From Macrostomum hystrix (lineage: Eukaryota > Animalia > Platyhelminthes), in assembly GCA_950097015.1 (NCBI GenBank), contig CATNEN010000033.1, positions 2,480,001 through 2,544,000 of the forward strand: DNA of 64,000 nt. Reading direction: 5' to 3'. Under the pieces are notes generated by a model that saw nothing but the letters and a program-made list of their open reading frames with translations, was not told the origin of the DNA and made no database searches. Below, piece after piece: positions 1 through 64,000 of the stretch. The position numbers and the translations under genes were made by a program. Numbering within the stretch: position 1 is the stretch's first letter; each line of letters opens with the position of its first letter.

Positions 1-1558
1 GCTAATTCTTAGCCTACGTGTTTACTGCTGTTGTGTCAGACACTAGACTAATTCTTAGCCTACGTGTTTACTGCTGTTGTGTCAGACACTAGACTAATTC
101 TTAGCCTACGTGTTTACTGCTGTTGTGACAGACACTAGACTAATTCTTAGCCTACGTGTTTACTGCTGTTGTGTCAGACACTAGACTAATTCTTAGCCTA
201 CGTGTTTACTGCTGTTGTGTCAGACACTAGACTAATTCTTAGCCTACGTGTTTACTGCTGTTGTGTCAGACACTAGACTAATTCTTAGCCTACGTGTTTA
301 CTGCTGTTGTGTCAGACACTAGACTAATTCTTAGCCTACGTGTTTACTGCTGTTGTGTCAGACACTAGACTAATTCTTAGCCTACGTGTTTACTGCAGTT
401 GTGTCAGACACTAGACTAATTCTTAGCCTAGTGTTTACTGCTGTTGTGTCAGACCCTAGACTAATTCTTAGCCTACGTGTTTACTGCTGTTGTGTCAGAC
501 ACTAGGCTAATTCTTAGCCTACGTGTTTACTGCTGTTGTGTCAGACACTAGACTAATTCTTAGCCTACGTGTTTACTGCTTTTGTGTCAGACACTAGACT
601 AATTCTTAGCCTACGTGTTTACTGCTGTTGTGTCAGACACTAGACTAATTCTTAGCCTACGTGTTTACTGCAGTTGTGTCAGACACTAGACTAATTCTTA
701 GCCTAGTGTTTACTGCTGTTGTGTCAGACCCTAGACTAATTCTTAGCCTACGTGTTTACTGCTGTTGTGTCAGACACTAGGCTAATTCTTAGCCTACGTG
801 TTTACTGCTGTTGTGTCAGACACTAGACTAATTCTTAGCCTAGTGTTTACTGCTGTTGTGTCAGACACTAGGCTAATTCTTAGCCTACGTGTTTACTGCT
901 GTTGTGTCAGACACTAGGCTAATTCTTAGCCTACGTGTTTACTGCTGTTGTGTCAGACACTAGACTAATTCTTAGCCTAGTGTTTACTGCTGTTGTGTCA
1001 GACACTAGACTAATTCTTAGCCTACGTGTTTACTGCTGTTGTGTCAGACACTAGGCTAATTCTTAGCCTACGTGTTTACTACAGTTGTGTCAGACACTAG
1101 ACTAATTCTTAGCCTACGTGTTTACTGCTGTTGTGTCAGACACTAGGCTAATTCTTAGCCTACGTGTTTACTGCTGTTGTGTCAGACACTAGACTAATTC
1201 TTAGCCTACGTGTTTACTGCTGTTGTGTCAGACACTAGGCTAATTCTTAGCCTACGTGTTCACTGCTGTTGTGTCAGACACTAGGCTAATTCTTAGCCTA
1301 GTGTTTACTGCTGTTGTGTCAGACACTAGGCTAATTCTTAGCCTAGTGTTTACTGCTGTTGTGTCAGACACTAGGCTAATTCTTAGCCTACGTGTTTACT
1401 GCTTTTGTGTCAGACCCTAGGCTAATTCTTAGCCTAGTGTTTACTGCTGTTGTGTCAGACACTAGGCTAATTCTTAGCCTACGTGTTTACTGCTGTTGTG
1501 TCAGACACTAGACTAATTCTTAGCCTACGTGTTTACTGCTGTTGTGTCAGACACTAGG
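1..1558. repeat. 46-bp minisatellite (CTAATTCTTAGCCTACGTGTTTACTGCTGTTGTGTCAGACACTAGA)n, >33 copies, probably in eag intron 1
   Basis: Unit start recurs at 2 and 48 (period 46); near-identical copies run from the window edge to ~1558. Confidence 0.97.
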
Positions 1559-2278
1559 CAAAATCCGTATGCCTCAAGTAATAAGTTACGAGTATTAGAA
1601 ATTTCAATCAAAAGCTATTACGCTTCTCTGAGTTGCAATATTTTCACATGAAAGAGACTAGCAACCTCCCTTGCCTTACTTGGATCACGAAAGCCAAAGG
1701 GTATAAAAATATGATATTCCATGCCGCAACTACTCGAATGTCAAAGAAGGTTAATATTGATTTATCGAATCGCATCAGAGTCTTATTGAGTGGCTGAGGG
1801 GATGAGGATGGCGCAGAAGAGGGGATTAAAAGAGGATTAGTAGCATTTGCAAGAGGTAGCTATTATCGATTCTGAGCAATTCGGATGCATTTGGGCACGT
1901 TCCAAATAAAAAAGTTAAACTGATATGGAGTAAAAGCTCTGTTAGTTTACTCGGTAGAAAACGAGTGAAAAAGATAGAATTATTTAGTTTCATTCATACC
2001 TGAATATCCTGCCGGTAGGTCGTTGAAACAACTCAACAAAATCTTCAATGTGTGAAAACATATGTTTTGTTGTAATTGTTATTTATTGCTGCTCAGACGC
2101 CAAGTTGATTGCTTATCGTAACCGGCTGACAAAACCCTGTACAATGCAGCGAAAGAGCATCTGTTAGAACCGCAGGTGTTTGTTTTAGTTGGTCAACTTG
2201 CGAAGCGAATGTTTGACGGAAATTAGCCATTGAACAGCTTCTAAGCAAGCATCGACACCGCCTCCCCCGATTTGCAGA

Positions 2279-5200
2279 CAGCAGCTTCCTGCTGGCCAAC
2301 GCCAGGATCGTGGACTACCCCATTGTCTACTGCAACGATGGCTTCTCCAAGCTGACCGGCTTCAGCCGTGCTGAGGTGATGCAGCGGTCCTGTACCTGCA
2401 ACTTCATGTACAGCGATCAGACCGACCCGGAGTCCATCCAGCGCATCAACAAGAGCCTTGAGTCCTGCGAGCCTGACCAGCAGGAGATTCTGCTGCTGAA
2501 GAAAAACAGTGAGCCTCTCAGTTGCCTGCAGCTCCATCAAAGAAAGTATTAATTGCTTAAGGGCGGTGTGTTCAGGTGTCCCACTTGAGAATCAAAACAG
2601 AATTACTCACTGGTGTAGTTTGTCACTGGACACGCCTTTGAGTCTTCAAAGCCCTCTTTAGTTTGAAATGGCGGCACATCTCCACCGCGACTGTTGCTAA
2701 GAGCAACGCAGAGGGGGGCGTGACGCGCCATCCTTTCTTCATCCTTGCTCTCCTCTTCACCTCTGATTCCTCTATCGTCCCGTCTCCCCAGAGCGGATTA
2801 GGGCTAGAAGCTCCTACTCACCTTTCGCCATCATCTCCGGCTCATCCATCTCGAGCCCGAGGCGTCCTGTCACCTGCCTTTTGTTAGCACAGCCGCCTCT
2901 CTCGAGGCCCTAGCTCGTTGTGTTGCTCGCCTTATCGAATCTCGCTTATGGAGCGAGATGCGGAGCGGGTACTCAAGATGCCTGCTCATTAGCAATTTCA
3001 AAGTGCACATAAAATATGGAATAGTCTTATCTCGACTGTCGATCCGCTGTTTGTCAATGCAATATGAGCCATCAAACTGAATTTGAACATTCGCCAAATT
3101 TGTTTTACTAAACTGCTCAGAGACGCCGCTGTGGCTGCTGATGTACATCGCGCCAATTAAGAACGAGAAGGACGTTGTTATTCTGTATCTGATTACGTTT
3201 CGCGACATCACGGCCCTGAAGCAGCCTTATGAAGAAGAGGAGGCAAAGGTGGTGCAGACTGCTGGTGAGTCCGACTGCTTTGGCGGTTCCGACTTTGGCG
3301 GGCTTTGGCATGACCCGACTTCCACCAGCAAAAAGCCATGATCCAAACCTATATGCCACTATCGATCCGCCACCCACCCACCCACCACCCATCCATTATA
3401 TCGATCCACCACCCACCTCACTCCATTTTTTTAATTCACCACTACCTCGTTCCATTTTATCGATCTACCACCCACCTCACTCCATTTTATCGATCCGCCC
3501 CACCTAACTCCATTTTATCGATCCACCACCCACCTCACTTCACTTTAGCCGATCAGTTAAAAGATCAGAAATCCCGCTATTCTAACCCCTCCCTCAATCC
3601 CTAATCTTATAATTCAAGCCCTACAAACTAAGTCCAACAGCTTGAAATCCCTGGAGGCAGCCAATCTCACGTGCTCCCAATACGCCAACCCTAATACCAC
3701 TCGCAGTCGGGCTCAGCAAGTTCGCTAGGCTGGCCCGCTCCGTGACGCGCAACCGCTCGGTGATGATGCAGATGGCCAGCGTCCCAGCGGCCGGACGCCT
3801 TGACGACAGCCGACTTGAGCAGCTGGGATCAGTGAGTCCGCTTGCCCTCCAATTCACCCCGCAAACCCAAACAGTAATCCCATGCTTTGGCGAGAAGAAG
3901 ACCACTTTTATCCTCTAAATTTTGAAAGCTTTTTGTTAATTTATTTTCCCACTTAATCCCTAATCCCTTTAGCCTCAAAGCCAGCAGGCGGTGAAGCCGG
4001 TGATGCGGGAGAAATTTGTTTTTCTTGATTGGCAGATTTTTAAACATAATCCTCAGAAAATCATTATCACTTGCGTTCATGAGGCCTGCTGTGCACTGCC
4101 AGCGCCACGCAGCCGTGCTTTTATTTTTATCGCAGCAGGTGGGGCAGGTAGGGCGGGCCGCCTGTTTGAGCAGAAATTGTCTCTGCTCGCTCCTCCCTCC
4201 CCCTCCATCGCTGCGGAGTCCCAGCAGGCGTCCGGCTCAATATCCGTCACGCGAGGAGGCAGGCGCCCCGGGCGGCGCAGATGTCGACTTGAATTACAAC
4301 TCCGCTGAGTGGATCAGGAAAAAAACAGAAGCGGAGGTGGAGGCCGTCCGCCCGGGTTGTCTCCGGGGATGGGCTCGCTTCAAGCGAAGGAGCCCGAAGG
4401 CGCGCGAGACTCACGGTTGGCGCAGGGGTTAGGAATGAATTTAACTTCCAGACAGTTAGGCTCCACGCGAATAAAAAAAAGACTTAGCAATAATTAGTGC
4501 AATTGAACAGTACAGTGCAGCAGCAGCTTTCACGTTCCGCCTTTTTAATCTGGCTGCAAGGCTTGAAATATTCAGTGCATTCTCTATCAGCAAGCTCTGA
4601 CTGGCGCTCAAATTATGTCAAACAACCCCCTGAGAGCCGAGCTAATCATAAATCTCACTCGATTTTATCAATCCGCCAACCACTTCGCGCCATTTCATTG
4701 CTCAACCACCCTACCTCACTCAGTTTTGACCCGGCACCAACCTTAAGCAACTTTACTGATTAACCAACCACCTCATTCCATTCACGCCCAACTTCACCCG
4801 ATTTTATCGCTCTGCTGCCCAACTTCACAAAATTTTATCGCTCTGCTGCCCCACTTCACCCGATTTTATCGCTCTGCCTCCCAACTTCACCCGATTTTTT
4901 TGCTCTGCTGCCCCACTTCACCCGATTTTATCGCTGTGTTGCCCAACTTCACCCGATTTTATCGCTCTGCCACCCACTTCACTCAATTTTATCGCTCTGC
5001 CGCCCAACTTCACCCGATTTTATCACTCTGCCACCCACTTCACTCCATTTTATCGCTCTGCCGCCCAACTTCACCCGATTTTATCGATCTGCCACCCACT
5101 TCACTCCGTTTTATCGATCTGCTACTGATAGGTACATTAACTGACCCGCATATTCTACTGATGCATCGTTCCGCAGGCTCTGTCGCTCCATTCCGACGTT

Positions 5201-8200
5201 CTGCCGCAGTACAAGCAGGAAGCGCCAAAAACACCGCCGCATATTATTCTGCACTATTCGGCCTTCAAAACGATCTGGGACTGGATTATCTTAATCCTCA
5301 CGGGCTACACCGCTGTCATGGTCCCATTTAATGTGGCCTTCAAATTTAAAACAATGGACGATGTGTCCTTCATAGTGACTGACAGCATTGTTGATGTAAT
5401 TTTCTTCATTGACATTGTGCTGAACTTTCACACAACATTCGTGGGTCCCAACGGCGAAGTGATATCTGACCCGTCCATCATTCGGGTGAACTACCTGAAG
5501 GGCTGGTTCGTCATTGACCTGCTTTCGTGCCTTCCCTACGACGTGTTCAACGCGTTTCAACCCGAGTCAACGGACGTGAGTTCTCATGAGCAGCAGTTTT
5601 TTTCATCCGGTATCAACCTTTTCTTCATTTTCATTCGAGGACCAAATTTTATACATTTTCGCTACTATTTAATGCTGATCTTCGAGGCTAGAGCTGAGTT
5701 GGCTGAATCTGACTGGACCCACCAAATCTACTTGAGCACGAATGGAATCCTTGAGTAGTCGAAGAGCATTGTTTTAGACACGTTTCAACTTCTGGAATTT
5801 CAGAAAATTATCCAAGATGCGCTCCAGGACTCACGGTCAGGGTCTCTGACTTGAGCACTCAGTAATACATTTCTGAGCATATGAGAAATTTTTATTTTAA
5901 AATTTAAAAAATTCGTAATTTCGCCGAGAAGAAGTTGGCAAAAAACAACGAAAATGTACTTTTAGCCGCTATAAAGTGTCCCGCTTGTTGCCAGGTTGGC
6001 CCGTCATTGTTCCATCAGTCGGGCTTGTCTCCGTCCTTCCCTCCGTCATAAAAAAATAGGTAGGCAATCACCTGGAGCTGCACAAAAGACTTCTGGCCTG
6101 ACGAGTGCAGCCGGGTTTGCACCGAACTTTGCTGCTCAAGCCCTGCCCAGCTCACAGTTAGCCAGCCCATGCCTCAATGCAAACCGAGCAGGATTTTTGC
6201 ACCTGTGTCGATGCTCACTCAAGCCAAAGCGGTCAATTGGACGGATCAATTATACACCTAGACTAAATCTCTAAGATCCTAAATAGATAAACTATGCCTG
6301 CTACTATTGGGTTTGAGCTGATGCCATGAGAACGAGCATGGGCAAAAGATATCACCCAAACCCCAAATCCCAAACCCCAAATCACAAATCCCAAACACCA
6401 AATCCCAAAATCCAAATCCTAAACTCCAAATCCCAAACCCCAAATCCCAAACCCCAAATCACAAATCCCAAACACCAAATCCCAAAATCCAAATCCTAAA
6501 CTCCAAATCCCAAACCCCATATCCCAAACCCCAAGTCCAAATCCCAAATCCCAAACACCAAATCCCAAAATCCAAATCACAAACTCCAAATCCCAAACCC
6601 CAAACCCCAAATCCCAAACCCCAAACCCCAAACCCCAAATCCCAAACCCCAAATCCCAAATCCCAAACACCAAACTCCAAATCCCAAACACTAAACCCTA
6701 AACCCTAAATCCTAAACCCCAAACCCTAAATCCCAAACTCCGAATCCCAAACCCAAGTCCGAAATCCCAAATCGCATACCCCAAATGCCAAACAGTTGCG
6801 TTTCTGTTGTCTTGGATTCTTGTGTCAGCATCAGTCCAGGGTCAGTCAGTGGTGTGTCAGCATCAGTCCAGGGTCAGTCAGTGGTGTGTCAGCATCAGTC
6901 CAGGGTCAGTCAGTGGTGTGTCAGCATCAGTCCAGGGTCAGTCAGTGGTGTGTCAGCATCAGTCCAGGGTCAGTCAGTGGTGTGTCAGCATCAGTCCAGG
7001 GTCAGTCAGTGGTGTGTCAGCATCAGTCCAGGGTCAGTCAGTGGTGTGTCAGCATCAGTCCAGGGTCAGTCAGTGGTGTGTCAGCATCAGTCCAGGGTCA
7101 GTCAGTGGTGTGTCAGCATCAGTCCAGGGTCAGTCAGTGGTGTGTCAGCATCAGCCATCTCTCCTTCCCCACAGGGCGGCATCAGCAGTCTGTTCAGCGC
7201 GCTCAAAGTTGTTCGCCTGCTGAGAATCGGTCGCGTTGCTCGCAAGGTCGATCAGTACCTGGAATACGGAGCAGCGCTGCTCATCCTGATGATCTTCGGC
7301 TTCGTGCTGTTGGCGCACTGGATGGCCTGCGTCTGGTACACAATCGGCCTGCGGGATCTGGACATGGAGATCTGGTACGGCTGGATTCCACGACTGGCCA
7401 ATGACTCGCTGGACACCAAGAACTGGACTAAGAACACCTACCAGGCCCAGCTGCCTGACAAGTCCATGGCCTACCTAACCTCTCTGTACTTCACCCTGTC
7501 ACTGCTCACCAGCGTGGGCTTCGGCAACGTGGCCGCCTACACCGAGGGAGAGAAGGCGGTGGTGGTTGTCTTCATGCTGCTGGGCGGTGAGCGGCCGGCA
7601 GGACTCGGCTCATGGGAGCCATTCTTTGGGGGGATTTGGATAAGGGGATCTTGATGAGAAAGTTGGATGACAAAATTGTGGGATGATGGGATGGGTGAAT
7701 GGCGGGATTACGGTGAGGGGATGGGATTTGGGTGAGGGGATGGGTTTGGGTGAGGGGATGGGTTTGGGTGAGGGGATGGTTGGGTAAGGGGATGAGTTTG
7801 GGTGAGGGGATGTGTTTGGGTGAGGGGATGGGATTGGATGAGGGGATGGGATGGGTTGGGTTTTGGTGAGGGGATGGGATTAAATGACGGGATGTGTTTG
7901 GGTGAGGGGATGGGTTTGGGTGAGGGGATGGGTTTGGGTGAGGGGATGGGTTTGGGTAAGGGGATGAGTTTGGGTGAGGGGATGTGTTTGGGTGAGGGGA
8001 TGGGATTGGATGAGGGGATGGGATGGGTTGGGTTTTGGTGAGGGGATGGGATTGAATGACGGGATGTGTTTGGGTGAGGGGATGGGTTTGGGTAAGGGGA
8101 TGGGTTTGGGTAAGGGGATGGGTTTGGGTGAGGGGATGGGTTTGGGTGAGGGGATGGGTTTGGGTAAGGGGATGAGTTTGGGTGAGGGGATGTGTTTGGG

Positions 8201-11200
8201 TGAGGGGATGGGATTGGATGAGGGGATGGGATGGGTTGGGTTTTGGTGAGGGGATGGGATTGAATGACGGGATGTGTTTGGGTGAGGGGATGGGATTGGG
8301 TAAGGGGATGCGTTTGGGTGAGGGGATGGGTTTGGGTAAGGGGATGAGTTTGGGTGAGGGGATGTGTTTGGGTGAGGGGATGGGATTGGATGAGGGGATG
8401 GGATTGGATGAGCGGATGGGATTGGGTGAGGAGATGGGATTGGATGAGGGGATGGGATTGGATGAGGGGATGGGATGGGTTGGGTTTTGGTGAGGGGATG
8501 GGATTGAATGACGGGATGTGTTTGGGTGAGGGGATGGGATTGGATGAGGGGATGGGATGGGTTGGGTTTTGGTGAGGGGATGGGATTGAATGACGGGATG
8601 TGTTTGGGTGAGGGGATGGGATTGGGTAAGGGGATGCGTTTGGGTGAGGGGATGGGTTTGGGTAAGGGGATGAGTTTGGGTGAGGGGATGTGTTTGGGTG
8701 AGGGGATGGGATTGGATGAGGGGATGGGATTGGATGAGCGGATGGGATTGGGTGAGGAGATGGGATTGGATGAGGGGATGGGATTGGATGAGCGGATGGG
8801 ATGGGTTGGGTTTTGGTGAGGGGATGGGATTGAACGACGGGATGTGTTTGGGTGAGGGGATGGGATTGGGTGAGGGGATGGGTTTGGGTGAGGGGATGGG
8901 ATTGGGTGAGGGGATGGGTTTGGGTGAGGGGATGGGTTTGGGTGAGGGGATGGGTTTGGGTAAGGGGATGAGTTTGGGTGAGGGGATGTGTTTGGGTGAG
9001 GGATGTGTTTGGGTGAGGGGATGGGATTGGATGAGGGGATGGGATGGGTTGGGTTTTGGTGAGGGGATGGGATTGAATGACGGGATGTGTTTGGGTGAGG
9101 GGATGGGTTTGGGTAAGGGGATGGGTTTGGGTAAGGGGATGGGTTTGGGTGAGGGGATGGGTTTGGGTGAGGGGATGTGTTTGGGTGAGGGGATGGGATT
9201 GGATGAGGGGATGGGATGGGTTGGGTTTTGGTGAGGGGATGGGATTGAATGACGGGATGTGTTTGGGTGAGGGGATGTGTTTGGGTGAGGGGATGGGATT
9301 GGATGAGGGGATGGGATTGGATGAGCGGATGGGATTGGGTGAGGGGATGGGATTGGATGAGGGGATGGGATTGGATGAGGGGATGGGATTGGGTGAGTGG
9401 ATAGGATTGAATGAGGGGATGAGTTTGGGTGAGGGGATGGGATTTTGTTTAATGGAGTGGATTTTAATGAGTGTAGTGTGGGGCATTTTGTTAAGCATTG
9501 AGCTAGATTGCATCTGGCACAGGCTTGAATCGAATCCTCACGGTGGGATGTCACGGGAATTGTAATTAGCCGCATTAGATCAAAGGGAGAAATTTATCAT
9601 GTGATTGGTTTGATCTATTTTGATTACCAGTTTGGGTGAACGAACTGGTCTTGCAAATGGGATTTTTACCCGACTTAAGGGGGAGAAGAGAAGAGATAGT
9701 GGATCGCATGTCAACTCGGTAGGAAACTGTCTGAGTAGAAATAGATAAACCGAGGAGAAATTCCAAGAAACGCATACAGCGTCCTCGCTAAATAAGGCAG
9801 CGTCACAGCCACCGGCCCGGGATGATGAAAGCGGATGTCGCTAATTGACCAGTAGTTGAAAGAAAGAAAGACTAATTTTGCAGGCCGCAGGATGCGCTGC
9901 TAGGGTGAGCATGAGCACCCCCATACTCAGTCTCCCTATCCAAACAGTGACAGGCCCGTGAGAGTCTGTCATTAGCGCGGGGCTGGACGCAGCTGGACGT
10001 GCAATTTTCTTGCGTTTTTGAGCCACTTGCAGCAGCGTCTGCGAGAGTCTGCGAGATGAGACAGGCGGATCGGACTGAGACCGATTTAATCCCTTGTGTG
10101 TTCCACGCGCTATGGATAAATTCAATTAGTAGCAATCCCGGGATTTGGCTATCGTTGATGGTTCTGATGATTTTGGGATTTAGGATTCTCACCTGTCGAG
10201 TGGGATAGCATTTCTGAGTCACTAATTTTACTTTTGATATCGGGATATCGGATTTAGGACTTCTTTAGTAACCTGTACGGTCTGCGATTTTCGATTTGGG
10301 ATTTGGGATTGCAGATTTGGGTTTGGTATTTTGGAGTCGGGATTTATGATTTCAGATTTGAAATTGGGGATTTTGGGTTCTGGATTTGGGAATTGGGGTT
10401 CGGGATTGGGGGTTCCGGATTTGGGATTTGGGGTTCGGGATTGGGGGTTCCGGATTTGGGATTTGGGGTTCGGGATTTGGGGTAGGGATTTATGACTTCA
10501 GATTTGGGGTTCGGGATTTTGGATTTCACATTTGAAATTCAGGATTTGGGGTTCGGGATTTGGGGTTCGGGATTTGGGATTTTCCAGTCGCTCCTGGGAA
10601 TTGAGAATGGCATTTGGGAGTTGAATTTCTTAGTCACCACGCAATGCTGTCGTGATTTTTTATTTGGGGTTCAGGACTCGGGATATGGGATTTGTTAGTT
10701 GGAATTTTCCAGTGGCCGGTGTTGCCTGGGATTATAGATGTGGGCTTTATGATTTGCAGTATTTTAATTTCCCAGTTCCCAGTTCGCATCAAGCAACATT
10801 TCCACCGTCATTCCGCAGCTCTCGTGTACGCCACCATCTTCGGCAACGTGACCACAATCTTCCAGCAGATGTACGCCAGCAGAGCTCGCTACCACGAGAT
10901 GATGAACAGCATCAAGGAGTTCATCAAAATACACGACGTTCCCAGGGAGCTGGGCGAGCGAGTGATGGATTATGTCACATCGTCCTGGGCTGTGACCAAG
11001 GGCATCGACACAACCAAGGTGAGACTGGCTGCTCGAGGGACTGCTTTTGAAAATGAAATCGAGCCACGAATGACACGAATAACTTGCTTTCTCAGGTGTT
11101 AAACTACTGCCCGAAGGACATGAAAGCAGATCTCAGCGTGCACCTAAACCGCAAGGTGTTCAATGAGCACCCGGCCTTCAGGCTGGCCTCCGATGGCTGC

Positions 11201-13312
11201 CTGCGGTCGCTGGCGATCAATTTCTCCACGGTGCACACGGCGCCTGGCGACCTCATCTTCCACCAGGGCGAGAGCCTCGACCAGCTCTGCTTTGTGGTCA
11301 GCGGCTCTCTGGAGGTCATCCAGGACGATGAGGTTGTGGCCATTCTGGGTGAGTGCTTGGCTGCCTGACTCTAACAGGTGACCTGCAGATCTAACAGGTG
11401 ACCTGCAGATCTAACAGGTGACCTGCAGATCTAACAGGTGACACCCTGTCTATCAGGTGACAACCCTGCCTAACAGGTGACACTCCTGTCTAACAGGTGA
11501 CACTCCTGCCTAACAGGTGACACCCCTGTCTATCAGTTGACCTGCTGTCTTACAGGTGACACTCCTGTCTAACAGGTGACACTCCTGTCTAACAGGTGAC
11601 ACTCCTGTCTTACAGGTGACACTCCTGTCTAACAGGGGACACCCCTGTCTATCAGTTGACCTGCTGTCTTACAGGTGACACTCTTGTCTAACAAGTCACC
11701 CCTATATGACACCAATGTGTCTGGCAGACAAGTTCAGAAAGCCAGTGTTCCGCCCTTTTCTAGTCATTTTTAGGCCGATGAAAATTCAATCCATTTGCAT
11801 CCATGAAGTAGTAGATAATTCGTGTCCATAAAACCATAACCGGTCCATAAACTGCCAGTTTTACCCGTGGCCATTTTCGATCAAGTAAGGCAGGTAATGC
11901 GTCCCAATGAACTCTATAAAAATGGAATCTTTCGACTGGCTGAACGGACTTAGTCAGCTGACTAACTTCTGCGGCGTGCGCGGAATTTCTTCTTCACATT
12001 AATTAGAGAAAGGAGAGGGACAGGCGGGTAAGAGATTACGGAGCTCGTCCGGATCGACAAATTCGCTGCAATTTTCTTGGCCACACTAAATAGTTGCCAG
12101 GATGCAACAAGACCCGATTATTCATATCGCCCTACCCCCCTAATGCCTGGACTTACCTTATGACATTATTCAGAAGACTTCAGATCCTAGCTTAGGTACC
12201 ATTGTACAAAGTGCAATGCGAGCTATAAATAATAATTTGTACTTTTACATACAAACTTCCGCAGGCAAAGGCGACGTTTTTGGCGACACTTTCTGGCGCG
12301 AGACTCCGCTGGGGCAGTCGGCAGCCAGCGCCAGGGCTCTGACCTACTGCGACCTGCACTGCATCAAGCGGGACAGCCTGCTGGAGGTGCTCAACTTCTA
12401 TCAGGCCTTCTCAAACTCATTCGCCCGCAACTTGGTGCTCACCTACAACATGCGGCACAGGGTGAGTTGGTTCCTGAGCTCGAATCCGCGGCACGGCCGC
12501 GAGAAGGAACGGGGATGGTTTTCATGCAACTTACGCCTATGAGGGCCAGCCACCAAGGCATAGAAATAGTGTAAAATGCCTGAGCAGATGTACTCTCCTG
12601 TGTACCTATCCGTGTGCGTGTGTGTGTGCTCAAGTATCAGCGGAATCTTCAGAACTGCCTCGCGGCTGGCGGCGGGTCGATTGTCTTAATTTTCCATTCC
12701 TAACCCCACCGCAAACTTCCCTCCAGATCATCTTCCGCAAACTTCCCTCCAGATCATCTTCGGCAAACTTCCGTCCAGATCATCTTCCGCAAACTTCCGT
12801 CCAGATCATCTTCCGCAAACTTCCCTCCAGATCATCTTCCGCAAACTTCCCTCCAGATCATCTTCCGCAAACTTCCCTCCAGATCATCTTCCGCAAACTT
12901 CCGTCCAGATCATCTTCCGCAAACTTCCCTCCAGATCATCTTCCGCAAACTTCCCTCCAGATCATCTTCCGCAAACTTCCCTCCAGATCATCTTCCGCAA
13001 AATTGCCGACGTTCGGCGCGAGCGTGAGCTGGCGGAGAAGCGCAAATTCGAACCGCCGCTGTCCGAGCTGAGCTCGCATCACCCGGTGCGCAAGCTGCTC
13101 TCGCGCTTCAAGAAAGGGCCCGACGGGGGCGCTCCTCGACTGAATGGCAGCGTCGGGGGCGGAGGCGGCGACGAGGCGTCATCCTCAGACGGCGCCGCGG
13201 CAGCGGCAGCTGCAGCATCAGAGGCTTCAACGGCCCCTGCAGGCGGTGAGGCAACGCCCATCCCGGCGGCACCGGGCCCGGCTGCGAAGGCCACCAAATG
13301 GTCGCGTCTCTT

Positions 13313-13355
<43 letters not shown>

Positions 13356-14030
13356 AGCGGCGGGGATTCCGGAGCAGCCCCTGCGCCGTCAAAGGAGCCA
13401 ACTGCTGCGGCACCGACACCGGCGAATGAAAGCACCGCGGCCGCAGAAGCTGCTGAAGTGACGTCATCGGGAGGCGGCCGGCTGCTCGGCAAACTCGCCA
13501 AGCCGCCGGAGCCTATCGCTGAAGTCGACGAGGAGACGCCGCGCCCCTCTGCGCGGCCGATGCCACTGTCCACCGGCGCCGATTCCGCAAAGTCGCTCAC
13601 TGAATTCGTTCGCTCGATGCGCGAGGAGCTGCGCCAGGAACTCGGTGGCCTGAGCGACAAAGTCAGCCGGCTGGACAAGCAGATGTCCGAGCTGCTGCGC
13701 CTGCTGCAGATCCCGGCGCCACCGTCCACAGCCGCAAGTGGTGGAGGTAGAAGCAACGGAAGCGGTGGTGGCAGCAGCGGCAGTGGAAGTGGCTTGGGTG
13801 GCAGTAGCGGCAGCAGCAGCGCTATTTCGAGTCAGCCGCAGCCGCGGACATCTGCAGCTGCACCGGCGGCAGCCGCCCCAGCCAAAGCTGGAGGTGGCAG
13901 CTTTGCCGCGAAGCTGCTGAAGTCAGCCAACGCACCTCCAGCCGCCGCGCCAGCCGCCGCGAACCCCGCAGCAACAGCGGCGGCAACGGCAGCTGTGAAG
14001 AGCAAAATGGACGACCTTGACATGCTGTGA
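2279..14030 (+). CDS. eag: Ether-a-go-go voltage-gated K+ channel (KCNH1/KCNH5 subfamily); first coding exon lies upstream of the window
   Basis: Phase-consistent GT-AG exons 2279-2508, 3121-3264, 3707-3831, 5177-5575, 7175-7586, 10819-11018, 11096-11348, 12265-12461, 12987-14030. They encode PAS ([23 protein letters not shown]), PAC, S1-S6 with TSVGFGNV pore, C-linker, CNBHD with [18 protein letters not shown] and a C-terminal coiled coil ([24 protein letters not shown]). Confidence 0.96.
3350..3560. repeat. Degenerate ~30-bp intronic minisatellite (CCATTTTATCGATCCACCACCCACCTCACT-like)
   Basis: Several ATTTTATCGAT-containing units; shares this core with the array at 4650-5120. Confidence 0.8.
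4650..5120. repeat. ~30-bp intronic minisatellite (CACTTCACCCGATTTTATCGCTCTGCTGCC-like)
   Basis: About a dozen units ending ~55 bp before the acceptor at 5176. Confidence 0.88.
6354..6790. repeat. Telomere-like C-rich array (AAACCCCAAATCCC)n with a few CCCTAAA units
   Basis: Direct reading; approximately the reverse complement of the array at 10270-10700. Confidence 0.9.
6821..7155. repeat. 32-bp minisatellite (CAGCATCAGTCCAGGGTCAGTCAGTGGTGTGT)n, ~10 copies
   Basis: Period 32 (6841, 6873...); ends ~20 bp before the acceptor at 7174. Confidence 0.96.
7690..9445. repeat. G-rich ~18-bp satellite (GGGTGAGGGGATGGGTTT)n with higher-order structure; G-quadruplex potential on the sense strand
   Basis: Continuous GGG tracts for ~1.75 kb starting ~100 bp after the donor at 7587. 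Confidence 0.95.
10270..10700. repeat. Degenerate G-rich telomere-like array (GGGATTTGGGGTT)n
   Basis: Direct reading; ends ~120 bp before the acceptor at 10818. Confidence 0.85.
11371..11697. repeat. 19-20-bp minisatellite (CTAACAGGTGACCTGCAGAT / CTAACAGGTGACACTCCTGT)n
   Basis: Units at 11371, 11391, 11411, 11431...; begins 22 bp after the donor at 11349. Confidence 0.93.
12708..13001 (+). repeat. 26-bp tandem array made of the eag last-exon splice acceptor (GCAAACTTCCCTCCAG|ATCATCTTCC) x11
   Basis: AG dinucleotides at 12725, 12751, ... 12985 (period 26); the last copy runs into the conserved coding sequence IIFRKIADV. Confidence 0.96.
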
Positions 14031-15181
14031 CGTCAGTACGGCGTCTTCAATGCACCTCTCCTACTCGCTGCACTTCCACCTGACAACTGTATCCCGTCCG
14101 CACCGTTTTTGTCTATTTTCTCCCGCGCCGATCATTATCCTCTCGTTCCGCTTTTGCCACCGTCAAAATGCCAGGCTGACATCAAATGCCAGATGTAAAC
14201 AAATTCAAAAATATTCTGTGTCACAATGGCACTCTCGGTGAATCTGATGTCATCTGACTCTACTGCAGTTTGATGCCAAGCCAAAATGAATTTCGCGGCC
14301 CGAATGAGTTTATGGGATCTTCTTCCTGCACTGTTGGGATTCTTCCCATGGCCAGGAGGGATTAAGCAGCCTCACTAATTTCCTCACATTTCCGCACCAT
14401 GTCTCGCTCACTTCCTGTGGAAATGCAGCTCAGCTTGAGCACTCTTTAGCAGCTGAGAAGCAGCACTTGTCAGTACTCGCGGCTCAATTTGACGCCCGGC
14501 CCAATTGTCTGCTGTATTTTTCAACTGGATTATTTTTCGATACGATGCAAAACTTTGCAAACGCTGCTTGCATGCCTGCAATGTCACTTTGATATGCTTT
14601 TTGCACTGCGGTAAGCACATTGGATAATAACTAAATAAATCATAGATGCTGCGTTTTTCTGTCCGCAACTGAACCATTTTAACTAGGCGCCATTCCGTCA
14701 GTAATACACTACTGCTGTGCTTGATGCGCAGTAGTGTGACTCGAAAGTTTAAAACCAATGGAGAATTAAAAACACTCGGTGATTATGTTTTATGTTTTGT
14801 CAATTCTCCCGCTCAAATATTGGATTTCGTTAGAAAATCTCTGACATAAAAATGGAATTTTTTCTCAACCGATCTCCTACTCAAAGTTTAAACTACTTAC
14901 AGTAGCTTAAAGTATATTTAAGTTGAAACCTTCTCAAAGAGGGACAGTTTTGCCAGCACTTGCAGCTATTCGGCAGGGCAGGACAGAACTTTAGAAAAAT
15001 AAATAGAGCAAGCAACAAACAAAAAAGTTTTTAAGCCCCAATTCAGGACTTTAGTATGAGGATAAAAAACAACAAAGCACAGAAAGTCACAATTCATTTG
15101 GAACTTAAAAAACCCATTGTTAAAAGGGCCCCAGCCCGCTTTGTGCAGCTCCGGTTGCTGCCCTGGCCACTGCCGCAGCGC

Positions 15182-16180
15182 TCACAGCATGAAGGCCAGG
15201 TCCAGGTTCTTCTGCCCTACGCCGGCATAGAATGAGCCGTAGAGCCTCGTGCCCGGCACATGGTAGAAATAGTAGCCAGGCCACAGGTGGCTGCGGAGGC
15301 ACACCAGGCCGCTGCCTCGCTCGTACACCACCCCCCAGGAGCCTGAAAATCCGGGGTTGGTTGATCTGCACTCCTCATGCATTCGAGTGACCGATTGAGT
15401 TCGCTGAGAAGTAACACAAGTAGGAGTCCTTACCCAGCGGAATGTCCTCAGCAATGGGGTCGAGGAAGTCGATGGCCTTGTCCGCTCCGGCGAACTCCAG
15501 CTGACGGCGCCGATGCAGCTCGCCGCTGCCGCGGAAGTGCAAGTAGGACGTCAGCTTGCAGCTGTCCGCCACGCTGAGGCCCTCGAAGCTGCGGTTCTCC
15601 ACCACCTGGCCATTGGGGGTGCGCACGAAGGCTCCGCGGGGCACGACGGCAACGTCGGCGTCGATCTCGGCGACAACGGCGGCCAGGCGCTCCTCCTCCT
15701 TGATGGTGATGGTCTCCTCTTCCTCGTGGATCTCATCGCCTTCGCCGGGAATCCGCTTGATCTCCACGTGCTCGAAGTCGTGCGACGGGTCGCCGGTGAA
15801 GCGGCCGCGGGCCAAGGCGGCCTTCGCTTTGATTTCCGGTGTGGCCACGGGCAGCACGCCCCACTCCATGCAGTCCTTGCTGTGGGTTGGGGAAATGCGG
15901 ATAACAATAGTGCCAACCTTCTGGATGAACTTTTTGCGGGAGCCGGATCTCACCTGTACAGTGCTCGAGTATCGCTCAACTCGTCCTGGCCCACGCCCTT
16001 GGCGATGAAATAGTCATCCTTGATGCCGGAGATACGGCCCCACAGGTAGACCTTCTGGAACTTCTGCTCCTGCTTGAGAATCACCAGCGATGTTTGAAGC
16101 TTGGCCCGCTGCTCGGGGCTCAGAACGACGCCACAGCCGCCAAGGTACTCGAGGCCCGACTTAAAGGTTGTGGATTCCAT
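15182..16180 (-). CDS. RSPH9: Radial spoke head protein 9 homolog
   Basis: Exons 16180-15954, 15879-15434, 15342-15182 join in phase. Motifs: LSPEQRAKLQTSLVILK, WGRISGIKDDYFIA, EEERLAAVVAEID, VVPRGAF, NRSFEGLS, LRSHLWPG, SFYAGVGQKNLDLAFML. Confidence 0.93.
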
Positions 16181-16355
16181 TTCGTCTCAGGTACTTTTGA
16201 GCTGAAATCAGAAAGAGAAGTGCCGAAGTCTGTAGGTAAATGTCTAATTGTTGTTTATTCTGATTGCAGATCGCTTCTCTGTGACGTAACTTTTTAAAAC
16301 TATAAAATATACATGCATTGTTGGTCATAATTTATTGCTTTAAAAAATGTATATA

Positions 16356-16682
16356 TCTATTATACTAAAAATGAAAATCTTGCTTGTATGTTTGCAATCG
16401 ACTAGCTCCCGAACGGCTCAACCGATTTTCAAAATTCCTTCGCCAAAAGATCACAAATGGGCCGGAATCGGTACACGTAATTTTATTAAGCTTAATTCCA
16501 TTGCCAAGGGGATTAAATATTCGAAAAACTGTTTTAAATAGGCTTTTCTAATGCATTCTTGTTTTCAGCTTGTGCACAGTGAGGCTCCAGTGCCAATTTT
16601 TATGATTGCATCAGAGCCAGTTTTGATAACGAACTGATAAGAGCTCAAGGGAGGCTACCCAGAGGGTAGCGAAGGCAGCTAG
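16356..16682 (+). mobile_element. Non-autonomous Helitron (327 bp)
   Basis: Inserted between A (16355) and T (16683); starts TC and ends CTAG; subterminal hairpin GCTACCC-aga-GGGTAGC at 16654-16670, 8 nt before the CTAG. Confidence 0.75.
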
Positions 16683-18848
16683 TTAAGGAACTAAAAGCAC
16701 AATTAAAGTTGCACTTTCCTTATTTAAAAAGATTTATGATTTGTGTTCTCATTACAAACTATTCTAAATATAAATATAAATATAAATATATAAAAATAAA
16801 AATAAAAATATTATATTTAATTAACTTTCATTAAATTGTACATTTATTTAGAGCTACTGTTTTTACCAAATACAATTTCCATACATCACATTCACTAAGT
16901 CTGAGTTTCTATAAATAAGTTAATATATTTGTTGAAGCCCACTATCTATATGGGTTCAATATATATAATACTGAACCATCAATATATATCATATAAGGGC
17001 TCAAGATATATGGGGTTCGAAATATCTACTATACCCAACGTGCTAACTGAAAAAGCAAAAATGATGAATTTAACGTGTATTAAAAACTCATTCATAGCAC
17101 TTGCAAAGCCTATGTAGTATAGGAGACCTTAAAAGCTGTAAAAATCTAATATTTTTACGAGCATGATCCAGAGACACAGCCAATTTGTCCATGATAGTGA
17201 AAGTGATATTACAACTACAGTTCCATATATGCAACAAAACGTAATTTAAAGGTGTATTTTGTTTAAAAATACTCCACAAGCGACAAGTCCACAAGAGCGT
17301 ACTAAAAATATACAAATTCATCAGAGCAAGACAGATTTATTTTACAACTCAGCGTTTTTGCGAAACGATCAGAGGGCGATATATATATATATATATCGTC
17401 TATGACTATATGTTGTATGATATAAATATAATTTTGAGATCAGCTGATAATTTAATAATATCTGATCATTTCGAAGTTCTCAAGTCTTTAAAATCAAGAA
17501 TAGTACTTATTATTAGAGCAAGCTGAAACTGTAGCAAAGTTGTTTCGTGAGGTTGTCCGAGTAATAATTCCACATTTTGAAATTCTGATAGAACTTGCCT
17601 TGACAACAGACTACTGAAGCAAATTACAATTAAAAGCTTTTTATCTAACAAAGTTATATATCATACAATAATTGTTCAAAAACGTATTTTTATTGCAAGA
17701 AGTTTTTACCAGAAGAGTAAGACTAAAAAGCATTTGTTATAAATGTTTTTGCGTAAATCTATTCTTCACTCAAATTAAATCCGACGAGATAAGGCCATGT
17801 TTCATTTTTGGGGCCGGAAAAAGATTAGGAATTAAATTTTGCTGCTTATAGATTGATTCTTATCGATACATTGAAATATTTCGGCAACGTTTTAGATTTT
17901 ATGTTGTAGATTTACATAGCAAGAGTTATATGCATTTCTAGCACATTATAATGCACACGTCGATCTTATAAACCAAGATGTAAATATTGCTTGCTTGTAT
18001 GTTTCTAAACTAATGTACTTTATGTCGTATATATGCATGCGTTTTCGCCTAAAGCAGAAGGCATTTCATTCACAAAGGCAATGCAAAAACGTGCCGTTAT
18101 ATATGTGTGTTAAGTTAACTTTCAACTCTTAAAGCATATATTTATGCCGCGTATCATAATTGCGATAATTAGCATGAATAATTTCTTGGAATTAACTTGG
18201 ACTTGGACTTAACTTGGAATTAATTCGATGTCAGCTGAATGGATAGGACATATGTTTCATAGGGCACAGAATGAAAATAAGTTTCATAACTAGTTTTTGT
18301 ACATTTGATGTAATTTATAGCTCGTGATTGCGCTGTTATATTGTCGAGTCGAATTCGCATAGAAAAATGGACTGTGGGAATAATGGCTGTATTTGTTCTT
18401 TGAACATAAGTATCATGCAAATACAAACATATTCCTAGATTATTTATATACATTCCTAAATTACGGGTACAGAAACAATCTTTAGACCGTATTTATACCG
18501 TAATAGGCACACTTGGTACGAGTATATATATGCACTAAAAAAGGATTAATACGAAGTGTGACGTTCAGCAATAGTTGCTAACGTCGATTAAAATAGTAAT
18601 CAAACTATTCGAAATCACTGAGTGTGAATATACATTACACTCGCAATAGATTGTTTTGTTAGCTGAATTGGTTGGGACATCTTATTAAGTAATCAACATC
18701 GAACACCTGGCAAAACCGAAAGCAGATGGACTAGAAATAAAAAAAGCAAAATAGCAATAACAAAGTCTGGATTGTAAAAATGGACAACAGACACTCATTG
18801 AAGTAGTAATTTGTGGTTCTGAGTTCAATTAAGAAATTCAGGCCACCA

Positions 18849-19490
18849 CTAGAGCAGGTCGCAGCGGTCTCCGAGGCGCCCAAACCTGCGACTCCGGCCG
18901 CTCTTGCCACCGGCGTCTCGCCGGACTCCAAGCAGCAAGGCCAGGGTCAGGTCCAGCACCTTGCTGATGCCCTCGCTCGTTAAGGCGGAGCATTCGACAT
19001 ACTCGAGGATCTGCTCGTTTCTACCCAGAATGCCATCGATTTTTGCCCGGCTGACAACGCTGCGACTGCCTTCGCCGCCATGGCCGTTGGATTTGCAGAG
19101 ATCCAGCTTGGTGCCCACCAGCAGCACCTTGGCTTTGTAGCTGTGCAGCTCGGGCAGCCAGGCCGCCTCCAAGTTTTCGAAGCTGACCTGATCAGTCAGG
19201 CAGAAGCACAGTAGGAACAGGTCCACGGACGAGTAGCTGGCCTGCCGCAGGTGCTTGAAGTCCTCCTGGCCGGCTGTGTCACAGAGCTCCAGCCGGCAGG
19301 TCTGGCCCCGATACGGGTGGCTTATCTCGGTGTTCTCCACAATGGTCGGCACGTAGACGTTAAGCTGCGGCACCTGGCCAATGAGTCGCATCACCATGCA
19401 GGTCTTACCAACGCACGCGTCGCCAATGACCACGCACTTGAATGGTCGGTTGCGTGGCGGCTGCTCCTGCTTGCCAGCTTTCGCTGCCAT
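18849..19490 (-). CDS. Divergent Rho-family small GTPase (single coding exon, CaaX CDLL)
   Basis: KCVVIGDACVGKT, YVPTIVEN, CDTAGQED, LVGTKLD, YVECSAL, basic C-terminus plus CDLL. Confidence 0.9.
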   Translation of the reverse strand: MAAKAGKQEQPPRNRPFKCVVIGDACVGKTCMVMRLIGQVPQLNVYVPTIVENTEISHPYRGQTCRLELCDTAGQEDFKHLRQASYSSVDLFLLCFCLTDQVSFENLEAAWLPELHSYKAKVLLVGTKLDLCKSNGHGGEGSRSVVSRAKIDGILGRNEQILEYVECSALTSEGISKVLDLTLALLLGVRRDAGGKSGRSRRFGRLGDRCDLL

Positions 19491-20902
19491 GACACCGGAC
19501 CGTTTAGCACAATGTTGATGTGAACAAAAAATTCTCTTTCAATGATAAAGTTGTGCAGAGTTGAGGTACGCAGAAAATTTATTAATCACAACTTCGAGCT
19601 TCGCATAGTCTTGCCACCTCTCTCCCAATGTGCCCTCCTGTGCGAGCGGTTTCATTTGCAGTGTACAGCAGAATAGAATCTACGACCATTTCATTCCCAG
19701 TAACTGTACAGGCCATATGGTGGCGGTGCAGCTTGTTTGGCTAGCCTGTCGTCAAACATTCACAGAGCCGCAGGGACAGAGGTTTAAGAGCAAAGTTTGT
19801 CTGCGCAGTAGATACCAGCAAATGAAACTTGGATTAGCGAAGTACTCTGAATGCCTGCTGTGCCCGGAAAAGCTTCGGATTTAGAAATAATCAATTGGAT
19901 TCAAAACAGATCAGAGCCACATACATTTGCACAATGAGAGCCTTTAGATGCAGCAGTCGTTTGTCACTTTGTATACAAATAGATGGGAAACTTAAATATA
20001 TTTCCCGCTCTCTTGCTTGGGGATTTGGTAGCTGAAAATATTATTGTCAACTGAAAACATTAGTCAATTATGGGCCTAGAAATCAGGGTGGTGTGACGGC
20101 CTTCCGTCATTGGGTTCAGCCGGTTCAGTCCACGGACTGAAGTAAAAATCAGCGTCTGTGCCACGGACGCAGCTATTTGGGCCAGGTAATGTCCACATAT
20201 TTATAAGTTTCATCATTAGGCAGGCATGCCTTTGTTAACTTTCATATCTTTTGTTTCATACAAGTCGGTCTGGCAGGGTGAACCCTCTGCCAGACGCTCC
20301 CTAGCTCCTTGCCTTGCCCTGGGCTGATGCAGTCAAACTCGGGACTGGGCGTCTAGGGCTGGCCCTAGAACAGGGAACAGCGTGCCTGATGCATGTAACC
20401 AGCTGGGTATTCAGTCTCCTCTTTCATCTTCCTCTGTCTCGCAGGGTAGGGTTTGTCTTGGTAAAAAAGATTAATTAATTGGCATCGCCTAACCATGCAT
20501 TTTTTTCACGGAATCTTGAACTACTTCTCACTTACAAGTCAAAAAATAAAATTGCATCGAAAAATATGTTCCAGCTTGTATTAGTGAAGTGCGGCACTTT
20601 TACTGAATGGGAGCGGAGCCAGTCGTTCAATTAGAATTAAATTTACCGTGTGTTGTCCACTTCAATCCGAAATTTACAACTAATAGAATAGAATAGAATA
20701 GCGCTGATTATGAACGGTTTAAACCTGTCGAAACCCGACACTGTTGGTTTACCAGCCAGGTATACCAATTAAATATTCTGTTTAGCCGATAGTCTATAGC
20801 TGTCCTCCGCCACATGAATTGGATCATTTTGGAGAACTATTTTGAGATCTACCAATGAAGGCCGATTGTTGCCCGCATTGAATGTCTATGGCCTTGACTT
20901 GG

Positions 20903-21099
20903 GGGGGTGGATGGCAGAGCGGTCAAAGCGTTAGCCTCTTGAAACAAGGTTATTGAGCTCGATTCCGCGGCTAGGCCAAGTTCGTGCTTGGGGGCTTGTC
21001 GTGCAATTTTCGCCCTTGAGGGCCAATCTCCAAGGTGCAGTGAAGGTGAACACTGCTTGACGTCGAGAAAGTCTTGGCTTCCTCGCTGGACTGCAGGTC

Positions 21100-21165
<66 letters not shown>
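20903..21165 (+). mobile_element. tRNA-derived SINE with (ATT)n tail
   Basis: A-box-like TGGCAGAGCGG at 20912-20922, B-box-like GAGCTCGATTCC at 20955-20966, ~130-bp body, then (ATT)~21 at 21101-21164. Confidence 0.7.
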
Positions 21166-21250
21166 GGCTACGGCTTGCTACATCTGTCATTGCTAAACTG
21201 CCCACAAATTAGTGCCATAGACATTTAGAGAGTGCACCAATGTATAAGTA

Positions 21251-22528
21251 ATGAACGGCTATGAGTGCACGAATGCATTTGCAATTGGATCTTTTACAGT
21301 TAGGCAACACGTCAAAATCCGTTTTGAAGCAAGAAGAATGGGCGATAAAAAATTTCGCGAGGTCCTTTCCAATAAGAAGAACTACTTTATCAATCTGGAG
21401 ACGGCAGAAATTCAGCAGCTTGTAACAACATTGCGAATTTTCTACGCGTTTGTGCGCAAGGTTGATGGTGGACTGTATGCGCCTGCCTCGTTAATTACAG
21501 CTCGTGCCGATCTGTATCGGTATATTAGTCGCTTCCGCGATATAAACATTATTGAAGATCTGCGTTTTGTTAAGGCAAATCTTCAACTAAAAGCTACAGC
21601 TGCAATGTTTATCAAGGCAGGTGGCAGTGTGAAGCAATTTGCTACAATTGAGCCGGAAGATTTAGCGAAGCTACGTGTCTACTTTGATAGAAGTACACCA
21701 ACAGTATTGCAACAAGAGATGTACTTCGTTTTGGCTGTACATTTTGGTCTGCGTGGACGAGAGTGGCTGCGCAAGCTGACTGTCGATTATATTAAAAGAG
21801 TAACAATCAATGGGCTTCGCGCTTTCAAACTAGCCTCTATGGAAACAAAAAATTTTCGTGGCAGTTTAGAGACGCGAACTTCCGAAAGATCGCAAACAGA
21901 GCGTGCTTGTTGAAACTAACGAGGATCGTTGTCCCTACGAGTGCGTGGAGCTATACTTAAAAAAGATCGAAGAGGTGAAGTTATCCGAAGGTGTCTCGAC
22001 TGCTACGTTGTTTCTCCGACCTAGAGTGCGCGTTCTAGACAACTCGTGGTTTTATGCCAAGCAGGTGGTCGGCGACAACACCCTCGGTAACATGATGCGT
22101 TCTATTTCCGAAGCAGCTAACCTTATACGGGACACTGTCTTCGAGTTACGCTCGTCACCGAGTTAAACACGGCAAAAGTTCCCCTGCGGGATATTTGCGC
22201 TGTTACGGGACACAAAAGTGAAGGATCCATGGAACGATATATTCGTAACGGCAGAAAGCGCGATGCTGACATGGCTGCGTTGTCTTCGACAATTAGTTCA
22301 ATTGGAGTACCCAAAATCACTGCTACAGATACTGCTAGTGATGCTCCTCTTATAACAGCCGCCCAATCCGTCAGTATGGTGTCAGCGAGGGATGCTCAGC
22401 AGCCTACATCCCGAATGGAACCGCAACAGAATCTAGCAACTGCTATTTCTGGTACATTTCACAATTGCCAGTTCCATGTTCACGTCAATAATCGTCAGTT
22501 AGTTGAATTTAATATAATAACAATTTAA
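21251..22528 (+). pseudogene. Crypton-like (DUF3504-type) tyrosine recombinase, copy 1, frameshifted
   Basis: YFDRSTPTVLQQEMYF, HFGLRGRE, YTGHCLRVT, TGHKSEGSMERY and C-terminal SGTFHNCQFHV; frame breaks near 21900 and 22120. Confidence 0.82.
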
Positions 22529-23045
22529 TTGAAAATTTAAAAACTTGTAGTTTTGCTCTGATTCAGTACACGCTTATGTTGAAAAGTACATTTGTTAACT
22601 GTTTGTATTTTGTGTGCTACGTTATGTAATAAAAAATAATATATATTGCCTTTGAGAAGTTTTACCATAGAAATTTGAAGCGTGCAACAATAAACCTCGA
22701 TTAGTATACCCCTAAAAACCCCTTCAAAATGATACAATGGAGAGATGACGCACGGCTTTTGAGTGCAGCAACGACCTAGGCAAGAGTGCGCGTTAGCGAC
22801 ATCATTGACATATAACCAAGTGTGCGTAAACGTCTCAAGCTCGTGTATAGTTTATGGCCCAAAGGCCATCAAAGAAATAGATTGAAGTGTGCAGTAAATT
22901 CCGCAACTGTGCGGTAAATGTGCGGCTACTTGATCTCCGTGCCATCCCTCTTCTGAGCTACAATGCAGTAAATCCCAGACGGGTATTGTCTATGGGCCGA
23001 AGGAGCTGGTCTTGCGCACACACACTTGGTCATAAATCAATGCAC

Positions 23046-23115
23046 TTATGCTAGGCTTCCTAGTGCGTAAATAGTCTATGGCACTCGTATTTACGCACTC
23101 GGAAGCCTAGCATAA
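23046..23115. repeat. Hairpin with 28-bp arms (27/28 identical) and a 14-nt loop between the two recombinase ORFs
   Basis: 23046-23073 TTATGCTAGGCTTCCTAGTGCGTAAATA versus 23088-23115 TATTTACGCACTCGGAAGCCTAGCATAA. Confidence 0.95.
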
Positions 23116-23300
23116 ATCTACCATTGACTAACGATTTTGCAGTGCCGCATTGATACTTTTTACCATAGAGGCGTGTGGCAACGACCCGATTCGCGTGCGG
23201 CAAATTCAAATTCAAATTCACCCGTTGTCGCACGCATCTATTTTTAGATTTATTCTGTTTCACTCACAGAGAAAAATAAAGTAGAGTTGCGGAAGTAGAG

Positions 23301-24424
23301 TTGTCGCACGCCGCTAACTATTTACGCTTCTTCTATTCGAGACTGCGAACAAAGGACGAGCAGTACTATGCTCCAGCAAGTCTTATCTGCATTCGAGCCG
23401 GACTGCATCGCTTCTTCTGTCTGAACCATCCGGATATTAATATTATTGCGGACATTGCTTTCGCGAATGCCAATCGGATGTTGGTATCGATGGCTCACAA
23501 GTACAAGCTAGCCAATCAACCAAAATCCCGAGACAGATTTGCTGCAATTTAAAATAACGACCTGCAGAAAATCATGGGCTATTTTGATAGGTCAAATGGT
23601 GTCATACTGCAGCAGGAGGTCTAATTTCATCTAAATTCATCATGTTTCATCTAATTTATTATTTTGGACTGCGTGGACGAGAAACTCTACCAACGCTGAC
23701 TAAGGAGAGTTGCGTGTTTTTAGAAGATTCTGAAGGCCGTGACTATGTCGCACTGAATCATGACCTTCTAAGTAAGAATTCGAAGGCATCTCTGAAGAAG
23801 ACCGAATTCCATGATGCTAAGCAGGCACGCATGTATTCGGATTCCGAAAATCAAAATTGTCCCGATGCTGCATTAAAGATGTACCTGCAGTGCCTAAACG
23901 ACCTGCGCATCGAGTCGCTTTTCCCGAAGCCGTGTGTCAATGTTTCAAAAGGTACATCAGATAAGCGCTGGTACTGTGTATCCCGTACGGTTGGCAAAAA
24001 TACGATCGATCAACACATGAATCAACTTTCGAATAATCTTGGTCTCTCTAAGCGTTACACGAATCATTGTATTCGCGTAACCCACGTTACGATTTTGAAA
24101 GAGCACGGATTTTCGAATTCAGCGATTGCTAGTAACACGGGACACAAAAACCCAGAGAGTGTGGAACGTTACTCCAGGATGAGGAGAGACGCCGACTTTC
24201 GAGCAATGTCAGAAGCATTGTCCGTCGACGCCAGTGTATCGACCGTGCGCGTTAAACGTGTGGGCCCTATTGGTGTGATGTCGATAAAGGAAACAATGTC
24301 TAACTGCAATGTTCATCATGCCGAAGGACAAGCTGAGTCGCCTTCGCAAGGTCCATCGATCAGTGTGAATTTTTCCGGAACATTTCAAAATTGTAAGTTC
24401 GAGATCCACGGCCTGAAGGACTAG
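23301..24424 (+). pseudogene. Crypton-like tyrosine recombinase, copy 2, with an in-frame stop and a small insertion
   Basis: YYAPASLICIRAGLHR, YFDRSNGVILQQEV, YYFGLRGRE, YTNHCIRVT, TGHKNPESVERY, SGTFQNCKFEI; TAA at 23550 and a ~20-nt insertion near 23622-23641. Confidence 0.85.
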
Positions 24425-25494
24425 TTTACTTGCTGTCTGATAGTTTCGATAATGAACTGCGAATAAGACAAACTTTTAACAACTGGTTGTTTATTTCATG
24501 CTTGTGAGAAATAACTGCTGTCGCTGTTTGAATGCGTATGTTTCTATGTTTCATCGTTATTTGCTATTTAAAATAAAAAAATACCATAGATATATTCAAG
24601 GCAAAAGTGTTCTCATTGACGCCCTGAAAAATCGTCGCTATGCCCGCAAAAGTTAATGACAATGCCTGTAAAAATTATACTATTCTTTCCTAACTCATTC
24701 AAAAACTGTATTGCACTCAGTCATTCTCTACTACTTTGTACATTATTTTGAGACTCTATGAAAATCAGAATCGTCAGGCAAGCTTAAGATCAAGGCTCTT
24801 CTTAGACAATTTGCTGTTATTTTAATGCAGTGTCAATCATGCACCATGTGTGACAAATGCACCCAGCAGCCCGTCAAGCTGCATTCCTGACCCCCCGCAG
24901 AGTCCCGTCAAGCGGACACACGCGTGTCACGGCCCGAGTGAAGGCGGCTGCGCGGAAGCTCCCATCTCCGCCAGTCTCTGGCGGATAAACGGGAAAAATC
25001 CCTACTGCTCCTGTGCAGCAGAGCATCAGGGAATCCCATCTGTAAATTTATCAATCTCGCGGCCCCCACGGCAGTGAATTCAGCAAGCCACCGCCCACTG
25101 CGCCAGAAGCCCGGGGCCAGGGGAAGGCACTGCTGAGATTATCCAAAGTACACAAACAAAACTTAACATGCAGCTGTTTCCACTGCGCACACCGGATGTG
25201 TAACCGGCTGCCAATTGTCCGATGTGAGAGACGGGAGCGTTGGAAAGAGCGAAGGATGCGAGGGCGCTGCTGGGAACGTGTTTGTTTGGGCAACTGTTCC
25301 CCTCCGATTTGCTTATCTGTCCCCCAACCATGCCAGCCACCCACCCTGCAGAAGAGAAAGAGAGGGCGATGTTTGAATAAGGGCTGGCCGGGAGTCGCTG
25401 CGAATCGAATTGCTTACTACACAGCTTAAATCCTCTCTGTCCACTGCTTTTCCTCTCGGCTGTGTTTTGAGAGCGGTTTCTCGGCTCGTTGGGC

Positions 25495-28400
25495 ATGCCG
25501 GACTGTCTCCTGTTCGCACTACTCCTGGCTGCAGCGGCCAACGTAGCCTCAGCGTCGACCTGGGAGGCCTGGGAGCCGTTCAGACCGGAGCTGCCGTCCC
25601 TAAGGTCTGTGCTGTCCCGTGCAATGCGCTGTCAGGGCATCGGGCAGCTCCACGCCGCAGCGGTTCACGCCGGACGGCCGATTTTCGACTTTCGTCTGGA
25701 GAGGAGCGGAGGAGACGGGCGCGTAGGCGACCTGGATAGGTCCATGCTGCTCAGCTTGGCTTCCGTGTCAAAAGGTATGCTCGGCACGGCGCTGCCTCGA
25801 ATTCAGGAGTCGCTGCTGGGATCGAAGATGCCGCCAGAGGCTCGCGGTGTTGTGGGGTGAGTTCTCGAGTGTCACCTGATGTCTTATTGATTGACTCTAA
25901 TCCGCTTGGTACTCGAACTGCAGCCTGTTGAAGCTGCCCCTGAAGTCTATCTTCGGTGACGATTTTTGGTTCGTCGATCAGACGCGGACGGACCTGGTGA
26001 CTCTGGAGGATCTGGTGAGCCATTCCACTGGAGTGGCCAGGCACGACTCGCTCTGGTATCTGAGGCGATTCGACTCGAAGGAAGAGTTGGTGAAGTGAGT
26101 CTCAAGTCGGGGAACTTAGAATTTGACTTTGGATCCTTGCAAAAGTAGCCTGCTGCTGCATATTATTCTTTGTTTCTGTTTGACTTTGCGAGGGATGATA
26201 AATAGCCCAAAGAAAGTACAGGTAAATTTGGTGTTGACGGGTCTCAGCCACCAGGTGCTGCCAACACTCGATTCTCCTCTCTCTCATGCCCGTAGAGTCA
26301 CAGGCCGCTTGCCGGCAATCTTAGGTTTCCGATCCTCCTTTCGCTACAACAACCTGGCCTGGGCAATCGCAGACCTGGCGCTACAGCGCCTCACTGGCCT
26401 GACTTATCCACAGTACATGCGCGAACACCTGTGGCTGCCAATCAACATGACTGACACCTACACCAGCTCGGAGATGAACGCGAGTCTGTGGTCGAGGGTC
26501 TACAGGAACTCGCGCTCCATCATTGACGGAATCACCTACGACAGTGATGAGCTTCGCAAGTGAGAGTTGAGCAATGAAGTCTTGCTGAATCATGCTGTTT
26601 ACGAGCTAGCTTGCATATGGCTAGAGTAGGTATTGTTGCCTGACTATACTTAAATCGTATGAGGAAGTGTGATAATTCACGGATACTACGCTCATGTATC
26701 AACGTAGGTCCGGGCGCTTTGTAGGCCAAGCGACATTATGCCACGCTTTTAGCCCTTTTCCTGAGCCAAAAAACACGTTTATTCACGAATTTCGATAAAA
26801 AAGATAGACATAAGAAAAAATCTGCTAGGACTTTCACTGCGAAGAATTCACACTCAATTGATTAATGCCCACAGCTCGACAAACCTGGTCGAAGCAGCAG
26901 GTGGGGTCCACACCTCACTGGACGACATGATAAAGTACATGCAGCTGCACACCGTATCAAACTACTCAAGCGTGCGACCGCTGCCCAGCCAGTTCGGTCC
27001 AGTAAATGCCTACGTGGCCGAGAATGGCTTTAACCAGTGCTTCAACCGAGACTTGTACACAGCGCCTGACACTGGCTTCCCCGACCTGGAGATCGAGTCC
27101 TACAGCAAGGGCTGGTTCAGGACTTGGTACCGCAGTGCGTCTGTGCGGCTTTCTGATTGTTAAGGAACTCACAAAGCTGTATAATTCAGGGTTGAGCTGT
27201 ACAGAGTTGATTAAGTCACTTGCCCTAGCTGAGACTAGACCTGACATTTACACATTTGCCTCGTCGGTACTGCAACACTGCTTTCCCATATACTTAGCTC
27301 GTATTTATAAACACACTGAATTATTGATATTCAAGAACTCCAGTGTCCTCAAAACTCCATGGCCTCGAAGGAGCTTCAATATAAACTTAGCTCATAGAAG
27401 TAGCTGAAACATCCATAATGCAATGAGACAGATGACCTAATTAAACTCCCCTGCCGCAGACAACCTGGCCTACAGTCACGGAGGCAGTCTTTTTGGTGTC
27501 CGCTGCGAGTTGGACGTGTTCCTGAAACGTCGTCTGGCCGTGTTCACCCACACCAACCTGGCTGACGGCGAGCAGTCGATGCTGCAGCCGCTGTATGCCG
27601 CCATACTCAACAAGTACCTGACCGACGTGCTGCTGCTAAATGCATCGTTCGTCACGGAGGCCAACGTGTGCAGCCTGCTACACCGAGTTAATAGCCAGGT
27701 GACTGCACTGCCCCGACTCAACATGACTCAAGCGGACATCGACTTCTGCTCTGGCAGGTTTGTGATTAGAGAATAGATAGATAGAGACACGCCGGAGCTT
27801 ATAAGCTCTTGCGCACACGCGCTCGCGAAACAGACGGGACGGGCAGGCGGCTGTGGTCTGGGGGCTGAGACCCAGCGCCTGCAAGTGCCACAAAGCAGTC
27901 AGTCATCGCCATAGTTTGTCATCGGCGCTTCTGCTCCGTCGGCTGGTGCAGGAGGACCAGGACCAAAGGGACTTGGTCGCTGCGGCCATGACTCCACAGG
28001 TAGTGGCCCAGCAGCATTTGGCGACGCCGGAGAGAATAAACTTTGAAAATGTACTTTTAGCAAATCGGTCTGGTAACTTGCAGCGAATCGGTAACACTCT
28101 ACTCATTTTTAGCGCAAATGCCTTCGTCATCCATGCAGTAGTAGCTTGTAAAAAACGATTTCCGAGCTTAAGAAATTAGAAAAGTTAAAATGCAAGTAGT
28201 AAGAGCAGCTTGTTTAGAACAGTAACAGACAAAAATATTTTATGACTTCCAGTTTTGGCCAGTACGGCTACGGTTCGGTGTCGGTTTACCTGAACGGCAC
28301 CAGCGGTCTGCTTAACGCTCGCTACGGAATTATGCACGTCGAATTGTACCTGGTGGCGGCCAGGGATCAGTACTACCAGTTCATTCCCAGAGCAGTTTCA

Positions 28401-28739
28401 AGTGTGAACAGCTCCGGTGCCCTGGTATTCGGTGTGAACGACACGCACGTTCACGCGCTCAACACAAGTTTGTACATGCAGCCGTTCGTTCGCATCTACA
28501 ACCGCACCTCCAGCGGCGGAGTCGTGCTCAACTACCCGGCTCTGGAGGCAACTCTCGTCCTGGAGAAGGGACTCAACCCGGATGATTGGCGACGACCCGA
28601 GCGGTGTTCCAACAGTTCCTCAGAGACTCAGACCGTTGACACCTCGAAAGAAGCATCTTACCCCGGGGCGAGTCAAGCTGCAATGACAGCCACAGCGGCG
28701 TGTGTTTTGCAAATGTACCTTTACCTGAACTTTACCTGA
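25495..28739 (+). CDS. Secreted beta-lactamase/D-Ala-D-Ala peptidase-family serine hydrolase, probable GPI-type C-terminus
   Basis: Exons 25495-25856, 25924-26094, 26296-26559, 26875-27134, 27460-27757, 28253-28739 join in phase. Signal peptide, SxxK (SVSK), TLEDLVSHSTG, YxN (YNN), AAGG, HGG, then a FGQYGYG domain and a hydrophobic tail. Confidence 0.88.
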
Positions 28740-29655
28740 ACTCTACCTGAACTCTTAGCTATTTTTTCATTACTTGTCTTAATTAGTGAAGCTGCGCTTG
28801 AAGCAAAAAACATTTTTGAGCATGTTTTTTTAAACTATTCGATTTATTGAAGCATTTTGCTAGCTCGAAAAACTTTCTAATGTAAGCTGAAAGATTCACA
28901 AATGATGGAGCGTATGAGTTCCCGCCGGGAATTTTCAGCAGCAAAAGATTATGTTTTGTTTTTAGAGCAGTTCATGGCTCTATAGCGGATTCGATAACTT
29001 CAACGTGGAAATCAAAGATAAAGCACAAATTCGTTTTTGCGCCTCAAACTTTGACGAAAACATTGCAGCAAAGGGCAGATAGTTCAGAGCAAATCTAGTC
29101 TGCCTGCAATGAGCTATAGACTGGGTCAAGCACCTGCCATCAAAGTTAATTAACCTACTATCTAGTGCAGCACTGACAACAGGATCCGCGAGAATCTAAT
29201 CTGTGAGGGATTTCAACCCACGGACCATAGGATACAAACAGGGTCCTTTGTTGCAGTACGGAACCCTGCAAAAATGCGTTCTCCGTGTTAAAAAAATGAA
29301 TAATAGTGCCTATTCAGAATAAATATTAGTTCTCTGCTGCTGAGGGGACATTAGTTCTCTGCTGTTTGGGGCACATTTAATTGGTTATTTACTGCTGGGG
29401 GGACATTGGTTCTCTGCTGCTGAGGGGATAGTATTCGCATGTACCTTAGTAGCATTATGCAAGAAATAAAATTTCCAAGAAACGAAGTGTCCCGTCATTC
29501 TTCTTCTAGTTGTCCTTGATATTTATTCGTACCGGACAAATAGATATTTCAATATATCAATATTGATAGGCTGCAGACTGCTGAAACGTGGTAAAACGTC
29601 GAGGCGCGTAGTGCCTTTCATGGCCCGCCCGCTGTTCATATCTTTGGGTATCTTT

Positions 29656-30461
29656 GGCGCGCACCACATGCAGAAGCGGAGCGTGCGCTACTTGCCGAAT
29701 CGCTACGCATTGAACTGCCGGACTGCAGCGTCGAAAGCACTTGCAGCTGCGGTTGCACTACTGACAACTGGCTGTTTCATAATACATCTCAGTGGGAATA
29801 CAAACAGGCCCTAATTTCACCTTTGAATAGTCGACACCAGATCCAGGACTACTTGGAACGCGACTGTTACACTTCTGTCACTGAAATCGCCAACAAAAGA
29901 CAAAAACCACAACCGGAGCTGCAAAGGCGTCGACGTCGGCATCGAAATCAGTGCGATTCTCCTCCAATTTCTTCTGCGGCCTTATCCTCCGACTGGTCGT
30001 CCGACAGAAAATCGGCAGCAGTGGAGACAGCTTCATGCATCTCAGGCGGTGGCTTCGACAGTCTCATGCAGACCCTAGAGCGAGCGAGGCTGCGGCTGAG
30101 TGCATCCGCTCTTTACACAGCGCATTCCAATCCCATATCAGCCAGCCAACATGAACATTGTCACTCAAAGCGCAAAAGTCGAAAATTTCTGACGCAGACG
30201 GTTGACTTTGCCATTGATAGACCAGAGAAAGATGAGGGCGTCTGGAAATTTCCAGAATCTGCTGAGACAGAAATCGAGGAGAATAATGCTGGGAACAGGC
30301 GCGATGAAAACCAGTCCAACGCTGGCGACGACTTCAGCGACACTTTCATGGCCTGCGGCTCAACATATTTAGATGACAGGATTGTCAACTACTGCGATGA
30401 GGACGACTGTCAGGCCGCACCGGCGGAGCCACTGTCCACAGTTAACCAATCGTCTATTTAG
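29656..30461 (+). pseudogene. Partial duplicate of the 37248-39194 ORF (copy of 38260-39048)
   Basis: Near-identical sequence; no 5' part; truncated by a deletion junction that creates a TAG. Confidence 0.9.
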
Positions 30462-31265
30462 ATTCTACCTTGGAGTAGCTACAATGGAACTCAAAAGCAA
30501 GTTTCCAAATCAAAATAATTTAAAGAACAGAATGGAATGATACTTCATATATATCAAGAATTTATATTGGGGGCCTAGGTATAAAAATGATGGTGATGTT
30601 TGTAATGTTGTTGCGAAGACTGTCAAAATGGTTCGGAGCTCCTGTTTTTTGTGAATTTACATATCGATCAAACACTCTGTAGAGTTTAGCTAGCCTATGC
30701 AATGGTTAATACATCATCACGTCCCATATCATCGTCGCCGTACGAATAGCCGTTTTGTTATTTGTACGGGGGGAGGCGGCGCGATGGGCGCAAAAGCGCC
30801 TAGTTCGCCGGTCTGGGGGCGTGCCGCTCCGTCGCTTGTGCGACAAGTGCCCCGGGCCCCCCTGCATATAGATAGATAGAGATAGAGTTATTTGTACGGT
30901 CACCGTACGCCGTACGAAGAAAAAAAAGCTAAAACTAATACGTACAAGAACTGATTTGGCGCCAATTCAAATTAAAATAATGTTAGCCGTGTGCGCAAAA
31001 TTTGAATTTCGGCAAAAAGAGGAAAGGAAAGCTAAGTATCAATTTTATTTGCGAAACTGCGAAGTAAATAAATAGAAAAAAACAAATGGGGCAAAGGGGC
31101 GTGGCCAACAAGAGAGCAGTCGCCCACCTAACAATCACAACGCGCCAGTGGGGTACGAAAACCACTGACGCGCGATTGGGTGAGGGTCATTAAACACGCA
31201 ACAGACAATCAGATTTTAAAGGAAAAATCTAGAAGGCTTACGAAAACGGGGTGACGCTGAGAAGA
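30459..31265. repeat. Non-coding segment duplicated at 39843-40520
   Basis: High identity between the two copies, including clustered CGTACG motifs and a CAGTGG/CCACTG hairpin. Confidence 0.9.
30770..30886. mobile_element. 117-bp GC-rich insertion with 13-bp target-site duplication
   Basis: GTTATTTGTACGG at 30757-30769 and 30887-30899; the paralogous site at 40141-40153 has one copy and no insert; the insert ends in an (ATAG)n-like tract. Confidence 0.85.
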
Positions 31266-31657
31266 ACGAAGAAGCATAAAGAAAAATAAAAGTTAATTTC
31301 TCAAGGACTTTCACTTGCACAGAAATTAGCAAGTGAAGTGATTCTGGTCAAACTAAACTAAAGTAAAATACACACTTCCTAATATAGGGTGGTTGACGAC
31401 GGTTAGATAGGATGAATACAACGGTCGAATTCCTAATGTAATTTAAACGAAAGATTGGAGCTTAGTGCTTACTAAAAAATACTAAAAAATCTCACCTGTG
31501 CACAAAGAGATTGGTTAAAAGATTTAAAACACAGCAAAAACACAGCAGCTGAAACAATTACTGCAGTTACACGAGCTACTATAGTCAAAAAGTTTTATTG
31601 TCCATAAAAGTGATGTCAAAACAGAAAGTCGCCTCATCAACTGTCAAGGGCGAAGCT

Positions 31658-33704
31658 TTACGATATCGAACACTTCTTATTTTTTGGCTTTTTAGGCTCC
31701 TCAGCTGGCTGCTGCAGCCGCTTTATAGTATCATCCCGCTCTGCTATCTCCTTAGCTTTCTCATCAGCTTGCTGCTGCAGCCGCTTTATAGTATCATCCC
31801 GCTCTGCTATCTCCTCTGCTATCTCCTCAGCTTTCTTCTTCGAGTCTTGCTCCAGTTTCTGATTTTCTCGCCATAAGGAATCACACTGCCTCGTTCGAAA
31901 TTCAAGCAGACTATTTTGCTTTTGCTGTATCTCCGCATCTTTCATCCCCTGAGCCTGGCTCTGCTGTTGCGTCTCCATCAATTGCTTTCTCAGAGTCGCA
32001 TTGTTCATGTTCACTGCTCGCAAATCTTGTTCTTTCTGTTCCATTTTTTTATCCTTTATTATCACTTGCTTTTTTAGTTCGTCTTTTTCCTTCATCATGT
32101 TTAGCATATATTCCATTTGAACTTTCTGCTCTTCCGAATGCTTCACCTGCTCTTTATGCAGCATCGACTCCATCTCCGCCTTCGAAACGGCAGACTGCTG
32201 AATCTCGGTGACTTTTCTGCCAAACTCCTTCTGCATCTCGCCTATTTGTATCTTGGCCTCCCTACTATCATCCTCCATGCGCTTCATTTCAGCCATCAGT
32301 ATCTCATTCTTCTCCTTTGCTGCGATCCGCTCGGATTTCAGCTGGTTCAGCAGCCGCTGTTGCTGGAAGAGACCTTGCAGCTGGCTCTCGAGCTTCTCTC
32401 TGGATCTCTTGGTGTCTCGCGATCCTCTCTCCATGCACTTCGCGTCGAACTGCTCAATGGCCTGATCTAGAATTTTCTGCAGCAGCGAGTTCAGCTCTTC
32501 GTCGGTTGTCGTCGGACCAGGCAGAGAGCACATGGTCTCCTCAAAGAACCTCCGCGCATCGGCTGAGGCCGTCAGATTGGCCATCTCCACAGTGGCTGTG
32601 AAGATGCTCTTCGGAGTGGGCAGCTTTCCGAGACGGAACTCCTCAAAGTAGACTTCGGCAAGACTGAAAAGCTCTCGACCAGTGAGCTTCTTTCCATTCA
32701 CCTTCTTGACCACGAGGCTCTCAGGCGACAGAATGCGACGTACGAACTGATCAAGGTGTTCCACAAATTCGCAGTCAAGAAGATTCACTTGACCTTTGAA
32801 TTCTTTAAGTGTTACAGCTTTCCCAGGATGAGGCAACAGACAACAGGATGAGCTCACGAAGTGATTTGTGATGCCCTGTCGGAGCTCCTGGTTCTCTCTT
32901 GGCTTTTGGTCGTCACATGCGAGAACATTTTGCAAATACTTTTCGCCACCGTCCACTCCGTAGGCATACTCGTCAGGGTTCTGCCAGTCTCTGATGAGGA
33001 ACCAGAGATGCTGCAGAACCTTCTCCTTGGAGTTCTTGGCCATCGATGCGAACTCGACAAATAAACGAAGATGTTGCAGGTCCGTCTCCTGAATGTTCTG
33101 CAAGACGTTGAAGATCTGCAGGGAGCTCAAGAGGGTGCTGAATGCAAAGATGGTGGTGCAGTCCTGTTGAGTCGACTGGTGATCAAACGTTCCCTGGGTG
33201 TCCATCAGCAGCACGGCCACCTCTTCTCCGTCTGGCCTGCGAATGAAGAACGGCTCGGACCAGATGAGGATTCCCGTGGTGTCTCTTTCGGTCCCAGACC
33301 TCCAGTGAAATCCGTCATCAAGCATTTGTGATTGGACTTTGGATCCCATCCAGTTTTGAGTGTCACCATTATTGAGGGCTCGGAGGTATCTCAGGAAGAA
33401 GTTCAGCAAAAAAGACTTTCCCTTGCGGTAAGCACCGGCCACGCTGACGATGACGATGTTTGAGCTTGCCAGCTTCTCATAATTCTTGAACTCCCTAGCG
33501 AAGTCCTGTGTGAGCTGAAATCCTTCCTCTTCATCATTCTTATCGCTGGAAACTGGTGTCAACAGCTTGACCAGTTTGCCCGGCCTCGCTGAAAAATGGA
33601 TTAAGGTTGTGTTAAATGTTTTGCTAATACAATATTTTCTTAATTCTTTTGCGAATGATGAGAAATTACTCACTTTGATCGTATCCTGGCTCACTGTGCT
33701 GCAT
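31658..33704 (-). CDS. Atlastin-family large GTPase with a long coiled coil and CaaX (KKPKNKKCSIS), no TM hairpin
   Basis: VSVAGAYRKGKSFLLNFFLRYL, GFHWRSGTERDTTGILIWSE, DTQG, LIRDW, LLPHPG. Probable micro-exon 33704-33695 (ATGCAGCACA|GTGAGC) joins in phase to an acceptor at 33589, giving MQHTRPGKLV. Confidence 0.88.
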
Positions 33705-35699
33705 GCTGAAAATGCTTCAAGGCGCATATGGTCTACGCCAGTTGAAACTTGTCCTGTCCTTGCAGTCTTTCTGCTGCCAAAAAATCACTGTAACTTATAC
33801 GCTCCCCAACGAGTTGCATTCATTTATTGTGTTACATCTACCTTTTTTCTCGAAGGCAATAAACTTTTTTTACAAGCGCATTCTCACCGTTTCGTTTAAG
33901 CGGTCAATGAAGCAGTTTAGACCAGTTTAGACCAGTTTTGACCAGTTAAAGTTGAATGCTCTGAGCTTGTCATTTGAATCTTTCGGTGCAGAGAATTGGC
34001 CCATTGTTGTGTTAATATTGTCAGTTTGACTGAAAAAAAATTTGTCATAGCATAACAACTTTTAAAAGGACAATACGTCTACTGGTCGAAACATGGACTG
34101 CTAAGGCGTGTTACACGATAGTAATAAAAAATAGACCAGTAATAGCACAGATACCATAATACCATATAGTTTTTATAGTATCTGTGGTAATAGTGTGTAT
34201 TTTTTAAGGAAAGCAATTTTTATATCCATCTACGAGTAAAAGGAAAAAATATTATGAACTTTGAATGAAATAGTACAGATAGAAAAGTAGCCATAAAATG
34301 AGAGGGCAAGCAATGTCAAGATGGTAAAAATAACTACCTGAGGTCATTAAATGAATGCGCAGAAAGTAGAGCAAGAGACTAATTAAGCACCAAAGTAGAT
34401 GAATAGAAGCCGCATATAGCTAAAACCACATTGAAACTCCAGCGCGATTGTCCATCGCAATGAGAGCAAGACTCTAAAGGTGAGGTAGAAGGGCATGGAC
34501 CATGGCAACTGAGAGCAAAACCAATGTTAAACAAATGTACAAGGGACGAAAGTAGGGCTGCGAGCATCGAATGTGTTTTATAAATTTCTAACTTTTACAA
34601 AGCCTAACCAAAATATGGTTTGTGTTGCCTGGAAATCTACTAGAGATGCGCACAATGCATAACAACAGCAACAATATAGGCCAGAGTTAGAGGTAGGCAT
34701 CAGAAGGCCTGGGCGCGCACTTAGGCAAGGCCTCCAGCAGTGTCCGTGGTGCCGGCATCGGCTAATAGGCAGTCGACGAACCGTCGAGTTCGCCCTGCAC
34801 CCGCCGAACACACTGCATGCAAATTTAGAGGCCCATGCTACGCCAAGATCTAGGTTGGGTTAAAATCCAATCTCAAAATTACTGTCCAAGTAAATTAGCT
34901 AAATGAAAGTCTTATACTGCTATTGCTTATCAGATATTTATATTTATCATATCAAAGCATTCAAGTGGATTTGAGAAGTAACACAAAGGAATGCGGAACA
35001 GAGACAATACACAAATTATAAAAAACCAATCGATAAAAGTCTCATTCAGGTCAAAGAAAAGAGGATTAGCATCCCTGTGGTACTGTTAAAAAAGTCGGCC
35101 GAGCTCAACGAATCACCTCATTTGTTGATGAGTGCACAAGTCCACTCCACATGCTCATAATTTTTCACTCAGGTCGACTTTGGTCATGTAGCAGCGCGAT
35201 AAAATCTTAGCAAATTATTTAGCGCTTGAAACCACAACTGCTCGTTGCTCTCCCTTCAGTGCGAGTCCACCGTCAGATTGTCCGGCCGCGCACTCACAAT
35301 CTGAGGCCGCCACCCGTCCGAGCACTGACGGTAGCGGTCAAGGAGAATTTCTCTCAGAAGTTGTACATTCGTTATCCGAAATCATTCAGGCACACCATTG
35401 AGAAGAAACTTGAAACAATCAATCAACTAAAACTTTATATCCATGCCTCTGGCTTCTGGTCAGTTGATAAATCGGAGAAAGTTGAAGCAGGACCGACGCC
35501 CAGTCAGTGCAGAGGCCTGCTGACCTGCTGGCCTGCTGACCTCATCCCTGTGCGCAGTCGCCGCTGAGTGGTCAAGTCAACACCGACGACACCGGTAAGA
35601 AAAAAAGCGGCAGTTTCGCCTTGAACTTCCAGATTCCTTGTTGAAGCCAAAGCAGGCTGGCTGCAGGCTCTGTTTCGGCACCCTGTCAATTCTGGCAGT

Positions 35700-36460
35700 C
35701 GGTGCACTCTGTGGAGTCATCAGGTAGGTGGCAACTCGACCAAGGCCGGATCCGCGCGACTCCTATGGTGTCTCGCCTTCATTGCTCAGTCTGCACCCAT
35801 CATCAAACCTCTGACCTCATGATTCGAGCCCTATCGAACCCGAGGTCAATCAGCTCGCCAATGCGTGCAGTGTAGCGCAGGTAGTCTCGAAACTCTGACG
35901 CATCATTCTGGCCTCACTCTTCACCATTCTGTCATCATCCAGCAATTCAGCCTCCCGCCAGCCTTTGCAACTCATGCATGGAGACACGCCGCCTGGAGCA
36001 ACAAACATCGATGGAGCACAACAGCTCGTTCACCTTTGCCTCCGGTAAGCTCATTACTCCAGACTGGGTGCTAAACTGAATTACCAGGAAAACCATCTCC
36101 TGGCATGGCTGCATGCTCTTCGCCCAGTTAACACTATGACCGAGGCTCTGCACCAGCTGAGTGAGCTCAGTGTAAAAGCACCAGCAATCCTCCTCGGAGC
36201 CCGAAAAGCCAAAGTCGTCCATGTAGACTTCAAAGTCGAAGAACCTGAACCTGAAAGTTGAAGGATTATGAACCTGATTGCATTACTGATCTGAAAGAAG
36301 CTACCAACTGTAGCCGCTGCGGGGTAGCCGGGTGTCCGCCATGTAGGTCGGCTCGGAATCGCGGTCAAAGGTGAACTTTATGCCGGTAAGGCAGTGCTCA
36401 CTCGGGTGGATGCCGCAGGAACAATAGGCTTGAGTCAGATCCGCCTTGCACATATATGCC
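35700..36460 (-). pseudogene. Decayed DIRS/Ngaro-type reverse transcriptase fragment
   Basis: Across frameshifts: LTQAY..GIHPSEH..GIKF..YMADTRLP, FFQISNAIRFI, VYMDDF, LGHSVNWAKS..P.QEMVFL..., LQRLAG; resembles DIRS-class RT and the RT-RNase H linker. Confidence 0.7.
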
Positions 36461-36960
36461 CCTGCACAGCCTCCTGCGCAGCCTCATTGGCTAGGATGAG
36501 TCAGCCATTTGAACGCACGTACACGCACGTAGGCGGAGGGAGAGAGTGCACTGAGCACTACGGGCACCTTGCCAACTGCTCATTATCTGATCGAATTCAC
36601 CAGCTTAGACGGCGAGAATTGAATTAACAGAAACTGTTTTACTACTCTCAATTAATCTCCATTTACTAGTAGAATTTGATTCCTTGCTGAAGAAGGATGT
36701 GATTGCTTCTCTAGGGCCGCGTGCATCGCCTGCGCTGTCTGACTGTCTGTCCCTCCACAGCTCTGATTCCTCTTGTAACCCACCTCAAATATCGATCCGT
36801 GCAAATATAAATATTGAAGCTAAGTGGTCTAAGCCTTTTTGTGCACCACTAAATTGGGACTCTAAGCTACGATAGCTATGCTAAATTCGGCGGAAAGTTG
36901 ACTTCAATCTTCCTGTCGCACAGATACATGCCTATAATCACTTTTCTTTAAGCTTAGCAT

Positions 36961-37032
36961 ACTAAGGAGTCCTAAATGTATAGCATCATGGTATAACACT
37001 CTGGAGATGGGTGCTATATTTAGGACTCCTAG
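36961..37032. repeat. Short inverted repeat (~22-bp arms), MITE-like
   Basis: ACTAAGGAGTCCTAAATGTATAGCA ... TGCTATATTTAGGACTCCTAGT. Confidence 0.7.
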
Positions 37033-37247
37033 TTCTGATGGTTTGTGTTATTTGGAATAATTTCGAATAGCCATTTTTATAAGAACGCAATTTTCACTTT
37101 CGCTGTTGATGACGAAGCACGAAATCTATGGTAATAAGTACACCTATTTATGTGAGACTCAGGTGAAACTCAATCTGCTGTTTAGAATATGCATCAGCTT
37201 CGAGTTCTGGCATCAAAGTATCAGAGAGAACATTGTTAAAACTAAAA

Positions 37248-39194
37248 ATGCTCAGCAACGCCAGTAAATGTAGTAGCGAAACCGAGTTAGAAGGCAGTTA
37301 CGGCAGTAATTTCCTAAAGTACAAATCAGCAGGCGATGCAGAATATCCCACGAAAACGGAGACAAGAATCAACAAAAACCAATTCGAGAATGAGTCGGTC
37401 GTCCCGATCAGCCCAAATTCTGGTGCTTCAAGCCCCTTCCGGCAGTGCAGGTCGCAGTCTGCAGTCTGCAGTTCAATGTCCCATTCGGATCATCAGTCAT
37501 CAGAAAAATGCCCAAAAGCAACGCCTTCGGCCTCGAAAAGCGACGCAAAACCCAACACAGGCACTAGAACCTGCTGTTTCTTTGAAAGCATCTTTCTGAG
37601 AAGCCTACCTGTCACCCCTGCTAAAGAGGTCTCAGTCGATATCCTGCTAGAAACTTGCTCTCCACTATTGAATGTTTTTGATGCTCACAATGCATTTGTT
37701 GGAACAGTTAAACAGTCCTGGTGCTTGGTTTTCTGCAACTCAAGCCCCGCACAGCATCTGCCACCACCGCAAAGTTGTCGTGCGCCTACAGGCTCGAAAT
37801 TATTTCGACCCAGTCGCCGCTCTGTCGCCTGCCAAACGATCGCTGTCGATTTATTTTATTCTGCACTGGACAAGGAGCCTTCAGTTCAGCAGGAGATGCT
37901 GACAGGACCTATGCAAGCATTTGGTCAGCTAACTAGAAGCAGCAGCAACGCTGCATGTCAGCGGAGCCTGTTCCATGATCAGCAGTTTTTGCAAAACTCT
38001 AACTTGGATGTTGATCAAAGTCCTGAATATAACATTCAGGACTTTGATGGTAATTTTCAACCCTCAACAATATACGGCGAGTACGTGAACAATGGCTTTC
38101 AGCGCCTAAAGGTATTTTTCTATGAAGTTGCGCAGCTTGTTGAGGAGGCGGCAGTGAATTGGTGGACGGCTGAGCCTTGTGAGCAATTGTATCTTCCGGT
38201 GAGAGCCCGTTGCATCACAGAGACAGAAATCGCCGCGTCTGACCTCCGGATGGCTCATCGGCGCGCACCACATGCAGAAGCGTGCGAATCGCTACGCATT
38301 GAACTGCCGGACTGCAGCGTCGAAAGCACTTGCAGCTGCGGTTGCACCACTGACAACTGGCTGTTTCATAATACATCTCAGTGGGAATACAAACAGGCCC
38401 TAATTTCACCTTTGAATAGTCGACACCAGATCCAGGACTACTTGGAACGCGACTGTTACACTTCTGTCACTGAAATCGCCAACAAAAGGCAAAAACCACA
38501 ACCGGAGCTGCAAAGGCGTCGACGTCGGCATCGAAATCAGTGCGATTCTCCTCCAATTTCTTCTGCGGCCTTATCCTCCGACTGGTCGTCCGACAGAAAA
38601 TCGGCAGCAGTGGAGACAGCTTCATGCATCTCAGGCGGTGGCTTCGACAGTCTCATGCAGACCCTAGAGCGAGCGAGGCTGCGGCTGAGTGCATCCGCTC
38701 TTTACACAGCGCATTCCAATCCCATATCAGCCAGCCAACATGAACATTGTCACTCAAAGCGCAAAAGTCGAAAATTTCTGACGCAGACGGTTGACTTTGC
38801 CATTGATAGACCAGAGAAAGATGAGGGCGTCTGGAAATTTCCAGAATCTGCTGAGACAGAAATCGAGGAGAATAATGCTGGGAACAGGCGCGATGAAAAC
38901 CAGTCCAACGCTGGCGACGACTTCAGCGACACTTTCATGGCCTGCGGCTCAACATATTTAGATGACAGGATTGTCAACTACTGCGATGAGGACGACTGTC
39001 AGGCCGCACCGGCGGATCCACTGTCCACAGTTAACCAATCGTCTATTTGGCAACCAGAGAATCAAGATGCGAAGCTAGTCTGCTGTGTGTCTCAGTCGCT
39101 TCTCACGCTGGCGATGAACTTGGAGTCCAGTGTGCGACAGATTCGAGATACAGTGGCCGAGTTGCAGCATTGCACAAACTCCAGTCTGATGTAG
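37248..39194 (+). CDS. Uncharacterised ~650-aa Ser/Cys-rich protein, single ORF
   Basis: Uninterrupted 1.9-kb non-repetitive ORF (first ATG at 37248); no motif recognised. Confidence 0.6.
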   Translation: MLSNASKCSSETELEGSYGSNFLKYKSAGDAEYPTKTETRINKNQFENESVVPISPNSGASSPFRQCRSQSAVCSSMSHSDHQSSEKCPKATPSASKSDAKPNTGTRTCCFFESIFLRSLPVTPAKEVSVDILLETCSPLLNVFDAHNAFVGTVKQSWCLVFCNSSPAQHLPPPQSCRAPTGSKLFRPSRRSVACQTIAVDLFYSALDKEPSVQQEMLTGPMQAFGQLTRSSSNAACQRSLFHDQQFLQNSNLDVDQSPEYNIQDFDGNFQPSTIYGEYVNNGFQRLKVFFYEVAQLVEEAAVNWWTAEPCEQLYLPVRARCITETEIAASDLRMAHRRAPHAEACESLRIELPDCSVESTCSCGCTTDNWLFHNTSQWEYKQALISPLNSRHQIQDYLERDCYTSVTEIANKRQKPQPELQRRRRRHRNQCDSPPISSAALSSDWSSDRKSAAVETASCISGGGFDSLMQTLERARLRLSASALYTAHSNPISASQHEHCHSKRKSRKFLTQTVDFAIDRPEKDEGVWKFPESAETEIEENNAGNRRDENQSNAGDDFSDTFMACGSTYLDDRIVNYCDEDDCQAAPADPLSTVNQSSIWQPENQDAKLVCCVSQSLLTLAMNLESSVRQIRDTVAELQHCTNSSLM

Positions 39195-40989
39195 CTAGGC
39201 ATTATAATAGTCGCCAATGCTTCATGTTCATTTTCTGTCCTGAAGTCATTAAATAGGTATATGACATTGAAATTTTTGGCGCACTCATGTGCACATAGTT
39301 TTTTCTTATTTAAAAGTACTATACTAGATCGTAATATAATATACTAGATCGTATATAATACAATTTTGAACTTTTTTTGTTATTGTTTTTGTCGCTTCAC
39401 GCCTTAGGACTCAGACCTTATGTGGTCGTAAAGACAAGCCAGGCGACATTTTAGTCAAGACTGCTTGTAAGTATCTACATGCTATTCATTATAAAAAAAC
39501 TGCAATCTCCGAGTCTCCGAGAGAGCTAAAAGGGCAATGAAGCTTCATTGCGCCGTAAAAACCACCACAATGTTCGAACCAAAAATTGTCAACCGGTTAT
39601 ACCACCGATTAAATGTTTGTTCGCTACGATTGTCTTAATAGTAGTTTTAAGCAGCAAACGAAGCTAAATACTGAGTGCATTTCTCTAAAAATATTGAATA
39701 AGTATAAATATAATTAGAAAGTCACAATAACTTAACACAATGTCCACGACAACGCAAGAAATAAAACTTTTAACTAATTGTTTCCGGTAAAGCGTTTTTT
39801 AAACGGAGATCACGTGTGAATAGTAGCATGGTCTCGATCTACTAGATTCTACCTTGGAGTAGCTACAATAGAACTCAAAAGCAAGTTTCCGAATCAAAAT
39901 AATTTAAAGAGCAGAATGGAATGATACTTCATATATGTCAAGAGTTTATATTGGGGGCCTAGGTATAAAATGATGGTGATATTTGTAATGTTGTTGCGAA
40001 GACTGTCAAAATGGTTCGGAGCTCCTGTTTTTTTGTGAATTTACATATCAATCAAACACTCTGTAGAGTTTAGCTAGCCTATGTAATGGTTAATACATAA
40101 TCACGTCTCATCTGATAGTCACCGTACGAATAGTCGTTTTGTGATTTGTACGGTCACCGTACGCCGTACGAATAAAAACTGCCATAACTGCCAAAATACG
40201 TACAAAAATTGATTTGGCGCCAATTCAAATTAATAATAATGTAAGCCGTGTGCGCAAAATTTGAATTTCGGCAAAAAGAGAAAAGGAAAGGTAAGTGTCA
40301 ATTTTATTTGCGAAACTGCGAAGTAAATAAATAGAAAAAACAAATGGGGTAAAGGGGCGTGGCCAACAAGAGAGCAGTCGCCCACCTAACAATCACAACG
40401 CGCCAGTGGGTACGAAAACCACTGACGCGCGATTGGGTGAGGGTCATTAAACACGCAACAGACAATCAGATTTTAAAGGAAAAATCTAGAAGACTTCCGA
40501 AAACGGGGTGACGCTGAGAAAAACAAAAAAACGAAAAGAAAAAATCAAAGGAGTACGAGGAAAAAGGGAAAGAACTGTTACAATAATTCAGCGTACGAAG
40601 CTACAAAAGGATAGCCACAAAACTCGACTGCACTTATTCGAAACTAATAGGCCTAGAGATGTTGATTTGAACATTATAACTGTCTCAAAGATATGCTTTT
40701 TGAAAAGGTATGCTACTAACAAAAATTTTCATATAGCCTGTACCTGTAGTAAAACACCATCTTTTTAGCTAAGTGGACTACAATTTTTGTAAGACAAAAA
40801 TATAAACCTGAAATAATAGCCCATCAGCAAACCCGAGTTGGCCCCTCTATAGCTTGCCAATACACCCAACCCAATCTTAATAGTTGCCAAAATAGAAACA
40901 AATATGCCTAGGCCTAATTGTGAAAACCATTTATCCTTGGATCCAGTCAGGGATTTAGCAGTCTTGTAGGCCCCCCCTATATTGATAGG

Positions 40990-41763
40990 GGGTGCTGGTC
41001 ATTTCGTCAACTGCCAGTTCGTCAACTTGGTTGACAAATTGACCAACAGTTTAAGGTGGTCTCACTTGCAGTTGACGAAATGACCAAGGTTTTAGATTGC
41101 TTTATCATTCAGTTGACGAAATGACCTGAGAATGTTAGTTACTTCGTCAACTGGCTAGCTACAGTTTGCAAATGTCATAACATGTACATAACATTACCTT
41201 TGTTATCATTACTTATTATCCGGAACGTTCTCAATCCATCTTCGCCACCCCATCCCTAAACTGACAACGTGCCCTGTCTCTGTAACTTGAACCAGGGCCC
41301 CTCGCGCTGACACCTGTTCTCTTAAGCTGACAACGTGCACCCTGTCTCTTTTACTTAAACCAGCGCCCCTCGCGTTGACACATGTTCTCTCAATCTATCT
41401 TCGCACCCACCCCCAAACTGACAACGTGCCCTGTCTCTGTAACTTGAACCAGAGCCCTCGCGCTGACACCTGTTCTCTTAAGCTGACAACGTGCACCCTG
41501 TCTCTTTTACTTAAACCAGCGCCCCTCGGGTTGACACATGTTCTCTCAATCTCTCAATGCGAATTAGCACCTTGTCATGCGGGGCGTGTATTATTGGCAG
41601 TTGATGAAGTGACAAAAAGTTGACATCGTCCCATTGAACAGTTGACGAAATAACCAAGCTTTGAAAGTATCCTATTGGTTGGTTGACGAAACGACCAATA
41701 CGGGGAACGGGTTGACGATGTGTCCAGTTGACGAAATGGCAGTTGACGAAATGACTAGGATCC
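40990..41763. mobile_element. Non-autonomous TIR DNA transposon with 8-bp TSD TTGATAGG (Merlin/MULE-like GG termini)
   Basis: TSD at 40982-40989 and 41764-41771; imperfect TIRs containing GTCATTTCGTCAACTGCCA / TGGCAGTTGACGAAATGAC; internal ~165-bp tandem duplication at ~41225-41555. Confidence 0.78.
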
Positions 41764-42719
41764 TTGATAGGCCTTGTGTTAATCTTGGTCATGCTTGAAA
41801 ATTCATTGACATTAGCTAGGCCTATAAATATTGTATAGGCTCCTATATAAGGACACATATAGTATCTGTGTTAATGTTGTTGTTAGGTCTGGTAAGGTTA
41901 GCCCCCTAATAAAAACCTAAAGTGCATCCATTTTGAATTTAAAGACCTGTTTTTGAATTGTATTATATGCTTAATTCTATTTTTTAGCTAGATAAATATT
42001 ATATTAGGACCTATGTTGGTTAACCCTCAAGGCATACACCCAAAGCAGGCCTAGGCCTTCCACCTAGGCCTAGCTAAATTTTGTAAACTTAATGCAAATT
42101 TCTAGGTTAAGAGTGTTCAAGCAGCCCCCTATTGAATGCTACTTGATTGTAGATATCTCTTGAATGATTTAGATTACAATGTTGTAATTTAGAATTAGTG
42201 ACAAGGCAAGCTACCTTTGTTATCACTATTAGTATTGCTATTTTTTAAGGACCAAAATTAACCAGCTAGCTAATAGTTTTCTTATAGTAACTGTGTTAGC
42301 TAAATGCAAAGTAGTGCTTAGTTTATTATATTAATAATATTATATTATTTCTCTATTCACATTATTATTAAGATCACAAAATATTTTTGTATTACATATA
42401 GTATTTTATAAGGCATAAAGATATAACTAATTAGCTATGGGCTAATTTTTTTTTATTCAACAATTAGTTATGTAACCATATAAATGGTGTACTTATTTAA
42501 GATCAGATGATTGTTCTTAATATAGACAAATATTTTAGTCGCTAGCAGTCTTACTAATAAAATAAATTTTTTCTAACAATTTTCTAGCTTTATGTTCTTA
42601 ATCATCAACAAAATATTTGAGTAGGTTATTATATGCCTATTAAGTTTAGCCACTGATATTACTGTTCCAAACAGATTTTACTAATCCACTTTATAATTTA
42701 TACTTCCTTCCAAGGCCAA

Positions 42720-43792
42720 ACAGCCATCCCACTCCATTCTCAGTCCAGACAGCCACCCACTCCATTCCCAGTCCAGACAACCGCCCCACTCCATTCCCAG
42801 TCCAGACAACCGCCCCACTCCATTCCCAGTCCAGACAGCCGCCCCACTCCATTCCCAGTCCAGACAACCGCCCCACTCCATTCCCAGTCCAGACAGCCGC
42901 CCCACTCCATTCCCAGTCCAGACAACCGCCCCACTCCATTCCCAGTCCAGACAGCCGCCCCACTCCATTCCCAGTCCACCAGACAACCACCCACTCCATT
43001 CCCAGTCCAGACAGCCGCCCTACTCCATTCCCAGTCCAGACAACCGCCCCACTCCATTCCCAGTCCAGACAACCGCCCCACTCCATTCCCAGTCCAGACA
43101 GCCGCCCACTCCATTCCCAGTCCAGACAACCGCCCCACTCCATTCCTAGTCCACCAGACAACCACCCACTCCATTCCCAGTCCAGACAACCGCCCCACTC
43201 CATTCCCAGTCCAGACAGCCGCCCCACTCCATTCCCAGTCCACCAGACAACCACCCACTCCATTCCCAGTCCAGACAGCCGCCCCACTCCATTCCCAGTC
43301 CAGACAGCCGCCCCACTCCATTCCCAGTCCAGACAACCGCCCCACTCCATTCCCAGTCCAGACAGCCGCCCCACTCCATTCCCAGTCCAGACAGCCGCCC
43401 CACTCCATTCCCAGTCCAGACAACCGCCCCACTCCATTCCCAGTCCACCAGACAACCACCCACTCCATTCCCAGTCCAGACAGCCGCCCCACTCCATTCC
43501 CAGTCCAGACAGCCGCCCCACTCCATTCCCAGTCCACCAGACAACCACCCACTCCATTCCCAGTCCAGACAGCCGCCCCACTCCATTCCCAGTCCAGACA
43601 GCCGCCCCACTCCATTCCCAGTCCACCAGACAACCACCCACTCCATTCCCAGTCCAGACAGCCGCCCCACTCCATTCCCAGTCCAGACAGCCGCCCCACT
43701 CAATTCCCAGTCCAGACAGCCGCCCCACTCCATTCCCAGTCCAGACAGCCGCCCCACTCCATTCCCAGTCTACCAGACAACCACCCACTCCA
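42720..43792. repeat. 29-bp (some 32-bp) minisatellite (CCCACTCCATTCCCAGTCCAGACAGCCGC)n
   Basis: ~36 units ending ~15 bp before the FCF1 acceptor. Confidence 0.96.
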
Positions 43793-43808
43793 CTGCTCAT
43801 CTTTACAG

Positions 43809-44411
43809 TCGAAGCGCAAGCAGGCGAAGCGGTTCGCGGCCGTCAAGCGGATGATCAGCCTCAACGACGGCCGCATCCGGAAGCGCGATCGAGACAAGCC
43901 GGCCGGTCAAAAGCGAAAGCGAGCGGAGACCAATAGCGACCCACTGTCCGTGCGGCACAAGACTGCTGTTAGTTCGGCCATGTTTCTGCAATATAACACG
44001 CAGATTGGGCCGCCCTATCACATCCTGCTGGACACTAACTATGTGAACTTCGCCATCAAGAACAGGCTGGATGTGTTCCAGTCAGCCATGGACTGCCTGT
44101 ACGGCAAGTGCGTTCTGTATGTGACCGACTGTGTTCTGGCCGAGATGGAAAAGATGGGAGAGAAATACCGCGTGGCCTTGAAGATTCTGCACGATCCGCG
44201 TGTGCGCCGACTGTCCTGCCTGCACAAGGGCACCTACGCTGACGATTGCCTTGTAAGGCGAGTCACCGATCACAAGTTCTACATTGTCGCCACCTGCGAT
44301 CGAGACCTGCGCCGGCGCCTGCGTCGGGTGCCCGGCGTGCCAATCATGTACGTTCACGCCAGGCGGGTCACTGTCGAACGAATGCCCGACGCGCTGGGGG
44401 CGCCGAGATAA
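43809..44411 (+). CDS. FCF1: rRNA-processing protein FCF1/Utp24 (PIN nuclease); initiator ATG not present in this exon
   Basis: After TTTACAG| the frame reads SKRKQAKRFAAVKRMISLND...MFLQYNTQIGPPYHILLDTNYVNFAI...CLHKGTYADDCLV...YIVATCDRDLRRRLRRVPGVPIMY. Confidence 0.93.
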   Translation, partial: SKRKQAKRFAAVKRMISLNDGRIRKRDRDKPAGQKRKRAETNSDPLSVRHKTAVSSAMFLQYNTQIGPPYHILLDTNYVNFAIKNRLDVFQSAMDCLYGKCVLYVTDCVLAEMEKMGEKYRVALKILHDPRVRRLSCLHKGTYADDCLVRRVTDHKFYIVATCDRDLRRRLRRVPGVPIMYVHARRVTVERMPDALGAPR

Positions 44412-44483
44412 ACTGGCGGATTGGGAAACAACTTTTCGGACTGTTTATTGCAGAGCTGGCGGCTTTCATTGTGCTTGTCTGAT

Positions 44484-44815
44484 TACCATTCACGTAGATA
44501 GATGGCAGATTCTGAAATCACCATGCAGGTAGATAGATGGCAGATTCTGAAATCACCATTCACGTAGATAGATGGCAGATTCTGAAATCACCATTCACGT
44601 AGATAGATGGCAGATTCTGAAATCGCCATGCAGGTAGATAGGTGGCAGATTCTGTTTTCGCCATGCAGGTAGATTGATGGCAGATTCTGTTTTCGCCATG
44701 CAGGTAAATTGATGGCAGATTCTGTTTTCGCCATGCAGGAAAATAGATAGAATATTCAGTAATCCCTGTGCAGATAGATAACAGATTCTGAATCGCCATG
44801 TGGGTAGATAGATAG
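44484..44815. repeat. 35-bp minisatellite (CAGATTCTGAAATCACCATGCAGGTAGATAGATGG)n
   Basis: Period 35 (44541, 44576...); immediately downstream of the FCF1 stop. Confidence 0.92.
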
Positions 44816-45084
44816 CTGATAGCTGTCGTCAGGTTGGGTCTGCCTGCACGTGAATTGATTTGAGGCTGTCCTCTGAACTCTTGCAGTCTGAGCTGTTATT
44901 TCGATTGTAAATACACCCGACTGTTTAATTAATGCTCTTTGCAGTCAGTTCGAAGCTTGTTGTCAATATTAGTTTTTCTTCATTTGTCAATGCTTGGTCT
45001 AAGACTAGTTTAGGAGGCACAGTATGTATCAATGTCTGGTTCAAGGCTAGTATATATTATTATAAACTATGCGGTGTTAGGGTC

Positions 45085-45293
45085 GCAGTTTGTAAAGCAG
45101 GCATATTGTAAAGCAGTATGGAATGGCACATTATAAAGCAGTATGGAATGGCACATTGTAATGCAGTTTGGGGGCTGGCAGATTGTAAAGCAGTATGGAA
45201 TGGCACATTGTAATGCAGTGTGGGCTGGCAGATTGTAAAGCAGTATGGAATGGCACATTGTAATGCAGTGTGGGCTGGCAGATTGTAAAGCAG
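45085..45293. repeat. 50-bp minisatellite, ~4 copies
   Basis: GATTGTAAAG recurs at 45181, 45231, 45281. Confidence 0.9.
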
Positions 45294-45342
45294 CAGCAAA
45301 GCGGCTGGCAGCTGCCTGAATAAACTCTTCCGTGGCTTCCAG

Positions 45343-45998
45343 GAGCTGTGCGAGGACCTTCCGTGCCTAAATCTGGCCGTGCCACTGTTAGGCCTTTCAA
45401 AGGCTCCAGCAGACGGAGCCGGGGCAAGCTCTGGGACGCTGCTGTCGGCCGGGCGCGGTCGGCTGCGCGATGTTGAGCTGCTGCGCAGCCTGCCGGGTCG
45501 TCGGGCTCGCCAGTCCAGCGGCGAGGCCTGCGCCGCCGCGGCCAAGCTGATTGCCGACGAGCCACAGCCGTTGTGGATGCGCGCCTTTGCCTCCGACTGC
45601 GGCGGCCGCAGCTCCGCAGGCGCTGGCGCGGCCGATGAGGCTGCAGACCCGGCCTGCCTGGACGGTTTTCGGCCGCTAAACAGAAAGTGAGTGTCCTGGG
45701 TCACGTGATTGTGGGATTAGTTAGTTGCAGCTTTTCCTCACTTTTCCCCGCGCCACCAACCGATGCCAGACCGCCGCCAGCCGCTCCGCTGGCCAATAGG
45801 AACGCTCGGAGCGTAAAGAAAACTGACCGTGCCGCAGTCAAGGTCAAGGCAGAGCCCAAGTTCAAGGTCGCTCCCAAGGCCGGCCGGCGGTCACGCGCGG
45901 AAAATTCCGGTGCATCGCCAGACGACAACAAAGAGAACTTCTCGGGCAATTATCGCCGAGTGTCGCTTCGCCTGGCCTTGGCCAACAGTTTGCAATGA
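45343..45998 (+). CDS. Small unknown protein (~190 aa) with a KEN motif; two exons
   Basis: Exons 45343-45686 and 45770-45998 are joined in frame by an 83-bp GTGAGT...CCAG intron; no in-frame ATG before the TTCCAG acceptor. Confidence 0.45.
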
Positions 45999-46659
45999 GC
46001 TGGTGCTAGCAGTGCATTCAATTCACTTTCACGCTTTTAAACTGGACAGATGAGATTTTAATTTTTTCTGTCTTTGTAAACAATAGTTTTATATTCGCAT
46101 CGATGTGCCCTGCATTTAGTTTTTTCTTCGAAACCAACGCAAAGGTTTCGCAACGGAAAAGGTAAAACAAAAGTTACAACGATTTTAGCTAGCTTTTTTT
46201 ACTAATTAAAGCATTTTTCTCCCGATTTTATTTTTATTTCGGCTAAACAAATGCTGAAAAATAAATGACCAATCAGGTCAATCAGGATTAGTAACGATAA
46301 TTTCGGTGGCAATAATTGCTGTAAATTATTTAGTAAAATTATGCTGTCTTGTTTTCCCACGTCTTTAAACCAGTTGGTTTTTTCCTGCAATTGTGTACAT
46401 GACATACTACTTGGTAGTAGATTAGCAGAATTTTAAACTGTGACCAAGCTGTAAATTGTTTTGAAAAAGCAAAAAAAGTAAACAAAAAGGCATTTCTCGC
46501 ACGGAGCTATTTTTAGCGCCAAAGTCATGCATTTCCCGTTGTTTACGGGACGGCCGATTGGTGGGTTCTAGGTCATGCGTGTGGATCACGGATTGGCTGC
46601 CTGTCACAATAAAATAGAATGTGCAGCTATAATTTGGCCAATCAGGAATCAGTCCAGCT

Positions 46660-48525
46660 TCATCGACCTTCAGCCACCTCAGCGCCGTGAACCCGAACCA
46701 TCTGCACGGTGAGCAGGCAGAGCTCTCCGCCGTTGTCCCTCGCATCGTGGGCCGCCAGGTACAGCAGGTCCAGCCACCGATGCGTGGCCAGGTGTCGCGG
46801 CAGGCACAGGCCCAGCGGGGTCAGCGGCAGCCTCTGGACTAGACTAAAGCCGGCGACGATTTTCGAAGCATCGCCGACTTCAGACGATGGCGGACGGTAG
46901 CGGTAGACGCGGATGCAGTTCGAGGCCTGGTCCGCTAGCAGAACGGCGCCCCAGTGGACGCAGAGGCCGCCCCAGCGTCGGGCCGGGCTGCGACTCCGGA
47001 CGAATTCCAGTGGCTCTGACTCGGCTGTCCTTGAGAATCGCGTTAATGAAGAGGAAAGGATGTCGACTCAGAACCCATGGAACGTGTTGATGGTCAGACT
47101 AGTTGTCTAGATAAGTTCAAGGACCCAGTGCGATTGAATGGGGATTTTGTGTCGGCTTATGGTCCCTAATTGCCGGTCGATTTCAGTAGTCGTTTATCTC
47201 AACGATGCTAACGTCAGACGGCTTAGATAGTTAGTTGATCGTATAGGGCGGAAAATTTTGATCCGCATGGTGGAATTTCACGAAAATCGGTCATTCGTAA
47301 TTGGAATTATCGTGTAGTGGGCAGTGGCTGTTTGAAATACCCTGTGTCTTTCCCGACGAAGGAAAAGCAGGGTCTTCTGTTAAAGCCGAGTCTCCAGGAC
47401 ACCCACCTCTCCGCTGGCGGCCGCAGGTCGAAGGCCAACACGCCGCGCTCGTGCGCCACCAGCAGGAGGCGAATGGCGTAGAAAGCGTCGGCCAGCACCG
47501 CCACGTGGCTGGGCCGGAACAGACGCGGGTGCCGCAGCTCGGCAAGCGGCGCCAGGGTTGGCAGCGCCAGCCGCTGCACCCGATGGTTGAGCTGGTCGGC
47601 CACCCAGGCGCTGCCGGAGTCCACGGCGCAGCCGGCCGGCCGGTTGAACTGGCCCAGCCTGGAGCCGGGCGGGCCGCAGCAGCGGGCCAGGACCGGCTGG
47701 CTGCCGGCGCCGGCCAGCGATTGCAACAGGAAGACGCCGTGCCTAACGGCGCCGGCGCCCGAGCAGACCAGCTGGCCGGGCGCGTCGGCGCCGCAGCTAG
47801 CGAGGCCCAGCTGACCCCGGTGGTGCAGGCCATCGGGCTGGTATAGCCTGCTGCCTCGCTGCTGGTGCTGGCGGGTCCCGTGTGCCGCGGTGCTGACGGC
47901 TGCCGACGGTTGAAGCTGCATCACCGCGTAGGTCTCGGTGCCACCTGATCGGAAATTCGGCACACAGATGCCAACAGAAATTCGGCATTACTCAACGTAG
48001 CTTTCTTGCTATAGATTTATCTTCTAGATGTCCGCTCGTACTTCTCTCACACCGAGTTTAGAGGAAAGGTAGAGACATGAGGGAGTGCTTGTAATCTGTC
48101 TTGTCCTTAGACATCACTGGGTGGCGCGACCTAAAACCTATCTTAGGCCTCCCGTCTCACTTATCCGAGTCGGTGCTGCTCATGAGCTCTGGGGTGATGC
48201 ACTCACTGGGGGCAGTCAGCTTGGTGGTGATTAGCAGTGCCTCCACGCTGGCACTGAAGGCCATGCCGGTGAGGCTGACCACACCGCCAGTCCCGGAGGC
48301 GCCGCCTTTGTTTTTGGCCTGCTGCTGCCCGATGCTCATCTTGTGCGGCTGCGACAGCACGAAACACTTCTCGTGCTCCTCCTCCTCCTCATCGACACTA
48401 TCCTCATCGTGCTCCTCTGCGCAGCAGCCTTCGTCGTCGTCCAGCGGCTCCGCAGCCGCCACCGCTGCCCCCGAACGCAGCTCGTGAGCCATCGGTGGAA
48501 CCGGCGGCAATGGCTCGGCCTGCAT
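46660..48525 (-). CDS. NHL-repeat (beta-propeller) protein
   Basis: Exons 47944-47403 (GQFNRPAGCAVDSGSAWVADQLNHRVQ) and 47029-46660 (LLADQASNCIRVY) join in phase 0. An acidic first exon at ~48525-48161 is likely, but its junction phase is unresolved. Confidence 0.68.
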
Positions 48526-49014
48526 GTGCGCGCACTTTTTCTTTCGATCTGATCTTAGCTGTCAAACAAAAAACACCTGAGCTATCAGAAACCTGGCCGC
48601 GGAGTTTCTCAAGCGATACGGAAAACTTTTTCCGCAGCCCCCCCGCTCCAGATAAACACACGGACAGCCCCATGGACTAAATTTAAACAGGCCAGACCGA
48701 GACAAGGGTGGGTGGGACGCATACCTCGACAAGCGACTCAACCCCTTACTGGCCTGACGAGAGCCCGAGTGGGCAGACAAGCATTAATCAACGATAAAAT
48801 AGCCTGATAGAGCCAGAATACTGAAACTATTAAAAGCAATTGAACAACAATGAACAATTGCTGCCAGCTGGAGCAGACAGCCACAGCAGCCAAGGCAGCG
48901 CGCTGTTTCCCACTCTCTCCATTCTCTCCAAAGCCGACAGATTGTCTCAAGCGATAGCGGCCACACCCCGGGTCTCACCGGTGCGGCTGCAGTCCAATGA
49001 GCCCCATTCTGCAC

Positions 49015-49452
49015 TGACACAGCTAGCCTGACACAGCTAACCTGACACAGCTAACCTGACACAGCTAGCCTGACACAGCTAACCTAACACAGCTAGCCTG
49101 ACACAGCTAACCTGACACAGCTAACCTGACACAGCTAGCCTGACACAGCTAACCTAACACAGCTAGCCTGACACAGCTAACCTGACACAGCTAACCTGAC
49201 ACAGCTAGCCTGACACAGCTAACCTGACACAGCTAACCTGACACAGCTAGCCTGACACATCTAAGACTGCTAGCCTGACACATCTAAGACTGCTAGCCTG
49301 ACACAACTAATCTGACACAGCTAGCCTTACACATCTAAGACTGCTAGCCTGACACAACTAATCTGACACAGCTAGCCTGACACATCTAAGACTGCTAGCC
49401 TGACACAACTAATCTGACACAGCTAGCCAGACACAACTAATCTGACACAGCA
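49015..49452. repeat. 14-bp minisatellite (CTGACACAGCTA[A/G]C)n
   Basis: Direct reading; degenerates toward the 3' end. Confidence 0.93.
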
Positions 49453-50981
49453 CCAGGCACCTGCCGCAGCATGAAACCATATTCTTATGTAATGTAGCGC
49501 TGGACAAAGAAGAAAAAAAACAGGATGAACCAGCCTAATTCCATTGGATTGTATGCATCGAGTGCGAGATACGGAAATACAGACTGACAGACACGATTTA
49601 GCAAGCTGCGCTCCGTAGTTAATTGTAGTCAGCCGATCGCATAAATTATCTGATGGAGTTAATTTATATTAGAATTCAAACAGGTGCAGCCTCAGCGCGC
49701 TGCATCAAAACAAGGATTGAAGAGAGCATAACACGTAGTACATCAGAACTGGCTTGTCTAATTACACTAGCAAAGCATAGGGGAGTGCGGACTGCTCATT
49801 CTCACTGGTCAGACAATTAGCAAGCATGCAATGAGGCCGCTCACTATTCAGTGATTATCATTAACTGTATTGCCGCAGTGCAATATTATAATAAGTTGTT
49901 TCAACAGAAAGAGAAGGGCAGCAAGTAGCATGGGTGGCTTTTGTATTGTTTGTTGTGTACAGGCGGGGGTCAGTGTGTTCGCAACAGATTGTTAAATAAA
50001 CAAATAATAGTTTAACCTTTCTAAAGATAAATTGTGCGCGCAAATTCAAATTTAGCGAGTTGATGATTATAAGCGATCCAAGCCGGCACGAAGGAATTAT
50101 ACTACTGACTATCAAATTAGTGAGTAGTACTCGAGTGTTTTTGTTCAATCGACAATGTAGAACAGAATAGCTTCCTTAGAGCTGGCCTTGACGACAGAAA
50201 ACGCACAGAAAACTGATTGCAGGATTCAGTCAAGTTTTTCATGTATAAAAAATGACAAACATATCGAAAATTAGCTAGCCTTGACTCGCTGGGATAAACT
50301 AAAAAGCTAATTAGTGGGGCCGAGCGAGGAAAACTGACTTACCAGCGATATGTTGCGAAAAAATAAACAAACAAAAAGCGAATTATCAATCTATCTCTCC
50401 TGTTTTCTCTGTTAAACAAATGTTTAATCTGCTTCTAGCCAAGCAAAGAAAAGTAAAAAATGGTGCGCTACAGAGTGCGGATAGCTGGGGCTAGATAAAA
50501 GGACAACAAAGTCGAGAAATCGGATGACACAAACTGATTGGCTACTAACTGGTGCAGCTAATACTGCCCCAGTGCGGTGGCAACAACAACCATACTAACA
50601 AGGTCTCAGGCATCGGATTCCGTAAGTGTTCTCATGCCGGGTCATGATGAGACGCGACAAATGAAAGCGAAACTGCTTATGAGCTAAAAAACAAGAGAAA
50701 ACACCAACTGTCACTGCCAGTAGTGTTGGTCAAACTTGAAACTGTAACTAACTAGTTTTGAAAGGTGGGTCAGACGACCTAATAAGCAGCCATAAAAAAG
50801 AACAGAATCCATCAAAAATCAAAAAGCAACAGGTGCTATAATCTTGAATTTGCGCAGTAAATTGCAGCAACTGATTGCAGGGCAACACGGAGATCAATAG
50901 GTGGTATCTGAAATTATCTAGGCCCGAGGTGCAAACGTAACAACCTGCTTGAGCGATGGCCAATGAGCTGACTCATCAATA

Positions 50982-51636
50982 GTACATTGATCCCATCAGC
51001 TGCCTATAATCCCAATAGTACACTGATCCCATCAGCTGCCTATAATCCCAATAGTACACTGATCCCATCAGCTGCCTATAATCCCAATAGTACACTGATC
51101 CCATCAGCTGCCTATAATCCCAATAGTACACTGATCCCATCAGCTGCCTATAATCCCAATAGTACACTGATCCCATCAGCTGCCTATAATCCCAATAGTA
51201 CACTGATCCCATCAGCTGCCTATAATCCCAATAGTACACTGATCCCATCAGCTGCGTATAATCCCAATAGTACACTGATCCCATCAGCTGCCTATAATCC
51301 CAATAGTACACTGATCCCATCAGCTGCCTATAATCCCAATAGTACACTGATCCCATCAGCTGCCTATAATCCCAATAGTACACTGATCCCATCAGCTGCG
51401 TATAATCCCAATAGTACACTGATCCCATCAGCTGCCTATTATCCCAATAGTACATTGATCCCATCAGCTGCCTATTATCCCAATAGTACACTGATCCCAT
51501 CAGCTGCCTATTATCCCAATAGTACACTGATCCCATCAGCTGCCTATTATCCCAATAGTACACTGATCCCATCAGCTGCGTATAATCCCAATAGTACACT
51601 GATCCCATCAGCTGCGTATAATCCCAATAGTACACT
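50982..51636. repeat. 36-bp minisatellite (GATCCCATCAGCTGCCTATAATCCCAATAGTACACT)n, ~18 copies
   Basis: Period 36 (51001, 51037...). Confidence 0.96.
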
Positions 51637-52047
51637 CGACTTACTGAGTTTAAGAGTGCCAGGCCACAGAGAGCCGGTTGCAGCGCTTCATTCCACGGGT
51701 CCTTGGTCCGCCAGGCTACAGCTTGAACTATTGGAGCTACGCATAATTACACATAATTAGACAGATCAGAGGAGAGGAACACGCAGAAGCGACAATCAAA
51801 TCGCTTCTCTAAAGCGCGACTGGACAGAAATAGTAGAAGAAAAATCTTTTAATAAAAAAAAACAAAATTAATGTGAGAGAAAAACTAGCAGGGCACAATT
51901 AGCATCGGGGATTGTTGAATGGCCAGGAGACAAGGAGGGGATAAAAACAAGTCGATCCCAGCGATTCCTGGACAGCAGAGGAGAACAAAGTTGTCCTAGG
52001 CGATACCTGCGGGCGGCAGTGTGGTTCAGGCGTTGTCAAAGATTAGC

Positions 52048-54957
52048 AGACAGAGCTAACAGGCTGGAGTAACTGTGACTCCTGAAACTGGCAGGCAGGG
52101 CTAACTGGCTGGAGTAACTGTGACTCCTGAAACTGGCAGGCAGGGCTAACAGGCTGGAGTAACTGTGACTCCTGAAACTGGCAGGCAGGGCTAACTGGCT
52201 GGAGTAACTGTGACTCCTGAAACTGGCAGGCAGAGCTAACTGGCTGGAGTAACTGTGACTCCTGAAACTGGCAGACAGAGCTAACTGGCTGGAGTAACTG
52301 TGACTCCTGAAACTGGCAGGCAGAGCTAACTGGCTAGAGTAACTGTGACTCCTGAAACTGGCAGACAGAGCTAACAGGCTGGAGTAACTGTGACTCCTGA
52401 AACTGGCAGGCAGAGCTAACTGGCTAGAGTAACTGTGACTCCTGAAACTGGCAGACAGAGCTAACTGGCTGGAGTAACTGTGACTCCTGAAACTGGCAGG
52501 CAGAGCTAACAGGCTGGAGTAACTGTGACTCCTGAAACTGGCAGGCAGGGCTAACTGGCTGGAGTAACTGTGACTCCTGAAACTGGCAGGCAGGGCTAAC
52601 TGGCTGGAGTAACTGTGACTCCTGAAACTGGCAGGCAGAGCTAACAGGCTGGAGTAACTGTGACTCCTGAAACTGGCAGACAGAGCTAACAGGCTGGAGT
52701 AACTGTGACTCCTGAAACTGGCAGGCAGGGCTAACTGGCTAGAGTAACTGTGACTCCTGAAACTGGCAGGCAGGGCTAACTGGCTGGAGTAACTGTGACT
52801 CCTGAAACTGGCAGGCAGAGCTAACTGGCTAGAGTAACTGTGACTCCTGAAACTGGCAGACAGAGCTAACAGGCTGGAGTAACTGTGACTCCTGAAACTG
52901 GCAGGCAGAGCTAACTGGCTAGAGTAACTGTGACTCCTGAAACTGGCAGACAGAGCTAACAGGCTGGAGTAACTGTGACTCCTGAAACTGGCAGGCAGGG
53001 CTAACTGGCTGGAGTAACTGTGACTCCTGAAACTGGCAGACAGAGCTAACAGGCTGGAGTAACTGTGACTCCTGAAACTGGCAGGCAGAGCTAACAGGCT
53101 GGAGTAACTGTGACTCCTGAAACTGGCAGGCAGGGCTAACTGGCTGGAGTAACTGTGACTCCTGAAACTGGCAGGCAGAGCTAACTGGCTAGAGTAACTG
53201 TGACTCCTGAAACTGGCAGACAGAGCTAACTGGCTGGAGTAACTGTGACTCCTGAAACTGGCAGGCAGAGCTAACAGGCTGGAGTAACTGTGACTCCTGA
53301 AACTGGCAGGCAGGGCTAACTGGCTGGAGTAACTGTGACTCCTGAAACTGGCAGGCAGGGCTAACTGGCTGGAGTAACTGTGACTCCTGAAACTGGCAGG
53401 CAGGGCTAACAGGCTGGAGTAACTGTGACTCCTGAAACTGGCAGGCAGAGCTAACAGGCTGGAGTAACTGTGACTCCTGAAACTGGCAGACAGAGCTAAC
53501 AGGCTGGAGTAACTGTGACTCCTGAAACTGGCAGGCAGGGCTAACTGGCTAGAGTAACTGTGACTCCTGAAACTGGCAGGCAGGGCTAACAGGCTGGAGT
53601 AACTGTGACTCCTGAAACTGGCAGGCAGGGCTAACAGGCTGGAGTAACTGTGACTCCTGAAACTGGCAGGCAGAGCTAACAGGCTGGAGTAACTGTGACT
53701 CCTGAAACTGGCAGGCAGGGCTAACTGGCTGGAGTAACTGTGACTCCTGAAACTGGCAGGCAGGGCTAACTGGCTGGAGTAACTGTGACTCCTGAAACTG
53801 GCAGGCAGAGCTAACAGGCTGGAGTAACTGTGACTCCTGAAACTGGCAGGCAGGGCTAACTGGCTAGAGTAACTGTGACTCCTGAAACTGGCAGGCAGGG
53901 CTAACTGGCTGGAGTAACTGTGACTCCTGAAACTGGCAGACAGAGCTAACAGGCTGGAGTAACTGTGACTCCTGAAACTGGCAGGCAGGGCTAACTGGCT
54001 AGAGTAACTGTGACTCCTGAAACTGGCAGGCAGGGCTAACAGGCTGGAGTAACTGTGACTCCTGAAACTGGCAGGCAGGGCTAACAGGCTGGAGTAACTG
54101 TGACTCCTGAAACTGGCAGGCAGAGCTAACAGGCTGGAGTAACTGTGACTCCTGAAACTGGCAGGCAGGGCTAACTGGCTGGAGTAACTGTGACTCCTGA
54201 AACTGGCAGGCAGGGCTAACTGGCTGGAGTAACTGTGACTCCTGAAACTGGCAGGCAGGGCTAACTGGCTGGAGTAACTGTGACTCCTGAAACTGGCAGG
54301 CAGAGCTAACTGGCTGGAGTAACTGTGACTCCTGAAACTGGCAGGCAGGGCTAACAGGCTGGAGTAACTGTGACTCCTGAAACTGGCAGGCAGAGCTAAC
54401 TGGCTGGAGTAACTGTGACTCCTGAAACTGGCAGGCAGAGCTAACTGGCTGGAGTAACTGTGACTCCTGAAACTGGCAGGCAGAGCTAACAGGCTGGAGT
54501 AACTGTGACTCCTGAAACTGGCAGGCAGAGCTAACAGGCTGGAGTAACTGTGACTCCTGAAACTGGCAGGCAGAGCTAACTGGCTGGAGTAACTGTGACT
54601 CCTGAAACTGGCAGGCAGGGCTAACTGGCTGGAGTAACTGTGACTCCTGAAACTGGCAGGCAGAGCTAACTGGCTGGAGTAACTGTGACTCCTGAAACTG
54701 GCAGGCAGAGCTAACTGGCTGGAGTAACTGTGACTCCTGAAACTGGCAGGCAGGGCTAACTGGCTGGAGTAACTGTGACTCCTGAAACTGGCAGGCAGAG
54801 CTAACTGGCTGGAGTAACTGTGACTCCTGAAACTGGCAGGCAGAGCTAACTGGCTGGAGTAACTGTGACTCCTGAAACTGGCAGGCAGAGCTAACAGGCT
54901 GGAGTAACTGTGACTCCTGAAACTGGCAGGCAGAGCTAACTGGCTGGAGTAACTGTG
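52048..54957. repeat. 45-bp minisatellite (GGAGTAACTGTGACTCCTGAAACTGGCAGGCAGAGCTAACTGGCT)n, ~65 copies
   Basis: Continuous array with a few variant positions; begins ~85 bp beyond the MARK stop codon. Confidence 0.97.
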
Positions 54958-55040
54958 AATCTTTAAATTAAGAACCGGTGCCATATTTTCTGGTTAGTGC
55001 ATTCAGATACTTACATTTTATTCAACCAGGTCGTCATTAA

Positions 55041-61054
<6,014 letters not shown>

Positions 61055-64000
61055 CTACGTTCAATAAAAAACTATTGGTCAGCAACACTCTCAGTTGCTT
61101 GCTGGCGTCATCTGGAGATTGAGATGAAATAGGGCAGGCTAGATACAGGGCAACCCTGGAAAAAACATGTAAGTGCTAGCAGGGGTAGTATATCATGCTT
61201 TTAGCAAAGTGTTAGTTCAAATAAAAAATAGTATCTATCACGCACATAAATAACTTATAATTACAAAAGTAGCAAAGAAAAGGAAAAAAAATCAACAGTT
61301 AATAAATATAAATAAAATAATATAATAATAATAATAAAATAATATAAATAAAATTATTAAATAAATAAATACTTATAAATACATACACATATGCATAAAT
61401 TAACACACACTAGTTCTTTCTTTTTTGGTATGGTATCAACATTGATATTGATACCATTTATAAGGATGTGCATACTTAAATTCTATTTACTAATTTCGAT
61501 AGCAAAACTAATAGCTAGCTAGCTAAGAGTAAGCTTAACAATAGCTTGGCAAGGAATAGGCCCCGCAAGGGGTTTGAGTGAATATATATATGCAAAATAA
61601 TAATATAAGCTGCCATAACTAGGCCTAGTCTTAAGAGAAGTGAGAAGAAAAAATCAATGTTCAACATAGAAAGAGTCCTGTTGGCCCAAAAAGATGTAAT
61701 ATGTTAATATAACACTGCTTATTTGAATATAATATGTAACTAGGCCTAGGCCTACTTATCAAGACCAGTCAATACTAAAGAAAACTAATATGTAGCAGTA
61801 ATAATGTAAGAGTATGTGCATACTGAATAATATAATAATGCTAAATTTCTGATATATACCAATATGCTAATCTATGTGCCAAAAGACTCATGCTTGTTTT
61901 AAGTCACAAAAAACTGTCTAAATGTTAACATATAGTTTCATGACTTACAGTCATTAGTTTTTAAAGCTCATGTTTTACCGTTGCTCTAAAAATTAGAGCT
62001 TAGGCTACTAAAGAGAAACATTTACTTTTTTTCTACATTTTAGCTAAAGAAAAAGGGTTAACTAAAAGAGTCCTTTAGAAGTAGACAATAGTATGTGAGT
62101 CTAGCTAGAAGCTAGCTAGTGTCAAATGTTAATGTGAAATCTGTGATTGAATACAAAAATTAGATATTAGGGCCTAGCCCTATATACATGCAAATTAAAA
62201 GTTAATATAGTTCTATGTTGAAATGTGAAGTGTGAAAAAATAACATTGGTATGGCTAGAAAGTTAAAACTTTTTTTGCCAGATTTGTTCTAAATTGAATT
62301 TTTTTCAATAGGCCTACCACTTTATATTTTAGTTAATATTTCTTTAGGGATAAAAAATGAAAACTCTAAGTACAATAGTTAGGCCTATAACTTATAAGCA
62401 TTTTTGAATTCCTAGATTTTCAAAATGTCCTCGTTATAACCATATTATTCAGAATGTCCATTTAAGTCTTTATAGGGAATAAATAGGCCTAGTATATTCA
62501 ATAATTACAGAAATTAAACTTAAATTTAAAGGAAATTTTGCCAAAAAATCCTTTCAAACTTGCATATTATTTCATCAGTTCATAGCCTTGGAAAACTGCT
62601 AGGATAGACAAACAATAGGCCCTAGTATAACTACTAGGCCTAGGGTAATTGAAAAAATAGTTTCCATTAATAGGCCAAGCCAGCTAGTCTCTGGTTCGAC
62701 ATGCTTAAAACATAATAAGCTAGGCCTATTTAGATAAGTTGGTATGTTAGGTCCTACTGTTGTACTCCTTCGTAGGAAATAACACTGAGCTGATTACTAA
62801 TATATTCTAAGATGGGATTTACTGCAGCTTTTGTTAAATAGTATTAGTTATTGATGTTCAATGTGGTTAATACCTCGTGTTTATCTGTAGGCCCAATCAT
62901 TTTTTAATAAGCAGACCTATACGACAGGACGAAGAATCGCATCGAGAACACGGCAGTCTCAATATTCTGTAGTATTTTACCATTTCATTCAACCCAATTT
63001 TTTTTCAGAAAAATACTTCGAGGAAATGAGTAAGAAATCGAAGGCGGTAAAGCCCAATTCGTTCAAACTATTAACAAATTTTTAACTTCATCAACGTATT
63101 AATTTTGTGGATTTTAAACAGTGAATAAGCTGACGCAAATTTTTCATATTTATGTTATTATAAAATTTGCTGCAAAAAATCTAGTCAAAAATCAAAATCC
63201 GGCATACAACTTTCTGATGAACCATGGCAGAAGTCCCATACATTACACCAATTGCATAACTCATGCTATTGTATATGTACATGTACCTGTACATTGCAAT
63301 AGTCGGCTAATAGGTATATTTAACAGCTCTGTAGGCTCGTTAAACAGAAGTCTGGACACCTTGTTTCGAATGCGAGTTTCTGAAAAGGGAAGTCTGCATG
63401 CATGCACTGGATAACTTTTCGATCGTCGATTCGTAATCTATAAATTATGCTCATATTTCATTTACAAATTAGTATGTATCACAGTCTTTTAAGAGCCGAA
63501 AATTTAACGGTTTGCAAATCATTTTATATCATCGAAGATTTTCTTTAGAATATTATATTGCATATACTCGTACATTAGACCAAAAACGCAAATAGCTGCT
63601 TTGGGGATAATTACATTAAAAACATCATTTAAATAACGTTATACGTGATAATTCAAGGCATGCATAGAAAACGTGTACTTTTGGCTTTTGCATGCAACAG
63701 TCTGATATGCATGTACAGTTTACGCAATATCATAAAATTATTGTTTATACACATTACTGTACAAAATCTCAGCGCCTTATTTTTTCTGTATAATTAACAA
63801 TAAGCTACCAGGAAGATGAGCAACCAAATCATTTAATCAATAAATAGCTGCAAAAACAAAAAAAATTTGTACATCTACATGCATGCAGAGAATCGAAATT
63901 CACATGAATATTCTTCATCCTTTTCGGAGCCCGAGCAAAGCGGCAGTCTTAGGCCTGCTAGCGGTGCCCAAGCCAGCTGCCGCACTTGTCGAAGCTACCG

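Follow-up and report, generated by a model that had tools for sequence, protein, structure and literature searches.

How is an intron removed when its 3' splice site is present eleven times over? The question arises in the last intron of an EAG potassium-channel gene of Macrostomum hystrix, where a minisatellite repeats the intron/exon junction itself, and a second question follows from it: does the choice among the copies, or their number modulo 3, decide between a full-length and a truncated channel, as an initial annotation of the sequence had supposed? I propose that the array is a young minisatellite of the kind called a mirage in amphioxus and that it is spliced out at its last copy, so that its length is neutral for the reading frame. 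I put the probability of this reading at roughly four in five.

The gene and its last junction

The window, the whole 64-kb stretch of DNA analysed here, contains the greater part of an EAG (KCNH1-like) potassium-channel gene. The gene lies on the + strand, as do all the features of it and of its last intron given below. When the exons were searched one at a time, a PAS (eag) domain was found in the exon at 2310-2507 (PF13426, E = 2.1e-11), an ion-transport core with its pore in the exons at 5318-5590 and 7175-7585 (PF00520), and a cyclic-nucleotide-binding homology domain, or CNBHD, in the exon at 11096-11347 (PF00027). The last of these matches reached 27.3 bits, just below the cut-off of 27.5 because that exon has part of the domain only. 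The CNBHD ends in the penultimate coding exon (12265-12461), which, as judged by the sequence and by an RNA contig, closes with ...LTYNMRHR at the donor GTGAGT (12461|12462). Beyond it lie the last intron, 525 nt long, in phase 0 and bounded by GT and AG (12462-12986), and the final coding exon (12987-14030) of 347 codons and a stop.

The best PDB matches of the last exon are KCNH1 and KCNH5. Its translation from 12987 aligns from residue 1 to IVFRKISDVKREEE, I678 onward, of the KCNH1 chains 5k7l and 6pbx, and the spliced protein, which reads ...YNMRHR|IIFRKIADV... at the joint, is colinear with solved KCNH1 across the junction 12461->12987. In PMC2877719 the calmodulin sites of KCNH1 are placed at residues 674-683 (BD-C1) and 711-721 (BD-C2). 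Since the exon begins at the equivalent of I678, the junction lies inside BD-C1. A segment of ten residues encoded at 13086-13115 aligns to VRRLFQRFRQ(Q) of KCNH1, in the region of BD-C2 as that paper numbers it, which agrees with the annotation's suggestion that RKLLSRFKK is placed like the calmodulin-binding site of EAG. Further on, residues 199-241 of the query give a weak match to the C-terminal coiled coil of KCNH1, locating that segment at 13581-13709. The same exon contains (CGG)17 at 13313-13363, a poly-glycine run at which both DNA and RNA contigs break (13304-13368).

Anatomy of the array

Tandem Repeats Finder reports a 26-bp minisatellite at 12709-13001, repeated head to tail 11.3 times with 97% matches and no indels. 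Its unit is made of 11 nt of intron end, CTTCCCTCCAG, and 15 nt of exon start, ATCATCTTCCGCAAA. It had been claimed that this unit is the intron/exon junction itself, and so it is, both by direct reading and by the RNA joint at 12986|12987, which the KCNH1 alignment marks as a real junction of the gene. Each copy presents CAG|ATCATCTTC (CAG|ATC), giving the eleven potential exon starts that the annotation had counted, one every 26 nt (12727, 12753 ... 12987). The length of the array, 293 bp, is 11 x 26 + 7, and the surplus 7 bp are the direct repeat CCGCAAA, which bounds the unit as the annotation had said. A query of two units, run against the 220-Mb assembly, found no match outside this array in the EAG gene.

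The copies differ little. Copies 2, 5, 6, 7, 9, 10 and 11 have the same 26 bases upstream of the exon start and were scored as identical over -26 to +15; downstream, from +1 to +15, all copies are alike bar copy 2. Three distinct variants of the unit are interspersed through the array. One change, from C to G at unit position 21, is found in units 2, 3 and 7 (within 12753-12986), and units 3-6 show the same pattern of variants as units 7-10.

The acceptor that is used

The RNA considered here is that of one run, X3, which belongs to another study than the probable source sample and is read as Logan contigs at k=31, from which rare variants are lost. One X3 contig, 1776 nt long and at a depth of 14.8, covers 12264-12460/61, skips 525 nt from GT to AG, and is free of mismatches from 12986/87 to 13301. 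It is also spliced from 11348 to 12265, the exon end at 11348 being seen from its loose end. Only one unit stands between the upstream exon and the unique sequence of the last exon, and so the acceptor used is the eleventh copy (AG 12985-12986). The other ten (12725-12960; AG 12725/6, 12751/2 ... 12959/60) act as decoys, in that no contig of X3, a set sensitive to major forms, joins the donor at 12461 to any of copies 1-10. Two or more acceptors in use, the mark of a regulated 3' splice-site switch, were likewise not seen at that sensitivity. In the main transcript, then, splicing is regular and the duplicates go unused, minor forms being possible in contigs from a single run.

Some RNA from the array is nonetheless present. 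A second X3 contig, of 56 nt, matches one full turn of the unit exactly, for which at least two copies in tandem are needed. Its word depth is 6.48 and its 31-mers occur in the array 6.3 times on average, so that each copy stands at about 1x, some 7% of the exon's 14.8x. Since the unit is unique to the EAG locus, this RNA originates there. It could be unspliced pre-mRNA or it could be minor isoforms that take upstream acceptors. The unique sequence of the intron has no coverage in X3, but words at 1x would have been filtered out, and the missing coverage therefore does not separate the two.

Two further data sets, X9 and X10, presumed to be RNA from the related organisms B and C, yielded over 11720-14100 either no contig or just low-complexity matches. 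A protein word search with the read-through translation of 12753-14027, in which low-complexity words saturated the candidates, returned no insert derived from the repeat; its sole match, P0001, covered the true exon only. Limited to residues 1-50 of the last exon, the same kind of search returned no match.

Does the array switch the reading frame?

The unit is not a multiple of three, and the arithmetic that the annotation built on this was borne out: copies 2, 5, 8 and 11, adding 78, 52, 26 and 0 residues, lead into a frame without a stop until 14030. For the remaining copies its account was right as far as it went. Use of copy 1, as of copies 4, 7 and 10, does lead to a stop at 13069-13071, and the frame entered from copies 3, 6 and 9, which stops at 13025-13027, was missing from the claim.

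From these frames came the idea of a switch. If the upstream acceptors were used at levels that matter for function, or if the first copy were used so that the allelic number of copies modulo 3 set the frame, the product would be either the whole channel or a truncated one that ends before the BD-C2 calmodulin site and the coiled coil. There are reasons to take this seriously. The acceptors are nearly identical, the best match to a branch point precedes copy 1, words of the array are found in RNA at the level given above, and the stops met from the out-of-frame copies sit in the last exon, where truncated mRNAs might escape junction-dependent decay. It is too much, however, to ask of the transcript at hand, which takes the last copy and passes unbroken through a branch point of the assembly graph, with no contig joined to an upstream copy; and the RNA of the array is equally well explained by unspliced pre-mRNA summed over about six identical copies. 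With the last copy in use, all other copies are intronic and the length of the array cannot shift the frame. The annotation had itself named exclusive use of the last acceptor as the result that would tell against it, and this is what the sole assembled transcript contig of this gene, from X3, presents, use of upstream copies up to about 10% being possible. A switch is thus very unlikely.

A weaker form of the idea is that a minority of transcripts, at most 10%, use the upstream copies and that array length, varying between individuals, sets the fraction. I consider this unlikely. If upstream copies were used, the products would be EAG subunits truncated after the CNBHD, without BD-C2 and the tetramerising coiled coil, or subunits longer by 26-78 residues that repeat the IIFRK half of BD-C1, and in either case a heritable dial on channel output.

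The decoys might instead matter without altering the protein. Ten sites that bind U2AF/U2 could slow or divert splicing, so that the length of the array tunes the yield of EAG mRNA and the protein stays the same. The ten decoys are of full strength, and some RNA of the array is present in X3, as such an attenuator would have it. Set against this, the X3 contig of this gene is deeper than that of the paralogue on contig C11 (14.8 vs 3.9), contig depth being a poor measure of expression, and attenuation appears quite improbable.

There is also the matter of how many copies the genome has. The number eleven comes from the assembly only, and contigs made with k=31 cannot count units of 26 bp. In X1, a DNA run also read as k=31 contigs and from a study independent of that of X3, the contigs end at the edges of the array (12730 and 12972), and word depth rises from about 85-98 in the flanks to 150-860 in the bins of the array, which fits many copies and gives no count. 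Such data are blind to polymorphism, since an allele of one copy has no 31-mer that is absent from an allele of many. The assembly, 220 Mb in 42 contigs, was presumably made from long reads, which easily span 293 bp, making an artefact unlikely on that ground. That the true locus has one copy or few, the assembler having supplied the rest, is hardly credible when unit-to-unit words occur in two independent studies, one of DNA and one of RNA, when depth rises over the array as it does, and when three distinct variants are interspersed among the units.

How the last copy might be chosen

If the reading preferred here is correct, and the array is spliced out at its last copy, the splicing machinery makes a choice that the sequence around the acceptors does not make for it. 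Seven of the eleven copies being identical from -26 to +15, no local signal can single out the last. Nor does the obvious branch point help. The annotation had called CTAAC (12700-12704) the only canonical branch-like site, lying before the first copy, and a pattern scan concurs: it is the sole strict match to yUnAy in the last 300 nt of the intron. Within the array each unit offers no more than AUCAU, a relaxed match placed 23 nt ahead of the exon start that follows. With identical acceptors and one consensus branch point ahead of copy 1, simple scanning for the first AG does not predict use of the last copy, and exclusive use of the last copy runs against it.

What does differ is the sequence beyond +15. 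There the decoys pass directly into the next pyrimidine tract, whereas the coding sequence of the real exon goes on rich in GC and purines and includes GGAGAAG at 13034. My best guess is that the last copy is served by a weak branch point, the AUCAU of unit 10 with its A at 12964, 23 nt upstream of the exon, in combination with definition of the exon by downstream exonic enhancers, of which GGAGAAG may be one. The effect of enhancers declines with distance from the 3' splice site. The last copy, which alone has real exon sequence after it, would then be the one that the spliceosome joins to the upstream exon, and the ten upstream copies would leave with the intron.

Two other uses of the units were considered and set aside. 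They can hardly serve as cassette exons, the major unit having no GT and a variant offering only GTCCAG. Recursive splicing fares no better by direct reading, in that ...CACAGG joined to ATCATC regenerates no donor.

Origin of the array

The penultimate exon has three further counterparts in the genome, on contigs C39 (9776943-9777358), C30 (3353681-3353864) and C11 (1786237-1790957), at 82-85% identity, and all three have the donor at the same position (...RHR|GT). For C39 and C11 the last exon was located as well, each preceded by one acceptor at the same phase-0 intron position: CACAG|ATCGTTTTTCGTAAAATT in C39, after an intron of 88 nt, and TTCCAG|TTGGTCTTCCGCAAAATC in C11, after one of about 4.4 kb. 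The C11 junction is present in X3 RNA. The exon part of the unit, TCTTCCGCAAAAT, is shared with the C11 paralogue. By this comparison the CCGCAAA on the exon side is ancestral and the array is younger than the divergence of the paralogues. When the intron ends of the paralogues were aligned, nothing convincing emerged beyond a possible match CCCCACC(C)GCA between C33 and C39.

The match P0001, mentioned above, is an ENA contig of 12.4 kb from another species. It has the ORF of a last exon from a distant EAG homologue, 55% identical over the region of BD-C1 and BD-C2. The ORF starts about ten codons before ...Q|LVFRKVSD, which would fit an intron at this same place in a distant animal.

The array may have begun with the duplication, in one EAG paralogue, of a 26-bp piece lying across the last intron's 3' splice site; slippage between a pair of CCGCAAA repeats, set 26 bp from each other, is the probable cause. 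The 7-bp extension beyond eleven whole units fits slippage of this sort, being improbable by chance (I estimate about 8 x 4^-7). Growth to eleven copies would have followed by unequal exchange. The pattern of variants common to units 3-6 and 7-10 suggests that a block of 104 bp was duplicated along the way.

The left part of the intron belongs to an unclassified dispersed repeat (12469-12685 by blastn boundaries), which begins 8 nt past the donor, has at least 35 matches in the genome at 68-72% identity, and occurs again as a partial copy at 20948-21035. Scans of the intron for tRNA and with Rfam gave this repeat no match. It was considered as the cause of the array and rejected: two other copies (L007 and L008) have no adjoining array.

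Tandem arrays are in any case common here. The window has 30 of them, taking up 20% of its length, and nine lie in the span of the EAG gene, where they take up 34%; several of these come to about 20 nt or less from a splice site. Taking the unit as some 30 bp and the density of junctions as some 1.5 per kb, I estimate that chance alone would place a junction inside roughly one array in 20, so that an array like the present one is to be expected in such a genome.

Two of the neighbouring arrays have features of their own. A 20-bp array of 16 copies at 11370-11693 begins 22 nt after the donor 11348|11349, and in its unit, TCTAACAG|GTGAC, a branch-point consensus stands together with an AG and a GT like that of a donor, so that the intron contains 16 look-alikes of recursive splice sites. 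At 6821-7154 there are 10.4 copies of a 32-bp unit, 100% identical, which stop 20 nt short of the acceptor (7174|7175) for the S4/pore exon; the end of that array, GCATCAG, resembles the start of the exon, GGCATCAGCAG.

What the locus offers

Taken alone, the locus is of little consequence: normal channel protein is made, and the array is one splice-junction minisatellite in a genome rich in minisatellites. It is of more use as a natural experiment, and a clean one, on how a 3' splice site is chosen: of the eleven acceptors seven are identical, and yet the last copy is the one in RNA. In the genus, transgenesis is available for Macrostomum lignano (PMC5730564). Together with the other arrays of the genome, it could show exon context overriding both proximity and branch-point strength. 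It also carries a caution for gene prediction, as any of four in-frame acceptors could be picked by an annotator.

Comparison with known systems

The protein is a familiar one. As in EAG/KCNH1 (5k7l, 6pbx), there are exons for the PAS, ion-transport and cyclic-nucleotide-binding homology domains, and the alignment of the last exon starts at I678 and takes in both the BD-C2 region and the C-terminal coiled coil. The protein differs from KCNH1 in a C-terminus of low complexity, rich in Gly and Ala, and in belonging to a genome with four paralogues.

Several AGs compete downstream of one donor also in NAGNAG and other closely spaced 3' splice sites. In NAGNAG the sites are 3 nt apart, share a branch point and are both used. 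In the EAG array the spacing is 26 nt, every site comes with a pyrimidine tract of its own, and RNA shows a single site in use.

A nearer likeness is found in amphioxus, where tandem minisatellites that span exon-intron boundaries, termed mirages, have been described in Adh3 and in the globin genes BflGb6 and BflGb9 (PMC3087553). Those arrays carry AG/GT signals and vary in length between haplotypes, and regular splicing is undisturbed by them (PMC3087553). The case of Adh3 is taken here from that paper, which cites the original Adh3 report; the units of the Adh3 mirage are there given as 10-72 bp, a range that includes the 26 bp of the EAG unit (PMC3087553). A search of the literature found no paper on Macrostomum together with junction-spanning minisatellites, and the hosts are far apart, a cephalochordate there and a flatworm here. 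What the two share is a unit that straddles the boundary of intron and exon, splice signals in the copies, and splicing that stays regular. Instability of length between haplotypes has been shown in amphioxus, and the EAG array has the other three of the four features that define a mirage. The EAG array is therefore of the mirage kind, already known from amphioxus, rather than a demonstrated switch of the reading frame.
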